Source of the DNA: Nitrososphaerota archaeon
GTDB lineage: Archaea > Thermoproteota > Nitrososphaeria_A > Caldarchaeales > Calditenuaceae
Reading direction: 5' to 3'
Assembly (NCBI GenBank): GCA_041641295.1
Contig: JBEPYO010000001.1
Coordinates: forward strand, 1,152,001 to 1,216,000
DNA length: 64,000 nucleotides
The position numbers and the translations under genes are program-made. Each line of letters starts with the position of its first letter. Positions within the stretch are counted from its first letter, which is position 1. This document shows, piece by piece, positions 1 through 64,000 of this stretch. The notes beneath the pieces are model-generated. The model did not search any database. It saw nothing but the letters and a program-made list of their open reading frames with translations, and had not been told where the DNA came from.

Positions 1-885
1 CATCGAGATATAGCTGTCTAGCCCCAGCTCCGCTGGGCCCAGAGAATCAGTATAGAGCTTCCCAGCAACTCTACCGTGGAGGCGTGAGGCAAAAGCCTCC
101 ATCACCCGCGGACTCAGGGTTGACTCAACGAAGAAGACGCATAGCCCACTTCCCTCAACCCTCTTCTGTGCTCGCGCAACGTCGAGTGGAGAGGGCTCAA
201 GCTCGGTTATCACCGAGTAAAAATATCCGACAACCTTGAATCCGTAAGCCCTGGCAAAATACTGGAAGGCGTTCTCCTGGGTGAAGAGGAGTCTCTTGGA
301 GGGCTCGATCTTCGCAACCTCCTCTCTAATCCACGCATCAAGCCTCTTCAGCTCCTCAATGTATTTTGCGGCCCGTTCCCTATACCCCTCAGCGCCCGCT
401 GGGTCCACCTCGATGAATGCATCCCTAATCCTCTCCACATACCGTATGGCAAGTCCGACATCCATCCACATGTGGGGGTCTACCCTCCCGGCATAGGGGC
501 CGTCAGGCACTATCAGCGCATACTCCTCAAGCCCCTCAGTCACCCTCACAACCTTAGACCTCGAAGAAGCCGTGATGAGTCTCAGAATCCACGCATCGAT
601 CGTGAAGCCATTGTAGAGTATGAGGTCTGCCTCAGCACCCTTAACCATGTCCCGGGGCGTGGGCTCAAAAGTGTGAGGGTCCCTGCCGGGCATGACCATG
701 TACTCTACCCGCCACCCCGGTCCCGCCACATTCCTAGCCATATCCCAGATTATCGTGGTAGTCGCGAGGGCGACACGCTCACCACCTCTTGTCTCGCCGC
801 CTGCCCCCGCGTAGGGTGGGATAAGTGGGGTCAATATGATTAGAATAGCGGCTAGATACACCAGCATGTAGCTGCCTTTAGTCAT
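1..885 (-). CDS. Metal (Zn/Mn/Fe) ABC transporter substrate-binding protein, ZnuA/TroA family; runs off the left edge of the window
   Basis: Not in the ORF track because it is truncated. Manual minus-strand translation from ATG 885 gives MTKGSYMLVYLAAILIIL (membrane anchor), then PGRDPHTFEPTPRD, LYNGF and DPHMWMD, the typical metal-binding His motifs of this family. Confidence 0.88.
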   Translation of the reverse strand, partial: MTKGSYMLVYLAAILIILTPLIPPYAGAGGETRGGERVALATTTIIWDMARNVAGPGWRVEYMVMPGRDPHTFEPTPRDMVKGAEADLILYNGFTIDAWILRLITASSRSKVVRVTEGLEEYALIVPDGPYAGRVDPHMWMDVGLAIRYVERIRDAFIEVDPAGAEGYRERAAKYIEELKRLDAWIREEVAKIEPSKRLLFTQENAFQYFARAYGFKVVGYFYSVITELEPSPLDVARAQKRVEGSGLCVFFVESTLSPRVMEAFASRLHGRVAGKLYTDSLGPAELGLDSYISM

Positions 886-1071
886 TATAATCGCACCCCT
901 CACAAATACGCCGATTCAACTACTGCTAAACACCAGATAGACATAGCCCTTAATTAACCTAGACCAGCTAATAAGTAGCTCCAGTTCAGCCCTTCACGGG
1001 GTTAAACATCTACAAGAATCGTTTATGATAGACCACGTTTAAGAGCTCGATACTCCAGTATAGAGAATCAG

Positions 1072-2127
1072 ATGAGCAAAATATCAGAGGGTCCTGTAAA
1101 GGGGCTTCACCACATAACACTCGTCACAAGCAGTGAGAGGGTTAACAGGCGTTTCTACACAGAGGTGATGGGGCTTAGGCGCGTCAAGCTGTCCGTGAAT
1201 CAGGACGACATCTTCCACAGGCACCTGTTCTATGGCGACGAGAATGGCACTAGCGGCTCGGTGATAACCTTTTTTGAGTGGCCGCACCTCCCAAGCGGAC
1301 AAGTAGGACTCGGCTCCCCCCACCACCTGGCATACGGTGTCAAGAACTTGGAGGCACTTCACAAATGGGCTACGTGGCTCAGGATGAATGGCCTGCGGGT
1401 AAGCGGACCACACAGGGTGGGCGATAGGGCCTCAATATACTTCAGGGACCCTGATGGATTTCTGCTCGAGCTCGCAACAAGTATTGACGGAGACATCGAC
1501 GAAGTGGCCCTAAGGGAGATGTTCTCAGAGGAGGTTGAGGTTGAAGGGATAACACAGGACATGCGCCTCTCCGTGATGGATCACGCATCACCACTAGCCA
1601 CCAACCCAGCCCTACTCGAGCAGTTCCTCTCCAAGACCCTGGGGCTCAAGAGATTAGCCAAGAGGGAGAACCCCCACGACAGCCAAGCCGTGATCCTGGG
1701 ATTCGGCTCCGAAGACCACGACTTCCTCAGATACATTCTGAAGCCATCCATCCGTGTAGGCTTCGTAGGCACAGGCAGCATACACCACATCGCCGTCAAG
1801 GTTGAAAGCGACGAGGATCAGAAGAAGATAATGAAGACCCTCGACTCAATAGGCATTAGACACTCTGGGATAATCGACAGGTTCTGGTTCAAGTCCCTCT
1901 ACTTCAGAGACCCGTTCGGAAACCTCTTAGAAGTTGCCACGGCGGGGCCGGGCTACGCCGTAGACGAGCCACCAGAGGCTCTAGGCACTAGACTAATCCT
2001 TCCCCCTTGGCTCGAGCCCGAGAGGAAGAGGATAGAGGAGGCCCTCAGACTCCTAGATGAGCAGTTCCCAGCAAAGTGGCCGCCAATATATAGACCGGCG
2101 CCCGAGAAGCCTGAGAAGGTGGAGTAA
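1072..2127 (+). CDS. Ring-cleaving dioxygenase, VOC/glyoxalase superfamily (MhqO/MhqA-like)
   Basis: GLHHITL, VNQDD..HLFYGD, GSIHHIA, IDRFWFKSLYFRDPFGNLLEVAT, LILPPWLE motifs; duplicated VOC domains. Confidence 0.88.
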   Translation: MSKISEGPVKGLHHITLVTSSERVNRRFYTEVMGLRRVKLSVNQDDIFHRHLFYGDENGTSGSVITFFEWPHLPSGQVGLGSPHHLAYGVKNLEALHKWATWLRMNGLRVSGPHRVGDRASIYFRDPDGFLLELATSIDGDIDEVALREMFSEEVEVEGITQDMRLSVMDHASPLATNPALLEQFLSKTLGLKRLAKRENPHDSQAVILGFGSEDHDFLRYILKPSIRVGFVGTGSIHHIAVKVESDEDQKKIMKTLDSIGIRHSGIIDRFWFKSLYFRDPFGNLLEVATAGPGYAVDEPPEALGTRLILPPWLEPERKRIEEALRLLDEQFPAKWPPIYRPAPEKPEKVE

Positions 2128-2190
2128 CACAACTCACCCGTGTTATGACTCGAAAGTATTTTATACCTAAATTAGGATTTTTCTAAAAAT

Positions 2191-3397
2191 GTGAAGATTC
2201 TACACGTTCTTCCCTTTTTTTGAGCCGGCAGGAGGACCTGCAACTCATGTCTACTATCTTTCTAGAGGGTTGGCCGGAGAAGGGATAGAGTGCGTGGTCT
2301 GTGCTCGTGAGGTGGAGGGGCTGGTGGATAGTGGTGATATATGCTCTATTACGAGGGTTATAAGGTTGAAGGAGATAAACAAGCTGATTCGATGTGCACC
2401 CCCAATCAAGGAACCGGATACTCGTGAATTTGATGAAATACTAGGCAATCTATCCTACCAATTGAAAAAGATCGTTGAGAAAGAGAAAATCGACATAATC
2501 CACAGCCACGATATTAGGACAAGCCTAGTGTTGGAAAGGGTTAAGGAGGAGGTGGGGACTCCCTTCGTTGCCACCGGGCATAATACCGTAGCACCAGCGA
2601 ACATTCTCTCACAGCTCTATAGGGGAGAGGCAGTCTACAGCTATCTTGCGATGCTCTCATCGTTCCTTAAGCGGGAGAAGTATGACAAACTCATATGCGT
2701 CAGCAATTTTTCCTACGAGATGTACACCCGCTTTGGAGCCCCAAGAAGCAAAACTGTAGTGATATACAATGGCATAGACGTGGAGGAATTTAATCCATAC
2801 ATTGACGGATCTACTGTTAGGTCTAAACTAGGTGTCAGTGCAGAGACGTGCCTGATATTCACTCCAGCGCGGATTGAGTATAGGAAGGGTTTTGACACTA
2901 TTTTCGAGGCACTCCATAGACTTGCAAGCAAGGGCTATGATTTTAAACTCCTAATCTCGCCTCGTCTAGGGAGCTCGTATCATCGTCAAGCTGAGGGCGA
3001 GTTGGTAGGCCTTGCTAAAAGGCTAGGCCTTATGGACTACATAACGTCTGCCACATTTAATCAGAGGTCTATGCCGGAGGCATATGCCGCCTCAGATATT
3101 GTCTGCCTCATGGGTTATGAGAATTTTGGATACGCGGTGGCGGAAGGGATGGCTATGGGGAGGCCGGTAATAGGTGCAAAGTGGTCCGCTCTACCAGAGC
3201 TTATAGAGCATGGTAGCAACGGGTTCCTAGTTGAGCCCGGCGACCCAGACCAGCTAGCCTACTATCTCTCATTACTACTTAGGGATAGGGTGTTGAGGGA
3301 GCGGATGGGTAGCGTCGGGAGAAGGATCGCTCTAGAAAGGTTCAACCTAGCCGACAATATCAGGAGACACGTGGAGCTCTATGAAAGCCTGTTATAG
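2191..3397 (+). pseudogene. Glycosyltransferase family 4 (GT-B) with a +1 frameshift in a T7 run after codon 10
   Basis: GTG 2191 reads MKILHVLPFF then TGA (2221). The +1 frame continues EPAGGPATHVYYLSRGLAGEG into ORF 2270..3397, which has DIIHSH, IYNGID, RIEYRKG and ENFGYAVAEGMAMGRPVI GT4 motifs. Confidence 0.8.
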
Positions 3398-3468
3398 ACC
3401 TTGCGGGGTTGCTGAGCCATCCTTTGGGAGGTTTTTCACCGAGGTGGGGAAAATTTTAAATCTAAAAA

Positions 3469-4773
3469 ATGTGCCGGAGTGTGAAGAGGCTCTTGCCGAA
3501 AAACGGTTATGAACATCCTTCCACCGGTCTACACACGATTAGAATTTTACTCAGAGGAAATTTTCTAGTTATGCTTATTGGGTATTGTATCGCTGTGCCA
3601 CTAATCGGGACAACTATAGCGTATCTCCCGTTATATCTTGATGGGTTAGGAGCCACCCCGCTCGTCATAGGGCTCGCTATCGGTTTCCCAGAGTTTATCG
3701 CCTTGATACTCCGGATACCGGGGGGATACATAGGCGACGCCTACGGAAGGAAGTTTTTAACCGTTCGGATGAACTTCGTGCTGGGCCTCGTAGGAGTACT
3801 TATTGCGTTTGCACCGAGCTGGGAGGTGCTACTTCTTCTACTGGTGGTCAGGGCGATGGCTGGGTTCTATATGCCAGCCGAATATGCCCTGCTGGCTGAC
3901 TCGATACCTGAGAGGCTCAGGTCGAGTGGGTATGGATTATTCTGGACCATTGTCGGGGCCGTCGGTCTAGGCGGGCCTATACTGGGCGGCCTATTGTATG
4001 AGTCCATGGGGCTTAATGGTCTGAGAATAGGCTGGCTGATATTCGGCTCGGCCGACATGATAAAAGCAGTTTACTATCAATTCTTCTTGAGGGAAACGCT
4101 TCCAGGCCAGCCATCCAGGACAAGTGTCTGGCACATAATAGCAACAAGCTACAGGGACGCGGGACCTAGACTAGTCTCAATCCTGAGGAACAGGTCTCTA
4201 TCGGTCGTCATGGCACTTGGCATGCTTGGGATCACCATAAACGCCCTATCATCAACCTACCTCATATTATACTTCACAAGGGTCCTAGGATTCTCAGCAC
4301 TCCTATGGGGGTCAATAATCTCTGCGGCTAGAGGCATCACCCTCTTCTTACAGGCCCCTGTTGGGATACTCTCAGACAGGTTTGGGCGGCGGGCCATATT
4401 GTCTACCTCCATCGCGGCCTCTGGGGTCTCCCTAATACTACTCGGCCTCCCCTCCCTCCCCATAGAGGTTGTATCGCTCCTCACACTCACAATCTTCACC
4501 ACAAGTCTAGTACAAGGAATCCCCAAGCCTATACTTGATGCAGCACTCATAGATTGGACTCCAGAGGCCGAAAGAGCTAGGCTGATAGGCATAATACTGA
4601 CTATCTGGGGAGTTACAGCATTCCCCAGTAACTTGGTCTGGGGCTATGCGTACGGATTCTCACCACCACTAGTCTTTCAAATAGGAGGCATAGTATCTCT
4701 CGGCATACTCCCTCTACTTCTGGCAAGGTTTCAGGAGGCTAGAGTACGCTCATCTACTATGGCTATAGGGTGA
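3469..4773 (+). CDS. Major facilitator superfamily transporter (true start may be further downstream)
   Basis: About 12 hydrophobic segments; MFS motif A in both halves (GYIGDAYGRK, GILSDRFGRR). Confidence 0.9.
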   Translation: MCRSVKRLLPKNGYEHPSTGLHTIRILLRGNFLVMLIGYCIAVPLIGTTIAYLPLYLDGLGATPLVIGLAIGFPEFIALILRIPGGYIGDAYGRKFLTVRMNFVLGLVGVLIAFAPSWEVLLLLLVVRAMAGFYMPAEYALLADSIPERLRSSGYGLFWTIVGAVGLGGPILGGLLYESMGLNGLRIGWLIFGSADMIKAVYYQFFLRETLPGQPSRTSVWHIIATSYRDAGPRLVSILRNRSLSVVMALGMLGITINALSSTYLILYFTRVLGFSALLWGSIISAARGITLFLQAPVGILSDRFGRRAILSTSIAASGVSLILLGLPSLPIEVVSLLTLTIFTTSLVQGIPKPILDAALIDWTPEAERARLIGIILTIWGVTAFPSNLVWGYAYGFSPPLVFQIGGIVSLGILPLLLARFQEARVRSSTMAIG

Positions 4774-4803
4774 TAGCCCCCTAGATATCTGGCACAAACC
4801 AGT

Positions 4804-5205
4804 CTAGCTGACGAGAACCGCGTTTATCTGCACAATATCGTCGCTTATCACATTACCCCTAACAGTGACCCGCTTCCTCAACCCCTTAACAGGCCTCCTA
4901 TTCCTAGGCTTCTTCCTCTTTGATGGTGGTTTTCGCCTAGCGTGGAATCCAATACCCCTAGTAAGGATTACGCGGGCGAGTCTAGCGCCGCTGACATCCG
5001 GCCTCATGGGAATGCCAGCCTTGTCAGAGCCGCCGGTAATCCTTATCTTCCCACTGCCTAGGCCCAGGGCCGAGGCGTCAATCTCGTCGCCAATCCTCTT
5101 CCCCCTCAACACGCTCATCTGTTGGGTCGTCAAGGGAATGGTCTTAGCAGTGCCATCCGCTGGGTTTGAGAGAACCAGCCTTGGTCCTGCAGCCTTCTCC
5201 GACAA
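4804..5205 (-). CDS. rps6e: 30S ribosomal protein S6e
   Basis: GKRIGDEID, RITGGSDKAGIPMRPDV, KRVTVRGNVISDDIVQINA signature. Confidence 0.95.
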   Translation of the reverse strand: MSEKAAGPRLVLSNPADGTAKTIPLTTQQMSVLRGKRIGDEIDASALGLGSGKIRITGGSDKAGIPMRPDVSGARLARVILTRGIGFHARRKPPSKRKKPRNRRPVKGLRKRVTVRGNVISDDIVQINAVLVS

Positions 5206-5332
5206 AGCCTTCCCCTACCCGTTGAAGACCCTACGCTCAATTAATTAATCTGACCCCGTGGACGGGAGAGGTGGCCGAACTCGAACCAGGCCTCCACCAA
5301 GATTTATCCGTAACCCTACGCAGGATTATCCA

Positions 5333-6052
5333 ATGCGGATGGGAAGGACCGAACTCCTCTACCTGAGAGATTCATACCTCTCAGAGTTTGAGGCCGAGGT
5401 CATAGGCTTGGGCGAGGGATACGTCGTCCTTGACAGGACAGCATTCCACCCGCGCGGAGGAGGTCTAGTCTCAGACACCGGCATGCTTGTCAGAGGCTCA
5501 GAGGTCTTCCAAGTGGTTGGAGGCGAGCAGTCTGAGGAAGGTGTGAGACACATGGTGGAGAGGATTGGGCTCGAGGTTGGAGACAAGGTCCGAGGAGTCT
5601 TGGACTGGAATAGGAGATATAGGCTCATGAGGATGCACACTGCCCTCCACGTCCTTGTCGCCGTCGTAAACGCTCGGACAGGAGCCCTCATAACCGGCAA
5701 CCAAGTCGAACCAGACACCTCTAGGGTCGACTTCAGCCTAGAGAAGTTTGACAGGGGCCTGATAGAGGAGTGCGTGGCCGAGGCCAACAAGAGGCTGGCC
5801 GAGGGGCACGAGGTCCGCATAAGATTCGTGGAGCGTGAAGAGGCTCTCAAAACGCCGGGCCTCATAAAGCTAGCAGCCAAGGCGCCGCCAGATGAACCGA
5901 TACTTAGAATCGTTGAGATAGGCGAGATAGACGCGCAGCTGGACGGAGGCCCCCATGTGAAAAACACATCAGAGGTCGGCGAAATAGTGATGAAGAAGAT
6001 CGAGAACAAGGGTAAATCCAACAGAAGGCTATACTTCACCCTCAACCCCTAA
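5333..6052 (+). CDS. alaXM: Alanyl-tRNA editing protein AlaX-M (start at ATG 5333 or 5339)
   Basis: TELLYLRDSY, DRTAFHPRGGG, RMHTALH (HxxxH), DGGPHV, KIENKGK; the upstream GTG 5258 extension looks non-coding. Confidence 0.9.
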   Translation: MRMGRTELLYLRDSYLSEFEAEVIGLGEGYVVLDRTAFHPRGGGLVSDTGMLVRGSEVFQVVGGEQSEEGVRHMVERIGLEVGDKVRGVLDWNRRYRLMRMHTALHVLVAVVNARTGALITGNQVEPDTSRVDFSLEKFDRGLIEECVAEANKRLAEGHEVRIRFVEREEALKTPGLIKLAAKAPPDEPILRIVEIGEIDAQLDGGPHVKNTSEVGEIVMKKIENKGKSNRRLYFTLNP

Positions 6053-6126
6053 AGAAGACCCCCCTCGTCGAAAGACCTGATAATACTGCAGGAAGACTTA
6101 ATGCCCAACACCACAAGAGAAATCCC

Positions 6127-7194
6127 GTGAATCTCGAGTCCTTTCTAAGGCTCAACATGGGCCTCGGAACCCTACCAATAATAACTGATGCGGAGACCCG
6201 CTCAATATCGCCAGAAAACCCGACTGGTGAGAAGGGAGGAGGTGCGAGAGCAGAGCCAACCCCTGAGAGTCCGGCATCGCTCCTCGGTAAAGGGTGGAAG
6301 GTTAGACCATGCATAACATTAGAAGCGGGGAAGGAGACGACTATTGCTGAGATAGAGGGATGCGGACTGATTCAGCACATCTGGATGACTGTCAGCGAGC
6401 CTGCCTATAGATCCTGCATCCTCAGGATGTACTGGGACGGCGAGTCTGAACCCTCGGTTGAAGTGCCGCTTGGAGACTTCTTCTGCTGTGGTCACGGCCT
6501 CAGATACGAGGTCAACTCCCTACCAATAGTCGTTAACCCTGTAGGCGGCTTCAACTCCTACTTCCCAATGCCGTTTAAAAGAAGAGCCCTCATAGCAATC
6601 GAGAACCAGCTAGAGAGCGATATACCGGGCCTCTACTACCAAGTAACATATACGCTCTTCCCAGAGCTTCCCGATTCCATAGGATACTTCCACGCCCAGT
6701 GGAGGAGGTCGATGACTACGAGGGAGCGCCCTGAGCACGTCATCCTAGACGGTGTGAGGGGCAGGGGCCACTATGTAGGAACATTCCTAGCATGGACACA
6801 GCTCTCCAACGGCTGGTGGGGCGAGGGTGAGATCAAATTCTACATCGACGGCGATACCGAGTATCCGACAATCTGCGGCACCGGGACCGAGGACTACGTA
6901 GGAGGAGCATGGGGCTTCGGCGGCAAAACATACTCAACACCATTCCTCGGATACCCATTCAGAAGAGCTGAACCGGGCGAGGTTCCCCGACACAGCCTCT
7001 ACAGGTTCCACATCCTAGACCCCATAAGATTCAAACAAGACATCAAGGTCACAATACAGGCCCTCGGCTGGTGGCCCAACCACAAATTCCAACCACTAAC
7101 CGACGACATAGCCTCGACAGCATATTGGTACCAGACAGAACCACATGCCAAATTCCCAGAAATACCACCACTCCAACAGAGATGGCCAAGATAG
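6127..7194 (+). CDS. DUF2961 / glycoside hydrolase family 172 protein
   Basis: TRSISPENPTGEKGGG, IQHIWMT, PSVEVPLGDFF, WWGEGEIKFYIDGD, GTGTEDY, YRFHILDPIRF, DDIASTAYWYQ. Confidence 0.9.
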   Translation: MNLESFLRLNMGLGTLPIITDAETRSISPENPTGEKGGGARAEPTPESPASLLGKGWKVRPCITLEAGKETTIAEIEGCGLIQHIWMTVSEPAYRSCILRMYWDGESEPSVEVPLGDFFCCGHGLRYEVNSLPIVVNPVGGFNSYFPMPFKRRALIAIENQLESDIPGLYYQVTYTLFPELPDSIGYFHAQWRRSMTTRERPEHVILDGVRGRGHYVGTFLAWTQLSNGWWGEGEIKFYIDGDTEYPTICGTGTEDYVGGAWGFGGKTYSTPFLGYPFRRAEPGEVPRHSLYRFHILDPIRFKQDIKVTIQALGWWPNHKFQPLTDDIASTAYWYQTEPHAKFPEIPPLQQRWPR

Positions 7195-7237
7195 AATCAG
7201 AAGCCAACATCAAAGAATACTAAAAGCATCCTAAAGC

Positions 7238-7600
7238 CTACTTGCTCCTCCGGCCGACAGGGTACAGTTTCACATTCTTAACCCAGACCCGGGCCCCGTG
7301 GGGATGCCTGTACCGCCGAGGCCTTGAAAACCTCCTAACAACCTCTACCACCCAAGCATACCTGTAGCGGGTCCGACCTGCGAGGTGAAGACTCCTATAC
7401 CTACTCAACTCGCGACTAGTAAGCGGCCCCACACAGTCAACAATCTTTATCACACCAAGCACAAAACCATCAGACAGCAGATACACCCTCCTCCCCACCT
7501 TCCCCGCAGGCGGAGGCCTACTCCTCATCTCCCACTTCTTCCTCCCCTCAATGATCCACCTCGCATAAGGCTGCTTAACAATCAACCCATCCATAACCAT
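7238..7600 (-). CDS. ASCH domain protein (PUA-like, RNA-binding/N4-acetylcytidine hydrolase superfamily); start ATG 7600 or 7594
   Basis: LIVKQPYARWIIEGRKKWEMRS matches the ASCH QPxA...GxKxxExR motif; YAWV and HPHGARVWV at the C-terminus. Confidence 0.85.
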   Translation of the reverse strand: MVMDGLIVKQPYARWIIEGRKKWEMRSRPPPAGKVGRRVYLLSDGFVLGVIKIVDCVGPLTSRELSRYRSLHLAGRTRYRYAWVVEVVRRFSRPRRYRHPHGARVWVKNVKLYPVGRRSK

Positions 7601-7807
7601 CCAAACCCTAAAAACAGAAACTAATAACCATCTCCACACCCAGCAAAGAATACTGCAAAGCCCCACAGCTCGGCCCACAACCTCTGACTTAACACCCAAT
7701 AACTCCATCTAAGCCGTAACCTCTATATGCTTGGACATCGACTTCTGAGCCGAAGACTCCCTCCCACCAACCCCACACATAGCAATGGGCGAGATAGGGA
7801 GGCGGAA

Positions 7808-7894
7808 GCGGCGGTGCCCTAGCCCGGTAGGGGGGTGGCCTGCTAAGCCACTGGGCTGATGAAGCCCGCGCGGGTTCAAATCCCGCCCGCCGCG
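7808..7894 (+). tRNA. tRNA-Ser(GCT), long variable arm, no encoded CCA
   Basis: Acceptor GCGGCGG/CCGCCGC, anticodon arm GTGGC-CTGCTAA-GCCAC, variable arm GGGCT..AGCCC, T arm GCGGG-TTCAAAT-CCCGC, discriminator G. Confidence 0.96.
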
Positions 7895-7973
7895 AATGAT
7901 TTTGAAATTGCGAGTCTTCTTTAGATGTCCCCTTATTTTCAACTTCAGTTGAAACTTTTGATTAAGTGTCATG

Positions 7974-8088
7974 CGCCGGGGGTGGGATTCGAACCCACGC
8001 GCCCCGTCGAGGGGCAGCGGCTGTCGCGTCAGGCCAGTATGTGTTGGTGATCTCGAGGCCGCCCCAATGGCCGCTATGGGACCCCGGC
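7974..8088 (-). tRNA. tRNA-Ser(CGA) with a 29-nt canonical 37/38 intron (8023..8051)
   Basis: Acceptor GCCGGGG/CCCCGGC; after splicing the anticodon arm is GCGGC-CTCGAGA-GCCGC; BHB-like junction with AGA and ACA bulges; variable arm GCCCC/GGGGC; T arm GTGGG-TTCGAAT-CCCAC. Confidence 0.93.
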
Positions 8089-8220
8089 CCGCAGATCATA
8101 GTGTGCAGCCAGACTTTTTTACCTATCTACTGCAATAGAGGCTCTCTTAGCTGCTCTTCTCTGCGCGGCATACAGGGGGTTTAAACGCTTATTAAACATC
8201 TGGTAGGCGCTAGTAGTGCT

Positions 8221-10779
8221 TTGGCCACCATCCATCTTCTCGGGCACAGCCATATAGATGCTGTGTGGCTCTGGACGAAAGATGAGACGCTGAAGGTCTG
8301 CGTGGAAACGTTTAGCCGGGTCTTAGATCTTATGGACAAGTATCCGGGCTTGACCTTCTGCCAGAGCACTGCCCAGTATTATGAGTGGGTGGAGAAGAGT
8401 CGTCCGGACCTGTTTGAGAGGATAAGGGCTAGGGTGAGGGAGGGGAGGTGGGGGATTGTCGGTGGCTCTTGGGTCGAGTTTGACTGTAACCTGCCGTCGG
8501 GTGAGTCGCTCGTCAGGCAGATGCTCTATGGCAAGAGATACTTCATAGAGAAGTTCGGAGTCGACGTGGATATAGCCTGGCTCCCCGATTCCTTCGGCTA
8601 CTGCTGGACACTCCCACAAATACTAGCCAAGTCGGGGATCAAGTATTTCCTGACGCAGAAGCTAAGGTGGAACGACGCCACCGTCTTTCCGTACAATGTT
8701 TTCTGGTGGCGAGCCCCAGACGGCTCCTCTGCCCTCTCACACCAGACGTTGGGTAGCTATAGTGAGTCGCTCGATGATTGGGGTGAGATAGAGCGGCAAC
8801 TCCTAATCCTGAGGCTTAGACACGGTGTAGAGGACCTGCTCGTGCTCTTCGGCTATGGAGACCACGGCGGTGGAATATCCGAAACACACGCGGAGAGAGC
8901 TTTGGAGTGGATAAAGAAGTATAGTAGTGGAGACAGGACTGTAAAGTTCTCCACAGCGGCTGAATACTTCAGCCAGCTTGAGAAACATGCAAAATCAACT
9001 AATCTTCCAGTCGTGAGCGATGAGCTTTACCTCCAGTTCCATAGAGGGACTTACACTACCCAGGCAGAGGTCAAGAAGTGGAATAGACGCGTGGAGGCCT
9101 TGATAGAGAATGCAGAGAAGCTAGCAGTGTTTGCCGAGGGCTTCGGGCTTCCATACCCTCGCGAAGAGCTAAGAGAAGCTTGGAAAACTATACTGTTTTA
9201 TCAATTCCACGACGCCATCTGCGGCAGCTCGATTAAAGAGGTCTATGAGGAGGCCAGACAGGACTATGAGAGACTCTATAATAGGTTATCCGGCATAGTG
9301 GAGCGCTCAATAGAGGCTATCGCGAAGAACGTGGACACGCGTGGTGATGGAAAATCGATACTTGTCTTCAACACCCAGTCTTGGGCAAGGGATGGAATAG
9401 TTGAGCTGGAGATTAGCAGTCTCGAAGAAGCGAATGAACATGTTATACTGGACCATGAAGGGCGGCCTGTGGCTTCACAGGTGATCAGCGATGGGCGCCG
9501 CGGGAGATTGCTCTTCATCGCAGAGGGCGTGCCGCCGATGGGATTCAAAGAATACCGCATCACGTCGAAAGGGAAGAAGCAGCCAGCGCCGACAAGACTG
9601 GCAGTAAAGGAGGCCCAGGGAAAAATTGTGCTCGAGAACGAATTCTTATCCGCGGAGATAGACCAACAATCTGGACTGATAACAAGCATCAGACATAAGG
9701 AATCTGGGAGGGAGATTGTCAGGCCTGGCGAAGCAGTCGCCATCCATGTATTTGAAGACACTCCCGCCTCTGCGCGTAAGGCATTAGACGGCGGATACGA
9801 GGCCGTACTCTTCGACGCGTGGGAGGTCTATATCTTCGACCAGGCTGAGGGTGTGAAGTCGATCCGACTTGACCAGCCGATAGAGGTCGAGATAGTCGAG
9901 CGTGGTCCAGTGAGGGTGGTTGTCGCCTCAAGGTACAGGTACCGGCAGGAGGGTAGGGAAGACTCGGACATAACTGTGAGAACAATGCTGTATGCTAAGA
10001 TCCCAATCCTCTATCTGGAGATAGAGTTTGACTGGAGGGCTTGGCACAGGCTCGCCAAACTCTCAATACCAACCAGCATCGATGGAGAATACGTATACTA
10101 TGAGATACCCTACGGCTACATACGCAGGAGAATCCCCTACTCCGAGAGAGCATCTCTCTCTGAGAGAGCCAAACACGAGGTACCCGGGCAGAGATGGATC
10201 GACAAATCGTCTGAGAAAGACGGCATAGGCTTGAGCGTGCTCAATGACTGTAAATATGGGTTTGACTCTACAATGCATGAGCTTAGAGTGACGCTTCTTA
10301 GGAGCCCCAGCTACCCGCCTAAGTGGCCGGCAGTTGCGTTGGAGAGCTGGCTGAAGGGTGAGGAGCCAACAGACCAGGGGAGACACGTGGCCAAGATAGG
10401 GCTGTACCCGCACCGTGGAGACTGGCGGGAGGCTCAGACAGTTAGGAAGGCGATAGAGTTCAACAACCCGCTCATAGCTAGGCTAGAGGAGGCACATGGC
10501 GGACAGCTCCCAAAGACACACTCATTCATCGATGTAGATGGCGGCGACGCACCGATCACGGTAGTGAAGCAGGCTGAAGATGGCTCAAACATTGTGCTGA
10601 GGCTCTACGAGCCACACGGCAGGGAAGCCACAGTAACCCTTAACGTCGCGCCCAGCATAAAAGAAGCTCAGGAAGCCGACCTCCTAGAAAGACCTGTCAA
10701 ACCAATCACCATAAAAGACGAAAAGCTGGCAATTACACTAAAACCCCACGAAATTAAGACCATACTACTCCGCAGATAA
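8221..10779 (+). CDS. Alpha-mannosidase, glycoside hydrolase family 38
   Basis: GHSHIDAVWLW, WLPDSFGY (nucleophile Asp), FGYGDHGGG, ELYLQFHRGTYTTQ, QFHDAICGS; GH38 C-terminal domain. Confidence 0.95.
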   Translation: MATIHLLGHSHIDAVWLWTKDETLKVCVETFSRVLDLMDKYPGLTFCQSTAQYYEWVEKSRPDLFERIRARVREGRWGIVGGSWVEFDCNLPSGESLVRQMLYGKRYFIEKFGVDVDIAWLPDSFGYCWTLPQILAKSGIKYFLTQKLRWNDATVFPYNVFWWRAPDGSSALSHQTLGSYSESLDDWGEIERQLLILRLRHGVEDLLVLFGYGDHGGGISETHAERALEWIKKYSSGDRTVKFSTAAEYFSQLEKHAKSTNLPVVSDELYLQFHRGTYTTQAEVKKWNRRVEALIENAEKLAVFAEGFGLPYPREELREAWKTILFYQFHDAICGSSIKEVYEEARQDYERLYNRLSGIVERSIEAIAKNVDTRGDGKSILVFNTQSWARDGIVELEISSLEEANEHVILDHEGRPVASQVISDGRRGRLLFIAEGVPPMGFKEYRITSKGKKQPAPTRLAVKEAQGKIVLENEFLSAEIDQQSGLITSIRHKESGREIVRPGEAVAIHVFEDTPASARKALDGGYEAVLFDAWEVYIFDQAEGVKSIRLDQPIEVEIVERGPVRVVVASRYRYRQEGREDSDITVRTMLYAKIPILYLEIEFDWRAWHRLAKLSIPTSIDGEYVYYEIPYGYIRRRIPYSERASLSERAKHEVPGQRWIDKSSEKDGIGLSVLNDCKYGFDSTMHELRVTLLRSPSYPPKWPAVALESWLKGEEPTDQGRHVAKIGLYPHRGDWREAQTVRKAIEFNNPLIARLEEAHGGQLPKTHSFIDVDGGDAPITVVKQAEDGSNIVLRLYEPHGREATVTLNVAPSIKEAQEADLLERPVKPITIKDEKLAITLKPHEIKTILLRR

Positions 10780-10802
10780 AGCCTCGAGTGAAAAGGTGGA
10801 AA

Positions 10803-10826
10803 GTTTCCCACCTCGTTTCCCACCTC
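10803..10826. repeat. Perfect tandem 12-bp duplication GTTTCCCACCTC x2, preceded by an inverted partial copy (AGGTGGAAA, 10794..10802)
   Basis: Read directly: aaggtggaaa-gtttcccacctc-gtttcccacctc. Confidence 0.7.
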
Positions 10827-11132
10827 CGCGCAATCGTCTTGGTGCCACCATATGTCCTATTTCTTCGATCTCTGAGTAGGCTGCTGTCTTTAGCAGTCTA
10901 TTAGGGGTTTAAGTGTTTTGGATAACCTAACGTTTGCTGTTGCTGTACTGGGTGGGGGCCTTATAGCCTGTATCGCTCAACTAAAGACCGGTATTTATTT
11001 TCACCCAACCGTCTATTTGTTTAAATCCATGCGTTGATGCTTCTGGTTCTTGGATAGAGCCCACTCTCCGAGGATGGGAGAGGGCCGCTCGACCCACAAA
11101 GCTGCTGGGTTGCCTGTAGAGGAGTTGGGGAG

Positions 11133-12185
11133 ATGAACACTCAAAGAAGACTAACACCAGAGGAGAAGGCTATACTCTTAGAGGCCCTGAAAATTGGAGT
11201 GGAGAAGGGCTATGGATACCACCGGGTTTGGAAGATGTTGAAGAGAAATATGGTGGAGGTGTCGAGGAGCATCGTAAGGTCCTGGTATTATAGGATTTTT
11301 CCGGAAAGGGTTAGAAGAAGGGGCGAATGCCTTCCAAGATAGCTAAGGATAAAGCTGTACGAGGAAGTCCTGAGGCTGAGGAGGCAAGGCCTAGGATATA
11401 AGAGAATTAAGAAGAGGATCAAAGAAATGTATGGAGTCACTCTTAGTCCCGCGGTGATTGCTGATTGGTGTCGCGGAGTTCACACACCGTTCGGCGGAAT
11501 ACGGATCCCTACAATAGACTTCCTAGACCCATCACCAGAGCTAGCATATGTCATAGGAGTTGTTGTTGGAGATGGGTGGGCCGTCAAAAGAAGTGGAAGA
11601 AGCGGAGAGTATAGGATCAGCGCTAAGGTTAAGGACCGAGACTTCGCGGAAGAGTTTTCGAGGTGTTTGGGGAAGGTTCTCGGAAGAGAGCCGCCGAAGC
11701 CAATACCAATGAAGGATGAGAAATATAGGGTGCGTGTCAATTCAAATGCACTGTATAAACTATTACAAAAACCCATAAACATAGACAAGATAAGACTATT
11801 CGTAGAGCACACCAGAGACTGTACACGGAGTTTTCTGAGAGGGTTCTTCGACGCTGAGGGCTCGGTAACACTCGACGGCGACATTTACTGCTACAATACG
11901 GATCATAGGCTTCTCGAATATACGCGAAGACTCTTAGGCCTTTTAGGGATAAAAACCACAGATCCAAAGATAAGAACAAAGAAGGGTACTCTAATTAAGG
12001 ATTGGAAGACAGGAAAGACGTACATAAAGAAAAAAGACGTTTACTATCTCTATGTTAGGGCAGACACTAAGCTTAATTTCTACAAACATGTAGGATTCAC
12101 AATACAAAGAAAAAGGCAACGTCTCGAAGAATGTCTAAAGCGACGTGGACTACTAAATGTACCACTTAACCAGTCCTCCTCCTAA
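11133..12185 (+). pseudogene. Free-standing HTH + two-motif LAGLIDADG homing endonuclease, interrupted by an in-frame TAG at 11340..11342
   Basis: ORFs 11133..11342 and 11427..12185 share a frame. Read-through gives ..CLPR*LRIKLYEEVLRLRRQGLGYKRIKK..MYGV. LAGLIDADG helices LAYVIGVVVGDG and FLRGFFDAEG; C-terminal FYKHVGFTIQRKRQRL. Confidence 0.85.
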
Positions 12186-12234
12186 TCATAGCTCTCCTAA
12201 ACCTCCCCTCGTATTCATTTACAACATAAAGATA

Positions 12235-12309
12235 CGGGCCCGGAGGGACTCGAACCCTCGACCTCCGGCTTAGAAGGCCGGCGCTCTATCCATGCTGAGC
12301 TACGGGCCC
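12235..12309 (-). tRNA. tRNA-Arg(TCT), no intron, no encoded CCA
   Basis: GGGCCCG/CGGGCCC acceptor, CCGGC-CTTCTAA-GCCGG anticodon arm, GAGGG-TTCGAGT-CCCTC T arm. Confidence 0.97.
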
Positions 12310-12445
12310 ACTCCAAGGCCTCTACAAATTTTTCCTCATCTGACAGAATATATATGTGTGGGAAGAGCTGTATTGGTCGTTGGGGTCATTTAGAGCTTAA
12401 TCCTGTCCTAAACTGTGTCGGTGTGGGTTGGGGGTCTTTTACTTT

Positions 12446-12598
12446 TTAGAGGCTTTTCACTAGTTCAAGCTTGCTTATTATCTGGTTCAGCTCGGCTAGT
12501 AGTTCTGAGGCCCTCATAACGTCTTTAGCCTCCATGTACGCGAGGGATTTTCTGAACTCCTCGCTTAGCGACTCTACCTCCCCTCTAATCGATACAGG
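12446..12598 (-). pseudogene. Orphan 3' fragment of a helical protein gene (51 codons, no obvious start)
   Basis: Minus frame reads PVSIRGEVESLSEEFRKSLAYMEAKDVMRASELLAELNQIISKLELVKSL*. It looks protein-like and amphipathic, and is cut off upstream by a TGA just after the cytochrome b stop. Confidence 0.4.
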
Positions 12599-12608
12599 TC
12601 AACTAGTG

Positions 12609-14045
12609 CTATGTGTTTATTACAGGGACTTTACACGATCCAGTGATTATGGCTTTTAGTCTGTTCCAGTTTTCGGGTATGAGTGAGAGGTAGATGTGGG
12701 CGAAGAAGACTCCGGTGAATAGGTAGAAGATGAGTAGGTGTAGGGCCCTGACGTTGAGTCCTCCGCCGAGGAGTGTGAATACCCATGGGAAAAGGTTTGG
12801 ATAAGCCATGGCAAAGCCTGTAAGTCCGAAAATTACTAGGGCTATGAAGTAGAACCATACCAGGGGCTTCTGTAGTGAACAATATTTCCTGTACATGTAG
12901 TATGTTTTGGTTTTGGCGTCGTATACCGCGTGTGGTGGATATTCTTTTGTTAATCCTAGAAAGTTTTTGACAATAGTAAGTGTTACATAGATGTCGTCTC
13001 TAGTGAGCAGTAATAGCTGTCTCCACTCACCCTTTCTGATCATGGAGTAGGTGTGAAGGGGGATGTCAGCTATCAGGATTGCAAAAGCGGACCATATGTG
13101 TATGTCTCTGCTTTGCCCGCCGAAGAGGGGTAGTTTGAACAGCATGCTTAACCCTGTTATAGTCATAACGGTTAATACAGCGACCCTTATCCAGTGCGCT
13201 ATCCTGGCTTCCCTGATATGTCTTTCGAGAAGGACTGTCTCACTGTGGTGGGGTTTTTTCCAAGCCCTCCTCCTTACCAGATGGGCTAAAACACCTGCCA
13301 CTGCCACGTACCAGGCATAAGGCCCGTATTCTGAAACTGCTCCATAGAAGTCAAAAACCGCTTCAGCCTTTCCTACAAATTCTTCTCGGACGAGAACTAT
13401 GACGTATGAGGCCATATCGGTTGCGCGGTGCTCTATTCCTTTACCAAACTGGCCTATAGCAAAGCCTATGCCTACAGGCCTTTCAAGCGCTAGCTCCAGC
13501 ATATTTCTTGCATCAATGGCGAGTGGCCTAGCTCCCTCAACCACGCAGCGCCCGTCACTGCACTCCATCTTTGCAATCACGTTGCTTACGAGACCCAGCT
13601 CTTCGTATAGTATCGGTTTTGCGGGTCCTGGTAGGATGGCTTCCTTGGCATGGTTGTCCCCATAGGATGGGCTGACGAGTATAGCGTAATCGGGGGCCTC
13701 CTCACTACCCATATGTGCTTGGTCTCCGTCAGGGTCAAACTCTAAGCCAAAATAGTCGCGCGGAGTTGGGCTAGGGCTCTCGAAGATGGCTAAGAAGTAT
13801 AGGTGTTGGTCATCGTGTTTGAAGGCGATGCTGGCTTTTGTAACAGATTCTCTGAAGAGCGGTACGTCATCCCATTCACCCTCCGAGATAATACCGTCTA
13901 TGACCGGTGTTTTCTTGGCGGTGTATGCCCTGATCACTACTGCTTGTTGAGCAAAAGTGATGTTAATAACTAAAAGAAGTGCAAGGACTAGAATTATTGG
14001 AAAAAATAATAGATGTTGGTGTTTGGGGAGGTTTTTTATGTCCAT
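12609..14045 (-). CDS. Fusion of an exported DOMON/CBM9-like (ethylbenzene dehydrogenase gamma-like) heme domain to a Ni/Fe-hydrogenase-type diheme cytochrome b
   Basis: Signal peptide; TPVIDGIISEGEW, FKHDDQHLYF, DYFGLEFD, AHMG, VEGARPL (DOMON-like). C-terminal TM helices carry four His (RIAHW, DIHIW, ALHLL, FAHIY) and YCSLQK (cf. YNPLQK). Confidence 0.75.
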   Translation of the reverse strand: MDIKNLPKHQHLLFFPIILVLALLLVINITFAQQAVVIRAYTAKKTPVIDGIISEGEWDDVPLFRESVTKASIAFKHDDQHLYFLAIFESPSPTPRDYFGLEFDPDGDQAHMGSEEAPDYAILVSPSYGDNHAKEAILPGPAKPILYEELGLVSNVIAKMECSDGRCVVEGARPLAIDARNMLELALERPVGIGFAIGQFGKGIEHRATDMASYVIVLVREEFVGKAEAVFDFYGAVSEYGPYAWYVAVAGVLAHLVRRRAWKKPHHSETVLLERHIREARIAHWIRVAVLTVMTITGLSMLFKLPLFGGQSRDIHIWSAFAILIADIPLHTYSMIRKGEWRQLLLLTRDDIYVTLTIVKNFLGLTKEYPPHAVYDAKTKTYYMYRKYCSLQKPLVWFYFIALVIFGLTGFAMAYPNLFPWVFTLLGGGLNVRALHLLIFYLFTGVFFAHIYLSLIPENWNRLKAIITGSCKVPVINT

Positions 14046-15532
14046 GGCTGCTCTCTTGCCGCGTTTCTACCGGCGACCCTGCCGAAGAAGATGGCCTCGC
14101 CTAGATGGGATATGAGTCCTTCTGCTACGACGTCTCCTGCCGCGTAAAGCCTCGGGATTGGTTTGCCATTGACATTGATTACGCGCGACTCGGCGTCAGC
14201 CAAAAGACCACCGTTGGTCTCAGATATGCTGGGCACAAGCTCGACCGCATAGAACGGCGGTGTCTGAATCGGCGAAAACGTGAACTCGGGTGTGTCTACT
14301 CTACCAAAGTCGGGATCCTTCTTGTCTGTCCTAGCCCATTCATTCCATGATTCTACTGTCTTCAAAAAGTTTGCCTTGTTAACTTTTATCGCTTCAGCCA
14401 ATGCCTCAAGCGAGTCAGCCCTTATCACGATGCCCTGGGAGATCTCTTTTGAAAGGTCCTCAGAGAAAGCGGTGCTTATCCCTTTTCCCGTGCTTTTCTT
14501 CACCTGTTCGCTGTCTGTGATGAGCCACGCGTGGCTACCGGGCTGGTAGAATATCTCCTCATTTAATATGTCGAAGTGGGCTCCCTCGTTGACAAATCTA
14601 TATCCTTTTTCGTTGACGAAGATTGCTGATATTCCTCTATACCTGTATCTTGAGTTGATCTTTGCTATGGCGGGGAATCCGCTGATGTGGTATGTGTTTA
14701 TTATCGCGGCTCCTAGGGCTTGGGCCATTAATAGGCCGTCGCCTGTACTTACAGCCGAGGTTATTGGGACTGCGTGATATCCTACTGGGCTGAGGTGTTT
14801 AAGCAGGTCTTTGTTCGCGGAGAAACTGCCTGTTGTTAGTATCACTGCTTTACGGGCCTTGACGAAGACTCTACTCCCATTACGCTCCCCAACAACGCCC
14901 ATAACCATGGTTGTATCTGGACGTGCAACCAACTGTACAACCTTCAACTCTGTCTCAACCCTTACTCCCTTCTCCTTCGCGGCTTTCTGTAGTGCTGAAA
15001 CAAGTGCTGAGCCTCCTCCCTTAGTCCTTAACGACGTAGGTGTTACCGAGTCGTACTCCACCCCTAGCGTGGGAAGCCAGTCTCCAACCTCTACTCCCAC
15101 ATTCTCGACATATTTCATGTCCCTGTCTGGGAAAGGTGGTTCCCAATGAGTCGCCCGCATCAACCCCTGCACTCCTTTATACCATTGGGCGGGGTCGGTC
15201 TGCATGTTTTTCTCCTTTTGGATGGATGAGTTGATAACACCTAGGTTTCCGCCAGACATTACGCCGTTGCCTCCTGGCGTCGAAGACTTATCAATTACAA
15301 TAACGGATGCACCATTAGTGGCAGCCTCTATGGCTGCGGCCGAGCCGGCGACCCCAAAGCCAACTACAACCACGTCAGATTCTAGATCCCATCTCTCAGG
15401 AGGCCTCCAGTAGACGGGTTGTACCTGCTGAAAAACTGCCCAAGACCCTCCTACAGCGGCACCGCCTACAACAACGCCCGCGGCTAGACCTTGGAGAAAC
15501 GACCTCCTGCTAAAAACGGGTTTCTGGGACAT
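14036..15532 (-). CDS. Tat-exported FAD-binding oxidoreductase, flavocytochrome c/fumarate reductase flavoprotein superfamily (FAD_binding_2); substrate unknown
   Basis: SRRSFLQG twin-Arg plus hydrophobic helix; DVVVVGFGVAG, TGDGLLMAQALGA, RFVNE, TNGGL, IPRLYAAGD, FFGRVAG. Start ATG 15532 (or GTG 15550). Confidence 0.88.
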   Translation of the reverse strand: MSQKPVFSRRSFLQGLAAGVVVGGAAVGGSWAVFQQVQPVYWRPPERWDLESDVVVVGFGVAGSAAAIEAATNGASVIVIDKSSTPGGNGVMSGGNLGVINSSIQKEKNMQTDPAQWYKGVQGLMRATHWEPPFPDRDMKYVENVGVEVGDWLPTLGVEYDSVTPTSLRTKGGGSALVSALQKAAKEKGVRVETELKVVQLVARPDTTMVMGVVGERNGSRVFVKARKAVILTTGSFSANKDLLKHLSPVGYHAVPITSAVSTGDGLLMAQALGAAIINTYHISGFPAIAKINSRYRYRGISAIFVNEKGYRFVNEGAHFDILNEEIFYQPGSHAWLITDSEQVKKSTGKGISTAFSEDLSKEISQGIVIRADSLEALAEAIKVNKANFLKTVESWNEWARTDKKDPDFGRVDTPEFTFSPIQTPPFYAVELVPSISETNGGLLADAESRVINVNGKPIPRLYAAGDVVAEGLISHLGEAIFFGRVAGRNAAREQPWT

Positions 15533-15569
15533 TTTCCGCGTATATTCCACTCAGGCCTAAGATTTTAAC

Positions 15570-15700
15570 CGGTGTCTCAAAACATATAACGCTAATAAAA
15601 AATTTAATGTAAATATATTCACACATATTTTGTTAGAAATACATTAGCTCGCCCGACAAGTTATAACAAGCACTAAAACAACATATTATAACGTGTTTGC
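15570..15700. promoter_or_regulatory. AT-rich promoter/regulatory region upstream of the flavoprotein-cytochrome b operon
   Basis: Markedly AT-rich against the coding background; several TATA-like stretches and recurring TATAAC/CATAT words. Confidence 0.4.
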
Positions 15701-15887
15701 GATTAGAAAGGCGGTGACTAGCGGCACCAAACTTTCCGTCGACTTTGGCGTATCCCCTCCTTACCTCTAGTTGGTTTATCGTCTCCCTTACGCAAGTTCT
15801 TAGGCTCCCATTGGTGGTGGCTCGTCTGTAGCACCGGGGGGTTCATCCCTTCATAAAGCCTTATCTACACATCTGCAACCGTTATTC

Positions 15888-17399
15888 ATGACCGTTATGA
15901 GGTCTGTCTTGGGAAAGAAGGGGTTGAGCAGGGATGAAATCTTGGAGAAGTTGAGGGAGTATGAAAAGGATGACCTTGACCCTTACGGTGGGAGGCTCTT
16001 CACAATCGCCTTTGAACCCGGTGTTGAGGAGATGAGAGAGGTTGTCTTTGAGGTGTTTAAGAGATTTGCATTCAAAAACATGCTCGACTTCACGGAGTTC
16101 CCAAGCTCGATAAGGATGGAGAAGGACATCGTCGACTATGCGGCCTCTCTGATGCATGGGGATGATCAGGTAACAGGGACCTTCACTTTCGGCGGGACGG
16201 AGAGTGTCTTCCTCGCGGTCAAGTCGGCTCGCGACAGCTTCATTCTGAAGAAGGGGTTCTTAACGATGCCTGAGATCGTTATGCCTGTGACAGGGCATCC
16301 CTGCTACGACAAGGCCGCCGAATACATGGGAATGAGGGTGAAGCGTGTAAAAATAGATGAGGACACCTTCACGGCCGATCCTAACGCCGTAAACGAGGCT
16401 TTGACAGACAACACCGCTATGATTGTAGGCTCTGCCCCCAACTGGCCCTTCGGCACAATAGACCCGATAAAAGACTTGGCAGAGATTGCGGTGGATAAGG
16501 GGGTATGGCTCCACGTGGACGCCTGTGTAGGCGGGTTTGTTTTACCATTCATGAGGGAGCTGGGCGACAGGGTGCCTGAATTTGACTTTAGGATCGAGGG
16601 TGTCTCTTCCATCTCCCTAGACCCTCACAAATACGCCTACACACCGATAGGAGCCTCCGTAGTACTCTTCAGAAATAAGTTCTCCAAAATATTCTCTCAG
16701 TTCGCGAATCTCCGCTGGCCTGGATACCCGATCGTCAATCCTGCAGTCCTGTCCTCACGATCCGAGGCCCTGCTAGCCACTGCATGGGCTACGCTGCAGT
16801 TCTTCGGGCAGGAGGGCTATATGGAGCTTGCGCGAAAGATAATCTCTGCTAGGAGGAAGATTGTGAACGGGTTTAAGGAAGCGGGCTATAGTGTGATGGG
16901 CGAGCCCACTGTCATCGCCGCGTTCACATCACCCGAGCTCAACATCTTCAGACTCTCGGACGAGATGGCGAAAAGAGGCTGGGCCCTACTACCTCAAAAA
17001 GGAATTGAGAGTATGAAGATCCCGCCAAGCATCCACCTAACAATAACACCAATCCACGACAAGACAGCAGAGTCCATGATTTCAGACCTAAAGGAATGCA
17101 CAGAGACTGTAAAGAAGATGCCGCCAACAGAGGCTGATGCACTTCTAAGCATCTTCAGCAGCGTCTTTGGATTGCTTGCGCCAGCGGAGATGGACCTAGC
17201 ATCACTTGCAAAACTATACACCGAGGCTGAGAAATTCCTCGAAGCTCACGGCGAGGAAATCATCAAAACATTAGGGCTTGAGAAGGGCTTCCCTAAGGAG
17301 ATGGGCTCAATATTCCAGCTCCTCGCCTCAGTCCCACCTGAGATAGCTGAACTCTTGGCAAACTACGTAGTCATAGAGATGTTCCATAGAGGCGTCTAA
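15888..17399 (+). CDS. PLP-dependent group II decarboxylase / sphingosine-1-phosphate lyase-like protein
   Basis: TFGGTES, GSAPNWPFGTIDPI, LHVDACVGGF, SISLDPHKY (PLP Lys), LSSRS. Confidence 0.85.
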   Translation: MTVMRSVLGKKGLSRDEILEKLREYEKDDLDPYGGRLFTIAFEPGVEEMREVVFEVFKRFAFKNMLDFTEFPSSIRMEKDIVDYAASLMHGDDQVTGTFTFGGTESVFLAVKSARDSFILKKGFLTMPEIVMPVTGHPCYDKAAEYMGMRVKRVKIDEDTFTADPNAVNEALTDNTAMIVGSAPNWPFGTIDPIKDLAEIAVDKGVWLHVDACVGGFVLPFMRELGDRVPEFDFRIEGVSSISLDPHKYAYTPIGASVVLFRNKFSKIFSQFANLRWPGYPIVNPAVLSSRSEALLATAWATLQFFGQEGYMELARKIISARRKIVNGFKEAGYSVMGEPTVIAAFTSPELNIFRLSDEMAKRGWALLPQKGIESMKIPPSIHLTITPIHDKTAESMISDLKECTETVKKMPPTEADALLSIFSSVFGLLAPAEMDLASLAKLYTEAEKFLEAHGEEIIKTLGLEKGFPKEMGSIFQLLASVPPEIAELLANYVVIEMFHRGV

Positions 17400-17459
17400 C
17401 ACCGAATCAAGTCGACGCCACTTTTTCTCCCACTAGTTATCAGGAGGTATCTACCTATT

Positions 17460-17924
17460 TCAAAGGCTCGCGTCGGTCTTCAGTATACGCGTCCACGTAC
17501 CCGATTCACCCGCAATACCCACTTCCTGCCACACCCTCACATCTCTCTTCAGCCTATGGCTTAGCAAGCCCTTAAAGAAGCCCTCATGGAAACTACACTC
17601 AAACACCCTCCCAAGCCCCGGCAACTGGCCACAGATACTGCAGTCAGATATCTTGATCGTTAATGGGTCCCGACTCACAATTTCGAGCCTCCCTAACACA
17701 AGCCTCCGCCACATCTCTGAGAGATAATTAAACACTTCCACCGGATCAGCCAGCTGTATGGACTCAGAAGCTTGACGGCCCATCTCCTCACCCAGCCTCC
17801 TCAACAAGTCCTTCGAACTAATCGCGAACTCTCTTTGCAAAGGATTGATAGCGGGGGAGAAGAACGCAATAGTGCTGACAATATCGCGCCAAAAACCCTT
17901 CTCCTCAACACTTAGCGAGGTCAA
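17460..17924 (-). CDS. Stand-alone V4R (4-vinyl reductase) domain protein
   Basis: LRRLGEEMGR, LGRLEIV, IKISDCSIC, ECSFHEGFFKGLLS, WQEV; Cys pattern of V4R. Confidence 0.75.
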   Translation of the reverse strand: MTSLSVEEKGFWRDIVSTIAFFSPAINPLQREFAISSKDLLRRLGEEMGRQASESIQLADPVEVFNYLSEMWRRLVLGRLEIVSRDPLTIKISDCSICGQLPGLGRVFECSFHEGFFKGLLSHRLKRDVRVWQEVGIAGESGTWTRILKTDASL

Positions 17925-18079
17925 CCCACATATAATGATGCAGTGTATTAAATAAAAGTTGCTGCCTTATATATTCTTGAAAGACGCTATGCATGCGTGT
18001 GTATGGATTGTCGTGGGGTAATTAAAAATATCGCTGTTAAGAGAAGGATGTGTGACTTTCTACGACTTGCTTTTATTAG

Positions 18080-19042
18080 TTAGGCAGGAGGGATGATTAT
18101 GTCAAGTTTCTCAGTCTCTGCTACTCTTCGCCAGTATTGGTATATGTTTTCCTGTATGGTTTTGATTATGTGCTCTTGCCTCTGTGGGTGGAAGAGGTGT
18201 TTGTATCTTCCTTGTGTTTTGAGGTATTCCTCCACTGGTTTTAAGACTCTTGGGACATAGGTGTGTTTCACTTCGCCGAATATTGCTTCTTTTAGTGGCC
18301 AGACTCCGCACTCGACGGCGAGTTTTGAGATTCTTATGCTCTCTGAGGTGTCGTGGTACCATCCGGTCGGGCACGGGGTGAATGAGATAAACAGCTTGGG
18401 CCCCCTATATTTCGATGCCTTCTCAATCTTCCTAAGCATGTCAACGATGTGGGAGGGTGCTATGGTTGCCACGTAGGGTGGTTTGTGGCTCCTCCATATC
18501 TCGAAGAGATCCTTCTTCGAACCCGTGTGCCCCTCTTTTTGGAGCTTTGTTGGCAGGGTTGTCGCGGTGGCCGCGGCGTATGGTGTGGCTCCGCTTTTCT
18601 GAAACCCTGTGTTACTATAGGCCTCATTATCATAGACTAGGTAGTAGAAGTCTAGCCCCCTCTCGATTGCCCCAGAGGTGCTCTGTAGGCCTATGTCGTA
18701 TGCGGCTCCGTCGCCTGTGAAGCAAACCACCTTGACATCTTCTTCTGGCGGGACTTTACCCTTCTCGATGAGGATGTCCAAAGCATCCCTGATTCCTTGG
18801 GCTCCTGCTGGTGCGGAGGCGAAGGCGGTGTACATCCAGCTCGACTTGAAGGGGGTGTAGGGATAGACGTGTAAGAGTGTGAAGCATCCGGCGGCATTAA
18901 CGAAAACTGCTCTCCCCTCAAGAGCTTTCAGGAACATTCTCAAGACGGGTGTGGCTCCGCAGCCGGCACATAATGGATTGCCTGGCGCTAGATACTCCTG
19001 GAGCGGGACGTCCCTAAGTGTCTTATACCTTGTCTCGCTCAC
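18080..19042 (-). CDS. porB: Pyruvate/2-ketoisovalerate:ferredoxin oxidoreductase beta subunit (TPP-binding)
   Basis: LCAGCG, NAAGC, GDGAAYDIG...DNEAYSNTG, PCPTGW. Confidence 0.92.
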   Translation of the reverse strand: MSETRYKTLRDVPLQEYLAPGNPLCAGCGATPVLRMFLKALEGRAVFVNAAGCFTLLHVYPYTPFKSSWMYTAFASAPAGAQGIRDALDILIEKGKVPPEEDVKVVCFTGDGAAYDIGLQSTSGAIERGLDFYYLVYDNEAYSNTGFQKSGATPYAAATATTLPTKLQKEGHTGSKKDLFEIWRSHKPPYVATIAPSHIVDMLRKIEKASKYRGPKLFISFTPCPTGWYHDTSESIRISKLAVECGVWPLKEAIFGEVKHTYVPRVLKPVEEYLKTQGRYKHLFHPQRQEHIIKTIQENIYQYWRRVAETEKLDIIIPPA

Positions 19043-20316
19043 CCCATCTCACCACCTAAACCCGCGAGGCCCAAGGCTCTCTTGACACTCTCTAACTCAT
19101 CCTTCCTAAATAGGAACAATGGCGTGTTTGGCTTCCTACCTTCTGGATGCTGCAGTACGTCGAAAATATACTCAAACTCTTCTAGTGAAATGTATTTTCC
19201 ACCGAGTCCTCCAATAACTGACATCAATACCTCTGGCCTGTTTCTCTGGTGATATAGTGCGCCGGCCACCTCTTGGTATATTATCCCTCCCATGCCGGGT
19301 GAGATGTTTTGGTCTAGAACGGCTACCGCCTTCCTGTTCTTGAGGAGTTCTGCCAGTTGATCTGACGGGAAAGGCCTGTACATAACTATCTTTACCAAGC
19401 CGGCGGGGACGCCCCTATCTCTAAGTCTCAGCACCGCCCTCTTACCCATTGTCGTGAAGGAGTTACTCATTACGAGGACGTATTCAGCATCCTCCAGGTA
19501 GAATCCCTCTACAGGCCTGTAGACCCTACCCGTCAACTCTCCATAATGTCTCGACGCCTCTTCGAAGACTTCAATAGCCCTTCTCATAGACTCGTGAATG
19601 TTGTGTTTAAAGTAAGTGTAGATGTGCCCGCCCAACACTGATGCGCCTTTGACGACTGGTCTACTGGCTCTGAATGGGAGGGTGGGAATGTAGGGTGGGA
19701 GAAACTCCTCCACCATCTCTTGGCTGGGGAGGTGGACTGGCTCTCTGGTGAAGGAGAGGTAGAAGCCGTCCATATTCACAATTGAGGGAAGCCTCACCCG
19801 CCTGTCCTCTGAGACGCGGTAGGCGAGCAGGATCAGGTCTAGCACATCTTGGCAGGTCTCTGCGTGGAACTGTAAGAAGCCGCTATCCCTCGCTGCTAAT
19901 ACGTCGTTGTGATCGGGCTCAAGGGTCACTGGAGCCGCGACGCCGCGTGAGACATTAACTAGGACGAGCGGGGCCCTCCACCCAGCGATATTATAGAGCA
20001 TCTCGAAACCGTATAAGAGTCCTTGACTCGATGTGGCTGTAAAGACCCTAGCACCTGTCAAAGAGGCGGTGCCTGCAGCTGTGAGCATAGAGTGCTCTGA
20101 CTCCAGCTGCACCAGCTTAGCCTTCATAACACCCTCACCTATCCATTTAGCGAGGGTCTCAATTATCTCGGTCTGCGGAGTTATAGGATATGCGGGTATA
20201 TAGTCAACGTCGGCTAGACGGGCAGCCCAAGCGGCCGCCACGTTACCTGTCAGCATCTCAACCTTCATCATCTCGACTGCCGCCAAGTTACTAGTTATCG
20301 CCTTGACATCACGCAT
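19039..20316 (-). CDS. porA: Pyruvate/2-ketoisovalerate:ferredoxin oxidoreductase alpha subunit
   Basis: AYPITPQT, ESEHS, TATSSQGL, NVSRG, DGFYLS, YRPFP, GGLGG; its ATG overlaps the upstream stop (ATGCGTGA). Confidence 0.92.
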   Translation of the reverse strand: MRDVKAITSNLAAVEMMKVEMLTGNVAAAWAARLADVDYIPAYPITPQTEIIETLAKWIGEGVMKAKLVQLESEHSMLTAAGTASLTGARVFTATSSQGLLYGFEMLYNIAGWRAPLVLVNVSRGVAAPVTLEPDHNDVLAARDSGFLQFHAETCQDVLDLILLAYRVSEDRRVRLPSIVNMDGFYLSFTREPVHLPSQEMVEEFLPPYIPTLPFRASRPVVKGASVLGGHIYTYFKHNIHESMRRAIEVFEEASRHYGELTGRVYRPVEGFYLEDAEYVLVMSNSFTTMGKRAVLRLRDRGVPAGLVKIVMYRPFPSDQLAELLKNRKAVAVLDQNISPGMGGIIYQEVAGALYHQRNRPEVLMSVIGGLGGKYISLEEFEYIFDVLQHPEGRKPNTPLFLFRKDELESVKRALGLAGLGGEMG

Positions 20317-21211
20317 AGACCCTAACCTCCCTAACAGAAGAAATGGCGCGGAGGGGGCACTCTCTCAAACATATCATGCAGCCCTTACAGTTGTCATAGT
20401 CGATAACCGCCTTATTGTTCTCGTCCAGAGTTATGCACGAGTCGGGGCAGTAGATGATGCAGACCAAGCAGCCTGTACACTTCTGCGGGTCTACTATGGG
20501 CTTGAATATGCGCCAGTTACCTGTCCGCCTCAGTGCAGAGTTTCCGAGATTAGATATGTCGAGGTGGATGACCTCCTCATGGGTGACTGGTTCGTATTCT
20601 AGTGGTGATACTTCGCGGGTGATGGGCTCGCTTTCCTGCGTATTTATCGCCGGAGTGGGGATTACGTCGTAAACCTCGGCGGCCAGCTGTATGTTCTTCT
20701 CCAACAGCTCATCCTTTAAGTCCAACTCGGCCAGTTCTTCTGCTGTTGCCTCTAGGATGGATGATTTTGAGATTAGGCCAGTTATTTTGGCCGCCGCCGC
20801 TGCGGCAGGTGAACTGATTATGGGTTTGCCGATGATCTCTAGCGCCATGCCAGTCAAATCATAAGTTATGAAGACCTTGTCGTCATGTCCCGCAGGTGGT
20901 GGGAACCCAGACACCGCGTTTACGAATACGGCCCCACCCTTCTTAACCCCCTCCAGTGGCCGTGCCAACCAGTCGTTGAGAAGAGTTTCATCCATTACAA
21001 TTACGATGTCAGGGTCAAAGATGAACCCCCTCTCAGTAATTGGGGTCTTGGAGATCCGTGTAAAGGATACGACGGGCGCTCCCCGCCTCTCCGCCCCGTA
21101 TATGGGGGAGTCCTGGGCTATGAAGCCATCAAGAAAGGCTGCGCGACCGAGGATGCGGCTGCTGGTTTTAACCCCTTGGCCGCCTCGGCCATGAAATCTG
21201 ATTTTAAGCAT
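20309..21211 (-). CDS. porC: 2-oxoacid:ferredoxin oxidoreductase gamma-delta fusion
   Basis: IRFHGRGGQG, YGAERRGAPV (gamma); TGNWR, CTGCLVC..YCP, CKGCMIC..ECP (2x[4Fe-4S], delta). Confidence 0.92.
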   Translation of the reverse strand: MLKIRFHGRGGQGVKTSSRILGRAAFLDGFIAQDSPIYGAERRGAPVVSFTRISKTPITERGFIFDPDIVIVMDETLLNDWLARPLEGVKKGGAVFVNAVSGFPPPAGHDDKVFITYDLTGMALEIIGKPIISSPAAAAAAKITGLISKSSILEATAEELAELDLKDELLEKNIQLAAEVYDVIPTPAINTQESEPITREVSPLEYEPVTHEEVIHLDISNLGNSALRRTGNWRIFKPIVDPQKCTGCLVCIIYCPDSCITLDENNKAVIDYDNCKGCMICLRECPLRAISSVREVRVYA

Positions 21212-21375
21212 GGGGCTCCATACCCCACACCAAGAAGATGGGTGATGGGTTTTATATATGTACGCCTCAACCTCGATATTAAGATATAAAATGAAAGGAT
21301 TTATTTAAGAACTTGCTTTACACATCCAACCCCTTTAAAAATGAGTTATGATAATTTTCGAAAGAGTGAGTACGG

Positions 21376-23502
21376 TTGGGGCTGGCTACTGAATTAGACG
21401 CGTTTTTCAACCCGAGGTCTATAGCCGTTGTGGGTGTTTCACACCATCCGGACAAAATCGGCCGGGTGATATATGATCGGCTACTGAACAATAGAAGGCA
21501 GGGCGTTCTGAGGGCTGATGTCTATCCAGTTAACCCAGAGTTGAAGGAGCTCTATGGGCACCGCGTGTTTTCCAGCCTATCCGAGATAAATGAGGAGATT
21601 GATCTAGTGGTTATAGCTCTTCCGGCGTCTCAGGTCCCTCAGGCGATTCTGGAGGCCGGGCGAAATGGTGCGAAGGCAGCAATAGTGGTGAGTGGGGGTT
21701 TCTCAGAAGTGGGAAATGACCAGCTCACAGAGAGCTTGAGAAGGGCGATTAAACAATCGGGGTTGCGGGTTCTCGGACCGAACACTGTCGGCGTAATGGA
21801 CTCATACACAGGTGTAAACACTTTCTTCACGAGGGAGGTTAAGGCCTTCTCAGATGGGAGGACTGCCCAGAGCTTTATTTTCCCTGGCAAGGGTAATGTA
21901 AGCATCGTATCCCAGAGCGGCGCGCTTGCCCACTATGTTCTCGACACTCTTGGAGAGAGAGGTGTTGGTGTACGAGCTGTAGCCTGTGTTGGCAATCAAA
22001 TAGATGTCAGCATGTCTGAGCTTCTCTCCTACTTTGCCAATGACGCGTTGACGTCTGTCGTGGTTGTGTATGTTGAGGGTGTTAGACATGGTAGAGAGTT
22101 TCTTAACAGTTTTCTAGAGCTACGACGTAACGGGAAACAGATAGTAGTTCTGAAGGCGGGCAGGACTTTGGCTGGGAAGAGAACAGCCTACACACATACG
22201 GCAAGTATGGCGGGTGAATGGGAAACCTACGTAGGGGCCTTCAAACAGGCCGGCGCGGTAGTTGTCGATAACGTCAAGGAGTTGGCCGAGGTCTCCCTAG
22301 CCCTGAGCCTCCAGAAACCCCCAAGAGGGCGTCGTCTCGCAATATTGACCAACGCGGGCGGCTTCTCAGTCATAGCATCCGACCTCGCCCAAGCAAACGG
22401 ACTAGAAGTCATACAACTACCAGAGGCCGCTATCGAGAAAATGGAGCGACTAAAGAGAGAGGGTAGGATTCCCCCAGTGGCGGTCACCACTAACCCCGTC
22501 GACCTCAGTGGTAGCGCCGATTCAGCAGCCTTTGAAGAGGCCTACAGAGTGATTTCAGAGAGTGGGGTGTTCGACATGCACCTCCTTATGCCTTTTCATG
22601 TACCCCCCATGATGGATGAGAGGGTCGTACCTAAGCTGGCAGAGATTGCGAGGAGCTCTGGTGCGACTGTTGTGGGATGCGACACGGGAGATACTGAATG
22701 GTCTGCCACCATGAGGGCTCTAATGATTAAAAATGGAATACCAGCATACAAGGACATGGAGGACGCAATCAGAGTACTAACACTTATCTCTGATATCTTC
22801 ACACCCTCGAGGAAGAGTTTCCCAGTCTACGAGGCGAGATCAGGCGAGGCCTTGGAGCCAATCCCCAGAGCCCACTTAATCGAACTCATCCGTAAACACG
22901 GAATTCAAGTCGCTAGAGAGGAGGTTGTATTCACGGAGGATGATGCTGTAGAGGCTGCAGAAAGGATAGGATATCCAGTCGTCATGAAGATAGCCTCGGA
23001 GAGGATACCCCACAAGACCGATGTGGGTGGCGTACAGCTGGGAATAGCCGATAGGGCGCAGGTATTGAGAGCGTTTAACAAGCTGGCGGGGATAGCTGAG
23101 AAGCTTGGTCTGAGTGATAAGGGCGTGGTTGTCCAAGAGACTGTCCGAGGAGTTGAACTGATACTGGGGTCCAAGGTCGACGAAACCTTCGGCCCAACCG
23201 TGACCATTGGCATTGGCGGGGTCCTAACAGAAGTGATTCGAGACTTCATCACATTCGTCTCACCAGTCCAAGACGACGAGGCTGACTACATGCTTAGCAG
23301 GCTGAGGCTCTCAAAGCTTCTGGATGGGTTTAGAGGATACCCGCCCGTGGATAGAAAAGCATTACGGGAAGCAATAATAAACTTCTCCAAGATACTGGTT
23401 GAGAATCCATCTATCGCGCAGCTCGAAATTAACCCCCTGATGGCATACGGTGAGAGAATCGTCGCAGTAGACATAAGAGGATGGAGATACAGTCCCCCAT
23501 AG
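21376..23502 (+). CDS. acdAB: ADP-forming acetate--CoA ligase, alpha-beta fusion
   Basis: FFNPRSIAVVG, LGPNTVG, SQSGA, AYTHTASMAG (phospho-His), TNAGG, NPVDL; ATP-grasp part PHKTDVGGV, FGP, EINPL. Confidence 0.92.
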   Translation: MGLATELDAFFNPRSIAVVGVSHHPDKIGRVIYDRLLNNRRQGVLRADVYPVNPELKELYGHRVFSSLSEINEEIDLVVIALPASQVPQAILEAGRNGAKAAIVVSGGFSEVGNDQLTESLRRAIKQSGLRVLGPNTVGVMDSYTGVNTFFTREVKAFSDGRTAQSFIFPGKGNVSIVSQSGALAHYVLDTLGERGVGVRAVACVGNQIDVSMSELLSYFANDALTSVVVVYVEGVRHGREFLNSFLELRRNGKQIVVLKAGRTLAGKRTAYTHTASMAGEWETYVGAFKQAGAVVVDNVKELAEVSLALSLQKPPRGRRLAILTNAGGFSVIASDLAQANGLEVIQLPEAAIEKMERLKREGRIPPVAVTTNPVDLSGSADSAAFEEAYRVISESGVFDMHLLMPFHVPPMMDERVVPKLAEIARSSGATVVGCDTGDTEWSATMRALMIKNGIPAYKDMEDAIRVLTLISDIFTPSRKSFPVYEARSGEALEPIPRAHLIELIRKHGIQVAREEVVFTEDDAVEAAERIGYPVVMKIASERIPHKTDVGGVQLGIADRAQVLRAFNKLAGIAEKLGLSDKGVVVQETVRGVELILGSKVDETFGPTVTIGIGGVLTEVIRDFITFVSPVQDDEADYMLSRLRLSKLLDGFRGYPPVDRKALREAIINFSKILVENPSIAQLEINPLMAYGERIVAVDIRGWRYSPP

Positions 23503-23593
23503 ATAAGTAAGCCTAGCTAGGTCTGGATTCTCAGGGAACATGGCGCCCTTATGCGCTGGAACTAATTTATGGGGAAGCCCACTTAATATAATC

Positions 23594-23609
23594 TCATAAA
23601 ATTGTATGA
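23594..23609. promoter_or_regulatory. Near-perfect 16-bp palindrome TCATAAAATTGTATGA, candidate operator of the heme-copper operon
   Basis: 7 of 8 pairs complementary; lies immediately downstream of a TATA-like TTAATATAA. Confidence 0.45.
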
Positions 23610-23694
23610 ATCATTATGTAGAAATTCCTAACAATTTGACAACTAGAGTTCGCGCATAGATTCTTTGCTCGTTTCGCTGATTAGCCATCTGGCG

Positions 23695-24267
23695 ATGTAT
23701 CCGCAATTTGTTATAGAGGTCATCTATTTTGGGATCATATCCGTGATCGTGGCGTTTATCGTAGCGTTTTATATTCTGACACAGAGAGGAGGGCGCGAAG
23801 TTGAGGCTGACGGTGGGCATGAGGGGAGGGCCGGTATGGAGAAAGGTGAGAGGAACTGGATGCTCTTCCTATTCTCCGTGGCGTTGATTGGCAATATATT
23901 GTTCCTCTCGCCAATTCTCCCCTCTGCTCGCAACGCATTGTACGAACCTAAGCCAGCCACCACCATAACAATATACGTGAAAAACTATAGTTTTCAACTC
24001 CCCGAGACTCCAATAATAATCCCAGCGAACACCCCCGTAGAGTTTGTTGTGATATCTGAAGACTTGGTCTATGGATTCGGGATCTTCAGGAAGGATGGCT
24101 CGATGGTCTTCCAGATGCAGGTGGTCCCAAAGCCGTATGTCAACAGGATTGTCTGGGTCTTCGAGGAGCCTGGGGCCTACGATATACGGTCGACCGAGTA
24201 TAGTGGGCCTCAACACCCGTGGATGTTTGTCCCGGATGCTATAATTGTGGAGGGTGGTAAGTCATGA
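23695..24267 (+). CDS. Heme-copper oxidoreductase subunit II (cupredoxin fold) lacking the CuA ligands
   Basis: Two TM helices, then IPANTPVEFVVISEDLVYGF, QMQVVP, FEEPGAYDIRSTEYSGPQHPWM. The CxExCxxxHxxM motif has both Cys replaced by Ser, and the DVxH His is Tyr. Confidence 0.88.
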   Translation: MYPQFVIEVIYFGIISVIVAFIVAFYILTQRGGREVEADGGHEGRAGMEKGERNWMLFLFSVALIGNILFLSPILPSARNALYEPKPATTITIYVKNYSFQLPETPIIIPANTPVEFVVISEDLVYGFGIFRKDGSMVFQMQVVPKPYVNRIVWVFEEPGAYDIRSTEYSGPQHPWMFVPDAIIVEGGKS

Positions 24268-25847
24268 ATGAGGATGAGCGAAAGATACTTGCATTAAGGT
24301 TTGTCGTAGTGGCGTTGATTTTCTTCGCTCTTGCTGGAATTGAAGGGATATTGATGAGGCTCAGAATTCTAAATCTCCTCACAGACCTCTTTGATGAGCG
24401 GCATTTCTACTCCATGATGACTGCCCACCCATTCGTGGGCATCTATGGCTGGGCCTACATGGCGGTAATGGGTGCATTTTACTTCTTAGTCCCCTACGTG
24501 TTGAAGAGAGATATCTATAGCAAGCGAGCCTCCTATGCGAGTTTCTGGCTTATGATCTCTGGGCTCGCCATTATATGGACCACTACATTTGTAACCCACT
24601 ACGCTCCCCTCTACACCCTCTACTGGCCTATACCAGTCGCGGTGGAGTTGGCTGGCTGGAATCCGGCGGCAATATTCTCTTTCGGAGTGGGTGTGGCACT
24701 AGTTTTAGCAGCTGTACTGGTGTTCTTCTTCAACATGTTCGCGACAATTTTTCTCCCCGCTAGGGTTGAGATGAATGGGGGTGAAAAGGTAGGTGCTGGC
24801 TATGTTTTCAAGGAGCTCATGCTCACGGCATTCAACCTCGATAAACTCTGGGCCAAGGTGAGGGGTATCCCACATTACACAGCAAGAGTATTCAACTATC
24901 CGGTCTTCGTAGTCTCGGTGTTTAGGGGTTGCGTCGACACTACTCTAAACGCACTCGTGATAGGCGGTGTTGGAGTGCTCTTAGCCCTTTTCGGTGCCGC
25001 CCACCTGTTTTCAGGCTCCTCCCTGAGCTACTCCCTGATCGACCCGCTAGTCTACAAGAATGTCTTCTGGTGGGGCCTAGACTTAATTGCAGACGGTAAT
25101 GTCCTCATATTCACAGCCGGGACCTGGTATCTCCTCGTACCGCTGCTTCTGAATAGACAGCTATACGGCGAATCAGTTGTAAGGACTGTCATTCTTGCGG
25201 ACCTAGTTGTATCGCTGTTCGTCTGGAATCATCACATGCTGGCAGATACGCCACAGCCCCTTGTCCTACAGATCCAAGGCCAGATCTTTACTTGGGGAGA
25301 ATTGATAACTATGGGGCTTACAATGTTCGCGGTACTAGCTACTATCTGGAGGGCTAGGCCGGTCAAGTACTCTGCCCCGCTGAAATTCGTCCTAGTTTCT
25401 ATAACTGGGTATGCTATAGGTGGTTTGGCGGGGATAATACAGGCAAACTATGCCTCGAACCGCTTCTTCCACAATACCCAGTGGGTAATCGGGATTCATG
25501 GTCATATTCAACTTCTCGTTGGGCTTTCGTTGACGATTTTCGCGGCAATTTATGCCCTGTTCCCACTCCTCACCGGGAAAGCCCTCAACGAGAAGCTTGC
25601 AGATGCCCACTTACTATTGATGGGTGTTGGCGGGGTTGTGATGGGTCTTGCTATGGGGTTGGCGGGTACACAAGGCATGCTGAGGAGAACCCTCTACCCG
25701 ATGGGCCTCGGAATATATGAGCCATACATGGGTGTAGCGCTTATTGGGGCTTTGATGATGGCAGCCGGGTTCGCCGTATTCATAATTAACGTCGTCAGAA
25801 CAGTTGGACTAGGCTCGCTGGTGAAACTCTTTCTACCCCAAAAATAA
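24264..25847 (+). CDS. Heme-copper oxidoreductase subunit I, B-family-derived, gNOR-like putative nitric oxide reductase
   Basis: About 12 TM helices; MTAHP (low-spin heme His), LYTLYWP, WNHH (metal ligands), HNTQWVIGIHGH (HxH), GMLRRT; helix VI reads IADGNVL instead of GHPxVY. Confidence 0.82.
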   Translation: MNEDERKILALRFVVVALIFFALAGIEGILMRLRILNLLTDLFDERHFYSMMTAHPFVGIYGWAYMAVMGAFYFLVPYVLKRDIYSKRASYASFWLMISGLAIIWTTTFVTHYAPLYTLYWPIPVAVELAGWNPAAIFSFGVGVALVLAAVLVFFFNMFATIFLPARVEMNGGEKVGAGYVFKELMLTAFNLDKLWAKVRGIPHYTARVFNYPVFVVSVFRGCVDTTLNALVIGGVGVLLALFGAAHLFSGSSLSYSLIDPLVYKNVFWWGLDLIADGNVLIFTAGTWYLLVPLLLNRQLYGESVVRTVILADLVVSLFVWNHHMLADTPQPLVLQIQGQIFTWGELITMGLTMFAVLATIWRARPVKYSAPLKFVLVSITGYAIGGLAGIIQANYASNRFFHNTQWVIGIHGHIQLLVGLSLTIFAAIYALFPLLTGKALNEKLADAHLLLMGVGGVVMGLAMGLAGTQGMLRRTLYPMGLGIYEPYMGVALIGALMMAAGFAVFIINVVRTVGLGSLVKLFLPQK

Positions 25848-25921
25848 CATATCTTAGGGCGGTTGCAGCTCTGTAAAATCCTGAAAGATTTTTTTCTTAG
25901 ACCCTCGATTAATACTCTGGC

Positions 25922-26689
25922 TTGAGTGGTGCTGTAGCGTCCTATTTCTTCGAGAAGAAGAAGGTTGAGCAGGGGTCGCCGATAGTGGAGGGTCTTCCTG
26001 AGGTAGGTCTGGTCGGCACGATTGTGACCTCCTATATCGCTTCGACGTTGAAGGGTGAGGCCGTGGGTCATATTGAGATTCCTGAGCTTCCACCCATCGT
26101 GACTGTGTGGGAGTCTAGGATTATGGAGCCATGCAGGCTGTATAGGGTATCGCTGGAGGCGCGGCAGCTGCTACTGCTCTACTCCGATGTGCCTGTGCCG
26201 CCGAAGGGCATGTGGGGTATGGCTAACTCCATCGTCGAGATTGCTTCCATGATTAAGTCGCCAATTATATCGGTTGGTGGGATTCCGGAGCCTGATAGGC
26301 TGGATATTGAGAAGCCGAAGGTCTATGTCCTCTCTAACGATGAGGAGTTGATGAGGATGGCCATGGCTACTGATTATGTACAGAAGTTTGAGAACGGCTA
26401 CCTAACAGGCGTTAAGGCAGCGATTCTGAAGAGTGCGGCTAAGAGGGATGTGAAGGTTCTCCTCGCACTTGTTCAGAGCCACATGAACTACCCCGACCCC
26501 GGCGCAGCCGCCGAAGTTATAACATTCCTAAACAAGCTGCTAGGCTCGAAGATCCCGGTAGACACTCTCCTAGAGCAGGCTGAGCAGCTGAAGATGCAGA
26601 TGAGGGACCTGATGCGCAGGACCAGCGCAAACCTCGCGAGGATGCCTGTGGGGCTCCAGCTCGAGTCGCCTCCCGGATACATCAGGTGA
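25922..26689 (+). CDS. Proteasome assembly chaperone, PAC2 family
   Basis: VEGLPEVGLVGTI, PCRLY, ISVGG, GYLTG, YPDPGAAA, LLEQAE; C-terminal GYIR. Confidence 0.88.
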   Translation: MSGAVASYFFEKKKVEQGSPIVEGLPEVGLVGTIVTSYIASTLKGEAVGHIEIPELPPIVTVWESRIMEPCRLYRVSLEARQLLLLYSDVPVPPKGMWGMANSIVEIASMIKSPIISVGGIPEPDRLDIEKPKVYVLSNDEELMRMAMATDYVQKFENGYLTGVKAAILKSAAKRDVKVLLALVQSHMNYPDPGAAAEVITFLNKLLGSKIPVDTLLEQAEQLKMQMRDLMRRTSANLARMPVGLQLESPPGYIR

Positions 26690-26695
26690 TGGGGG

Positions 26696-27115
26696 ATGTA
26701 CCGGCGTAGGAGGAGCATCTTCGACATTATGAGGGAGATGGAGGAGGAGTTTGAGGAGGAGATTGAGAGTATGCTGGCGCGGCTGAAGGAGTTGGAGCTT
26801 TCAAGCCGATGTCTCGAGCCGTTCTACGAATTTCTCGAGGGGCCTGAGGAGTATGTCCTGAGGGTGGATATGCCGGGCGCCGATAGGGGCAAGATGGAGA
26901 TAAGGGCGAGTGGAAGGCTCCTGAGAATCTACGCCCCCTGCAACTACGCAGTCCCATACAGAGAGGGGGTTAGGACATGCGCCACATGCTACAGGCTAGA
27001 GGTTGAGCTTCCGGGAGATGCCTCGTGGGAGGATGCGAGGCAGAGGTTCAGGGAGGGTGTTCTAGAGCTGCGGATTCCGAGGAAGGTCCGTGAATATCGC
27101 ATAAAGATAGAATAG
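26696..27115 (+). CDS. hsp20: Small heat shock protein, Hsp20/alpha-crystallin family
   Basis: VDMPG, FREGVLELRIPR, C-terminal IKIE (IxI motif). Confidence 0.88.
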   Translation: MYRRRRSIFDIMREMEEEFEEEIESMLARLKELELSSRCLEPFYEFLEGPEEYVLRVDMPGADRGKMEIRASGRLLRIYAPCNYAVPYREGVRTCATCYRLEVELPGDASWEDARQRFREGVLELRIPRKVREYRIKIE

Positions 27116-27127
27116 CAGTCTTCCTCC

Positions 27128-27769
27128 TCAGATATGCTCGAGGCCGAGTGTGGCTAGGGCTGCGGCCACGGCTCCATTCTCTGCGTCGTGAAGATTTTCT
27201 GCGCCTGATACTATTATGGCGTCGCCTTCCTCAGGCTTCATCTCCTCCAGTATCTTGCTGGCGAAGTCGGGGTGCTCGGCTGTCACATCGCTTATACCCG
27301 GCATGAGCAGCCTATCCGAATGATAGACAAGGGTCATAGCCCCTTTCGCTCCTGCCCTGATGGCTGCATCACGCTGCTCCAGCCCCCTCCTCACAAGGTC
27401 GGCCGCGCCTCTAACGACTATCCCCACGCTGAATGGATAAGGCCAGGTATTTCGAATGTCGAGGACCCGGGGCCTTCCTATCTTGGTTATTAGCTCGGAG
27501 TATAGTGCCTTGGCCGTCCCAGTGAGAAAGCATCCCGCCTTATCAGTCTCTATTAACCCCTCGGCCTTCAGCCGTGAGAGGAGAGTCCGGGTAACCCCTT
27601 CCCCTAAACCGAGAGCCTCAGCCAGTCTCTTCCTCCCTATCCCAGGGCTGTCTGCAATCAGGTAGATGGCCCTCACGACGTGGAAGTGGCTAAAGCCGGG
27701 TGGTGGCCCCGGCTGGCCCTGCCCCGACGCCCTCCTGATGACCTCCAACACCCGCAACGAGCTCTGCAC
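27128..27769 (-). CDS. Winged-HTH protein, DUF4443-like
   Basis: GIGRKRLAEALGLGEGVTRTLL HTH; GLEQRDAAIRAGAKGA conserved block. Confidence 0.7.
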   Translation of the reverse strand: MQSSLRVLEVIRRASGQGQPGPPPGFSHFHVVRAIYLIADSPGIGRKRLAEALGLGEGVTRTLLSRLKAEGLIETDKAGCFLTGTAKALYSELITKIGRPRVLDIRNTWPYPFSVGIVVRGAADLVRRGLEQRDAAIRAGAKGAMTLVYHSDRLLMPGISDVTAEHPDFASKILEEMKPEEGDAIIVSGAENLHDAENGAVAAALATLGLEHI

Positions 27770-27837
27770 GAATCAGCATCTACCCGAAATAAATATTTGT
27801 GAACTAGTTATATCACTTCCCTCTAACAGATTATTGC

Positions 27838-28590
27838 TTGCGATTGCCTGGCAGGGAAGGTAGCGGTGGCCTTGGTGAGGACTGGGCGGATGTGGTTAGG
27901 GCCATAGAGGCCTTGGGTCCGAGATACCCCACCGTGAACCGGGTAATCTCACTGGGGCTGGACAGGGCTATCAGGGTTCTCGGAATAAGAATGTCTGGAG
28001 TGGATGGTGGAGTAGTGCTGGATGCGGGGGCTGGTGATGGCTCCCTCTCAGTACTCATACAGGAGACACTCGGGGATCGGCGATTCTTCTTAGTGATGCT
28101 CGACCCCTCAGAGAAGATGGTCAGACTGGCAGTGGAGAGAGTGAAGCGGCACAACTCCGATGCCGTGATCGGTGTCCTAGAGTATGCCCCGTTCAGGCAG
28201 TCCTCGGTAGGGTCAACCTTCATGGCCTTCGCCCTCAGAGACGTATTCAACCTGCCCTACTCCCTCGAGAGGCTTGCCTCCATACTGAGACCCGGCGGAG
28301 TATTCACTGTGATCGACCTCGCCAAGCCAGACGGATCCTTCACCAGAGCAGTGCTGAGCCTGTATTGGCGGATAGTGGCCCCATTCCTCGTGGCCTCCGC
28401 TTTCCTGAATCTGTGGAGGGAGATTCGCATGATATATCCAACCTACCTCCTTCTGCCTACGGAGTCTGAGCTGATTAGGAGGCTGGCCAGATACTTCAGG
28501 TTGGTCAAGGTGCGGAGGATGCTTCTGGGGGGCGTTCACATACTTGTGCTTAGGCGGTGGGATGCTCAGGGGAAGGGAATAGGGATATAG
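27838..28590 (+). CDS. Class I SAM-dependent methyltransferase, UbiE/MenG-like (start uncertain)
   Basis: YPTVNRVISLGLD, VLDAGAGDG, FALRDV, ILRPGG. Confidence 0.8.
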   Translation: MRLPGREGSGGLGEDWADVVRAIEALGPRYPTVNRVISLGLDRAIRVLGIRMSGVDGGVVLDAGAGDGSLSVLIQETLGDRRFFLVMLDPSEKMVRLAVERVKRHNSDAVIGVLEYAPFRQSSVGSTFMAFALRDVFNLPYSLERLASILRPGGVFTVIDLAKPDGSFTRAVLSLYWRIVAPFLVASAFLNLWREIRMIYPTYLLLPTESELIRRLARYFRLVKVRRMLLGGVHILVLRRWDAQGKGIGI

Positions 28591-28621
28591 CCGACTATGG
28601 GGCAGGGCTTGACAGGGAAAC

Positions 28622-31600
28622 TTGAAAGAGACGGGGCAGATCTTACGGGAGTTAGGGTACGATTATTATACCCTGGTTGAGGAGCCGGTTAGGCCTGAGC
28701 TAACGGATGTAACGTTCTCCCAGCTCATCCCCCGCCTCAGTTCCTCCGGACTCGAGATCGCAGATAAGAGGCTTTACAGACACCAGCTCGAGGCCTACAA
28801 CGCGCTTACCGCAGGGAAGAACCTGATACTCCGCTCAGGGACTGGTTCTGGGAAGACCGAGGCATGGTTCGCGTACGCCGCCAGCCAGGGCGCGAGGGTC
28901 TTGGCAGTCTATCCGACCCTCGCCCTCTCCAACGACCAGGTCAACCGTCTGAAGACCTACTGTGAGGCCTTGGACATGAAAGTGTCCATCATCGACGCGC
29001 CCACCCGGAGTAAGCTAGCCCAGAGCGTAGGTGCTAGAGGGTTGAGACGTGAGCTGGCATCCTCAAACATAGTAGTCACCAATCCAGCCTATCTGTTGTT
29101 AGAGATCAAGAAGCTGGGGAGTGAGAGGCCTCCCCTTCTGAGGGAGTTTCTCTCCAACCTAGACCTGCTCGTTCTGGACGATATCGACTTCTACTCGCCC
29201 CGCAGCATCGCAATCCTCCTGGCTATGTGCAAGATATTGAGGGAGAGGGCATCACCCCGCCTCAGATTCGCCGTCTTAACGGCGATGCTTGAGAACCCAG
29301 AGGAGCTGGCGGGATTCCTCCAGTCCATAACTGGGGTAGAGGTGGCGGTCGTGGATGGCAAACCCTTCCACCCGAGGAACACGTGCTACGTAGTGCTGGG
29401 TCGAAACCTCCGCACTGTCTGGAACCGCCTCAGGGAGAGGAGGGATGATATACTGCGAATCGGGGCCGGGAGAGACATTGCCGCCGCCCTTGAGAGTTAT
29501 GACGAATTCCTCAAGAATGTTTACAAGGTTATTGAGGCGGCGCGAGCCGCAGGCCTCGACCTGGCCGGCCTGAACCCGCATCCCGACCCAGCAGAGCTAA
29601 TCGCGAAGTATGCCGATGACGACGGATTGACCATAGTTTTCACCCAGAGCATAGCTAGGGCGGAGGAGCTGAGAAGGCGGGTGGCCTCGGAGGTTGGAGA
29701 AGCCTCGGTAGCAGCACACCACCATCTAATTGACAAGGAGACAAGGCGGGCAATGGAGGAGAGGGCTAGGACTGGCGCCCTGAGGCTTCTCATCTCACCC
29801 AGAACCCTGTCCCAGGGAATCGATATCGGAGATGTTGTCAGGATAGTGCATGTAGGCTTGCCCGATAGTCTCAGAGAGTTCTTACAGAAGGAGGGTAGGA
29901 AGGGTCGGAGGGAAGGTATTGAATGGACTGAATCAGTAATAATTCCCAGCTCGTCTTGGGACTATAACCTCCTCAAGAGAGGTACAAGTGCGCTGGTCAA
30001 GTGGATCTCGATAGGCCGAGAACGCGTCGTCGTCAATCCCGACAATAAGTACATAATGCTTGTGGAAGCTCTCTTCAAGGCTACACGGCCCGGCGGCGTA
30101 AGAACCCTCACGCCAGAGGAGTCAAAGCTGCTCACAAGCCTTGGGATGCTCCGGGAATATGCCCTGACTGGTGTTGGGAAGAGAGCTTGGATGAAGCTGA
30201 ACTTCTACGAGTTCGCACCGAGCCTGGGTGTTAAGAGGATTAGGCGGAGGAGAGACGGCTCAGAACACTACCTAGAGGATATATCGCATGTGGACTTGGT
30301 TGAGAGGTTCCAGGTCGGCTGCATAGACTACACGTCAGACGGCATGGTCACAAGACATGCGCGGAGCACCGAGGCCGGCAGGCTTGTCACCTCGGTGATC
30401 GTCGAGGACATCTCGGAGCAGGTTCTCAGGAGGTATGAGCCGTTTGCGCTGGCGCTTGAAGAGTATGAGGCCGTTAAGAGGAGGTGGGGGGAGGAGTCTT
30501 CAATCGCTTCAGACTACTACGCTGGGCGTCTCCATACAGAGGTGGACTGTCTCGTGAAGCCTCCGGAGGGCTTCGGGCTCTATGTTAAACTACCCAACCA
30601 CATAAACTGGATACTCAGGAGCACAAAACTAGACGTCTTCGTCGTGGATGGGAGGACGATAGTGTCGCCTAGGCGCCGAGTCATCCCGGTCCCAACACCC
30701 ACTGACGGAGTCTACACAGACTACACCTATGGCACACTGGTTGAGGCGGATCCGACTGACGACCCCTCGATGCTGAGGCTCGGAATGGCGCTAACCGAGA
30801 TAGTGATGAGGAGAAAGCTGGGAATACCGTTTGAGACGATAAAGTATGACGTGATAGTTGTTGGCGACCGAAAGTTTGTCTCGATCCACGAGCCCGAGTC
30901 TGCGGGGCTTCTAGAGAAGCTTGACTGGCTGGAGCTTAGGAGGCTGGTCGAAGAGTATGTCCCAGACGAGTTGGACGAGTGTCTGTTAGAGGCCATCAAT
31001 GAGATGGCATACGCCGCCCTCATGAGCAGGGGCTTTGACTGGGCGCCAGCCAAACACTATGCCGCAAAGATCCTCGACAGACTTGTCCTAAGGGAGAGGC
31101 TCAGGCTCCAGCTCCCAATAGGCGAGGTCTCTGTGCCAAGGCCCAGCAGAGCCCTCAAAAAATGTGTCATCTCAGGAAACTACTTTGCCCTAGATAACTC
31201 CTCATCATTCCTAGTCTACTGCATCAGCGTCTTTGACGGCGAGTCTGTCAAAGGATCTGCAGGGCTCAAGACACCTGAGGGCCCTGACAACGCCTACATC
31301 GAGGCCTCCTCCATAATCTCAGGCCTCCTCGACGCTGGCTTCAGTCTACTAGTCTACGACTCGCAAGAGCTCCTAGGCATGCTCGACCGGCTGGGCATGC
31401 GCTCTCTAAAAGCTAAGCTGATGGGAGCTGCTGCCTTAGGGCTGGTTGATGATGTCTTGGAAAGGTTTGCGAAGGTCATGGGGGAGAGGCTCCCGCTCAC
31501 CGAGGCCTGCAGGATTCTCGGACTCGAGACGGCTGCCCAGCCCATAGAAGTCGCGGCTACAGCCTCGAAGACGGATGCAAAACCCTCAAACCCCTACTGG

Positions 31601-31759
31601 CTCAGGGAAGCGCTTGAAAGGATTGGGCCTGAGATCGAGAGGGCGACTGGCGATGAGGCTCGCTCAATCTATATGATGGGGCTGGTACTCGAATGGCTTG
31701 AAAGAGGAGTTAGGAGTGTTCGGGCTTCTGGAGAGTCATTCCAGAAAGGGCATCCATGA
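28622..31759 (+). CDS. SF2 DEAD/DEAH-box helicase, Hrq/SftH/MrfA-like, with a long C-terminal extension
   Basis: LYRHQ (Q motif), GTGSGKT, YPTLALSNDQ, VTNP, LVLDDID, TLSQGIDIG, QKEGRKGR. Confidence 0.85.
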   Translation: MKETGQILRELGYDYYTLVEEPVRPELTDVTFSQLIPRLSSSGLEIADKRLYRHQLEAYNALTAGKNLILRSGTGSGKTEAWFAYAASQGARVLAVYPTLALSNDQVNRLKTYCEALDMKVSIIDAPTRSKLAQSVGARGLRRELASSNIVVTNPAYLLLEIKKLGSERPPLLREFLSNLDLLVLDDIDFYSPRSIAILLAMCKILRERASPRLRFAVLTAMLENPEELAGFLQSITGVEVAVVDGKPFHPRNTCYVVLGRNLRTVWNRLRERRDDILRIGAGRDIAAALESYDEFLKNVYKVIEAARAAGLDLAGLNPHPDPAELIAKYADDDGLTIVFTQSIARAEELRRRVASEVGEASVAAHHHLIDKETRRAMEERARTGALRLLISPRTLSQGIDIGDVVRIVHVGLPDSLREFLQKEGRKGRREGIEWTESVIIPSSSWDYNLLKRGTSALVKWISIGRERVVVNPDNKYIMLVEALFKATRPGGVRTLTPEESKLLTSLGMLREYALTGVGKRAWMKLNFYEFAPSLGVKRIRRRRDGSEHYLEDISHVDLVERFQVGCIDYTSDGMVTRHARSTEAGRLVTSVIVEDISEQVLRRYEPFALALEEYEAVKRRWGEESSIASDYYAGRLHTEVDCLVKPPEGFGLYVKLPNHINWILRSTKLDVFVVDGRTIVSPRRRVIPVPTPTDGVYTDYTYGTLVEADPTDDPSMLRLGMALTEIVMRRKLGIPFETIKYDVIVVGDRKFVSIHEPESAGLLEKLDWLELRRLVEEYVPDELDECLLEAINEMAYAALMSRGFDWAPAKHYAAKILDRLVLRERLRLQLPIGEVSVPRPSRALKKCVISGNYFALDNSSSFLVYCISVFDGESVKGSAGLKTPEGPDNAYIEASSIISGLLDAGFSLLVYDSQELLGMLDRLGMRSLKAKLMGAAALGLVDDVLERFAKVMGERLPLTEACRILGLETAAQPIEVAATASKTDAKPSNPYWLREALERIGPEIERATGDEARSIYMMGLVLEWLERGVRSVRASGESFQKGHP

Positions 31760-32156
31760 CGCTGGCTATGTAGCTATCAACCCTCTCAGAGGTGATGCCT
31801 GTGCGCTTCAGCTCCTCCTTTATGTACCGTTCAACAAGCCTATAGTTCTTGAAGAGCTCGTTTATGCTCCTCCACTTCACGTCTTTTAGGGCCTTGCCTA
31901 TCTCCTCGTCGTAGGGGAGCAGGCCTTTAACCATCATGAAGGCTAGGATGGGGTAGCCTATGTAGTTCCTGAACCTTGTCCCGTTGTCGTCGGAGTCCGC
32001 CAACCCCCGCGCCGTGTCGAGAAAGACCCTGTAGGTCCTGTCACCCTCCGATGCCCTAACCTCCGCCTCAGACTCACTCAGCACACGGACCCTATCACCT
32101 GCAACGGCTCCAACAGCCTCAAGGACCTTCACACGCGGTGGAGTCGAAAGCTGCAT
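31710..32156 (-). CDS. Conserved hypothetical protein
   Basis: Coding-like composition from ATG 32156: PPRVKVLEAVGAVA..ASEGDRTYRV..SDDNG..YIGYP..WRSINELFKNY. Confidence 0.7.
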   Translation of the reverse strand: MQLSTPPRVKVLEAVGAVAGDRVRVLSESEAEVRASEGDRTYRVFLDTARGLADSDDNGTRFRNYIGYPILAFMMVKGLLPYDEEIGKALKDVKWRSINELFKNYRLVERYIKEELKRTGITSERVDSYIASVMDALSGMTLQKPEHS

Positions 32157-32223
32157 CACAGTCAGTGAAATTAAGTGCCTAAAAAATCTTAGACCATACA
32201 CACAGCTAGCCCTATATCGCATT

Positions 32224-33300
32224 ATGCATAATCTGAAACGCATGCCCGCGGGCGCAGGCATTAGTCCACGCTTCAGCCACAAAGACCTGTTCAACTTCAG
32301 CCGCGACTGCCTCCTTAGGACGGGTGTCTCGCGACCTGACGCAGAACTAGTTGCAGACCACCTTGTCTTGGCAAACCTTCGAGGAGTCGACTCTCACGGT
32401 GTGATAAGGCTACCATACTACGTGGAGGGGCTGGAGAAGGGATATCTCAACGCGCGGTGTGATGTGAAGATTCTCCGTGAGGGGCCTAGCTGGGCCCTCA
32501 TAGACTGTGGCATGGGCCTCGGAATAGTGGGTGCGGTGAAGGCCTCAGATATTGCCCTAGATAAGTCCCTCAACACAGGCGTGGCTATAGTGGGTGCGGT
32601 GGGTCTGGGGCATGTTGGGATGCTGGCCTACTACACCTTGAGAATGGCGGAAAAGGGGCTGATCAGCCTGGCTCTGGTCAACGGCGTGGCTGAGATGCCG
32701 CCTTGGGGTGGTGTAGGCAAAGTCTTCGGGACCAATCCGATAAGCATGGGGATACCTAGGAGCGGGTCAGCCCCCATCCTCATAGACATGGCAACATCCG
32801 CCATAGCCAAGTTCAAGGTCCACCTAGCGGCTGCCCAAGGGCAACAGCTACCCGAGGGCGTTGCGCTTGACAGTGAGGGGAGGCCGACCAGAGACCCTGC
32901 AGAGGCCCTTAAGGGATGTCTCCTACCCTTCGGCGGCTACAAGGGATACTCACTCGCACTATTCGTAGAAGTGATGGCCTCCGCACTCATCGGGGGGCCA
33001 AGCAGCGTCGAGGTCAGAAACCATCCATCCCAGCAAGGTGGATTCCTCATAACCGTAATAAACCCCGAGATCTTCGGTGACAAAAGACAGTTCCTATCAC
33101 GCGTCGAGAGCCTAGTGTCCACTATAAAGTCCGTGAGGCGTGCGGGGGGTGTTGAGGAGATAATGCTGCCCGGAGAGCCGGAGGAAAGGGCCATGAAGGA
33201 GAGGTTGGCGAAAGGCATCCCAATAGATCCTGACACTCTCCGGAGGCTGAGGGAGTTAGGAGAGCGGCTAGGCGTCTCTTTCCCAGAGCCTCTAGGCTAG
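32224..33300 (+). CDS. Ldh_2 family oxidoreductase (ComC/AllD-like L-sulfolactate/malate/ureidoglycolate dehydrogenase)
   Basis: LRGVDSHG, GHVGMLAYY, FGTNP, DMATS, LPFGGYKGY, LPGEPE. Start may be ATG 32242. Confidence 0.88.
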   Translation: MHNLKRMPAGAGISPRFSHKDLFNFSRDCLLRTGVSRPDAELVADHLVLANLRGVDSHGVIRLPYYVEGLEKGYLNARCDVKILREGPSWALIDCGMGLGIVGAVKASDIALDKSLNTGVAIVGAVGLGHVGMLAYYTLRMAEKGLISLALVNGVAEMPPWGGVGKVFGTNPISMGIPRSGSAPILIDMATSAIAKFKVHLAAAQGQQLPEGVALDSEGRPTRDPAEALKGCLLPFGGYKGYSLALFVEVMASALIGGPSSVEVRNHPSQQGGFLITVINPEIFGDKRQFLSRVESLVSTIKSVRRAGGVEEIMLPGEPEERAMKERLAKGIPIDPDTLRRLRELGERLGVSFPEPLG

Positions 33301-35504
33301 GCCTCCTCGACGAAGTCGGATATCTTCGGCAGCTGGAGTGGCATTCCCTTCCTCTTCCTAATCTCCATGATCACCTTCTCTTTAATCGACTCGGGCACCG
33401 GCTTCCATGCATGGAACTCCGTGCCCCAGAACGCTTTACCCATTGTCGCGCCCCTCATGAGCTCGGCTAGGTCAGACGCCTCAGCCGCAGGAATCTCGCC
33501 TGACACCACAGAGATGTACTCCGACTGGGTCACGTCAATAATCCTACCCCTCTTCGAGCTTAGTATGGACGTTACTGCTCCGATGAAGTCGGGTGGGACC
33601 TTCACCTCGATCTTCAGTATCGGCTCCAGAAGCACAGGGTCGGCGGTGAGTATGCTCGCGTAGATGGCGCGCCAAGTGGCTGGCGCGATCTGCGCATAAC
33701 CTCTGTGGACTGGGTCCTCGTGAAGGTCTACATTAACCAGCACAGCCTTAAGCCCTCTCATCCTCTCGCCTGCGAGCGGTCCTTCCTGAATAACCCTCTG
33801 GAACCCGCCAATAATCATCATCTTACTCTCATGCAGGTATTGGGCACCCTTCGTCATGTCAACCAGAATGTTGCCGCCCGAGTCTATCATCCATACGTTC
33901 CTAGCCTCGTCGGCGTCCCAGCCATGGTCCCTGAGAATCTTCGCAACCTGCTTCCTATCCATCTCATCGAATAGCTCGCCGCGCCTAATCAGGTCAACGA
34001 TCGCGTCATCAAGCTTCTCTACGTAGAAGTATATCTTGTTGTGGCGGTTGGGTGACTTGCCTTCAAAGACCTTCCCCCTCTGGTTCACAGACTCCCTGTA
34101 AAGGATTATTGGGTTGCCTGCCACAATCTCTAGCCCCGCCTTCTGAATCCAAGTTAGGGCGATTTCCAAGTGCAAGGTGCCCATCCCGCTGATCAGATAC
34201 TCTCCAGTCTCAGGCCTAACCACCGTCACCAGCGTCGGATCCTCGATCGTCAGCTTGTTCAGGAAGTCGATTAGCTTCGGAAGGTCCTTGCTGTGCTTAG
34301 GCTCTATCGCCACAGTAACTACAGGCTCGGAGACATATCTCAGCGTCTCGAATGGCACCATCTCTACACCCGCCAGAGTGTCGCCGGCCCTCGCATCCTC
34401 TATACCTAGGAGCGCCGGAATGTTCCCGGCAGGGAGGGTGTTGACAATCTCCCTGTTGGGGCCCATGTATACCGCGACCTGCTGTACCCTCGCCTCAATA
34501 TTCCTACCCACAATCAGGAGTGAGTCCCCGTCAGACACGGTTCCGCTGAACAGCCTCCCCGTAACGACGACACCCGCCGCCGGGTCTACCTTGACGTCCG
34601 TAACAGCCATAACAGGTATCCCCTTCTCGTTGCACTCTATCATGTCTTGGCCGACCTCCGAGTCTATTGGCCCTTTCCATATCTTGGGTATCCTGTACTT
34701 CTGGGCCTTGTGGGGTGGTGGGTGGTGGTTGATTACCATCTCGAGTATTGCTTCGTGGAGTGGGAAGTTCTCGCGCAGCCAGTCTATGTTGGAGTCTGCG
34801 AATGCCTTTAACACATCGCTGAACTTGATCCCCTTCTTCTGGGCCTGCTGGACTGTGAATCCCCACCTGTCCTTGGCTGACCCTAGTGCGATGCTTCCAT
34901 TCTGGAAGCTTACCTTCCACTCCTCCCGCATCCAAGGCTCGCCATACATGTCTATGAGTCGGTTAACCTCTGTTGCAATCCGCGCAAGCGTCTCCTGTAT
35001 CTTCTCAGGAGTCAGCTTAAGCTCCTTTATCAGCCTGTCAACCTTGTTTATGTAGAGGACTGGCTTGACCCGCTCAGAGAGGGCCTGCCTGATAACGGTC
35101 TCCGTCTGAGTCATCACGCCCTCCACAGCGTCAACAACAACCACGGCGCCGTCAATAGCCCTAAGCGCCCTAGTAACCCTGCCGCTAAAGTCGACGTGTC
35201 CCGGCGTATCAATCATGTTTATGATGTATGGCTTGTCGAGCTCGTAGTAGAGGCTGACGTTCGCAGCCTTTATCGTCATCTGCCTCTGCTGCTCTTCTTC
35301 GAGGTAGTCTAGTGCGAGCGCCCTCCCCGCGAGCGAGGGGCTGAGAAGCCCGGCGGCAGCCAGGAGGCTGTCTGTAGTAGTTGTCTTGCCATGGTCAACG
35401 TGGGCTATAATGCCGATATTCCTGATGCTATCCTTCTGGCGTAGAATCTCCAGTACCTCACTGATCTTCTTGACTCTACCCAACTTCAGCCACGAAATAG
35501 TCAT
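33297..35504 (-). CDS. fusA: Translation elongation factor EF-2 (aEF-2)
   Basis: AHVDHGKT, DTPGHVDF, NKVD, SPNRHN, diphthamide loop HEDPVHRG. Confidence 0.97.
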   Translation of the reverse strand: MTISWLKLGRVKKISEVLEILRQKDSIRNIGIIAHVDHGKTTTTDSLLAAAGLLSPSLAGRALALDYLEEEQQRQMTIKAANVSLYYELDKPYIINMIDTPGHVDFSGRVTRALRAIDGAVVVVDAVEGVMTQTETVIRQALSERVKPVLYINKVDRLIKELKLTPEKIQETLARIATEVNRLIDMYGEPWMREEWKVSFQNGSIALGSAKDRWGFTVQQAQKKGIKFSDVLKAFADSNIDWLRENFPLHEAILEMVINHHPPPHKAQKYRIPKIWKGPIDSEVGQDMIECNEKGIPVMAVTDVKVDPAAGVVVTGRLFSGTVSDGDSLLIVGRNIEARVQQVAVYMGPNREIVNTLPAGNIPALLGIEDARAGDTLAGVEMVPFETLRYVSEPVVTVAIEPKHSKDLPKLIDFLNKLTIEDPTLVTVVRPETGEYLISGMGTLHLEIALTWIQKAGLEIVAGNPIILYRESVNQRGKVFEGKSPNRHNKIYFYVEKLDDAIVDLIRRGELFDEMDRKQVAKILRDHGWDADEARNVWMIDSGGNILVDMTKGAQYLHESKMMIIGGFQRVIQEGPLAGERMRGLKAVLVNVDLHEDPVHRGYAQIAPATWRAIYASILTADPVLLEPILKIEVKVPPDFIGAVTSILSSKRGRIIDVTQSEYISVVSGEIPAAEASDLAELMRGATMGKAFWGTEFHAWKPVPESIKEKVIMEIRKRKGMPLQLPKISDFVEEA

Positions 35505-35588
35505 TCGGCGTATTTAAGGTAAAGTCCTGGTGCGCAGACTGTGCCATGGGAATAGTATTATACCGGAGTCCGCAGAGTAGATTTTGAC

Positions 35589-36086
35589 TTGACGACGGAC
35601 ATCAGTGTCCGGATGGCTGAGGAGAGGGATAAGGAGCAGATAATAGACTTGATGGTGAGGGCTAAGAGGCTGAACGAGGAGTTTGACCCGCTTCTTAAGC
35701 TGTCCAGCAGGCTTCAGGAGGTGGTTACAAGATATGTGGAGGAGTCTCTCACCTCGCCAACTTCACTCCTCGTGGTGGCGGAGCATGGGGGCAGGCTGGT
35801 GGGAGTCCTAAAAGCTGAGATCGTCAACAGGATCTTCTACGACCCGCCACTGGAGGGTCTCATAAGGGAGCTGTATATATTGCCAGAGTATAGGAGGAAG
35901 GGTGTTGGAAAGATGCTGGTGACTGAGGCGTTTAAAATTCTCCAAGAGCGTGGCGCCGGCCTATTAACGGCTGAGTTCCCCTCCCTACACAAGATCGCTG
36001 TAGAGTTCTATGAGAAGATGGGGTTCAGACCCATCTTCAGCAAATACACGATCGAGATTGACAGGAGTAGGACGACGCTAGAGTAG
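35589..36086 (+). CDS. GNAT family N-acetyltransferase
   Basis: LYILPEYRRKGVGKML, AVEFYEKMGF. Confidence 0.9.
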   Translation: MTTDISVRMAEERDKEQIIDLMVRAKRLNEEFDPLLKLSSRLQEVVTRYVEESLTSPTSLLVVAEHGGRLVGVLKAEIVNRIFYDPPLEGLIRELYILPEYRRKGVGKMLVTEAFKILQERGAGLLTAEFPSLHKIAVEFYEKMGFRPIFSKYTIEIDRSRTTLE

Positions 36087-36091
36087 CCCGG

Positions 36092-37060
36092 GTGCAACGG
36101 TGGTTTGTATTGAGTGCTATAGCATGCGAGGATCTGAAGAAATATTATAGGGTCAAGGTTAGGAGGAGTTTTTTCAACAGAATAGACTCTGTCATAAAGG
36201 CGCTCGACGGTGTTAGCCTCGAGGTAGAGAAGGGAGTTGTTTTCAGTCTGGTGGGGCCTAACGGTGCTGGCAAGACGACTATGGTGAAGATCCTGTCGAC
36301 ACTCCTCTTACCTGATGCGGGGTGGGCGCAGGTCGGCGGCTATGACGTGGTCAGGCAGGCGGGCCGGGTTAGAAGGATTATCGGGCTTGTATTGGCGCCT
36401 GACAAGGGTTTCTACGCGAGGCTAACGGGGCTGGAGAACCTCGTCTACTACGGTAGGCTCTACGGTCTCTCGAAGGGGGAGGCGACTAGGAAGGCCAAGG
36501 AGCTTTTGGAGCTCACCGGGCTTGGGGAGGATGGGATGCGGCTATTCGAGGAATATAGCTTGGGTATGCGCGCCAAGCTCAGCATTGCCAAGGCCCTGAT
36601 CAACGACCCTGAGATAGTATTCCTCGACGAGCCCACAATAGGGCTGGACCCACTCTCAGCCAGAAGGATTAGGAATCTAATCAAAGACCTAGCAGCCAAG
36701 GGAATGACAATTTTCATGACAAGCCACAACATGTGGGAGGTTGAGAACCTCAGCAACACCGTAGCTGTCTTAAAGAGTGGGAAAGTCGTGGCTAAAGGCT
36801 CACCCTCCGAATTGAAGGAGAGGCTAAAACTAACCTATAGAGTCGAAGTCGAGGTAATATCTGAGAAGACTCCCGACACAAGTCTGCCAGTAATAACGGG
36901 TGAGAGGGGATACCCCGTAGTTACAGTGACGACGGATAAGCCGAGTGAGGACCTAGTCAAGGTCATCGACGAGATGAGGAGTAAGGGATATTCGATAGGG
37001 ATGGTCCGGGTGCAGGAGCCCAGCCTAGAAGAAGTGCTCACACAGGTTTTATCGAGTTGA
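36092..37060 (+). CDS. ABC-2 type exporter ATP-binding protein
   Basis: GPNGAGKT, YSLGM, FLDEPT, TSH. Confidence 0.92.
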   Translation: MQRWFVLSAIACEDLKKYYRVKVRRSFFNRIDSVIKALDGVSLEVEKGVVFSLVGPNGAGKTTMVKILSTLLLPDAGWAQVGGYDVVRQAGRVRRIIGLVLAPDKGFYARLTGLENLVYYGRLYGLSKGEATRKAKELLELTGLGEDGMRLFEEYSLGMRAKLSIAKALINDPEIVFLDEPTIGLDPLSARRIRNLIKDLAAKGMTIFMTSHNMWEVENLSNTVAVLKSGKVVAKGSPSELKERLKLTYRVEVEVISEKTPDTSLPVITGERGYPVVTVTTDKPSEDLVKVIDEMRSKGYSIGMVRVQEPSLEEVLTQVLSS

Positions 37061-37833
37061 GGGCCCTAAACCAGCTCGCAGGAATAGTGGAGGCGGAGCT
37101 TAGAGCCCTCGCCAGAGAGGCTGGAGTCTTCATATTCGTGGTGTTCTTCCCCTTCATGTTTTCACTCCTGACTTATGGGGCGGGCCAAGCCCTAACAGGT
37201 GGTGAAGCGTCTCCAACTCAGTGGTTCTACCAGTTGATAGGCTTCACAATCATGATGATAGCGCTTACGATGAGTAGCTCTTCTGCGTGGTACTTTAGGA
37301 GGGGGATGATGACTGGCAGGCTAGAATACATTTTCGCGGCGCCTGTAAGCCCGCTAACAGCTGTGCTCTCCTCAGCCCTCACAAGCGTCATCTTTAACAT
37401 AGCCTCCTTCATAGTCGTAGCCGCAATAGGCGTCATAGCGGTCTATGGACCATACTATCTCGTCAACGTCATAGGCGTCATCCTATTCCTCGCTTTAGCC
37501 CTTCTACCCGTCATAGGCTTCAACCTCCTAGTCGGCATATTGACTATATTCTTCCGAGAACCCGAGCCTGTTACCAACCTGATTAACGCTGTAGTCTCGT
37601 CTGTCTCCGGATTTACATACCCCATAATCCTACTACCCAACTTTCTCCAAATCCTCGGACAAGTCATGCCCTACTCCCACATAGTTAACGGGGCTAGGGA
37701 TATTCTCGCAGGCTCATTCAAATATGTCCAACTTTCTCCTCATCTTTTCCTGCTAGGCTATCTAATCATCGGCCTGATAGTGTTCAGGGTGGGCGAGATC
37801 ACCTATGTCAGGAAGAGCGGCGTTCATTGGTAG
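37057..37833 (+). CDS. ABC-2 type permease
   Basis: Six TM helices; GRLEYIFAAPVS, SGFTYPIILLP. Confidence 0.85.
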   Translation: MRALNQLAGIVEAELRALAREAGVFIFVVFFPFMFSLLTYGAGQALTGGEASPTQWFYQLIGFTIMMIALTMSSSSAWYFRRGMMTGRLEYIFAAPVSPLTAVLSSALTSVIFNIASFIVVAAIGVIAVYGPYYLVNVIGVILFLALALLPVIGFNLLVGILTIFFREPEPVTNLINAVVSSVSGFTYPIILLPNFLQILGQVMPYSHIVNGARDILAGSFKYVQLSPHLFLLGYLIIGLIVFRVGEITYVRKSGVHW

Positions 37834-38605
37834 AGTAGCCGCAGAGCTGGAGAAAGGCCTCATAATCTACTCTAGGTACAGGATTTGGCTTTTATCAGAC
37901 CTCATCTCGTGGCCCTTCTGGACAATATTCTTCTTCCTCTCATTCCTGATGTACTCGCCCTCCCTCCTCAGCTCGCAATATCATTTAAACGCATTCACTT
38001 GGAGCTTCTTCACCTTCATACTCGTGTCATCCTTTATGTGGGCTTCGAATTTCCTCGCCACCTCAGCGCAGGAGGGAATACTAGAGTATGTAATAATGAC
38101 GGGGAGCAGTATTAGGGAGCACATGTTGGGGCGTTCTGTTGTCTCTTTCATAGACCTAGCAGTTGGCGGGCCGGTCCTACTGCTTATATCAGCTGCTGGT
38201 TTCGGGACAAAAATCTCCGTAGCCTATCCACACCTGATGCTCGTTTCACTAGTCCTAGCATCAGCCTTCTTCTACTTCTTCTCATCGATGCTGGCCGCTC
38301 TACTAGTCTCCCTCAGGTCGCCTTGGATAATCATCAATGTGGCCCAGTTTATCATACCTTTCACAAGCGGGGCAATACCGGTCGAGGTACTGCCTCCCGA
38401 GATCCGCAGTACAATTACATACTCTCCATTCTTCTATGTAATCCACCCGATAGTAGCCTCGGCGACGGGCCAATACTTCATGCCTCCGGTGCTAGTTTTC
38501 ATGGTTGGCGGAATACTCTGTCTCGCCATCTACCTCGCAAGTAGGGTGCTCGAGGACGCGCTGCTGAGAAGGGCTTTGAGGCACGGTAAATTCACCCTCT
38601 TCTAG
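37805..38605 (+). CDS. ABC-2 type permease
   Basis: Six TM helices; EGILEYV, SGAIPVEVLP. Confidence 0.85.
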   Translation: MSGRAAFIGRVAAELEKGLIIYSRYRIWLLSDLISWPFWTIFFFLSFLMYSPSLLSSQYHLNAFTWSFFTFILVSSFMWASNFLATSAQEGILEYVIMTGSSIREHMLGRSVVSFIDLAVGGPVLLLISAAGFGTKISVAYPHLMLVSLVLASAFFYFFSSMLAALLVSLRSPWIIINVAQFIIPFTSGAIPVEVLPPEIRSTITYSPFFYVIHPIVASATGQYFMPPVLVFMVGGILCLAIYLASRVLEDALLRRALRHGKFTLF

Positions 38606-39478
38606 CTACATTTTCCGGAGTGCTACGTTGGCAAGGTATATTCCTAGAAATGTTGCCGCGGATGTGAATATGATGAGGATTGATAGGTGCCAGAGCATTG
38701 TCTGGCTGTTGAATGGTGTTCCCAGTAGGAGGACCTCTCTCAGGACCTCTATCCCGTGTGTAAGAGGATTAATGGCAGCAATTGTCCTCAGCCACTCCGG
38801 CATAAGAGCTACAGGGTAGAGTGCGCTACTAGTGAACATGAGGGGGAGGTTGAGGAGGTTGCTTACGGCTATGTGGTGCTCCCACGACTTCAGCCTAATC
38901 GTTACTGAAATTATGAGCGAGGAGAGTGAAGCGCCCAGCAGTGCTAAGGATAGAACAGCGATGAGAAACTCAACTGGGCCTGAGACCCTCAATCTCATCC
39001 CTAGTGCGAGCCCTATGAGCATGACTAGGAGAGACTGGGTAACGCCGCGGATGATGGCTGATATTACCTTCCCGAGGATTATAGAGCTCCTGCTTATGGG
39101 TGCCACGAGTAGTTTGTTTAGGATGCCCAGTCTTCTATCCCATGCAACTGACATGCCGCTCGACATTGACGTGAAGAGTAGGATAACACCCATCATCCCC
39201 ACCGCAATGTAGGAGAAGAAATCAATATCACTGGCTCCGAAAAATCTGGATAAGATCTCATTCGCGATTGCGGCGAATCTAGCCGTAGACTCGGGTGGGA
39301 GCTGTTTGAGAATATCCTCCGGTATTCTGAACAGACCTGTAAGGTTGAACGCCTTCCCATAGAGGCTCATCCATAGGAGGGGCTGGATAGTCGTCATGAA
39401 TAGGAGTATAGGGGAGCGGTACCACTTCTTCACTTCGCGCGATGCTATGGCGCCTATCTCAGAAGCCCTACCTATCAT
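38606..39478 (-). CDS. ABC-2 type permease (DrrB-like)
   Basis: DRRLGILNKLLVAPISR, LPLMFTSSALYP, INPLT. Confidence 0.9.
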   Translation of the reverse strand: MIGRASEIGAIASREVKKWYRSPILLFMTTIQPLLWMSLYGKAFNLTGLFRIPEDILKQLPPESTARFAAIANEILSRFFGASDIDFFSYIAVGMMGVILLFTSMSSGMSVAWDRRLGILNKLLVAPISRSSIILGKVISAIIRGVTQSLLVMLIGLALGMRLRVSGPVEFLIAVLSLALLGASLSSLIISVTIRLKSWEHHIAVSNLLNLPLMFTSSALYPVALMPEWLRTIAAINPLTHGIEVLREVLLLGTPFNSQTMLWHLSILIIFTSAATFLGIYLANVALRKM

Positions 39479-40470
39479 GACCTCGCCCTCCTTATCGCGA
39501 TACTCCGCCTAGCAATCTCCTCCCTGGCCCCGTTCTCGTCTCTCAGCTTTCTGCCGGTGAGGCTCAAGAAGACCTCCTCGAGGCTCGGCTTCTTCATCTC
39601 AACACGCCTAACACTCACTCCATCCCGTATGAGTATCGATATCACGGAAGGCAGAACCTCCTCCCCCCTCACAACCTTTACCAATGCCCGCTCACCGTCC
39701 AAAACCACATCGATAACGCCGGGTAGTGTCCTCAACTTCTCCGAGGTGAGCCCGTTTATCTCCGAGACTTCGAGCTCTATCAGGTCTCCCCCTATTGTGG
39801 ATTTTAGGCGGCTGGGCGTGTCTATCGCCTTGACTCGGCCATAGTCTATTATGGCGACCCTGTTGCAGAGGTTGTCCGCCTCGTCCATGTAGTGTGTGGT
39901 CATGAATATTGTTACGCCCTTCTCTCTGACTAGACTTCTTATGTAGTTCCATATCGCTGCTCGGGTTTGCACGTCAAGCCCCAGTGTGGGCTCGTCGAGG
40001 AAGAGTACCTTTGGCTCATGTATAAGTGCGCACCCTATCTCGAGCCTCTTCTTCATTCCGCCCGAGTATGACTCAACCTTCTTGTTGGCGAACCTCTCCA
40101 GCTCCAAGAACTCAAGAATCTCCTTCACCCTTACCCTAGCCTCCTCCTTGGGCACGTGATAGAGTGCTGCATGAAGCATCATGTTTTCATAGCCTGTCAA
40201 CTCGTCGTCCACGGTCAATTCCTGAGGGGCCAGCCCGATGACCTCTCTGACCCTTTCAGGCTCATCGACTATGTCGTAACCCCACACCCTAGCGCTTCCT
40301 GCCGTGGGTTTTAGGAGCGTGGTCAGCATGTTTATTGTTGTTGTTTTGCCTGCCCCATTCGGTCCTAGGAATCCGAAGATCTCGCCCTTCTCTACAGCGA
40401 ATGATATGTTGTCGACCGCTACGATTTCTCCGAAAACCTTTCTTAAACCATGTGCCTCAATAGCATTCAC
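39475..40470 (-). CDS. ABC exporter ATP-binding protein (DrrA-like)
   Basis: GPNGAGKT, YSGGM, FLDEPT, TTHYMDEA. Confidence 0.93.
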   Translation of the reverse strand: MNAIEAHGLRKVFGEIVAVDNISFAVEKGEIFGFLGPNGAGKTTTINMLTTLLKPTAGSARVWGYDIVDEPERVREVIGLAPQELTVDDELTGYENMMLHAALYHVPKEEARVRVKEILEFLELERFANKKVESYSGGMKKRLEIGCALIHEPKVLFLDEPTLGLDVQTRAAIWNYIRSLVREKGVTIFMTTHYMDEADNLCNRVAIIDYGRVKAIDTPSRLKSTIGGDLIELEVSEINGLTSEKLRTLPGVIDVVLDGERALVKVVRGEEVLPSVISILIRDGVSVRRVEMKKPSLEEVFLSLTGRKLRDENGAREEIARRSIAIRRARS

Positions 40471-40961
40471 TTAGAGCCGCCCTCCCCTAGGCTCAATATC
40501 TTTCTTCTCGCCTCGTCGAGTATCTTTGAGACCTCGCCCAACCTCTCTGTGGGGTATTTAATGTACGCGTTCAATACTGCGAGCCCAAGCCTACGGGCCG
40601 AGTCCAAGAGCTCAAGGCCCTCGATAGAAGTGGCTCTCTTACACTTTTCGTAGAAGGCTGTTAGCTGTTCTTCTCTATCGCTGAGGAACCTTAGCCCATC
40701 CTCTGTTATCCTGTATCGCTTCTTCCCATCCTCAAGTGTCTCTGACTGGATGAGGCCTTCATCCTCCAACCACTGGAGTGTGGGATATACTGCCCCCGGG
40801 CTTGGGGTGTACCAGCCCCCGAACATGTCCCGGATGCTCCTTATGACCTCGTAGCCCCGCTTGGGCCCATCTTTAAGCGCCTCCAGAACCAATAGCCTCA
40901 TATCGCCCCGCCCCATCCATCTAAGCCCCATAAGGAGCGGCAGCTTCCCGACTCCCTTCAT
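40467..40961 (-). CDS. PadR family transcriptional regulator
   Basis: RGDMRLLVL, GYEVI, YTPSPGAVYPTLQWLEDEGLI, KKRYRITEDG. Confidence 0.92.
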   Translation of the reverse strand: MKGVGKLPLLMGLRWMGRGDMRLLVLEALKDGPKRGYEVIRSIRDMFGGWYTPSPGAVYPTLQWLEDEGLIQSETLEDGKKRYRITEDGLRFLSDREEQLTAFYEKCKRATSIEGLELLDSARRLGLAVLNAYIKYPTERLGEVSKILDEARRKILSLGEGGSK

Positions 40962-40965
40962 ATCT

Positions 40966-40996
40966 CGATATATCGTGAGCTTATGCGATATATATG
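40966..40996. promoter_or_regulatory. Candidate PadR autoregulatory operators: perfect palindrome CGATATATCG (40966..40975) and a degenerate copy CGATATATATG (40986..40996)
   Basis: Directly upstream of the padR ATG; copies are 20 bp apart and the second overlaps the likely TATA box. Confidence 0.65.
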
Positions 40997-41008
40997 CCTA
41001 ATACAATC

Positions 41009-42070
41009 CTATCTGCTTAAGCCAATTCCATGACAGACTATCTGCACCCCCTTTGCCCCCTCACTTACCTCAAACCTCGCGCCCGTGAGGCTCCCCACAA
41101 CCTCCACGCCCGTAAAGGTGTGGCTTGTCATGGAGCTCGTCCTGATCCTAGACTCCCCGTCTGCGAGGGCCATCCAGATGATGAGCTGGTCTGCCAAGTG
41201 CTTGTCGATGGGGGCGCCTGTGGAGAGCTGGGAAAGGGCGTCATCAACCGCCCGTCTGGCCACCTCCTCTGCGGGGACACCCTTCTCGCCGAGAGAGTCG
41301 AAACCCATCGTGAGGCCGTTGGAGAGCCGCGCAAGTATGAAGACTCCTGTGCCCGGGTCTACGGCGTTTCTCGGATCATCCGGCCCCAAGGACTCGGTCC
41401 TCACCACTATGTCTTTGTATCCAGCCTTCCTGAGCAGGGACTCGGCCGTCCCAGCCATGCGCTTGACAATATGGTCTGGGAGATTACAGCTATAGGCAAA
41501 AACCTCCAACACCTCCAACTCCGCCTCCACAGCCTCGATGGGTCTCAGCCTATCGACAGGCTGGGTCTCAACCCTCACCACCCCCTGCCCCCTCGGATAA
41601 AACCCCCTCCTCACCAGCGAGACCTCAGCGCTAACACCCATTCTCCTCAACGCCGGTAATAGTACCTCGCGGATATAGTCGATGGGTGGTGCTAGGGGGT
41701 TGTTGGTCCCGCCCCGGAGCTCAACCTCGCATGGGCCTTCTGCGAAGCATAGAACAGGCAGGAGCGATTGGAGGACTAGGGACACACTTCCAGCGGTACC
41801 CGTGTCGAAGAAGTATCTCCCTCCGCGGGGTTTTGAAGGCTTAAAGACTATACTGGAGGAGCCAACCTTCAGCCCCTCCACAGACCCCCCACAGACAACA
41901 GCAACGGACCTGATCGCTGTTATGTGCTGTGGTCTCAGTCCCGGCGGCTGGCGCTTCGCCCGGATATTGTATATCCTCAGCTCCTCCCCTAGTAGGGCGC
42001 AAGTGGAGACAGCGTATCTTAGGACTTGGCCACCACCCTCACCTATACTGCCGTCAACAACCTTAACCAT
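41009..42070 (-). CDS. rtcA: RNA 3'-terminal phosphate cyclase
   Basis: DGSIGEGGGQVLR, IRAKR..PGLRPQH, GGTNNP, RRGFYPRG, DKHLADQL, SHTFT. Confidence 0.95.
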   Translation of the reverse strand: MVKVVDGSIGEGGGQVLRYAVSTCALLGEELRIYNIRAKRQPPGLRPQHITAIRSVAVVCGGSVEGLKVGSSSIVFKPSKPRGGRYFFDTGTAGSVSLVLQSLLPVLCFAEGPCEVELRGGTNNPLAPPIDYIREVLLPALRRMGVSAEVSLVRRGFYPRGQGVVRVETQPVDRLRPIEAVEAELEVLEVFAYSCNLPDHIVKRMAGTAESLLRKAGYKDIVVRTESLGPDDPRNAVDPGTGVFILARLSNGLTMGFDSLGEKGVPAEEVARRAVDDALSQLSTGAPIDKHLADQLIIWMALADGESRIRTSSMTSHTFTGVEVVGSLTGARFEVSEGAKGVQIVCHGIGLSR

Positions 42071-42124
42071 ACGCTCCTAGCCCGTCTCACAAAGCTCTAC
42101 CTGAAGCTATAAACTGTAGAGGGT

Positions 42125-43483
42125 CTATGCGGGTAGGCCGAGGAGTCTCAGAAGGGCCATGTGTTCTTCGCTTCTCACCGGATAGTAGATGAAGAACCAC
42201 ATGAGCTGGGCACCTACAACAATCCAGACGACATAGGAGGGCATATCCCTCCTAGTCAATATGTCCGCTACCGAGATGGAGAGGATGGGCAGAGTGAAAT
42301 AGAAGTAGAATGGGTAGACCCAGCGGCTTAAAAGATATGCGAGAGGGAAATAGATAAGATAGTTTAACACCACCCAGATCGTGAAAAAGGTGTCAACCGC
42401 CTCTCTCCCAGAATGAGGAAGACTCCTCATGCCTCTAAGATGTTGTATTATTTCCCTGAAACCGAAAGGTATCGAGTATATTGCGGCAATCCAGAAGAGC
42501 CACCAGAGTGGGCTCTGAATGCCGTAATAGAGTATGGGGTGCTGCTCCCTACTATCGATGAGGACTGTCACAACGTAGAAGCCCATCGGACTAAATCCTC
42601 CAATCGGTAAAACCCAGTTTAGTGGAAGGTCAACTACAGTTCTTCCACCATTATCCCTGTGGACGCAGTAGAGTGGAAGATTGGGTTCCGCGCAGTTGAA
42701 CCTGAGCGATGAGTGATAGCTCAAGATGAAGTCCATGTGGGCGAACGGGTGGGGATAGGCTTGGAATTGAATATCGTATACCGCGAGACCAGCCGTTGTA
42801 AGTGAAAAGAGTAGCAGGCTGTAGAGTACTACATGCCTCATTAGGTAGGAGATCCGCGCGGCAGTGTCTTCACTGGACCTGCTTGTGATAAGTGCGTCGT
42901 AAATAATTATTCCCAACGCGGTGAACAATGCAGATGTCTTAGATAACACTGAGGCGGTTAGGGCAATTGTCCCCAAGTATCGTCGCCCAGCTATGAAAAA
43001 GTATGCCCCTAAGAGTGCGAAGAAGAGTGAGGGAGCGTCTAGAATCGCTATTGAGGAAATATTGAAGCTGGTCACATCCAGTGCGAAAAGGAGGACGGAT
43101 AGGAGGGCCGCCTTCCCATCCCCAATCAGCCTGCGGGCCAGCAGGTACAGGACGGGTAGCGCGAGAGCCCCGCTGATCACTGAGGGCAGCCGCCAAGCAA
43201 GTGGTGTATCGCCGAGAGCAAGTATCGAATACATTATAAGATATTTCGCAAGTGGCGGATGTTCATTATTCGCGGCTTCACCATTAATCATCTTCCTCAC
43301 AGCTCTGACATAGTGTGCCTCGTCAAAGACGAACCCACACCCCGATGTCTGCTCAATACACTCCTGCGGAGGCCGCTCGGGTGAGGGCGTATTAATTATT
43401 GATAGTTTAAGGACAATGTAGATTATAGTAAGCAATACCACAGCGGTCTTTGGCTGGCTTAGCTTGGAGAGCCACGAACGCAT
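42125..43483 (-). CDS. GT-C membrane glycosyltransferase, family 39 / protein O-mannosyltransferase-like
   Basis: FVFDEAHYV, NNEHPPLAK, AWRLPS, ILD; many TM helices. Confidence 0.85.
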   Translation of the reverse strand: MRSWLSKLSQPKTAVVLLTIIYIVLKLSIINTPSPERPPQECIEQTSGCGFVFDEAHYVRAVRKMINGEAANNEHPPLAKYLIMYSILALGDTPLAWRLPSVISGALALPVLYLLARRLIGDGKAALLSVLLFALDVTSFNISSIAILDAPSLFFALLGAYFFIAGRRYLGTIALTASVLSKTSALFTALGIIIYDALITSRSSEDTAARISYLMRHVVLYSLLLFSLTTAGLAVYDIQFQAYPHPFAHMDFILSYHSSLRFNCAEPNLPLYCVHRDNGGRTVVDLPLNWVLPIGGFSPMGFYVVTVLIDSREQHPILYYGIQSPLWWLFWIAAIYSIPFGFREIIQHLRGMRSLPHSGREAVDTFFTIWVVLNYLIYFPLAYLLSRWVYPFYFYFTLPILSISVADILTRRDMPSYVVWIVVGAQLMWFFIYYPVRSEEHMALLRLLGLPA

Positions 43484-43492
43484 GATTCTACA

Positions 43493-43756
43493 CTACCGTC
43501 TCAAGATGATCTCTATATAGCTGATATTCCTCGGCTTATTATCCACCATAATCGTCTCGGTGCCTATGTTTATACTCTCAATCTGAATATCCGTTACAAA
43601 CCCCCTCCTCAGAGTATTTACTACGTCTACGCAAGAGCTTATCCTACGCCCCCTAGCCCTCAAGATCACTCTGTCGCTACCCCTGTTGAAGGATGTTAGG
43701 CAAGCGGTAACATAGCTCAGGATCGGCTTCTTACCTATTATCACTTGGGGAATCAA
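43493..43756 (-). CDS. albA: DNA/RNA-binding protein Alba
   Basis: IGKKP..YV, LRARGRRIS..VDV, IGTE, ISYIEIIL. Confidence 0.92.
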   Translation of the reverse strand: MIPQVIIGKKPILSYVTACLTSFNRGSDRVILRARGRRISSCVDVVNTLRRGFVTDIQIESINIGTETIMVDNKPRNISYIEIILRR

Positions 43757-43814
43757 CTGGCTTGTATTAACTTATCTTCCATTTAGATATAACAATTTCC
43801 CTTTTCTGGGCTTT

Positions 43815-45584
43815 TTAGAAGAGTATGGCGATGACGAAGCCTGTGATGGCTGAGCCGAAAAGGCCGGACAGGTAGATCATTGCGTGACGTTTTACGCGGG
43901 CGGCTAGTTTTTCGAATAACTCTTCCGTGAAGAGTCTGACGCCCTCGTGCTTAATCCTCACGTAGGCGGCTTCTACCTCCTCGGCTGACGCTGTGGCCTC
44001 GGATGAGAGCTTTTCAAAGATGTTTATGATCTCTTCACGGGAAGTGTTCTCCCCCACCGGATAGTACCCTCGCCCTCCCAGCACTACACCGTTCACAGAG
44101 TGTGTATCTGTCGTCAATACCTCTGATGTCTGCCACCCCATACTCGTAAGCCATTGGCGCAGCGTATCGGTAACCCATGGCATGGCGTTGTTTCCATCTA
44201 TGACTCCGAGCGCCGCCTTGTGGCCGTCTACTTTGAGGGCTACGAGTGAGTAGCCGCATGGGCCTATACCCCGCCTCGGGTCGTGGTCTCCGAACCCTGC
44301 CTTGCATATCGCGAGCTGTAATCTGCCGCGTGAGGTCTCGCCTGTGTGGTTAAACCTTTTTAGGAGATCCTGTATGTCTGCCAAGTCTCCTGGGCTAAGC
44401 TTCTTAAATCTGTGGGAAAAAGAGTTGTGCGGGTCTATCACGGAAGTGTTGTACTCGTCAGCGAACACGGCTATCTCTTCGGGAATATCCTCCATTGGTT
44501 CTGGGTGGAAGCTAACTACTGCAGCCCTCCTCCCCGCCAACTCTAACATGAAGCCTCCTGCTCTCCCAGTCCTCAACCACGTCCACAGGGCGGCCTCATC
44601 ACTCCACCCATCCTTGACACTGCATATTCCTGCTACGACTTCTTCTGCCACCCGCTCAGCGTCTTGGCTGGCTATTATGTCTGATATGTGGGTTGTGCAT
44701 CCCTTCACGGCTACGGCTGTAACCCCTCTTTTAGCCGCCTTAGATTCTATTAACCAGTTAAGCATCGAGCTGCCCATCCTTCTAAACGGGCCCATGTGAA
44801 ACCCCAAAATGACTAGGGCTGACAGTTTCCCAGTTCTCTTACCCCTAAACACAAATGCCTCAGTGACTCGCTCACCGATCTTTCCGAGCCTATACAGCGC
44901 GTCCTCAAGTATCTTGGGGTTGCCCTCAAGCATGAGCCTAGTCAATCCTCTTGACAGCCTTATGGATGAGACGCCATCTCCATCTGGGAGGCCTATTAAG
45001 AATAGGGTTGAAGCAGCGACTGCTGCTCCCAGAGGTGGACTGGCCATAACGATGTCTGGTAGTGGTGCCTCCAATGCTAGGGTGATGAACAGGGCTGCAA
45101 GGAAAGGCTCCACCATGGCCCAAGCTGCGACAGATAAGCCCCGCTCACCATCTATCACCCATGTAAGCGTGAGCCTGATGAAAGTGGTAGTGGCTAGTGA
45201 GGCGGAGAGAAGAGGGTTGAGGATGCCCAGACCCATGGTAGTGGAGAGGTATCCTAGGAGGAGGGCCGCTGTAATGAAATAGTTTGAGAGGAGGGTCAGT
45301 TGGCAGAGACGCCTGAAAGTCGAGTGGAGTGGAAGACCATGGAAAATATTTACGGATATTGCTGCGAGAAGTAGGGGCAGGGCTGCGAAGCCGGCAATAC
45401 TGTAGAGCATTGACTGGAGGTGTTTTCCGCTGAGGTAGCCTGTGAGAACTCCCAAGATGCCCGCCGTAGCCGCTGTCAATACTACGGGGTGGTGGCTTCC
45501 CGGGACCCGGAAAATGTACTTGTACCTCGATGCAAGATAGTCGGCGGGGTCCTCCATTTCAAGCTGATGAGGCCATGGCTTCAT
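43815..45584 (-). CDS. DUF2070 family membrane protein (start possibly ATG 45557)
   Basis: N-terminal TM bundle; HMGPFRRMGSS, DPHN, DGNN, TTDTH conserved blocks. Confidence 0.78.
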   Translation of the reverse strand: MKPWPHQLEMEDPADYLASRYKYIFRVPGSHHPVVLTAATAGILGVLTGYLSGKHLQSMLYSIAGFAALPLLLAAISVNIFHGLPLHSTFRRLCQLTLLSNYFITAALLLGYLSTTMGLGILNPLLSASLATTTFIRLTLTWVIDGERGLSVAAWAMVEPFLAALFITLALEAPLPDIVMASPPLGAAVAASTLFLIGLPDGDGVSSIRLSRGLTRLMLEGNPKILEDALYRLGKIGERVTEAFVFRGKRTGKLSALVILGFHMGPFRRMGSSMLNWLIESKAAKRGVTAVAVKGCTTHISDIIASQDAERVAEEVVAGICSVKDGWSDEAALWTWLRTGRAGGFMLELAGRRAAVVSFHPEPMEDIPEEIAVFADEYNTSVIDPHNSFSHRFKKLSPGDLADIQDLLKRFNHTGETSRGRLQLAICKAGFGDHDPRRGIGPCGYSLVALKVDGHKAALGVIDGNNAMPWVTDTLRQWLTSMGWQTSEVLTTDTHSVNGVVLGGRGYYPVGENTSREEIINIFEKLSSEATASAEEVEAAYVRIKHEGVRLFTEELFEKLAARVKRHAMIYLSGLFGSAITGFVIAILF

Positions 45585-45605
45585 AAAAACCCTGTTATTG
45601 CCCCT

Positions 45606-46616
45606 TCAGGGTAGGATCTCCTCGAGGCTGCTAGCCCCCATACTGGCCAGTATCTTGGCTAGGTCGGCGACTATTTGCCTAACTACTCGGGGTCCGCGGT
45701 ATACCAGCGCCGTGTAGACCTGAACCGTAGACGCTCCGAGTCTAAAGGCCTGCAAGGCATCCTCTGCACTGAAGATGCCTCCGACAGCATTTATCTCGCA
45801 GTTGCCTCCGATAAGGCTGCGAAGTTCCCTCAGAGTCTCCAGCATGTAGGGGTTTAGTGGCCTGCCACTGAGTCCCCCGAACCCTGTAGAGAGCCGGGTC
45901 TCACTGACTGGAAGTGTGTTAACGGCTGTAATGCTCTCTAGTCCATTGTCAACCCAGATCTTTACAGCTCTCAGGACGTGGTTCCTCAGCTCCGCCCGAG
46001 CCAGAGGCGGTATCTTAAGCGCTAGGGGACACCACTTAACGCTAACAAGCAGCTCGACTAGGTGGCTAAACCTCTCCTCAGACCATATTGCAACTGCATC
46101 ACGGAGGCTTGGCGAGCTAAGATTCACCTCGACACCCGCGACCACCCCTCTCAGCCTCTCATAACAGGCCACAATCTCCTCTGGGTCTGCTCCAGCGATA
46201 CTCGCGACCACCGGGACACCGGCAAGCGGCGCACCAATCGACAAATTCTTGGCGAAGACGTCTATGCCAGGGTTTGGGAGACCCATGGCGTTTACGAGGG
46301 CCTCGCCCCTCCTCCTAACAATTCTAGGCCTCCTGTTTCCCGGCCTAGGGTTTAGCGTAACCGAGCCCGCCACCAAGTATCCGAACCCGAGTCTGGACAG
46401 GTGCGCTACACTCTCACCAGTCTTGTCAAAGCCGGCTGCAAGTCCTATGGGCGGGGCGAGCCTACCAAGCCATGTCTTAAGTTGAATTCCCTCAGGAGGC
46501 TCCAACCTCCCTGGTCTTAGAAGCCTGACCAGCCTTAACCCCGCCCTGTGGGCATCCTCGGGTGGCAGGAGTCTCAGAAGCTTGTGAGCTAGGCTTGGCA
46601 GTATTGGCCCAGACAC
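45606..46616 (-). CDS. pyrD: Dihydroorotate dehydrogenase, class 2 (quinone)-like
   Basis: LPPEDAH, GLAAGFDK, GSVT..PRPGN..PR, NAMGLPN, NLSSP, LKIPP, NT, GGLSG, VGGI, QVYT. Confidence 0.88.
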   Translation of the reverse strand: MSGPILPSLAHKLLRLLPPEDAHRAGLRLVRLLRPGRLEPPEGIQLKTWLGRLAPPIGLAAGFDKTGESVAHLSRLGFGYLVAGSVTLNPRPGNRRPRIVRRRGEALVNAMGLPNPGIDVFAKNLSIGAPLAGVPVVASIAGADPEEIVACYERLRGVVAGVEVNLSSPSLRDAVAIWSEERFSHLVELLVSVKWCPLALKIPPLARAELRNHVLRAVKIWVDNGLESITAVNTLPVSETRLSTGFGGLSGRPLNPYMLETLRELRSLIGGNCEINAVGGIFSAEDALQAFRLGASTVQVYTALVYRGPRVVRQIVADLAKILASMGASSLEEILP

Positions 46617-46641
46617 GTCAGAGGATATTGTTGTTTAGCCT

Positions 46642-47097
46642 CTATTTATTCGAGGGCATTGAGTAGAGTTCAGCGGGGCTGTCAGCAGAGGCTATTATCC
46701 TCCCACTCCAGGGGCAGTATGAGCCGACGGTGTCGACCCAGTAGTCGAGCTCACTCTCCACATAGCTCGGAAGACCATCACACAGCTCTATCGAAAACTC
46801 AGCAAACCTGACCGTGTCGGGGCGGAGGTGCCAGCTCCACGGCCTGTTAAAGCCTCCATCTCCACGCTCGAGCTTACCAATTGGAAAGAGACGATTCAAC
46901 CCCCTCATATTATCTTCAGCCAGCCTTATCGTCTCCGCATCCGTTACATAGATAACGAATCGCTCACCCAACACGTCGACCAGAAAATACTTGCCACCGC
47001 TCCGCCCTCCCCCCAACAGTAAAGGAGAGAAAATCAGCAACGCTATTACAGAAACAGCAAGGACGGCGATAAGTAGGGCTAGGAAGACTGGACGCAA
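46642..47097 (-). CDS. Membrane-anchored secreted protein, BP74-related domain
   Basis: N-terminal TM; GGFNRPWSWHL, IELCDGLPSYVE, YCPWS. Confidence 0.6.
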   Translation of the reverse strand: MRPVFLALLIAVLAVSVIALLIFSPLLLGGGRSGGKYFLVDVLGERFVIYVTDAETIRLAEDNMRGLNRLFPIGKLERGDGGFNRPWSWHLRPDTVRFAEFSIELCDGLPSYVESELDYWVDTVGSYCPWSGRIIASADSPAELYSMPSNK

Positions 47098-47152
47098 AGT
47101 CTAGACCTAAAAACACTTGGACGATATTTATTGATTTGCCATACAGCCATTA

Positions 47153-47416
47153 TTAGTATACTCTATCCCACTCCTTCACAGTGAACTTCCGTAGCCCAAA
47201 CTTAACATACGGATCCGACTCTACTATTGACTTGGCCTCCTCGATGTTTTTAGCCTCCAGTATGTAGAGGCCTCCGCTACCATCCTTGAACCGTCCTGAG
47301 GCAAAGAGGATGCCGCGGGCCTTGAGGGATGCGAGGTGGTCGAGGTGCGACTGCCTCTGGCTCTGTGTGGGCTCCACTCCAGGAATAGCTTCGAGCATGA
47401 CCACGAAGTATGGCAT
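47153..47416 (-). CDS. YciI family protein
   Basis: RQSHLDHL, ASGRF.DGSGGLYI, ESDPYV. Confidence 0.85.
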   Translation of the reverse strand: MPYFVVMLEAIPGVEPTQSQRQSHLDHLASLKARGILFASGRFKDGSGGLYILEAKNIEEAKSIVESDPYVKFGLRKFTVKEWDRVY

Positions 47417-47477
47417 TGTCTCTGCCTCACTGACTCGTGGAGAGGGCTTAATTTAAATGCTATTTCATAGTTTCAGG

Positions 47478-47996
47478 TTAGAGCTCCATGAAAATAGTTA
47501 TTGAATCACCGGTCTTGGAATAGATCTTGAGTGGCCCTGTCTTTGTACCATCCATCCCCGGTGACCCCTGCGGCATTCCTGGTAGGGCGATGCCCTCCAC
47601 ATTTGGCCGCTCCTCCAGAAGTTTCGAAATGGCCTCTAGGGGGATGTGCCCCTCGACGAAATAGTCCTCCACAACCGAAGTGTGGCAGCTAAACAGCTGG
47701 CTCGGTATACCAAGCCTCTTCCTCAAATCCTGCAACTCCTGCTGATCCACTATCATTGTCTGCACCGCGACCCCCTTACTCTTCAGGTAGTTTTCATAGC
47801 TTTCACAACAGTCACAGAGCGAGGTTCTGTACAGCTTCACCACAGGGTAGGCTCTTCTTGTATCAGCCTGTCTCTCATCGTTAGTCGGACCCTGATTAAG
47901 GATAACAATCACTGCTAAGAATAGTGTTATTATGCTGGCTACGATGGCGTATAGCTGAGTGTTACTCTTACCTTGGGCTTTTCTATTTCTTACCAT
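47478..47996 (-). CDS. DUF411 (CopG-like) exported metal-binding protein
   Basis: TM anchor; CDCC, SCHT, VEGHIP, GIALPGMPQGSPGM. Confidence 0.88.
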   Translation of the reverse strand: MVRNRKAQGKSNTQLYAIVASIITLFLAVIVILNQGPTNDERQADTRRAYPVVKLYRTSLCDCCESYENYLKSKGVAVQTMIVDQQELQDLRKRLGIPSQLFSCHTSVVEDYFVEGHIPLEAISKLLEERPNVEGIALPGMPQGSPGMDGTKTGPLKIYSKTGDSITIFMEL

Positions 47997-48001
47997 TTGT
48001 A

Positions 48002-48391
48002 TTATCCCTTTTCAGCCGGTGTCTTCCAAGTGAGTGCAATAATGCCTCCGACGATGCCCAGAAGAGAGCCGATGATGAAGCCGCCAAATCCTAAAAGCCC
48101 TACCAGCGAGAACACGAGTATGACGGCTCCCCAGGCTTGGGCGAGTTTCGGGTCGCTGTAGATAGCTAGGGCCCCAATAATAATCACTGCACCTGAGGCT
48201 ATACCAATAATCGCGGGAATCCACCACATCCAAGGCATCCACCACATCATCATAGGCATCATCATGCCACCCCAGCCGCTCCAGCCTGGATAATATGACC
48301 AGCTCATAGCGACCACCCCTCCGACTAGCAGCAACACTCCAGCGGCTAGAGAGAGTACGAAAGCTGCAACTGGTTTATCCGCTTGGCTCAA
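48002..48391 (-). CDS. Small Met/Trp-rich membrane protein (DUF6114-like)
   Basis: Four TM helices; GGMMMPMMMWWMPWMWW loop; GFGGFIIGSLLGIVGG. Confidence 0.65.
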   Translation of the reverse strand: MSQADKPVAAFVLSLAAGVLLLVGGVVAMSWSYYPGWSGWGGMMMPMMMWWMPWMWWIPAIIGIASGAVIIIGALAIYSDPKLAQAWGAVILVFSLVGLLGFGGFIIGSLLGIVGGIIALTWKTPAEKG

Positions 48392-49113
48392 TGCTCCTCA
48401 CCACCAAGTTCCAACTCCCCAATAAATCTACCATGCCACGAGTGATACCATATATCTCCTGTATAGCCGTTAACGCTGAGCATTCCGTGCACTTCGCCGT
48501 TTAGCTTGTAGTCCATGGTGTAGTAGCCATAAAACCTTGTAGGCTCCAATACTTCGACCACCCCATCATATCTTCGGGAGAGATAGTCTTGGGCCAGCCG
48601 CATAGCCTCGTCTGGGCTAACGGGCATGTCAGCTGAAGGCGCTGTACTCTGCCCCATCATTGAGTTATGCATCCCATACTTCCTGTTCCACATCATGTTG
48701 GGTCCAGGCTCGGGTGAAACAACGCCTGTATACGGGTCGACAAGCAGTTCAAACGCACCAATTCCAGAGCCCTCCTCAATAACAATCGCGTAGAAGTTAT
48801 TCTCAAACTCCATTATCTCATGTATTCTAAATCCTGGGCCGAATCTTGTGGCGACGTAGTCCTCGACCAGATCGAGAGCCCGCTCAATGCTTATTCTAGA
48901 TCCTCCAGTAGACGATGTTGGACCCCACATCCACGGGCACCCACCCATCATCCAACCACCCATACCGTAGCTAGGGGACATTACATTCTGCGGATAAGCG
49001 GCGATCGCACTCCTTCTCCAAGAATCATAGACGGCTACGGCACTAACAGCCGCCACCGCTAACACGACGACAAGAGCTACCGTGATTAAAACCGGTTTTA
49101 CCATACTCAACAC
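48388..49113 (-). CDS. Exported Met-rich protein with tandem PepSY-like domains
   Basis: Signal/TM anchor; GMGGWMMGG, EIMEFENNFY, ELLVDPYTG, EPGPNMMWN, MLSVNGYTGDIWYHSWHG. Confidence 0.7.
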   Translation of the reverse strand: MLSMVKPVLITVALVVVLAVAAVSAVAVYDSWRRSAIAAYPQNVMSPSYGMGGWMMGGCPWMWGPTSSTGGSRISIERALDLVEDYVATRFGPGFRIHEIMEFENNFYAIVIEEGSGIGAFELLVDPYTGVVSPEPGPNMMWNRKYGMHNSMMGQSTAPSADMPVSPDEAMRLAQDYLSRRYDGVVEVLEPTRFYGYYTMDYKLNGEVHGMLSVNGYTGDIWYHSWHGRFIGELELGGEEH

Positions 49114-49248
49114 CTACCACATATAAGATGGCGGGGGTGGGCAATAGGTATATCCTGAAACGGTCTTGAAACATTGAAACCCTTAATAGGTGATTGGACG
49201 GGTCGGCATGGAATGCTTAAATAGGCTGTAGTTAGAGTTAAGACCGTA

Positions 49249-49737
49249 TTGGCTCTCGGCCGACACGGCAAAAGTTTAGCCCTCATGATGGCCGCCCTTG
49301 GTGCATCTCTACTTCTCATAACACTCTTCAGCATCTGGCAGCACAACAGCCTCATGAGCGAGGTTATGAGGGGTCTAAACATCATGCCGATGCACGAGTC
49401 GATGCTGTTCTGGATGAGTGTTCCACTCATCGCGGCGTCTCTCATGCTTATCATAGCGGCCATAGCTATCTTTCTAGCCCATCAGAACAGGGAGGATATC
49501 AGCGTGGTAGGGCTAAACGATAAAGAGAGCATGGTTGTCGGGTATCTGATAGAGCGTGGAGGGATGGCTGAGCAGAGGGAGATAGCAAAGGGGCTCGGGC
49601 TAACGCGTCTCCAAACCCACAGAATAGTATCATCGCTTAAAAATAGAGACATCGTGGTCGTGGAACGCTATGGAAGAACTAATGTAGTGAAGCTTAAAGC
49701 CGACAGGGTGAAGCAGCTAGGCCTCCGCGCCCCCTAG
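49249..49737 (+). CDS. Membrane-anchored winged-HTH transcriptional regulator
   Basis: Two TM helices around a Met/His-rich loop (MSEVMRGLNIMPMHESM); C-terminal HTH QREIAKGLGLTRLQTHRIVSSL..ERYGRTN. Confidence 0.72.
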   Translation: MALGRHGKSLALMMAALGASLLLITLFSIWQHNSLMSEVMRGLNIMPMHESMLFWMSVPLIAASLMLIIAAIAIFLAHQNREDISVVGLNDKESMVVGYLIERGGMAEQREIAKGLGLTRLQTHRIVSSLKNRDIVVVERYGRTNVVKLKADRVKQLGLRAP

Positions 49738-49742
49738 TTAGG

Positions 49743-50909
49743 TTATTTTGGCCTAGTGCGCTCAACGAAGGCGGCAATCTTCTCGGCCGCCTCCAAAAGC
49801 TTCTCAGGGCTAGCCGAGAGGGTAATCCTGAAATGCCCCTCACCACCCTTGCCAAACACCTTCCCCGGAATAGTAATCACCCTCGCCTCTTTTGCGAGAC
49901 GGTTGCAGAAGGTTTCTGAGTCTATGGGGAGTGGTATGCGGGGAAACAGATAGATCCCTCCCTTGGGAAGGTGTGTAGATACTCCGTGGGCGTTTAACGC
50001 CTTATGGAGAGTGTCCCGCCTCCTCCAGTACTCCGATACTTTTTCGTCTATCATTTTCTGCACCTCGCTGGATCTGAGGGCGTAGAGTGCGACGTATTGT
50101 GCGACACTAGGTGGGCAGGCGTTTATGTATGCTTGAAGCTTGATGACGCGAGCCTTTAAGTGCTTAGGCACTATCATGTATCCTAGCCTCCACCCCGTCA
50201 TTGCAAGTGTTTTCGAAAAACTGTTAACTATAACAATCCTATCGTATTCGCCCCAATACTTCGCAGCGCTGGTGTATTCCACACCATATACAAACCTCTC
50301 GTAAACCTCGTCAGATATCAGATAGGCACCACTCTTCCTACACAGGTCCACCACTTCCGAGAAGGCACGCTCGTCAATAACACTCCCAGTAGGGTTTGTT
50401 GGACTGTTGAGTATCACCGCAGCCCTCTTCTCCCCCAGTGTCGACCTGACACCCCCTACATCGAGCTGGAAGTCGCTCTCCGGTAGAGGGCCCACTTCAA
50501 CTACCCTGCCACCCAAAATCTGGGTGAGGGCCTTGAACGAGGGGAAGGAGGGGGTGGGTATAACCACCCAGTCGCCCGGCCGAATTATCGAGGCTAACGA
50601 CATGAAGAGGGCGCTTGAGGCGCCTGGTGTCACTACAACGTTGTCGGGACCTATGTCGACACCCCACCTCCTACTATAGGTCTCCGCTATCGCCTCTCTC
50701 AGCTCGACTATTCCGGCAGTCATGGTGTACTTGTTCAAACCCCGCCTGATTACGCGCTCAGCCTCATCCTTGAGTGGCTCAAACATGTCGAAATCCGGCT
50801 CACCAATCCCTAGATTTATCATGTCTCCACTGTTGCCTACATTGTCAAAATATTTTATGACCCAGGAGTCGTCAGCTTCATCGTGCTGCTTTTCTTTATC
50901 CATCTTCAC
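49743..50909 (-). CDS. Class I/II PLP-dependent aminotransferase (aspartate aminotransferase-like)
   Basis: NLGIGEPDF, NSPTNPTG, SDEVY, NSFSKTLAMTGWRLGY. Confidence 0.93.
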   Translation of the reverse strand: MKMDKEKQHDEADDSWVIKYFDNVGNSGDMINLGIGEPDFDMFEPLKDEAERVIRRGLNKYTMTAGIVELREAIAETYSRRWGVDIGPDNVVVTPGASSALFMSLASIIRPGDWVVIPTPSFPSFKALTQILGGRVVEVGPLPESDFQLDVGGVRSTLGEKRAAVILNSPTNPTGSVIDERAFSEVVDLCRKSGAYLISDEVYERFVYGVEYTSAAKYWGEYDRIVIVNSFSKTLAMTGWRLGYMIVPKHLKARVIKLQAYINACPPSVAQYVALYALRSSEVQKMIDEKVSEYWRRRDTLHKALNAHGVSTHLPKGGIYLFPRIPLPIDSETFCNRLAKEARVITIPGKVFGKGGEGHFRITLSASPEKLLEAAEKIAAFVERTRPK

Positions 50910-50999
50910 CAGATATCTGCCCCAAACACTTCTCTATTACCTTTCCCCATCCAAGTAGGTTGGTGAATCATGACTTATTAGCAACATTGACCAATATAG

Positions 51000-51824
51000 T
51001 TGGTGGCGTCGGTCTTGAAGGTCGCCGTGCTCCAGCTAGCCTTAAGGGAGGATCAAGAGGAAAGGCTTAAAGAGGTGGAGGCGTTGATCAACCTCCTTCA
51101 CCACCGCGAGCCAGACATATTCCTGTTGCCGGAGGCTTGGATTAGCCTTGACCCTCTAAACAATTTGGAAAAAGCCGTGGCGGATAGTGAAATGGCGATA
51201 GAGAGGCTGCAAAAACTGGCTGAAGAGCACGGCGTCGCCATACTTGGTGGTGGCTTATACATCGCTAGGGGGGAGAAGATTCATGTCGCCTGCCCGATAA
51301 TTGGCAGTAATGGAGAGGTTATCGGTTTTCAAGAAAAGATACACTTGTATAGGCGCGAGAACGATATAGTCCAGAGAGGGGAATCTTTCAGAACCTTTGT
51401 GGTTAAAGGGGTGCGGATAGGTGTTGTAATCTGCCACGACATCGTCTACCCCGAAGCTGTTAGGACACTCGCCCTCGCTGATGCTCAACTCATATTCAAC
51501 CCGTCAAGGATACTCTCCCGCGGAAAAGAGGCTTGGCATCTTTACCTCAAAGTCAGGAGCCTCGAAAACCGCATACCCATTTACGCGGCAAATGTCTGGT
51601 CGCCGCCTAAGTATTCTGGCGGCTCCTGCTCAGTCAAACCAATCTACTATGACGATGATATATATCTCCCAGAGCTGATAGAAGCTAGACCGGGTGTATC
51701 CGCAGTTATGGATGAAGTGGACGAGAAGGCGTTGAGTGAGGCGAGGCGCGTGAGGCTGGGTGGCAGAATGCCACAAGCTTACTATGGATCTGGTAGTGGA
51801 GTGGTTATTGGTGATGGGAGCTGA
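51000..51824 (+). CDS. Carbon-nitrogen hydrolase (nitrilase/amidase) family
   Basis: Catalytic E-K-C triad: LLPEAW, EKIHL, ICHD; RSLEN. Confidence 0.9.
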   Translation: MVASVLKVAVLQLALREDQEERLKEVEALINLLHHREPDIFLLPEAWISLDPLNNLEKAVADSEMAIERLQKLAEEHGVAILGGGLYIARGEKIHVACPIIGSNGEVIGFQEKIHLYRRENDIVQRGESFRTFVVKGVRIGVVICHDIVYPEAVRTLALADAQLIFNPSRILSRGKEAWHLYLKVRSLENRIPIYAANVWSPPKYSGGSCSVKPIYYDDDIYLPELIEARPGVSAVMDEVDEKALSEARRVRLGGRMPQAYYGSGSGVVIGDGS

Positions 51825-51892
51825 GTGAGGGAGGGGAGAGGCTATACAGGAAGCTAAGCCGGGCAGAGGCCCTAGCAGATATAAAGAATAGA

Positions 51893-52651
51893 ATGCTGGA
51901 AAAGGATCGCTCACTGGACTCTTCCGCCTTTGAGGAGGTCTTTGACCGGGCCACACTCCAATCCCTCTACGAGCTGATGAGGCGCGGCGTCTTCGAAGAC
52001 TTTTACGGCGTTGTTAGTGCAGGTAAGGAGTCGAGAATATATTATGCGCGAAGTAAGGATGGTGCAGAGCTAGCAGTCAAAATATACCTTGTAAACAACA
52101 CAGAGTTCCGAAGAACGAGGATGATATACGTGGCTGGCGACCACAACTTCGAGAGACCAGGGCTCAGTCTGAGAAAATTCATAGACGCCTGGGCTAAGCG
52201 GGAATTTAGAAACCTGAAAACAGCTTTCGAAGCGGGCGTCCCTGTCCCAAAACCTTACACAGTTCATAGGAATATTCTGGTCATGTCTTTTCTGGGCTCG
52301 GATGGTGCTCGATATCCTCTGCTCCGAGAGACCAGATACAGTGTCGAGGAGTATTCCCAACTCTATGAAAAAGTCATCGACTGCATCTTTAAACTCTACA
52401 GAGACGCTCGGCTGGTCCACAGCGACTTAAGCGAGTTTAACATCATGGCCCCCGACCCAAATACGGTCTACTTCATAGACCTCTCCCAAGCCGTCCCCCT
52501 GACAAACACATACGCTCAAATCCTCCTTATGAGGGACTTGAGAAACGTAAATCGCTTCTTCGCGAGCATGGGTGCCGACACCTGGGAGGAAGAATCCCTA
52601 TTCAGGGAGTTGACGGGTGAAGAACCACCGTCGGGGCTTACACCTATATAG
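51893..52651 (+). CDS. rio1: RIO1 family serine/threonine kinase
   Basis: EEVFD, SAGKES, AVKIY, WAKREFRNL, LVHSDLSEFNI, IDLSQA. Confidence 0.93.
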   Translation: MLEKDRSLDSSAFEEVFDRATLQSLYELMRRGVFEDFYGVVSAGKESRIYYARSKDGAELAVKIYLVNNTEFRRTRMIYVAGDHNFERPGLSLRKFIDAWAKREFRNLKTAFEAGVPVPKPYTVHRNILVMSFLGSDGARYPLLRETRYSVEEYSQLYEKVIDCIFKLYRDARLVHSDLSEFNIMAPDPNTVYFIDLSQAVPLTNTYAQILLMRDLRNVNRFFASMGADTWEEESLFRELTGEEPPSGLTPI

Positions 52652-52674
52652 AAAAACAACATGTCTTCAGTAGC

Positions 52675-53079
52675 ATGACCCAGTGGCACAGCGACTCTCA
52701 TAAGCGGAAAAAGAGCGGCGGTAAGAAGGGGGTGCATCGGAAGAAGAGGAGGTACGAGAGAGGCAGAGACATGATATTCTGCACAGTCGGCGAGCCAGAA
52801 AGGATAAGCATCAGGACCCGGGGAGGTGGAACTAAACAAATACTGAAATCCGATAGGTTCGCCAACGTCTACGACCCCACCAGCGGAAAGACTATCAGAA
52901 CAGAGATACTTGGTGTGAAATCCAACCCGGCTAACAGCGATTTTGAGAGGAGGGGGGTGATAACGAAAGGAGCGATAATAGAGACCAAGCTCGGAGACGC
53001 AAGAGTAACATCAAAACCGGGAACTGATGGTGTGATAAACGCCGTGTTGATAAAGTCTGTCTCAACCAGTCCAGCATGA
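52675..53079 (+). CDS. rps8e: 30S ribosomal protein S8e
   Basis: KRKKSGG, RKKRRYERGR, RTRGG, NPAN..RRGVITKGAII, VTSKPGTDGVINA. Confidence 0.96.
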   Translation: MTQWHSDSHKRKKSGGKKGVHRKKRRYERGRDMIFCTVGEPERISIRTRGGGTKQILKSDRFANVYDPTSGKTIRTEILGVKSNPANSDFERRGVITKGAIIETKLGDARVTSKPGTDGVINAVLIKSVSTSPA

Positions 53080-53360
53080 TACGGAGAGAGGGTTACATCA
53101 TCTGGACGATGTATTTTGACGCAGCCCTAAGCAGGTCTGAAGGTAGGCGCGTCCCATTAAAGCTAGCAGTCAAAAACCCCACACAAGAAATTTTACTCAA
53201 ATCTCTGCAAAAGCTGGGATGGCAATACGAGCTCTTAGATAAAAGCCACCCAGCAGCTTGGTGGAGGAAAAATGCCTCAATCCTAGTTAAGCCCCCTAAA
53301 AATATTAAAAAGACTCAAGCCATAAAACTGATTGCACAGCACCTATGGGAGAAGCGTTGA
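53076..53360 (+). CDS. srp19: Signal recognition particle 19 kDa protein
   Basis: IIWTMYFD..SRSEGRRVP..AVKNP, HPAAWW. Confidence 0.9.
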   Translation: MIRREGYIIWTMYFDAALSRSEGRRVPLKLAVKNPTQEILLKSLQKLGWQYELLDKSHPAAWWRKNASILVKPPKNIKKTQAIKLIAQHLWEKR

Positions 53361-53638
53361 CTCAAGAGGGGCTAGTACCTCTTGGAGAGATTTTCAGAAT
53401 ATTACGGGGGAGCGTCCTCTTAAAGGGTAATGTTATGCCGCGCCTAGGTGAGACAGTCTGCACTACCGACGGTAAGGCTATCGGCTATGTCTCAGATATC
53501 TTCGGCAAGATTAGCGGCTTCTATATCCTAGTGAGGCTGACTAGCGAGAAGCTAGAACTAAAGATAGGTGAGAAGCTCTATCTTCAGGGCAAGACAGGCC
53601 TTGCCGGCTCTTCAGAGAAGGCTAAGCCACAGTTGTGA
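53345..53638 (+). CDS. gar1: H/ACA RNP protein Gar1
   Basis: PRLGETV..GKAIGYVSDIFG; conserved position after srp19. Confidence 0.78.
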   Translation: MGEALTQEGLVPLGEIFRILRGSVLLKGNVMPRLGETVCTTDGKAIGYVSDIFGKISGFYILVRLTSEKLELKIGEKLYLQGKTGLAGSSEKAKPQL

Positions 53639-54065
53639 TTTTTCTAAGATTATTAACAAGCTCCTTTACCTTAGACTTTGCCACGTCCTGAATAATCCTT
53701 GCACCAATGCTTGCTGCAGCACCACCCACAGTAACATCCGACACCCACTTCACTTCGGAGAGCCTATCTCCTTTGTCGACGATGTCTAGGTCTATTTTCA
53801 AATCGATTGTCGACTGCATGCCCGATCCTTTCCCAACAAGAGTTACATGGTTCGGCTCTCTCAAATCAACGTATGTGAAGTCCATCTTTATGGTGCCGCT
53901 TAACACCCCGAGCCTCACCTTAAACTCGGCCTCAAAGTCCCGGTCGGATTTGACCTCTAGTTTTTTTAGATCGGGGATTGCCTTGCTAATTTGTTTCGGG
54001 TTTGTTACCAGCTGCCAAACTTTCTGAGGTGGGAGAGGTGTCTCAAAAGACCCTTCTAGCCTCAT
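53622..54065 (-). CDS. coxG: Carbon monoxide dehydrogenase accessory protein CoxG (SRPBCC)
   Basis: VWQLVTNP..IP, VGG.AASIGARII; adjacent to coxD/coxE. Confidence 0.85.
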   Translation of the reverse strand: MRLEGSFETPLPPQKVWQLVTNPKQISKAIPDLKKLEVKSDRDFEAEFKVRLGVLSGTIKMDFTYVDLREPNHVTLVGKGSGMQSTIDLKIDLDIVDKGDRLSEVKWVSDVTVGGAAASIGARIIQDVAKSKVKELVNNLRKITTVA

Positions 54066-54173
54066 CGAGCCTTATTGTGCCTACCCCCTAAATAAATCTA
54101 CCGAGAATATAAGATGAGGGCAAAGTTTTATTAAGTCAGTTTACGCGGGTGAATTGGATGGTGTATCAATAGG

Positions 54174-55088
54174 TTGTCTAGAGCCGATCTTCTTGAGGGC
54201 CTAACAATAGATACTCTGATTGAGAAGCTTGAGAAGCACCTTTACGTTGCAGATAGAAGCCTAGCTACCGCGCTCTATCTCGCAATTAAGATGAACAAAC
54301 CCCTTCTGATCGAGGGTGAGCCTGGATGTGGGAAGACTGAGATTGCGAAGGTTCTTGCAGAGGTTCTTCAAACCGACCTAATTCGGCTGCAATGCTACGA
54401 GGGCCTAGACGCCTCCGACGCTATATATGAATGGAACTATCCCAAGCAGCTCCTCTACATCAGGCTACTGGAGAATAAGGGTGATTTGAGGGATGTTGAG
54501 TCGGAGCTCTTTAGCGAGAAGTTCCTTCTTAAAAGGCCGCTCTTGGCAGCCGTGATGCATGAAGGCGAGATTCCGCCGGTTCTTCTGATAGATGAGATCG
54601 ATAGGGCTGATGAGGAGTTTGAAGGATTCCTCCTCGAATTCTTGGCGGAGTTTCAGGTTACCATACCTGAGATAGGGACAATCAAGTGTAAGAAGCAGCC
54701 CATAGTGATACTTACCTCGAATAGGACTAGGGAGATTGGGGACGGTTTGAAGAGGCGCTGCCTCTACTATTACCAGTCTTATCCGAGTAGGGAAAAGGAG
54801 TTGAAGATACTGAAGCTAAAGGTAAAGGGGCTGGACGAGTCTGTCATGGCTAAGATTGTTGATTTCGTGAATGTGGTTAGACAGAGGCCCGAGATTGCGA
54901 AGAAGCCGGGAATCTCCGAGTCCCTAGACTGGGCAAACGCTCTGGCTAGGCTGTCGGCGAGGGATCTAAACAGGGAAACTGTAATGGCTACACTCTCGTG
55001 CATAATTAAGACCCAAGAAGACTTAATGAGAATAGATATCGACTCGATCCTCTCCATGATCGGTAGCATGGGGGGTAAAAGCGGATAA
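54174..55088 (+). CDS. coxD: MoxR-type AAA+ ATPase, CoxD family
   Basis: EGEPGCGKT, RLQCYEGLD, YEWNY, LLIDEIDRADEEFE, LTSN, LKRRC. Confidence 0.92.
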   Translation: MSRADLLEGLTIDTLIEKLEKHLYVADRSLATALYLAIKMNKPLLIEGEPGCGKTEIAKVLAEVLQTDLIRLQCYEGLDASDAIYEWNYPKQLLYIRLLENKGDLRDVESELFSEKFLLKRPLLAAVMHEGEIPPVLLIDEIDRADEEFEGFLLEFLAEFQVTIPEIGTIKCKKQPIVILTSNRTREIGDGLKRRCLYYYQSYPSREKELKILKLKVKGLDESVMAKIVDFVNVVRQRPEIAKKPGISESLDWANALARLSARDLNRETVMATLSCIIKTQEDLMRIDIDSILSMIGSMGGKSG

Positions 55089-55090
55089 AG

Positions 55091-56251
55091 ATGCATCTCT
55101 ACGATTTCGTCTGCGGACTGGCGAGAAGCTTAAGGAGACAAGGTCTAAAGGTTGGCATCTCAGAGTCCATTGACGCGTGCCAAGCCATAGGCCTCGTGAT
55201 TGATCGGGGCTTCGAGGACATCCTGACCGCGATACGTGTTACAATGGTGAAGGACCCCTCGAAATATCACCTGATCGAGCAGGCTCTCGAGGAGGTTGCC
55301 ACTGGAGGAGGTGGAACGGGGGAGGGAGAGTCCGGTGAACAGGGTGGCGAGGGCTCTGAGTATGCTATGCAGCCGATGGGCATGTCGAGAGGCTCGGGGC
55401 AGGACCAGAATAGCGCCTCGACCCAGTTCGTAATGTATAGTCCTGCTGAGTCACTGCACAGGAGGAGCCTAAGGCCAATAGATATCCACGCCCTGAAGAC
55501 CGGTAAACGAATAATCAAGAGGATGCGTCGACGGCTAGCCGTTCTTCCGGGCAGGCGCTCAACCGCCTCAAAGAAGGGTGATATAGCGTTTGCGAAGACT
55601 ATCAGGCACAGTTTTAGAACTTTTGGAGAGATAATGGAGTTGAGAAAATCAACCAAGATTCTATCCCGCGCGAGGCTGGTAGCTCTTATCGATATCAGCG
55701 GCTCGATGGACACGTATACTGACTGGCTCGTCAGGGCCATGTACCTATTCAGCAGGTTTACGCGGCGCGTAGAGGTGTTCGTTTTTAGTACACGGTTGAG
55801 GCGTATAACTGATCTTCTCGCGATAACAGACTTCGACGAGATAAGGAGGAGACTATCGAGCGAGATAGACCTTTGGGGGAGTGGTACACGTATAGGCTAC
55901 AGCCTGAAAATCTTCTTAGACAATTATGGCAATATGCTAAACAGGAGCTGGATCGCGGTTATAGTGAGTGATGGCTGGGATACGGGTGAGCCCGAATTGC
56001 TGAAGTTTAGTATGAGTAATCTAAGGCAGAGGGTGGGGAGAATTATATGGCTGAACCCGCACACGGATAAGCCAAACTTCAGGCCCCTCACAATCGGCAT
56101 GATGACTGCCCTACCCTACATTGACGTTCTAGCGGGAATGAGCGTGCTCGAAGACTATAGCTCATTTCTGAGGTTCTTCGGAAAGTCAATTAAACCGTTG
56201 AAGCGTGGTGAAAGCCTTGTCAGACGCCAGCCCGAGAGATTGGCGCTATAG
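55091..56251 (+). CDS. coxE: VWA domain protein, CoxE family
   Basis: DISGSM, FVFSTRL, WGSGTRIG, SDGWDTG, WLNP. Confidence 0.9.
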   Translation: MHLYDFVCGLARSLRRQGLKVGISESIDACQAIGLVIDRGFEDILTAIRVTMVKDPSKYHLIEQALEEVATGGGGTGEGESGEQGGEGSEYAMQPMGMSRGSGQDQNSASTQFVMYSPAESLHRRSLRPIDIHALKTGKRIIKRMRRRLAVLPGRRSTASKKGDIAFAKTIRHSFRTFGEIMELRKSTKILSRARLVALIDISGSMDTYTDWLVRAMYLFSRFTRRVEVFVFSTRLRRITDLLAITDFDEIRRRLSSEIDLWGSGTRIGYSLKIFLDNYGNMLNRSWIAVIVSDGWDTGEPELLKFSMSNLRQRVGRIIWLNPHTDKPNFRPLTIGMMTALPYIDVLAGMSVLEDYSSFLRFFGKSIKPLKRGESLVRRQPERLAL

Positions 56252-57512
56252 GCGGATATCAAAGTTTAGAGAGGTTGAAGAAGTCCTAGCAGAGACCACA
56301 CGCCGCATATCTGTAAAACTAGGCACAGTTAACTTGATGCCACGGTATACAGTAGGCCGTGTATTGGCAGAAGATGTTTTTGCGCCGATCGATCTGCCTC
56401 CTTTCCACATGTCTCATGTGGATGGGTTCGCAGCCCGGAGCTCAGACCTGACTGGTGCTTCGGAGGAGGCGCCTGTAGGGCTTATTGTTGAGGGACATAT
56501 TGGGCCCGGAGAGCATGGGGGACGTATAGGGCCAGGCAGAACGTACAGAATTCACACTGGAGGGTATCTCCCCGAAGGCGCTGACACGGTTGTCCCTCAG
56601 GAGGATGTTTTCACCGATGGCTCAATGATCTATGTCTCTCGCCCATATCGTCCATTTGAGAATGTAGTCCCGGCTGGGAGTGACGTACGTCGCGGCCAAC
56701 TATTAGCCAGGAAAGGAGATGTTTTATCAGCTGCTAAGGCCTCGCTGTTTGAGACGCTCAGGGTATACGAGGTTAGTGTTCGCGAGGCTCCGCGGGTCAC
56801 TATACTCTCTTTCGGGGACGAGCTTACCGATAATCCCGCCGAGGCGGAGAGTGGGAAAAAGATTCTGAATACACACGCGGTACTGGTTTCCCAGATGGTC
56901 AGGGCCCTAGGCTGCGAGCTTGTGGGAAACGACATTGTTCCAGATAGGTCGGAGGCTATAGGTGCAGCAATAGATCAGGGCTTAAAAAATTCTCACTGCG
57001 TCTTAACGATAGGCGGGTCCAGTGTAGGGGACATTGACTTGGTTGGCGCTGAGCTGGGTAAACGAGCGGAGTTTTTCATACAGGGGCTTAAGCTACAGCC
57101 AGGAAGAGTTGGTGGGGTAGCGTTGATAGGTGGCAAGCCCCTAATAATGCTTCCAGGACTCATACACTCTACGGTCAATGTCTTTAACTATCTTGCAGCG
57201 CCAGTGTTGCTGCATATGCTTGAAGCGAACTTGGAGCAATTTGTCATAAAGGTTGACGCCTATTTGGCTGAGACCGTAGAGTTTCAGCGCTGGATTGACT
57301 TCAAGAGGATTGTCTGGGTCACTCTGAAGCGGCGGGATGGTGAAGGGCATGAGGCACACCCCAACGTCGCCGACGCCTCCAATATCTCGTCAATCACCTA
57401 TTCCCATGGATTCATAGAGGTGCCGCCCAATAAGTCCGTCATAGCTAAGGGGGAAAGGGTGGTGGTTAGGATTCCACTCTGGATTACGCGAAGTATCAAA
57501 GAACCTGATTAA
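56205..57512 (+). CDS. moeA: Molybdopterin molybdenumtransferase MoeA
   Basis: GRVLAEDV, PPF..S.VDGFA, TGG.LPEGADTVVPQE, GDEL, GGSSVG, PG, LPG. Confidence 0.9.
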   Translation: MVKALSDASPRDWRYRRISKFREVEEVLAETTRRISVKLGTVNLMPRYTVGRVLAEDVFAPIDLPPFHMSHVDGFAARSSDLTGASEEAPVGLIVEGHIGPGEHGGRIGPGRTYRIHTGGYLPEGADTVVPQEDVFTDGSMIYVSRPYRPFENVVPAGSDVRRGQLLARKGDVLSAAKASLFETLRVYEVSVREAPRVTILSFGDELTDNPAEAESGKKILNTHAVLVSQMVRALGCELVGNDIVPDRSEAIGAAIDQGLKNSHCVLTIGGSSVGDIDLVGAELGKRAEFFIQGLKLQPGRVGGVALIGGKPLIMLPGLIHSTVNVFNYLAAPVLLHMLEANLEQFVIKVDAYLAETVEFQRWIDFKRIVWVTLKRRDGEGHEAHPNVADASNISSITYSHGFIEVPPNKSVIAKGERVVVRIPLWITRSIKEPD

Positions 57513-57602
57513 GCATGACTTCCTGCGACCAAGTGGATATTCTCAATCTAGGTGGAAGAGAGAGGGGTACTACTTATTAAGACGCGGGAGTATTGGTTTA
57601 TC

Positions 57603-59042
57603 GTGGCACCCCCAGATCCTGAATATCGTATTGAGAAGGACACGATGGGTGAGATGCGTGTCCCGGTAACCGCTTATTATGGCGCACAGACTGCGAGAGC
57701 CCTAGAGAACTTCAAGTTCTCCCAACTCACCATGCCACGCCAGTTCATCAAAGCTCTAGGACTTATCAAGGCTGGCGCAGCGAAGGCTAACACAGAGCTT
57801 GGATTGCTCCCTAAGCACATTGGTGATGCGATCTACAAGGCTGCACTCGAGGTTGCGGAGGGCCTGCACGACGACCAGTTCGTAGTGGATGTATTCCAGA
57901 CTGGGTCCGGCACCTCAACAAACATGAATGCAAACGAGGTAATAGCCAACAGGGCCTCTGAGCTACTTGGGGGCAGGAGGGGCGATAAAATGCTCGTCCA
58001 CCCCAACGACCACGTCAACATGGGGCAGTCGACCAACGACGTTATACCCACCGCCATAAGGGTCGCGGTCGCGTCCCTCATCCATGAACAGCTCTTGAAG
58101 AAGCTTGACTTGCTGGCAAGCACGCTTGAGCTCAAGGCACAAGAGTTTAGAGACGTAGTTAAGAGCGGTAGAACGCACCTTCAAGACGCCGTCCCTGTAA
58201 CGTTGGGACAAGAATTTAGCGGATATGCAGAGATGATGAGGAAGAGCGTCTATAGGGTTAGGAAGGCTTCAGAGGGGCTTCTCGAGCTACCTATAGGAGG
58301 TACTGCGGTCGGGACTGGTTTGAACGCTCACCCAGAGTTTGCACCGAGGGTTGTGAAGTTCCTGTCGGAGACCCTCGGCATCCCATTTGTTACTGCGAGG
58401 AATAGGTTTGAGGCGATGGGCAGCCAAGACGCCTGTGTCGAGGTGAGCGGAGCGCTAAGGTGCGTGGCAGGAAGCATCCTGAAGATATGCAATGACCTGC
58501 GGCTTTTATCGTCTGGCCCAGTTACAGGGTTCGGAGAGATTGAGATACCGGCTGTTCAGCCGGGCTCCTCGATAATGCCGGGCAAAGTCAATCCCGTGAT
58601 TGTTGAGGCGTCGATGCTTGCGGCCTGTATGGTGATAGGCTATGATGCGGCGATCTTTGAGGCCTCCCGTGTGGGCGAGCTTGAACTGAACATGGGCAAC
58701 CCCCTCATCGCCTACTGTCTGATAAACTCAGTAGAGCTTCTGAGTAGGACTGCCCAACACCTCGCAGACAAAGTAATACCTGGTATCACTGCGAACGTGG
58801 AGAGGTGCAGGCTCTATGCCGAGAGCAGCCCAGCCACAATCACGGTACTGGCCCCGCTAATCGGGTATGATAAGGCTGCTGAAGTCGCTAGGAGGGCGTT
58901 AAAGGAGAGGCGCTCGATAAAGGATATCGTCGTGGAGATGGGTCTGATGAGCAGGGAGGAGATTGACAGGGTGTTTGACGTAAAGAAGATGACTGAAGGC
59001 GGTATATTAGTACTGAAGAAAGAGCACGCGCCTCATGGATAG
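57603..59042 (+). CDS. fumC: Class II fumarate hydratase (aspartase/fumarase family)
   Basis: RIEKDTMG, YYGAQT, QTGSGTSTNMNANEV, HPNDHVN.GQSTND, GRTHLQDA, GSSIMPGKVNP. GTG 57603 is preferred as start over 57552. Confidence 0.92.
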   Translation: MAPPDPEYRIEKDTMGEMRVPVTAYYGAQTARALENFKFSQLTMPRQFIKALGLIKAGAAKANTELGLLPKHIGDAIYKAALEVAEGLHDDQFVVDVFQTGSGTSTNMNANEVIANRASELLGGRRGDKMLVHPNDHVNMGQSTNDVIPTAIRVAVASLIHEQLLKKLDLLASTLELKAQEFRDVVKSGRTHLQDAVPVTLGQEFSGYAEMMRKSVYRVRKASEGLLELPIGGTAVGTGLNAHPEFAPRVVKFLSETLGIPFVTARNRFEAMGSQDACVEVSGALRCVAGSILKICNDLRLLSSGPVTGFGEIEIPAVQPGSSIMPGKVNPVIVEASMLAACMVIGYDAAIFEASRVGELELNMGNPLIAYCLINSVELLSRTAQHLADKVIPGITANVERCRLYAESSPATITVLAPLIGYDKAAEVARRALKERRSIKDIVVEMGLMSREEIDRVFDVKKMTEGGILVLKKEHAPHG

Positions 59043-60241
59043 AGGAGCGGCTCAGGGTCTATCTCGCCTAAATCCCTGATTTTTTCCAGTCTCGACATCA
59101 GATAGTCGCGGATAGAACGGGCGCTTGGAAGCTCCCCCACAACCTCGCCGTTAAGTATTAGTGGCTTCAACAGCTCCTCGACTGGCCTACCGCACCTTGG
59201 ACATCTTTCAAGCCTTTTCACCCGCGGCACCACCGTGTCGTGGAACATGTCACACCTGTAGACCTGCTTAGCGGATGGAAGCTTCCCTCTCTTTGACAAG
59301 GGCCGGCCCTCAACCTCAACGATATCCAAGGCCAAGTCGATTGATGGTGGAAACGCTATTGAGGTCCCTACGCCAAACCCGTCAACAATGTCGCGGAGTT
59401 CCTCGACATCGCTTTCATCAATCCCGCCGCTCACGTATAATTTGACATTCCCGTAGCCGTTGACAGCGAGGGTCCACTTAACCTCCTCCACAATCCTCCT
59501 CATACTACCCCTCCTTGAAGATGGGGTGTCCAGCCTAACTCCGTGGAGCCGGTTGCCAAGCGTCTTCGCGGCGAGGAGTGCCTCCTCTCTCTCGTCGAGG
59601 AAGGTGTCGCAAAGCGCGATCCTCGGAACATCTTCTGGTATGGCGGCGTCGAAGGACTTCCAAGCCTCTGTCTGGCTCCCCGAGACTATTATCAGGGCGT
59701 GAGGCATAGTCCCTACAGGCCTCTCACCGATAAGCTCCGCCCCCAAAACCCCAGAGACAGCATCACAGCCGCCGATGAACGCTGCCCTATCAACTGCAGG
59801 CGCAACGGCCGGGTGGACACACCTAATCCCGAAGAAGATCAACGATTTTCCCCAGCCCTTCAGTCTAATCCTGGCCGCCTTTGTGGCCACGCTCGAGCCG
59901 TGCCGTAGTACGCCGAGTATCGAGGATTCGTAGACGCCAAACTCGCCATAGGCTCCCGATATCTCCATAACAGGCTCGAATGGTCTGAAGATCTCCCCCT
60001 CCTTCATGGAATAGACGTCGACGCGCCTCCCCTCCAAGATGGCAACAACCTCCTCCACGCCAGCTAGGACAGCCCATCGATACCCACTTGGAAGACCGTA
60101 GGTGTGGACTTCTGCAACCACCCGCCTCCCCAGTAGACCCTTAGAAGAGAGGACTTCCCGCGTCCTCACAAAATAAACATCAGTAACCCTTCCCCCCTTC
60201 ACATCATCAACAGAGGCGGTGTAAATCTTCGGCCCCGCCAA
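59033..60241 (-). CDS. pncB: Nicotinate phosphoribosyltransferase
   Basis: TDVYF, FGIR, GTMPH, LCDT, VRLDT, SGGID, FGVGT, KRGK. Confidence 0.9.
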   Translation of the reverse strand: MAGPKIYTASVDDVKGGRVTDVYFVRTREVLSSKGLLGRRVVAEVHTYGLPSGYRWAVLAGVEEVVAILEGRRVDVYSMKEGEIFRPFEPVMEISGAYGEFGVYESSILGVLRHGSSVATKAARIRLKGWGKSLIFFGIRCVHPAVAPAVDRAAFIGGCDAVSGVLGAELIGERPVGTMPHALIIVSGSQTEAWKSFDAAIPEDVPRIALCDTFLDEREEALLAAKTLGNRLHGVRLDTPSSRRGSMRRIVEEVKWTLAVNGYGNVKLYVSGGIDESDVEELRDIVDGFGVGTSIAFPPSIDLALDIVEVEGRPLSKRGKLPSAKQVYRCDMFHDTVVPRVKRLERCPRCGRPVEELLKPLILNGEVVGELPSARSIRDYLMSRLEKIRDLGEIDPEPLLYP

Positions 60242-60378
60242 AACACTTCAAGGCATCCACTAAGTAAAGGACGATAAAAACCCTTAAAGACAACCATCCC
60301 CAACACGACATCCTCCAAACTGAGGAATTTCTCGGAAATAGGCCTTATAAACAGCCGAGATTAGAGGGCCCTGAAGGA

Positions 60379-60798
60379 ATGCCGCGGTTCAGGCTACAGC
60401 TCAACAGGCCGTACGGCTTCATCAGCGTAGAGGCCGAGAGCGTCGAAGAGATCGCCGCCTCCCTGAACAAGCTGATAGAACTCTCAAACACAGTGGACAG
60501 GGGCCTAGGCTTAGCCTCTCCCGCGGCTCAACAGCAGGCAACCCCCTCAGTGAAGGCGAGGCGGAGAAGAGGCAGCTCAGAGGCAGTCCTAGCCCTTGAC
60601 ACGATCGAGAGGCAGCTACTTGGGACCGGCTTCTTCTCCACTCCTCGTACAACATCCGAGGTGAGGCAGAAGATCTACGAGCTTACAGGCCTGAGGCTTC
60701 AGAGTAGAAAGGTCAGCCAAGCGCTGGGAATACTATACGCGTCTAAGAAAATTATGAGGGTGGGGAGTAGAGGCAACTACAGGTGGTTTGAGAAATAG
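60379..60798 (+). CDS. Conserved hypothetical protein, probable C-terminal winged helix
   Basis: Clean ORF after a TATA-like TTATAAA; FFSTPRTTSEV..VSQAL..L..GSRGNYRW. Confidence 0.65.
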   Translation: MPRFRLQLNRPYGFISVEAESVEEIAASLNKLIELSNTVDRGLGLASPAAQQQATPSVKARRRRGSSEAVLALDTIERQLLGTGFFSTPRTTSEVRQKIYELTGLRLQSRKVSQALGILYASKKIMRVGSRGNYRWFEK

Positions 60799-60800
60799 GC

Positions 60801-61769
60801 TCAGGCGAGATATGCGTAAGCGAACTTGTCTAGGTGTTTGATGCGCTTCGCGGGGTGGGGGTGTGTGCTGAAGAGGTCGGCTAGGATGCTGGGCTTAGCC
60901 CTCCTCAACTCCTCGATCGCCCTCTCTACATCAATGTATGGGTCGACCGCGTGCTCAGGGTCTGAGATGAAAAACATCTTCAACTGCTCCGTCCGAGCCC
61001 TAGCCTCTGGCCTAATCCTGCCTGAGAGCGACATAATCCGGACGAGAGCCCTCTGAAGCTTCCTCGCACCATCACTAACAACGGTCGCAGCGTGGCTGTC
61101 GGCATAGTATTCGCGGAGCCGGCTCATCAGAAAGACGAACAAGTTAAACACGAAGCTCAGAACTATTAGTCCAATGCCTATCAGGATGGGTGCCGCGCTG
61201 CCCCCATTCCTCCTAGCACCCCCGAAGAGGCCAGACATGTAGAGTGTATACCCGATGTAGTAGATTATAGCCGGTATGAGGCTTATCATCAACATGACTA
61301 CGACGTCTCTGTGTCTGAGGTGCCCCACCTCATGTGCCAGGACAGCCTCAAGCTCTTCACGCGGGATACGGCCCAAGAGACCGCTGGTAACAGCCACCAT
61401 AGGGCCCGTCAGGGGGCTTCCATATGCGAAAGCATTCGGAATATTGATGTTCGCTATCATGACTTTCGGCCTCTGGCGTAGACCACTCTTAGCCGCCAGC
61501 TCGTCAACCATCTGGTATAGCCACGGGTATGCTGTTTGATCTGCCTCGGTTACTCTGTAGATAGCGTTGATCAAGTAGGGTCCGAAGAGCCACTGTAAGA
61601 TGTTTAGAATTACTACGAATCCTATGACGCCGTAGATATAGAATGTTGGCAGCCCCAGATAGAGTATGAGTGCGGTTAATAGAAGAGTGGCTGTCCCAAC
61701 TACTGCAAGCCAGATGGTTATCATGCTGACCCGTAGTCCAAGTAGTGAGACCCTAACCTGCTCCATCAT
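60801..61769 (-). CDS. htpX: Zinc metalloprotease HtpX (M48)
   Basis: PNAFAYG, VLAHEVGH (HExxH), SRLREYYAD, FSTHP. Confidence 0.95.
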   Translation of the reverse strand: MMEQVRVSLLGLRVSMITIWLAVVGTATLLLTALILYLGLPTFYIYGVIGFVVILNILQWLFGPYLINAIYRVTEADQTAYPWLYQMVDELAAKSGLRQRPKVMIANINIPNAFAYGSPLTGPMVAVTSGLLGRIPREELEAVLAHEVGHLRHRDVVVMLMISLIPAIIYYIGYTLYMSGLFGGARRNGGSAAPILIGIGLIVLSFVFNLFVFLMSRLREYYADSHAATVVSDGARKLQRALVRIMSLSGRIRPEARARTEQLKMFFISDPEHAVDPYIDVERAIEELRRAKPSILADLFSTHPHPAKRIKHLDKFAYAYLA

Positions 61770-61933
61770 GATAACACCCTGATTAGAGCTAGGCGGAGTG
61801 CCAAGTATTAAATCTTATCCGACATAAAGCTTTCGTTAACTAGACTTACAGAATTATTATACTTAACTTGTTGAATTAGATTAGCAAGTAGGCATATTCT
61901 TAAATAACTGACCGGAGGGGAGAGAGAATTTGA

Positions 61934-62218
61934 TTATATTATTTCGCGTACTTTTCTCTCCTCTCTGGGCCTAACCTTGAGTACTCCGTAGTGTATGGCG
62001 CAGGAGATGCAGAGGTTTTCGGTGATGATGTTCTGGGAAATGTAAGCACCCGCCTTCTTCAATTCTCTGAAAAGGTCCCCGCGGACTAGTGATACACGCC
62101 TAGTGACGCGCTGAATCTTGCTCCTCGGAACAAGTGCACCACAGTTATCGCACTGAACCATCGGCTCAGAGCCTTTCTGCCCCTTCGCCCTGCCCCTATT
62201 CTTTCTCTTTACAGGCAT
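61934..62218 (-). CDS. rps26e: 30S ribosomal protein S26e
   Basis: MPVKRKNRGR, QCDNCG..VPRSK, CISCAIH..VRPREER. Confidence 0.95.
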   Translation of the reverse strand: MPVKRKNRGRAKGQKGSEPMVQCDNCGALVPRSKIQRVTRRVSLVRGDLFRELKKAGAYISQNIITENLCISCAIHYGVLKVRPREERKVREII

Positions 62219-62321
62219 GTTGTCCAGTGATATCTCGTTAGGGGGGCGATTTAAACCCTTTATCTACCTATATTCACGAGGTCTAAGCCTTATTCAGCCC
62301 CTTAACCCCATACGCCTCCTG

Positions 62322-62825
62322 CTAGGTCTTCATGCTTTTCTGGGTCTTCAGGTAGGTCTCGAAAGCCCGGAGAGACTCTTCTTGGACTGGATCTACCGAT
62401 CCAGGCCTGACCGTCCGAATCCAGTTGAGCGCCTCCTCACTGCTCATCCCTTTACTGTAGATCATGTATGCGGCGACTATGGAGCCTGATCTTCCCTGCC
62501 CCGCGGCGCAGTGGACCAGAACACTTCGTCCTTGCCTTCTCATCTCGTCGATAAACTTGACCGATTTCAGGATGGTTTCGAGTGGTGGCGGGTCGTGGTC
62601 TGCTGTGGGTAAGTGTTCATAAACTATGTCGAAGCCCTCGAGGAAGATTGGCGGTATCTTGTCCTCCGTGAGGGAGAGTATTGAGCGTATACCATTCTCG
62701 TGTAGCCACTGTATTTGCTGCCGTGTAACGGGACGGCCTGAGACGGCCAATCCCTCGTCAACCCAGCCAAAATTGAACGGTATGTCTGTAAACATCCCCC
62801 TTATGCGCCGCGCAATATCCCCCAA
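62322..62825 (-). CDS. Dual-specificity protein phosphatase (PTP/DSP family)
   Basis: VLVHCAAGQGRSG (HCx5R), DHDPP, IRTVRPGS. Probable start TTG 62825 or ATG 62803. Confidence 0.9.
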   Translation of the reverse strand: MGDIARRIRGMFTDIPFNFGWVDEGLAVSGRPVTRQQIQWLHENGIRSILSLTEDKIPPIFLEGFDIVYEHLPTADHDPPPLETILKSVKFIDEMRRQGRSVLVHCAAGQGRSGSIVAAYMIYSKGMSSEEALNWIRTVRPGSVDPVQEESLRAFETYLKTQKSMKT

Positions 62826-62916
62826 ATTATCCACAGATAAGAGTATGCTGGGGGCTGGTATAAGACCCTTGAGCTGGGGAGGGGATATAAATCTCGAGGA
62901 GAGGATAGTCTCGGAG

Positions 62917-63810
62917 ATGGTGGAGAGGTTTTCGCTGGTAGCGGGGCCCGCATCAAGTGAGCTGGGAAACAGGATCGCTGAGGCGATGGGTATAAGACCT
63001 CTAAGGCTCCAGCACAAGGTTTTCCCCGACGGCGAGTCCTATTTCAGATTCCTCGAAAAACCAGACTCCACAGTAGTCCTTGTTCAGGGTACACACCCGC
63101 CCCAGGATAAGCACCTTCTCCAGCTGCTACTAATGTCGATGGGTCTCAAGGAGCTTGGAGTGGCACGCATAGTGGCCCTAGTCCCATACCTAGCATATGC
63201 GCGGCAGGATAGGGCTTTCTTGGAGGGTGAGACTGTGAGCCTCAAGGTAGTTCTCCACCTGATGAAGTCGGCCGGAGTTGACGAACTGGTAACAGTGAAT
63301 CCACACGCGCCTTGGGCACTCCGAGAATCTGGAGTTCTGAGCCACTCCATCAGCGTCGCAAAGACTCTAGCATCTGGTGTGAAGAGGCGTGGCTGGCAGG
63401 TGTCTTATGTTGTCTCACCTGGGAAGAAGGGGATGGAACTCGCAGCCGAGGCCTCATTGGAGCTTGGTGCAGAGCCTGTAAAGGCCGAGTCGTGGAGAGA
63501 CCCAAACACCGGCGAGGTCAAGGTGGAGGTGGAAGACGGGCACAGCTTCAGCAATAAGGGCGTAATGATCATCGACGACGTGGTAAGCTCAGGGGGAACC
63601 ATGAGCAAGCTCGTAAAGAAGCTAAAGTCTGCGAACGCCTCGAAGGTCTATGCCTGCTGCATCCACGGACTATTCATAGGAGGCTCAGACCAGAAAATCC
63701 TTGAGGCCGGTGCAGATGCGATATTAGCCACAAACACCGTTCCAAACAAGTACGCGGAGGTCGACATATCGGCTGAGATCGCCAACTTTTTGGCCAAACT
63801 GATATCTTGA
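62917..63810 (+). CDS. prs: Ribose-phosphate pyrophosphokinase
   Basis: FPDGESY, PYLAYARQD..F, IIDDVVSSGGT, CIHG, TNTV; ATG 62917 follows a GGAG/TATA context. Confidence 0.93.
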   Translation: MVERFSLVAGPASSELGNRIAEAMGIRPLRLQHKVFPDGESYFRFLEKPDSTVVLVQGTHPPQDKHLLQLLLMSMGLKELGVARIVALVPYLAYARQDRAFLEGETVSLKVVLHLMKSAGVDELVTVNPHAPWALRESGVLSHSISVAKTLASGVKRRGWQVSYVVSPGKKGMELAAEASLELGAEPVKAESWRDPNTGEVKVEVEDGHSFSNKGVMIIDDVVSSGGTMSKLVKKLKSANASKVYACCIHGLFIGGSDQKILEAGADAILATNTVPNKYAEVDISAEIANFLAKLIS

Positions 63811-64000
63811 AGCGTCTTCTCGCGCTGCTCTCAGGCGAGGCGCCTGGGCTTGCTTTAAGCGAGCTAAAGTCAATACTCCACATCCTTTATGGCACTGACA
63901 GTGTCGAAGGGGTTACAGGCAGGATTGTCCATATTAACGCCAACATTAGTGATGCCGGAGCCATAACCGGGCGCGCAGCGTATGTGAAGGAGATAGTGGA
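63807..64000 (+). CDS. N-terminus of a THUMP-domain tRNA (guanine-N2) methyltransferase, Trm11/TrmG10-like; runs off the right edge
   Basis: TTG 63807 overlaps the prs stop; reads MKRLLALLSGEAPGLALSELKSIL..RAAYVKEI, resembling the LSGExPxLxxxE start of archaeal Trm11. Confidence 0.6.
   Translation, partial: MKRLLALLSGEAPGLALSELKSILHILYGTDSVEGVTGRIVHINANISDAGAITGRAAYVKEIV

Follow-up and report, generated by a model that had tools for sequence, protein, structure and literature searches.

Exported flavoenzymes resembling fumarate reductase are emerging in bacteria as a large and mostly uncharacterised respiratory reservoir. Archaea mostly lack the machinery for c-type cytochromes and for flavinylation, and we know of no description of how archaea wire such exported flavoenzymes to the membrane. 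Diheme cytochromes b of the FdnI, HyaC and PhsC type couple periplasmic enzymes to quinone. The combination of exported PF00890 enzymes with modular electron carriers is a known theme, and most of the secreted PF00890 enzymes characterised in the sources cited are reductases (PMC8238504; 10.1101/2022.12.26.521950). EbdC is described as an extracytoplasmic subunit whose single heme b ends an electron chain; the heme is Met/Lys-ligated and of high potential, +256 mV (PMC8840923). The Sulfolobales proteins CbsA (cytochrome b558/566) and FoxC are reported to be outward-facing, membrane-anchored archaeal b-type cytochromes whose heme domain resembles EbdC, and to keep the Met/Lys ligands (PMC13741234).

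The gene pair and its distribution

The pair described here comes from a hot-spring archaeon whose genome is 93.8% complete, and both genes lie on the minus strand of the window (the whole stretch of DNA analysed, 64,000 nucleotides). Gene 1 (14036..15532) encodes a Tat-exported FAD_binding_2 flavoprotein of 498 aa. Its reading frame also opens from a GTG at 15550 (14036..15550); orthologues start at the ATG, which supports the start at 15532. Gene 2 (12609..14045) encodes a fusion protein of 478 aa, for which nine orthologues were aligned and an AF2 model was obtained with a pLDDT of 77. The initial annotation had read the genes as overlapping by 10 nt, and the junction confirms this: the end of gene 1, GAG CAG CCA TGG ACA TAA, overlaps the start of gene 2, ATG GAC ATA AAA, in ATGGACATAA (14036..14045, minus strand). 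The overlap has the identical length at loci L024, L025, L026 and L027. Such a stop/start overlap suggests that translation of the two genes may be coupled.

An orthologue of the flavoprotein occurs in 8 of the 76 genomes of the host's order (E<=1e-60). The full-length fusion is found in the same eight genomes, always adjacent and on the same strand (8/8), and genome G166, left with only a decayed fusion, no longer has the flavoprotein either. Such a pairing far exceeds what chance would give, and the conservation of the pair on which the earlier reading depended is thus established. The flanking genes differ between families, being GH38, LAGLIDADG and PLP-decarboxylase genes here and glycerate kinase-like, deoxyhypusine synthase, radical SAM, LysX-like and other genes elsewhere; therefore, it is the pair that forms the unit. 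A search of the flanking genes across loci for a clue to the substrate gave no hint. The GH38 alpha-mannosidase gene lies 1.8 kb from the pair within the window, and a GH38 neighbour is not kept at other loci.

In Nitrososphaerales, unfused relatives of the N-terminal domain of the fusion also adjoin PF00890 genes with Tat signals, with a gap of 143 bp at L028 and of about 0.2-0.3 kb at L029 and L030. These relatives consist of a signal peptide, the domain, a Ser/Thr-rich stalk and a C-terminal anchor. The neighbouring flavoproteins belong to other subfamilies than the Caldarchaeales clade (FastTree), and the association of the domain with PF00890 enzymes in Nitrososphaerales appears to be an independent one. 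More distant fusions of both domains (35-40% identity) have no adjacent flavoprotein where this could be judged (clearly at L048, weakly at L046), which means that the fusion can work with other partners as well.

The exported flavoprotein

Residues 53-472 of the flavoprotein match Pfam FAD_binding_2 (PF00890) at 2e-45, with the fold of the capping domain present. The best relatives in the PDB are flavocytochrome c3 (1qo8, 2.7e-51, residues 52-493) and UrdA (6t85, 4.1e-43). The twin-arginine signal region spans residues 1-38 (15419..15532, minus strand) and contains the motif SRRSFLQGLAAGVVVGG, with R9 and R10 at 15503-15508. The SRRSFL motif at residue 8 fits the pattern S/T-R-R-x-F-L and is followed by a hydrophobic region; RR is nearly invariant among 20 homologues, and the host genome encodes TatC (128 bits). 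The flavoprotein has no Cys residue, so neither a CxxCH nor an Fe-S motif is possible. The description of gene 1 in the initial annotation as a twin-Arg FAD enzyme with neither motif was therefore accurate.

The catalytic residues of fumarate reductase, numbered His365, Arg402, His504 and Arg545, were located by alignment with 1qo8. QAHPT is replaced by ISGFP (catalytic His to Phe286), TTRD by AHFD (proton-donor Arg to Phe320), HHTMGG by SETNGG (catalytic His to Glu438), and NRLGG by SHLG (catalytic Arg to His476). In this alignment, all four catalytic residues are absent, and the earlier readings ISGFP, GAHFD, SETNGG and GLISHLG at these positions are all correct. The conclusion that had been drawn from them, that fumarate or succinate is an unlikely substrate, stands as far as the loss of the catalytic set goes; the missing proton-donor Arg alone, however, does not suffice to exclude enoate reduction. 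In other clades, validated cinnamate reductases are described that lack this Arg and carry Tyr (10.1101/2022.12.26.521950). The next-nearest homologues of the flavoprotein (about 36% identity) likewise have Tyr at the Arg402-equivalent position. In the Caldarchaeales clade, the position is occupied by Phe in 7 of 9 sequences and otherwise by Ser or Ala, never by Arg or Tyr. As the clade has neither proton donor of the known reductases, its chemistry may be new.

Kinship to FccA, UrdA, TcuA and KstD was judged by NCBIfam scores as a proxy. The flavoprotein scores 230.9 bits with TIGR01813 (flavocytochrome c3/FccA), below the cutoff of 285.45. There is no match to PF04205, the flavinylated FMN-binding domain of the UrdA type, at E<=0.1; the pair of active-site Arg residues of UrdA is missing too, and in the alignment with 6t85, HHTMGG of the UrdA active site is again replaced by SETNGG. 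Identity with KstD or delta4-5alpha-KSTD was rejected (PRK12844, 184 versus 789; PRK07843, 161.5 versus 788), as was identity with TcuA (PRK08274, 173.6 versus a cutoff of 369). The flavoprotein tree was built with FastTree from 124 homologues; it is unrooted and carries long-branch warnings. The AF2 model of the flavoprotein (nine orthologues) has a mean pLDDT of 50.8, too poor for active-site geometry.

The fusion protein and its candidate hemes

The fusion protein begins with a signal peptide or anchor (residues 1-35, 13941..14045, minus strand), seen as a hydrophobic segment at residues 8-40 and a helix at residues 11-30 of the model. The exported beta-sandwich that follows covers about residues 36-223 (13377..13940, minus strand). 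Comparison of the fusion model by VIA gave EbdC as the closest structure (2ivf_C, Z 18.6, rmsd 2.4, 174 aa of 214 residues), with lower scores for NxrC (7b04_C, Z 17.5), CBM9 modules (Z 12.9-13.5) and the cytochrome domain of cellobiose dehydrogenase (CDH; Z 9.3-11.0). Foldseek with the domain returned the EbdC fold at 4e-7 and CBM9 modules at 7e-7 to 1e-6, and comparison with Atlas structures gave a TM of 0.78 to an EB_dh cluster. Alignment by hhalign of the domain family with archaeal PF09459 proteins gave a probability of 98.3% (E 1.4e-14). The domain has, as judged from model and profiles, an EbdC/DOMON-superfamily fold homologous to EB_dh, in agreement with the DOMON/EbdC-like assignment made at the outset.

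This relationship is seen only by fold and profile-profile comparison. With the fusion protein, no Pfam threshold for EB_dh or DOMON was reached, and no EB_dh match was obtained at E<=0.1; relatives of the domain score 19-28 bits against a cutoff of 33.3. A PF09459 scan gave no match in the host genome at E<=1e-5; across the phylum, 50 of 401 genomes have matches, and Sulfolobus acidocaldarius has one too. When PDB sequences were searched with the fusion and with the domain family, as sequences and as profiles, nothing matched at E<=10. Among 1.84 billion proteins, the domain subfamily has 41 representatives, three of which, FG-GAP repeat proteins, look like spurious repeat matches. Pfam was run on 32 of the 41, leaving aside the orthologue P0009, the 69-aa P0142 and seven proteins longer than 800 aa.

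Three residues of the domain are candidate heme ligands: Met112 (13710-13712), His206 (13428-13430) and Met211 (13413-13415), all on the minus strand. Met112 is invariant in nine orthologues, is kept by 12 of the 13 distant relatives compared and is aligned by hhalign with the sole invariant Met of nine archaeal PF09459 proteins; its column probably corresponds to the ligand column of EbdC. The invariant Lys column of EB_dh falls on Arg207, which is variable in the domain family (R/K/L/T/A/M/S) and is flanked by His206, one residue before, and Met211, four residues after, both conserved and specific to the family. Since the ligand Lys of EB_dh is not kept, heme binding rests on Met112 together with the family-specific His or Met, and we therefore infer a heme b with His/Met or Met/Met ligands. 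In the divergent paralogue P0141, the Met and His206 are both lost. His206 lies in a loop with a pLDDT below 50 in the AF2 model. Of the two motifs in which ligands had been sought, AHMG does hold a candidate, but the conserved residue is Met112, with His111 varying in distant relatives; EHRATDM contains the conserved His206 and Met211, while the EB_dh Lys column falls there on the variable Arg207. A prediction of the complex of flavoprotein residues 40-498, domain residues 34-232, FAD and heme, run as a single job without controls, gave a score of 0.00 and a mark of 0.32, values that speak neither for nor against an interface.

An extra transmembrane linker helix (residues 233-259, 13269..13349, minus strand) follows the domain and ends in a positive patch, RRRAWKK; H255, R258 and R259 are invariant in the nine orthologues. 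In the model, the chain runs from the signal or anchor through the domain and this helix to the patch, and the helix brings it back to the cytoplasm. Residues 273-469 (12639..13229, minus strand) form a four-helix diheme cytochrome b of the FdnI/HyaC type, with PF01292 (Ni_hydr_CYTB) at 47.6 bits (cutoff 30.1), TIGR02125 over residues 278-469 and, by VIA, the cytochrome b of Escherichia coli Hyd-1 (6g94_A, Z 10.2, model residues 276-461). The only other Pfam match is a weak one to DUF4405, and the scores stay below the NCBIfam equivalog cutoffs (31.4 versus 121.5; 21.5 versus 115.85). H284 (13194-13196), H316 (13098-13100), H436 (12738-12740) and H450 (12696-12698), all minus strand with codons checked, are invariant in the nine orthologues and lie in helices 278-302, 311-337 and 429-455 of the AF2 model, the His pair of the last helix being spaced 14 residues apart. 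The four-His hydrogenase-type cytochrome b of the initial annotation is thus confirmed. The four His are presumably equivalent to the ligands of FdnI, whose pattern would also assign them to the inner and outer hemes. Between cytochrome b helices 2 and 3, about 50 extra residues are inserted, and this insertion is conserved.

The proposed wire and its relatives

The host looks aerobic: its genome encodes three homologues of heme-copper oxidase subunit I (COX1) and, at 93.8% completeness, yielded no molybdoenzyme of PF00384. The initial annotation had proposed a wire of quinone, cytochrome b hemes, DOMON heme and FAD; the Cys-free Tat flavoprotein, the EbdC/DOMON-fold domain and the four-His cytochrome b supply its anatomy, with hemes and ligands, docking, quinone site and direction predicted. 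The flavoprotein would fold with FAD in the cytoplasm, be exported by Tat and dock on the EbdC-like domain of the fusion. This domain would hold one heme b (Met112 with His206 or Met211) above the outer heme of the cytochrome b (His316/His436), and the inner heme (His284/His450) would sit beside a site for quinone on the cytoplasmic side of the membrane. Electrons could then pass between FAD, ecto-heme b, heme bP, heme bC and quinone along a path that contains neither an Fe-S cluster nor a c-type heme. A quinone-FAD wire through three b hemes, whatever its direction, seems to us quite probable. That the pair is a self-contained membrane-bound oxidoreductase at the outer face, working preferably in the oxidative direction, has in our estimate an even chance. 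The substrate would be a small organic molecule other than fumarate, succinate and urocanate. Its oxidation, with the quinone site on the cytoplasmic side, would amount to a proton-motive redox half-loop of the kind that formate dehydrogenase-N uses. We lean slightly to oxidation feeding the aerobic chain, because of the three oxidase subunit I homologues, the missing PF00384 and the Phe, Ser or Ala at the proton-donor position.

The same wiring could be reversed, with quinol oxidised and three b hemes reducing FAD and, through it, an extracellular organic acceptor, for example of the enoate type. The extracytosolic PF00890 enzymes characterised to date in the cited sources, acting on fumarate, urocanate, methacrylate and cinnamate, are reductases, and the active-site Arg is not universal among them (10.1101/2022.12.26.521950; PMC8238504). 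The homologues of about 36% identity carry Tyr as the validated Tyr-type reductase clades do, and a heme like that of EbdC (+256 mV) would take electrons from quinol more easily than give them to quinone, so that delivery to a low-potential quinone would be uphill (PMC8840923). The Caldarchaeales clade itself, however, has Phe (7/9), Ser or Ala in place of Arg or Tyr, and the host, in which three COX1 homologues but no molybdopterin reductase were found, seems aerobic, which argues against the reversal. If the topology is, as we presume, that of FdnI, outward flow from a quinol site on the cytoplasmic side would consume membrane potential. We hold the reversed direction to be possible but rather doubtful.

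It is improbable that the N-terminal domain is a heme-free, CBM9-like module for carbohydrate or surface binding or docking, next to a flavoprotein that acts as an oxidase with O2 or a soluble acceptor and an unrelated cytochrome b. The strong structural match to CBM9, the lack of any Pfam heme-domain model at threshold, the missing canonical Lys and the GH38 gene 1.8 kb away would fit such a module. EbdC and NxrC, however, score clearly above CBM9, the invariant Met of EB_dh is conserved and aligned and is lost together with His206 in P0141, and the GH38 neighbour is not conserved at other loci; with a diheme cytochrome b in the same chain and a redox enzyme encoded next to it, a redox role is the simpler assumption. 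Nor do we expect, with a probability that we put lower than one in ten, that the two proteins are inherited together with no exchange of electrons, the fusion acting as a stand-alone reductase (for example, of Fe(III), as CYBDOM proteins do) and the flavoprotein having its own partner. Eukaryotic DOMON-cytochrome b561 proteins are reported to act alone as ferric reductases (PMC10784552, PMC10784544), and the distant fusion at L048 has no flavoprotein beside it. Against this stand the adjacency in 8/8 genomes with overlapping reading frames, the loss of the flavoprotein in G166 where the fusion is decayed, and the independent proximity of the domain to other PF00890 genes in Nitrososphaerales.

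Tentatively, EbdC-fold ecto-cytochromes b with switched ligands (His/Met or Met/Met) may be the Thermoproteota counterpart of the bacterial multiheme-c and FMN-binding modules and a general docking and electron partner of diverse Tat flavoenzymes, the Caldarchaeales fusion being a two-polypeptide b-heme/flavin redox-loop enzyme that would carry electrons over three b hemes across the membrane, conserve energy in doing so and act on an extracellular organic substrate. The cassette is a compact, two-gene, thermostable candidate wire with a Cys-free flavoprotein and, as predicted, three b hemes and one FAD. The unannotated EbdC-like subfamily with its altered ligand set bears on the tuning of heme potential in DOMON-superfamily cytochromes. 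The literature searched holds no equivalent of the architecture, as the initial annotation had supposed, and bacterial DOMON-cytochrome b fusions may have been mentioned earlier (doi 10.1093/bioinformatics/btm411). As an exported fumarate-reductase-like enzyme with a modular carrier is already known, the novelty is that of a variant and not of a new category.

Comparison with the known systems places the cassette as follows. The methacrylate reductase Mrd of Geobacter, with its cytochrome c Mcc, is presumably a like pair of enzyme and carrier. FccA, with a fused tetraheme c, and UrdA and Listeria FrdA, with a flavinylated FMN-binding domain, also join an exported FAD_binding_2 enzyme, through a carrier, to the electron pool of the membrane (PMC8238504; 10.1101/2022.12.26.521950), and Eggerthella Cgr2 with Cgr1 shows the same two-gene logic (PMC5953540). 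In contrast to all of these, the cassette uses as its carrier a b-heme domain of the EbdC fold that continues into a diheme cytochrome b; its host is archaeal, and CxxCH, FMN_bind and the catalytic residues for fumarate or urocanate are absent. The EB_dh gamma subunits EbdC, NxrC, DdhC and SerC share the fold, profile homology and ligand Met with the domain, but their partner is a pair of a Mo-bisMGD alpha and an Fe-S beta subunit, whereas the neighbour here is a flavoprotein in a genome in which PF00384 was not found; here, the ligand Lys is replaced, His206 and Met211 are conserved, and the domain forms one chain with a membrane cytochrome b. CbsA, compared by description only, and FoxC are part of bc1-analogue or Fe(II)-oxidation clusters and not to a flavoprotein cassette; their layout with a Ser/Thr stalk recurs in the unfused relatives but not in the window fusion. 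FdnI, HyaC and PhsC (PF01292) share the four-helix, four-His diheme scaffold, to which the fusion adds an N-terminal transmembrane helix, an ecto-heme domain and the stretch of about 50 residues that separates helices 2 and 3; where they serve a hydrogenase, formate dehydrogenase or thiosulfate reductase, its partner is a flavoprotein. Eukaryotic CYBDOM has a comparable stack, with a heme b in an outward-facing DOMON fold above a transmembrane cytochrome of two hemes (PMC10784552, PMC10784544), and flavin-to-DOMON-heme transfer is similar in fungal CDH, where the flavoenzyme is of the GMC family and not PF00890. Membership of CYBDOM was rejected, as the fusion matches PF01292 and, weakly, DUF4405 only, and not the six-helix eukaryotic-type cytochrome b561. 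CYBDOM and CDH are analogues and not family members, the membrane modules (PF01292 versus b561) being non-homologous.

The gene pair and its distribution

Both genes of the cassette lie on the minus strand. The longest open reading frame of the flavoprotein gene (14036..15550) has a GTG start, and in all close orthologues the start is the ATG at 15532 (MSQKPVFSRRSFLQ...), which gives a protein of 498 amino acids. The fusion gene (12609..14045) encodes 478 amino acids. The sequence ATGGACATAA is common to the stop of the flavoprotein gene and the start of the fusion gene, a 10-nt overlap that has equal length in four orthologous loci (L024–L027); the overlap reported in the initial annotation is correct in its coordinates. 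The source labels of the close relatives (87–94% identity) are Nitrososphaerota, Caldarchaeum or Caldarchaeales archaea.

The pair was surveyed in 76 genomes of the order, with E ≤ 1e-60 defining a flavoprotein orthologue. Eight genomes contain the flavoprotein, and the same eight contain the full-length fusion (in two frames in genome G231); in 8/8 the two genes are direct neighbours on one strand. Neither gene was found in 67 of the 76, and the ninth genome with any trace (G166) has decayed fusion fragments only, without the flavoprotein. By this neighbourhood survey the pair is conserved, and the arrangement is identical in seven Caldarchaeales loci. Flanking genes are common within the genus only and differ between families. 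The distribution is patchy: three of eight genomes in the window's genus (its own included), 2/7 in a second genus and 3/13 in a third. G166, of the window's genus, carries frameshifted fusion fragments on contig C23 (loci L008/L020; residues ~161–296, 337–387 and 386–477) and no flavoprotein orthologue at E ≤ 1e-60 anywhere in the genome, so that the cassette seems to be in decay in this lineage member. The G231 fusion gene (contig C36, loci L007/L019, also L023) is split near residue 396 beside an intact flavoprotein gene, either by a frameshift or by an assembly error.

Directly downstream of the cassette are a free-standing LAGLIDADG_3-domain ORF (11427–12185, plus strand) and a tRNA-Arg(TCT) gene (12234–12310, minus strand). 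Neither the LAGLIDADG nor the GH38 gene has a counterpart in the 5.3 kb downstream in the same-genus locus L021, which indicates a synteny break at the 3' end of the cassette; this end may be an insertion hot spot. An ORF of 154 amino acids (17460–17924, minus strand) lies between a PLP-decarboxylase-like gene and genes for a 2-oxoacid:ferredoxin oxidoreductase; it matches no Pfam family and shows 88% identity in same-genus loci.

The flavoprotein and its active site

Residues 53–472 of the flavoprotein match FAD_binding_2 (PF00890, 2e-45), and no FMN-binding domain was found with Pfam. The protein falls under the curated cutoff of every NCBIfam model, scoring 230.9 against flavocytochrome c (cutoff 285.45), 184 against KstD (cutoff 789) and 173.6 against TcuA (cutoff 369). 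The best solved relative is flavocytochrome c3 (1qo8, 2.7e-51), followed by urocanate reductase (6t85, 4.1e-43) and Δ4-(5α)-ketosteroid dehydrogenase (4at0, 1.8e-38). The protein contains no cysteine, which excludes Fe-S clusters and c-type heme and extends the earlier observation that CxxCH and Fe-S motifs are missing. The protein begins with a canonical twin-arginine signal whose RR is nearly invariant across 20 homologues, and TatC is encoded in the genome.

In the alignment with 1qo8, all four motifs with fumarate-reductase catalytic residues are substituted. QAHPT reads ISGFP (catalytic His to Phe286), TTRD reads AHFD (Arg to Phe320), HHTMGG reads SETNGG (His to Glu438) and NRLGG reads SHLG (Arg to His476); Arg295, the equivalent of Arg381, is retained. 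The initial annotation had concluded from the lost catalytic set that fumarate or succinate was unlikely. The loss itself stands, but it is compatible with enoate reduction: a preprint describes validated cinnamate reductases, in three clades, that have no active-site arginines and a conserved Tyr instead (10.1101/2022.12.26.521950). Flavoprotein neighbours at ~36% identity have Tyr in that proton-donor column, and the Caldarchaeales clade has Phe (7/9), Ser or Ala. On these readings fumarate and urocanate are excluded as substrates, and enoate reduction in general becomes less likely.

The fusion protein and its candidate heme ligands

The sole Pfam match in the fusion protein is Ni_hydr_CYTB (PF01292) in the C-terminal part (47.6 bits, cutoff 30.1). 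An AF2 model built from nine orthologues (pLDDT 77) has an N-terminal helix (residues 11–30), a β-sandwich (~36–223), a long helix (233–259) followed by RRRAWKK and four further transmembrane helices (278–302, 311–337, 392–414 and 429–455). The extra helix 233–259 allows the exported domain to join a cytochrome b with a cytoplasmic N-terminus. The C-terminal bundle (model residues 276–461) has a structural match in the cytochrome b of E. coli hydrogenase-1 (6g94_A, VIA Z 10.2). H284, H316, H436 and H450 are invariant in the nine orthologues, in agreement with the four-His hydrogenase-type cytochrome b first proposed. Judged by helix position in the model, H316 and H436 would be close to the outer side of the membrane, and H284 and H450 close to the inner side. 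This placement, together with the 14 residues that separate H436 and H450 on the last helix, follows the FdnI pattern. A conserved cytoplasmic insertion of ~50 residues (338–391) separates cytochrome b helices 2 and 3, with N361, F362, H372, R386, K387, Y388, C389, S390, Q392 and K393 among its invariant residues. It is unexpected for a standard Ni_hydr_CYTB protein and may contribute to the quinone site.

The β-sandwich is closest to the heme-b γ subunit of ethylbenzene dehydrogenase (2ivf_C; Foldseek 4e-7; VIA Z 18.6, rmsd 2.4, 174/214 aligned), followed by that of nitrite oxidoreductase (7b04_C, VIA Z 17.5). CBM9 modules (Z 12.9–13.5) and cellobiose dehydrogenase cytochrome domains (Z 9.3–11.0) score clearly lower. 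The ESM Atlas concurs, with EB_dh-named clusters reaching a feature score of 0.92 and a structural TM of 0.78, and structure comparison thus places EbdC-type subunits on top, as the DOMON/EbdC-like assignment had anticipated. The family is small: HMMER found only 41 proteins related to fusion residues 30–240 at E ≤ 0.001 among 1.84 billion representative proteins. They include forms fused to Ni_hydr_CYTB (P0134 and P0135) and many unfused forms with a signal peptide, the domain, a Ser/Thr-rich stalk and a C-terminal anchor. Sub-threshold EB_dh (PF09459) matches of 19–28 bits occur in 5/32 relatives scanned with Pfam.

PF09459 itself is present in 50/401 genomes of the phylum and was also detected in Sulfolobus acidocaldarius and Haloferax volcanii, which served as controls. 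When nine same-phylum PF09459 proteins are aligned, a single Met (M137) and a single Lys (K247) are invariant. Aligned with these nine by hhalign (98.3% probability, E 1.4e-14, 201 columns), the window's domain family places Met112 on the invariant Met and Arg207, variable in the family, on the invariant Lys; His206 directly precedes this column and Met211 follows four residues after it. Across distant domain relatives Lys76, Met112 and Met211 are nearly invariant and His206 is retained in most, and His111 and His77 are unconserved. Of the ligand motifs named in the initial annotation, AHMG and EHRATDM, both therefore hold candidates (Met112, His206 and Met211), but His111 drops out. The loop that holds His206 has a pLDDT of less than 50; low values are frequent in ligand loops modelled without cofactor. 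The divergent paralogue P0141 has lost Met112 and His206 together and has Met211, which mildly favours Met112/His206 as the putative ligand pair. PMC8840923 gives Met/Lys ligands and an Em of +256 mV for the heme b of EbdC, and PMC13741234 describes the EbdC-type domain as common to the archaeal ecto-cytochromes FoxC and CbsA. We infer from the alignments that the exported domain belongs to the EB_dh-type cytochromes b as a divergent member, in which the Met ligand is retained and His206, or possibly Met211, has taken the place of the Lys.

Proposed electron transfer, partners and known systems

In the simplest model, the exported domain of the fusion would be the docking site for the flavoprotein, and electrons would pass between FAD, the ecto-heme b, the outer and then the inner cytochrome b heme, and quinone. 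We lean slightly towards oxidation of the substrate. The genome encodes three homologues of heme-copper oxidase, and a search of its 1.56 Mb (93.8% complete) yielded no molybdopterin reductase. The PF01292 scaffold classically takes electrons from periplasmic dehydrogenases, and both known proton donors are absent from the flavoprotein clade; together these points favour oxidation. Reduction of an external substrate, to which we give a little under an even chance, would agree with the characterised secreted PF00890 enzymes, which are mostly reductases, and with the high potential of EbdC-type hemes. One heme-copper oxidase subunit I homologue (214 bits) is located in the window at ~24291–25757, ~9 kb from the cassette.

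Beyond the order, a PF00890 gene is present in all four Nitrososphaerota/Nitrososphaerales loci with unfused domain relatives. It precedes the domain gene by 143 bp in L028, and is ~0.3 kb downstream and intact in L030 (7599–9440, 613 aa), ~0.2 kb downstream in L029 and 3.7 kb off, with unrelated genes between, in L031. The L029 gene (7572–9432) is in two overlapping frames, probably through a sequencing frameshift. Both translated flavoproteins (L028 and L030) have Tat motifs. The Nitrososphaerales flavoproteins fall outside the Caldarchaeales clade in two separate parts of the tree (FastTree, 124 homologues, with long-branch warnings), which suggests that the same partner was recruited more than once. 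The link is not universal: no PF00890 gene was found in two Heimdallarchaeota loci or in six of six metagenome loci. Of the three distant fusions among the metagenome loci, L048 clearly has an unrelated gene upstream; L046 and L047, with just 308 bp and 74 bp of upstream sequence, are little informative.

A 331-aa NiFe-hydrogenase large-subunit fragment lies upstream in L030. Unfused EbdC-like domain genes are followed in L030 (4480–5115, a Nitrososphaerota genome) and L044 (5721–6353, a 227-kb metagenome contig) by a gene for a conserved polytopic membrane protein of ~210 aa that matches no Pfam family (the two copies share 28% identity, E 4e-18); it is a possible membrane partner, reminiscent of CbsA/CbsB. 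Genes for an ApbE flavin transferase and an RnfB-like Fe-S protein (6424–8249) also adjoin the stand-alone domain gene of L044.

The literature search, with one DOMON architecture paper outside its reach, returned no description matching the cassette, and the initial impression that it is not a described complex agrees with this. Eukaryotic CYBDOM and cellobiose dehydrogenase are analogous, but the membrane part of the former and the flavin part of the latter are not homologous. Extracytosolic fumarate-reductase-like enzymes use FMN-binding or c-type cytochrome modules, according to PMC8238504; the cassette has the same logic with a third kind of module. We regard it as a variation on the known enzyme-plus-carrier logic with a kind of module not found described, a compact archaeal solution amenable to test that brings with it an unannotated subfamily of putative heme domains.

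Follow-up and report, generated by a model that had tools for sequence, protein, structure and literature searches.

The window analysed here (a 64,000-nt stretch of DNA from a Nitrososphaerota archaeon of the Caldarchaeales) carries an operon whose sequence places it in the gNOR family described by Murali et al. 2024 (PMC11214002). We propose, at a probability of about 0.65, that this gNOR-type heme-copper oxidoreductase (HCO) is quinol-fed and reduces NO at a site of two histidines and a carboxylate in a truncated nitrite → NO → N2O route. The gNOR finding is correct and already known; because Murali et al. 2024 had made and tabulated the inference, it is no discovery, and its main value lies in annotation and metabolic reconstruction. 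According to a 2023 genomic study of Caldarchaeales, no NO reductase was identifiable in NirK-bearing genomes (PMC10547907). The gNOR reading would close this nitrite → NO → N2O gap for the genus of the window and points to hot-spring Aigarchaeota as possible sources of N2O.

Operon structure and conservation

The operon consists of the genes for subunit II and subunit I, a textbook pair, which overlap by ATGA (Table 1). It is an intact, translationally coupled HCO operon under purifying selection. The start of subunit II was placed at the ATG at 23695, as in homologues, and against the HRbin02 orthologue the dN/dS of subunit I was 0.06 and that of subunit II 0.17. Gene decay is ruled out by the intact frames, the invariant sites and these low ratios; the preliminary description of the region had argued against it from coordinated substitutions in intact ORFs, and the strings and coordinates that it quoted were all real. 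In a pairwise DNA alignment with the HRbin02 locus, the leader was similar from about 23585 to the ATG and divergent farther upstream, and its 5' end is A/T-rich. Among the sequencing runs listed with the operon none was RNA, all being hot-spring metagenome DNA.

Table 1. Features of the gNOR operon (positions in the window).
Feature	Position	Strand	Remarks
Upstream leader, ~110 nt	23585..23694	+	Conserved at the orthologous locus of HRbin02; may be promoter or regulatory
gNOR subunit II	23695..24267	+	N-terminal membrane anchor and ba3-like cupredoxin domain without CuA site
Tyr126 codon, first CuA His position	24070..24072	+	Aligned to the His of ba3 'DVIHGF'; Tyr in 29/30
S-T-E-Y-S-G-P-Q-H-P-W-M	24190..24225	+	Ser166 and Ser170 for the CuA Cys pair; His174 and Met177 kept
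gNOR subunit I	24264..25847	+	527 aa, 12-helix heme-copper oxidoreductase core
Glu27, candidate quinol-site carboxylate	24342..24344	+	Invariant 43/43; aligned to 6KOC_A residue 74 (Asp)
His55, helix II axial ligand of low-spin heme	24426..24428	+	Aligned to the His of aa3-600 'TTH'
Asp273, most likely replaces helix VI CuB histidine	25080..25082	+	Pairs with ba3 His233 in an ungapped profile alignment, top posterior
Asp277, most likely at cross-link tyrosine position	25092..25094	+	Pairs with ba3 Tyr237
His323-His324, helix VII ligands of non-heme metal	25230..25235	+	Aligned to HH of ba3 and A-family
His412-Gly-His414, helix X axial ligands of high-spin and low-spin hemes	25497..25505	+	Aligned to A-family 'HFH'

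Assignment to the gNOR family

PMC11214002 gives as gNOR hallmarks an Asp in place of a CuB His, the missing cross-link Tyr and a subunit II whose cupredoxin lacks CuA ligands. In subunit I, an Asp takes the place of the helix VI CuB/FeB His (Asp273, or Asp277 by hhalign against the A-family enzyme) and no cross-linked Tyr occurs in any alignment register. Subunit I is 43% identical over residues 4–524 to OGC04573.1 (L087 in our alignments), one of six labelled gNOR leaves of the published tree (PMC11214002 Dataset S4); thus both the hallmarks and full-length homology to a labelled gNOR protein support the gNOR call that had been made from the DNA. It is also 93% identical to an HRbin02 protein and shares a 90% cluster with the Aigarchaeota HR02 protein GBC70555.1, and the three HRBIN02 genomes are scored GNOR=1 in PMC11214002 Datasets S6 and S8. 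For the family, PMC8756737 cites Sievert et al. 2008 and Hemp & Gennis 2008. The remark that gNOR is reported mainly from bacteria understates the record: PMC11214002 reports it from Archaea as well as Bacteria; its datasets score 14 archaeal genomes as having gNOR and also record gNOR, nNOR and nirK for the genus of the window.

An HCO tree had been suggested as a check. In our tree of 74 rows, 72 gNOR-like rows, including OGC04573.1 and OGC10325.1, lay on one side of a branch marked 99*. This bears out the grouping with labelled gNOR leaves against outgroups confined to the genome's own A-family and nNOR-like enzymes, both on very long branches, with B, eNOR, sNOR, bNOR and C-family sequences outside the sampling. 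The protein fell into an archaeal subclade with Caldarchaeales beside Bathyarchaeia and Geothermarchaeota. A search for B-family sequences through the nNOR-like protein in 251 Thermoproteota genomes returned only nNOR-like relatives and one distant match.

Other HCO classes did not fit. A B-family O2 reductase of the ba3 type was rejected on Asp273/Asp277 and on Y/S/S at the aligned positions, and a cbb3-type (C-family) oxidase on Ser317 at the Tyr position, the lack of CxxCH and the cupredoxin partner; the operon is not cbb3-type because it has no cytochrome c subunit. Against cNOR and qNOR stand only two His, no heme c motif and a length of 527 aa without N-terminal extension. With the full-length profile of subunit I, A-family chains (111 bits) outscored ba3 (70 bits), so that B-family descent rests on subunit II and helices VI–VII. 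The AlphaFold model of subunit I (pLDDT 83.8, pTM 0.87) gave VIA-align Z values of 25–40 to A, B, C, cNOR and qNOR chains alike, and Foldseek ranked A-family and bo3 chains first; a structural choice of the nearest HCO family was dropped, since neither method separates the families.

Ligands and active site of subunit I

Histidines occur in subunit I at positions 47, 55, 112, 204, 247, 323, 324, 403, 412, 414 and 449, and none lies in helix VI (residues 261–296). The five canonical His listed in the preliminary description were all present, His55 in MTAH (nt 24426), His323/324 in WNHH (nt 25230) and His412/414 in IHGH (nt 25497/25503). H55, H323, H324, H412 and H414 were invariant in 43/43 homologues down to 48% identity, and so were W269, W270, G271, L272, D273, A276, D277, G278, V280 and L281; such conservation is not chance. 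Ser317, likewise invariant, occupies the C-family Tyr position, where there is no Tyr.

Alignments of helix VI yielded three registers, none with a CuB His or a Tyr, and the earlier statement that both residues are gone is therefore true in every one. When the helix VI–VII profile was compared with the PDB, Thermus ba3 ranked top and was gap-free from DPL through FWW, with posteriors of '*' for Asp273/His233 and '8' for Asp277/Tyr237. The spacing W-x3-[H/D]-x3-[Y/E/D] in this register is common to ba3, the genome's A-family enzyme, the nNOR-like enzyme and subunit I. By hhalign against the genome's A-family enzyme, Asp277 falls at the His position and Leu281 at the Tyr position, at the cost of four residues inserted within the helix; MAFFT and hhalign against the nNOR-like enzyme set the CuB His opposite Leu272. 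In the best-anchored register, that of Thermus ba3, D-x3-D most likely replaces H-x3-Y. The motif D-G-N-V-L does lie at residues 277–281, with GAC at 25092; its equation with H-P-x-V-Y and the resulting Tyr→Leu exchange were not confirmed, as only the A-family hhalign with its in-helix insertion agrees, and that mapping was probably off by one helical turn. At the active-site position that is Y in O2 reductases, PMC8756737 Table A4 gives 'D' for gNOR.

Subunit I would ligate its low-spin heme through His55 and His414 and its high-spin heme through His412. Facing the high-spin heme, a non-heme metal would be held by His323, His324, Asp273 and/or Asp277; the two Asp would stand where O2 reductases have the CuB histidine and the cross-linked tyrosine. 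Because the His-Tyr cofactor is absent, no fourth electron for O2 reduction would be available. A site of two His and a carboxylate is of the iron-binding kind and would support the reaction 2 NO + 2 e- + 2 H+ → N2O + H2O. What the analysis shows directly is sequence features, homology, conservation and gene content; from these we infer the identity of the metal, the electron donor, the NO reductase activity and the physiological role of this operon. NO reduction, quinol feeding and non-heme iron are putative for the whole gNOR family. In PMC11214002 the case for NO reduction is built on modelled sites and a bioinorganic mimic, and the family is termed 'proposed'.

By its database names, the operon would reduce or scavenge O2 even though the His-Tyr cofactor is missing; public records call such proteins cbb3-type cytochrome c oxidase or quinol oxidase, the mislabelling that had been predicted. 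The fold and the heme ligands do match those of oxidases, and Pfam COX1 scored 217 bits on subunit I. However, a Tyr is lacking both at the position of the A/B-families and at that of the C-family, and so is one CuB His; the lack of a cytochrome c subunit speaks against a cbb3-type enzyme, and an intact A-family oxidase is already encoded in the genome. All 7 NCBIfam matches were to oxidase models and all were far under their cut-offs (TIGR00780, 78 bits against 583). An oxygen reductase is thus extremely improbable.

Subunit II and the electron donor

Subunit II carries DLVYGF (nt 24061) and STEYSGPQHPWM (nt 24190), the latter aligned to 'CNQYCGLGHQNM' of ba3. With ligands mapped by aligning a profile of 30 subunit II sequences to ba3 subunit II, the exchanges were His→Tyr126, Cys→Ser166 and Cys→Ser170, in agreement with the claim that both CuA Cys and one His are lost. 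The Cys positions read Ser/Ser in 28 of the 30 rows, Ser/Ala in one (OGC04573.1 locus, L087) and Cys/Cys in one (L018). The top 10 PDB rows for the profile (E about 1e-12, against 2e-5 for bo3 CyoA) were CuA subunit II or CuA-domain chains sharing the matched stretch of ba3 1EHK_B, and Pfam COX2 gave only 17 bits, under its cut-off. Judged by sequence, subunit II reads as a ba3-like cupredoxin without a CuA site, which fits the gNOR hallmark, and would be a ba3-derived domain that lost three CuA ligands. In one archaeal gNOR sub-lineage, subunit II is of the gNOR type except that all the CuA ligands are present again.

Subunit I has one Cys and subunit II none, so neither gene encodes a CxxCH. 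With three CuA ligands gone from subunit II and no means of binding heme c in either subunit, quinol is the likely donor. Electrons would most likely come from the membrane quinol, possibly at a site formed by Glu27 and His47. His47 (present in 29/43 homologues) aligns to His at residue 94 of 6KOC_A; this His and the Asp aligned to Glu27 in aa3-600 presumably correspond to the quinone site of bo3. Only two of the three bo3-type quinone residues are matched in subunit I, the Arg position being Leu23, which speaks against the quinol-fed reading. The bo3 site is described as D75-R71-H98 (PMC13022660), and gNOR is said to have conserved quinol-binding residues (PMC11214002, citing another paper).

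Genome context and physiological role

The genome encodes a three-domain NirK (454 bits to PDB 6HBE, with a SCO1 gene downstream) and an nNOR-like enzyme; its A-family oxidase is intact and has both HPEVY and a CuA site. Of the genes suggested for a genome-wide check, nirK was thus present as the three-domain form, while NarG, NirS and full-length NosZ were not found in the genome; in the nosZ search the matches to TIGR04244 and TIGR04246 were confined to short cupredoxin stretches, and PF18764 matched no control genome and was uninformative. The three-domain NirK would deliver the NO, and the nitrite → NO → N2O route would run beside an ordinary A-family oxidase. Because the genome has a second candidate NOR in the nNOR-like enzyme, gNOR need not be the respiratory one.

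Among 76 Caldarchaeales genomes, gNOR was found in 17, this NirK in 20 and both in 4, all of the window's genus, where independence predicts about 4.5; the NirK count covers one NirK type at E ≤ 1e-40 in incomplete MAGs. Across these genomes gNOR does not track NirK. By our own count of the gNOR sheet of PMC11214002 Dataset S8, nirK or nirS occurs in 49/160 rows and in 10/90 rows with gNOR as sole NOR, many of them incomplete MAGs. Near the operon, no denitrification genes were found within the window. Across 72 gNOR loci no third conserved subunit was found, the commonest neighbour apart from subunit II occurring in at most 14; hemerythrin-domain genes adjoin gNOR in 10/72 loci from at least five phyla, and Crp/Fnr regulators in 9/72.

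These distributions bear on a possible, though rather unlikely, alternative, in which gNOR scavenges NO for detoxification and does not serve energy-yielding nitrite respiration, the NO coming from neighbours or from abiotic nitrite-iron chemistry in hot springs, independently of the cell's own NirK. It would accord with the 13 of 17 gNOR-bearing Caldarchaeales genomes without this NirK, with the 80 of 90 published sole-NOR genomes without nirK and nirS, and with gNOR as the only HCO in some Caldarchaeales (genus JGI-0000106-J15; Dataset S6). The operon stands alone amid housekeeping genes, and the hemerythrin-domain neighbours weakly resemble the iron-sulfur repair proteins YtfE/DnrN, all far under cut-off. 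However, the genome of the window and three other gNOR genomes of its genus carry NirK, the NirK search covered one type at the threshold given above, MAGs are incomplete, and detoxification and respiration have the same chemistry and are not exclusive.

That gNOR catalyses some other reaction, for example with another small oxidant in sulfidic, anoxic habitats, and that the NOR label is wrong, appears improbable. Its activity is so far only proposed (PMC11214002), it is found most often in anaerobes, among them Anaerolineae, Bathyarchaeia and Bacteroidales, that for the most part lack nitrite reductases, and its two-aspartate site is unlike the three His and Glu of characterised NORs (PMC11214002 Fig. 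1). Nevertheless, all HCOs characterised to date reduce O2 or NO according to PMC11214002, the carboxylate at +4 has its counterpart in the Glu of cNOR/qNOR and in that of the nNOR-like H-N-L-M-E, and gNOR occurs in full denitrifier genomes of Campylobacterota, Aquificota and Methylomirabilis. A broader view, which we hold to be unlikely, is that gNOR is not primarily a denitrification enzyme. It would be a widespread quinol-linked enzyme of anaerobes with a 2-His/2-Asp site, a role independent of the cell's own nitrite reductase and an evolutionarily switchable electron entry, a complete CuA ligand set having been re-created in one archaeal sub-lineage.

Comparison with known enzymes

The enzyme proposed here to reduce NO resembles published gNOR in the Asp for the CuB His, the absence of the cross-link Tyr, the other five His and the CuA-less cupredoxin, as well as in full-length homology to the labelled leaves OGC04573.1 and OGC10325.1; no feature distinguishes the operon from the family. 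A His→Glu heme ligand, mentioned for gNOR in a remark of a preprint (bioRxiv 592808), is absent here, all three heme His being invariant. The B-family ba3 of Thermus thermophilus (1EHK, 1XME) is the best PDB match for subunit II and for helices VI–VII of subunit I, and shares the DPL...FWW...Y..P...HH..AD framework and the two-subunit core with a small cupredoxin subunit; it differs in having His233-Tyr237, CuB, CuA and O2 reduction, where Asp273, Asp277 and Y/S/S are found here.

The cNOR and qNOR enzymes share the HCO fold (Z 36.3 to 4XYD and 25.0 to 3AYG) and the lack of a Tyr cofactor. NORs carry a Glu four residues past the helix VI metal ligand (PMC11214002 Fig. 1), where subunit I has the carboxylate Asp277, and the genome's nNOR-like enzyme, with H-N-L-M-E, likewise has a carboxylate at +4. 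In contrast to the gNOR operon, cNOR, qNOR and the nNOR-like enzyme retain the full set of three His. A cytochrome c subunit accompanies cNOR, and an N-terminal domain is fused to qNOR, neither of which occurs in the operon; the nNOR-like enzyme keeps a CuA subunit II (CLEFCGDGH), unlike gNOR subunit II. PMC11214002 places cNOR and qNOR beside the C-family and not the B-family. The bo3 oxidase of E. coli and aa3-600 of B. subtilis (6KOC) also have a cupredoxin subunit II without CuA, but both belong to the A-family and reduce O2 with His-Tyr and CuB, and the Arg of their quinone site is not conserved in subunit I.

Results

The heme-copper oxidoreductase (HCO) operon lies between genes unrelated to it (ADP-forming acyl-CoA synthetase, PAC2 protein and Hsp20). 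All the strings quoted in the preliminary description were recovered in both genes where it had placed them: MTAH (His55), WNHH (His323/324), IHGH (His412/414) and D-G-N-V-L (residues 277-281, GAC codon at 25092) in subunit I, DLVYGF and STEYSGPQHPWM in subunit II. With a single cysteine in subunit I and none in its partner, neither is able to bind CuA or heme c. Using Pfam, subunit I matched COX1 with 217 bits and subunit II matched COX2 at 17 bits only, below the cut-off, while all seven NCBIfam oxidase models matching subunit I (7/7) scored far under their curated cut-offs.

Coordinates of the HCO genes and other features (plain coordinates refer to the window; L003 carries the nNOR-like genes of the same genome, L018 is a gNOR locus of a Thermofilaceae bin)
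Feature	Coordinates	Strand	Remark
gNOR subunit II gene	23695-24267	+	ATG at 23695 is the start common to homologues
gNOR subunit I gene	24264-25847	+	Start overlaps the subunit II stop in ATGA
Stretch 5' of subunit II, about 110 nt	23585-23694		Conserved with the HRbin02 locus, farther upstream not; 5' end A/T-rich
nNOR-like HCO, putative second NO reductase	L003:1366-2937	-	Helix VI H-N-L-M-E
Subunit II of nNOR-like HCO	L003:2864-3418	-	CuA motif CLEFCGDGH
L018 subunit II	L018:1713-2288		CuA ligands H, C, C, H and M all present
L018 subunit I	L018:2295-3827		Retains D-x3-D, WWGLD..ADGNVL
Stand-alone LAGLIDADG_3 homing-endonuclease-like ORF	11427-12185		252 aa; few other long ORFs around
FAD flavoprotein adjoining cytochrome b561-like membrane protein	12609-15550
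CoxG, AAA ATPase, CoxE-like VWA protein and MoeA in a row	53622-57512		Accessory genes of aerobic CO dehydrogenase type

As described in passages of Murali et al. (2024, PMC11214002), gNOR alone among HCO families swapped an active-site histidine for aspartate, is without the tyrosine cofactor, has a cupredoxin subunit II without CuA residues and may oxidize quinol; its members, archaeal as well as bacterial, come chiefly from sulfidic settings and are biochemically uncharacterised. Six gNOR tree leaves are named in Dataset S4 of that paper. A scan of species-representative genomes gave at least 556 loci encoding relatives. The protein of locus L087, from the WOR-1 bin that is the source of one of these leaves, was 43% identical across residues 4-524 and was confirmed by exact look-up as OGC04573.1; a second leaf, OGC10325.1, falls in its 90% cluster. 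The protein of L008 ('Archaeon HR02, isolate HRbin02') showed 93% identity to the window's protein, which shares one 90% cluster with GBC70555.1 of HR02. A 74-row tree was built from the window's protein, OGC10325.1, two outgroups and those 70 of 80 loci with a subunit I ORF of 480 aa or more. The 72 gNOR-like rows were split from the genome's own A-family and nNOR-like enzymes by a branch with support printed as 99*, these two, the only HCOs of other families in the tree, being on very long branches, and the window's protein sat inside a Caldarchaeales clade beside Bathyarchaeia and Geothermarchaeota. With homology to the labelled leaf OGC04573.1 and the gNOR hallmarks present, the earlier observation is real and its assignment to gNOR is correct; the exception is the register of helix VI.

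Word-indexed search gave 2,461 relatives among 8,000 candidates scored. The nearest (75-95% identity) were Nitrososphaerota/Aigarchaeota/Caldarchaeales bins, followed by records of Terriglobales and Methylomirabilota (66-70%) and, near 50%, by Methanomethylicia and Actinobacteria. When the query was aligned with 42 of 120 listed relatives (48-95% identity), W269, W270, G271, L272, D273, A276, D277, G278, V280 and L281 were invariant, and likewise His55, 323, 324, 412 and 414. Against the orthologue of bin HRbin02, subunit I gave a dN/dS of 0.06 and subunit II one of 0.17; by these values and the invariant residues gene decay was excluded, as the preliminary description had argued. Part of a preprint (bioRxiv 10.1101/592808) gives gNOR a His to Glu change of a heme ligand; all three heme-ligand histidines were invariant in the 43 aligned sequences.

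For helix VI, D-G-N-V-L had been equated with H-P-x-V-Y, giving Tyr to Leu; on this point the alignments conflict. The family profile aligned to the genome's own A-family enzyme (hhalign) reproduced that mapping only via a four-residue insertion within helix VI, and hhalign against the nNOR-like enzyme, as well as MAFFT in three modes, placed the histidine opposite Leu272. The AlphaFold model of subunit I is of good quality (pLDDT 83.8, pTM 0.87) and shows helix VI unbroken over residues 261-296. When a profile of helices VI-VII only was searched against PDB, Thermus ba3 ranked first, and 18 of the 25 rows were 562-618-residue chains with the matched stretch of 1EHK. The alignment to ba3 had no gap between the shared DPL and FWW, and all five printed alignments set Asp273 at His233 (posterior '*') and Asp277 at Tyr237 (posterior '8'), giving Tyr to Asp. 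One spacing then recurs: W-x3-H-x3-Y in ba3 and A-family, W-x3-H-x3-E in the nNOR-like enzyme and W-x3-D-x3-D in the window's protein. Table A4 of PMC8756737 ('modified from Hemp & Gennis 2008') gives D as the active-site residue in gNOR, against Y in oxygen reductases and E in cNOR/qNOR, in agreement with the ba3 register. Tyr to Asp is thus more likely than Tyr to Leu, and from the register, the common spacing and the Table A4 residue we read the predicted gNOR metal site as two His and two Asp.

The subunit II profile (30 sequences picked from 56) best matched the CuA domain of ba3; the top ten rows were CuA subunit II or CuA-domain chains with the matched stretch of 1EHK_B (ba3) at E ~1e-12, and bo3 CyoA reached 2e-5. 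Tyr126 stands at the first His and Ser166 and Ser170 at the two Cys, while His174 and Met177 are kept, so the proposed loss of both CuA cysteines and one histidine holds. This match supports a probable B-family origin; the full-length subunit I profile favours A-family chains (111 bits vs 70). The absence of both CuA and heme c would make quinol the natural electron donor. In the menaquinol oxidase aa3-600, the chain's residue 74 (Asp) aligns to Glu27 (43/43) and its residue 94 (His) to His47 (29/43); their probable counterparts in the quinone site of bo3 are D75 and H98. The arginine of that site showed no conservation in aligned gNORs, and the resemblance is suggestive only. Part of PMC13022660 describes the bo3 quinone site including D75 and H98.

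Subunit II of L018 (low-coverage contig, 2.35x) and the metagenome protein P0130, 55% identical to each other, carry all CuA ligands and are otherwise gNOR-type. Since this pair (support 97*) nests among Tyr/Ser/Ser sequences, its CuA site looks re-created, not retained. In the search with the subunit II profile, the best 33 representatives comprised 1 Cys/Cys, 22 Ser/Ser or Ser/Ala and 10 fragments.

The 1.56 Mb genome, in 5 contigs and 93.8% complete, encodes three HCOs: an A-family I+III fusion (FWFFGHPEVY) with a CuA subunit II, the nNOR-like enzyme, with relatives in five other Caldarchaeales genomes among 251 Thermoproteota sampled, and gNOR. Among nirK, nirS, nosZ and nar, which the preliminary description had proposed to look for, a three-domain NirK was present (454 bits to PDB 6HBE), followed by a SCO1 gene, and NirS, NarG and full-length NosZ were not found in this genome.

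Discussion

The NirK of the same genome is counted for NO reduction by gNOR, together with gene neighbours across 72 loci: hemerythrin-domain genes at 10 (at least five phyla; weak, far-below-cut-off likeness to YtfE/DnrN repair proteins), Crp/Fnr regulators at 9, heme-O-synthase-like UbiA at 7 and HTH_10 regulators at 14 archaeal loci. The only widely shared neighbour was subunit II (57/72); of the remaining 15 loci, five lay at contig ends and in ten another frame was chosen in ORF picking. The hemerythrin HHE loci (L023, L029, L040, L042, L047, L053, L074, L075, L081 and L087) come from archaea and bacteria, the genes being about 180-200 aa, a few genes from gNOR, and one fused to DUF438 and PAS.

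Two sets of co-occurrence counts speak against it. Across 76 Caldarchaeales genomes, interrelated and some incomplete, gNOR occurred in 17, three-domain NirK (the one type searched) in 20 and both in 4, all four in the window's genus; one genus had gNOR in 7/8 genomes and NirK in 0. The two are thus distributed almost independently. By our own count of the published gNOR sheet (Dataset S8), nirK or nirS accompanies gNOR in 49 of 160 rows, and in 10 of the 90 with gNOR as sole NOR. gNOR is therefore no fixed part of a nitrite-reducing module, and much of the family may serve in detoxification or in another role. For the window's genome, the most economical reading is a short route from nitrite via NO to N2O, which would run alongside aerobic respiration.

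Both the family and its occurrence in this same genus are already published, so the gNOR claim is not a new one, and the practical value of the identification is annotation: databases still misname the protein, as the preliminary description had foreseen. Parts of a 2023 paper on Caldarchaeales genomes (PMC10547907) report no identifiable NO reductase. Of the 24 Caldarchaeales rows found in Dataset S6 of PMC11214002, 7 list GNOR, genus HRBIN02 included, and archaeal genomes make up 14 of the 160 rows of the Dataset S8 gNOR sheet (own count). The three HRBIN02 genomes in Dataset S8 have gNOR=1, nNOR 0-2, nirK=1 and nosZ 0-1, and the window's genome has the same inventory as these published genomes.
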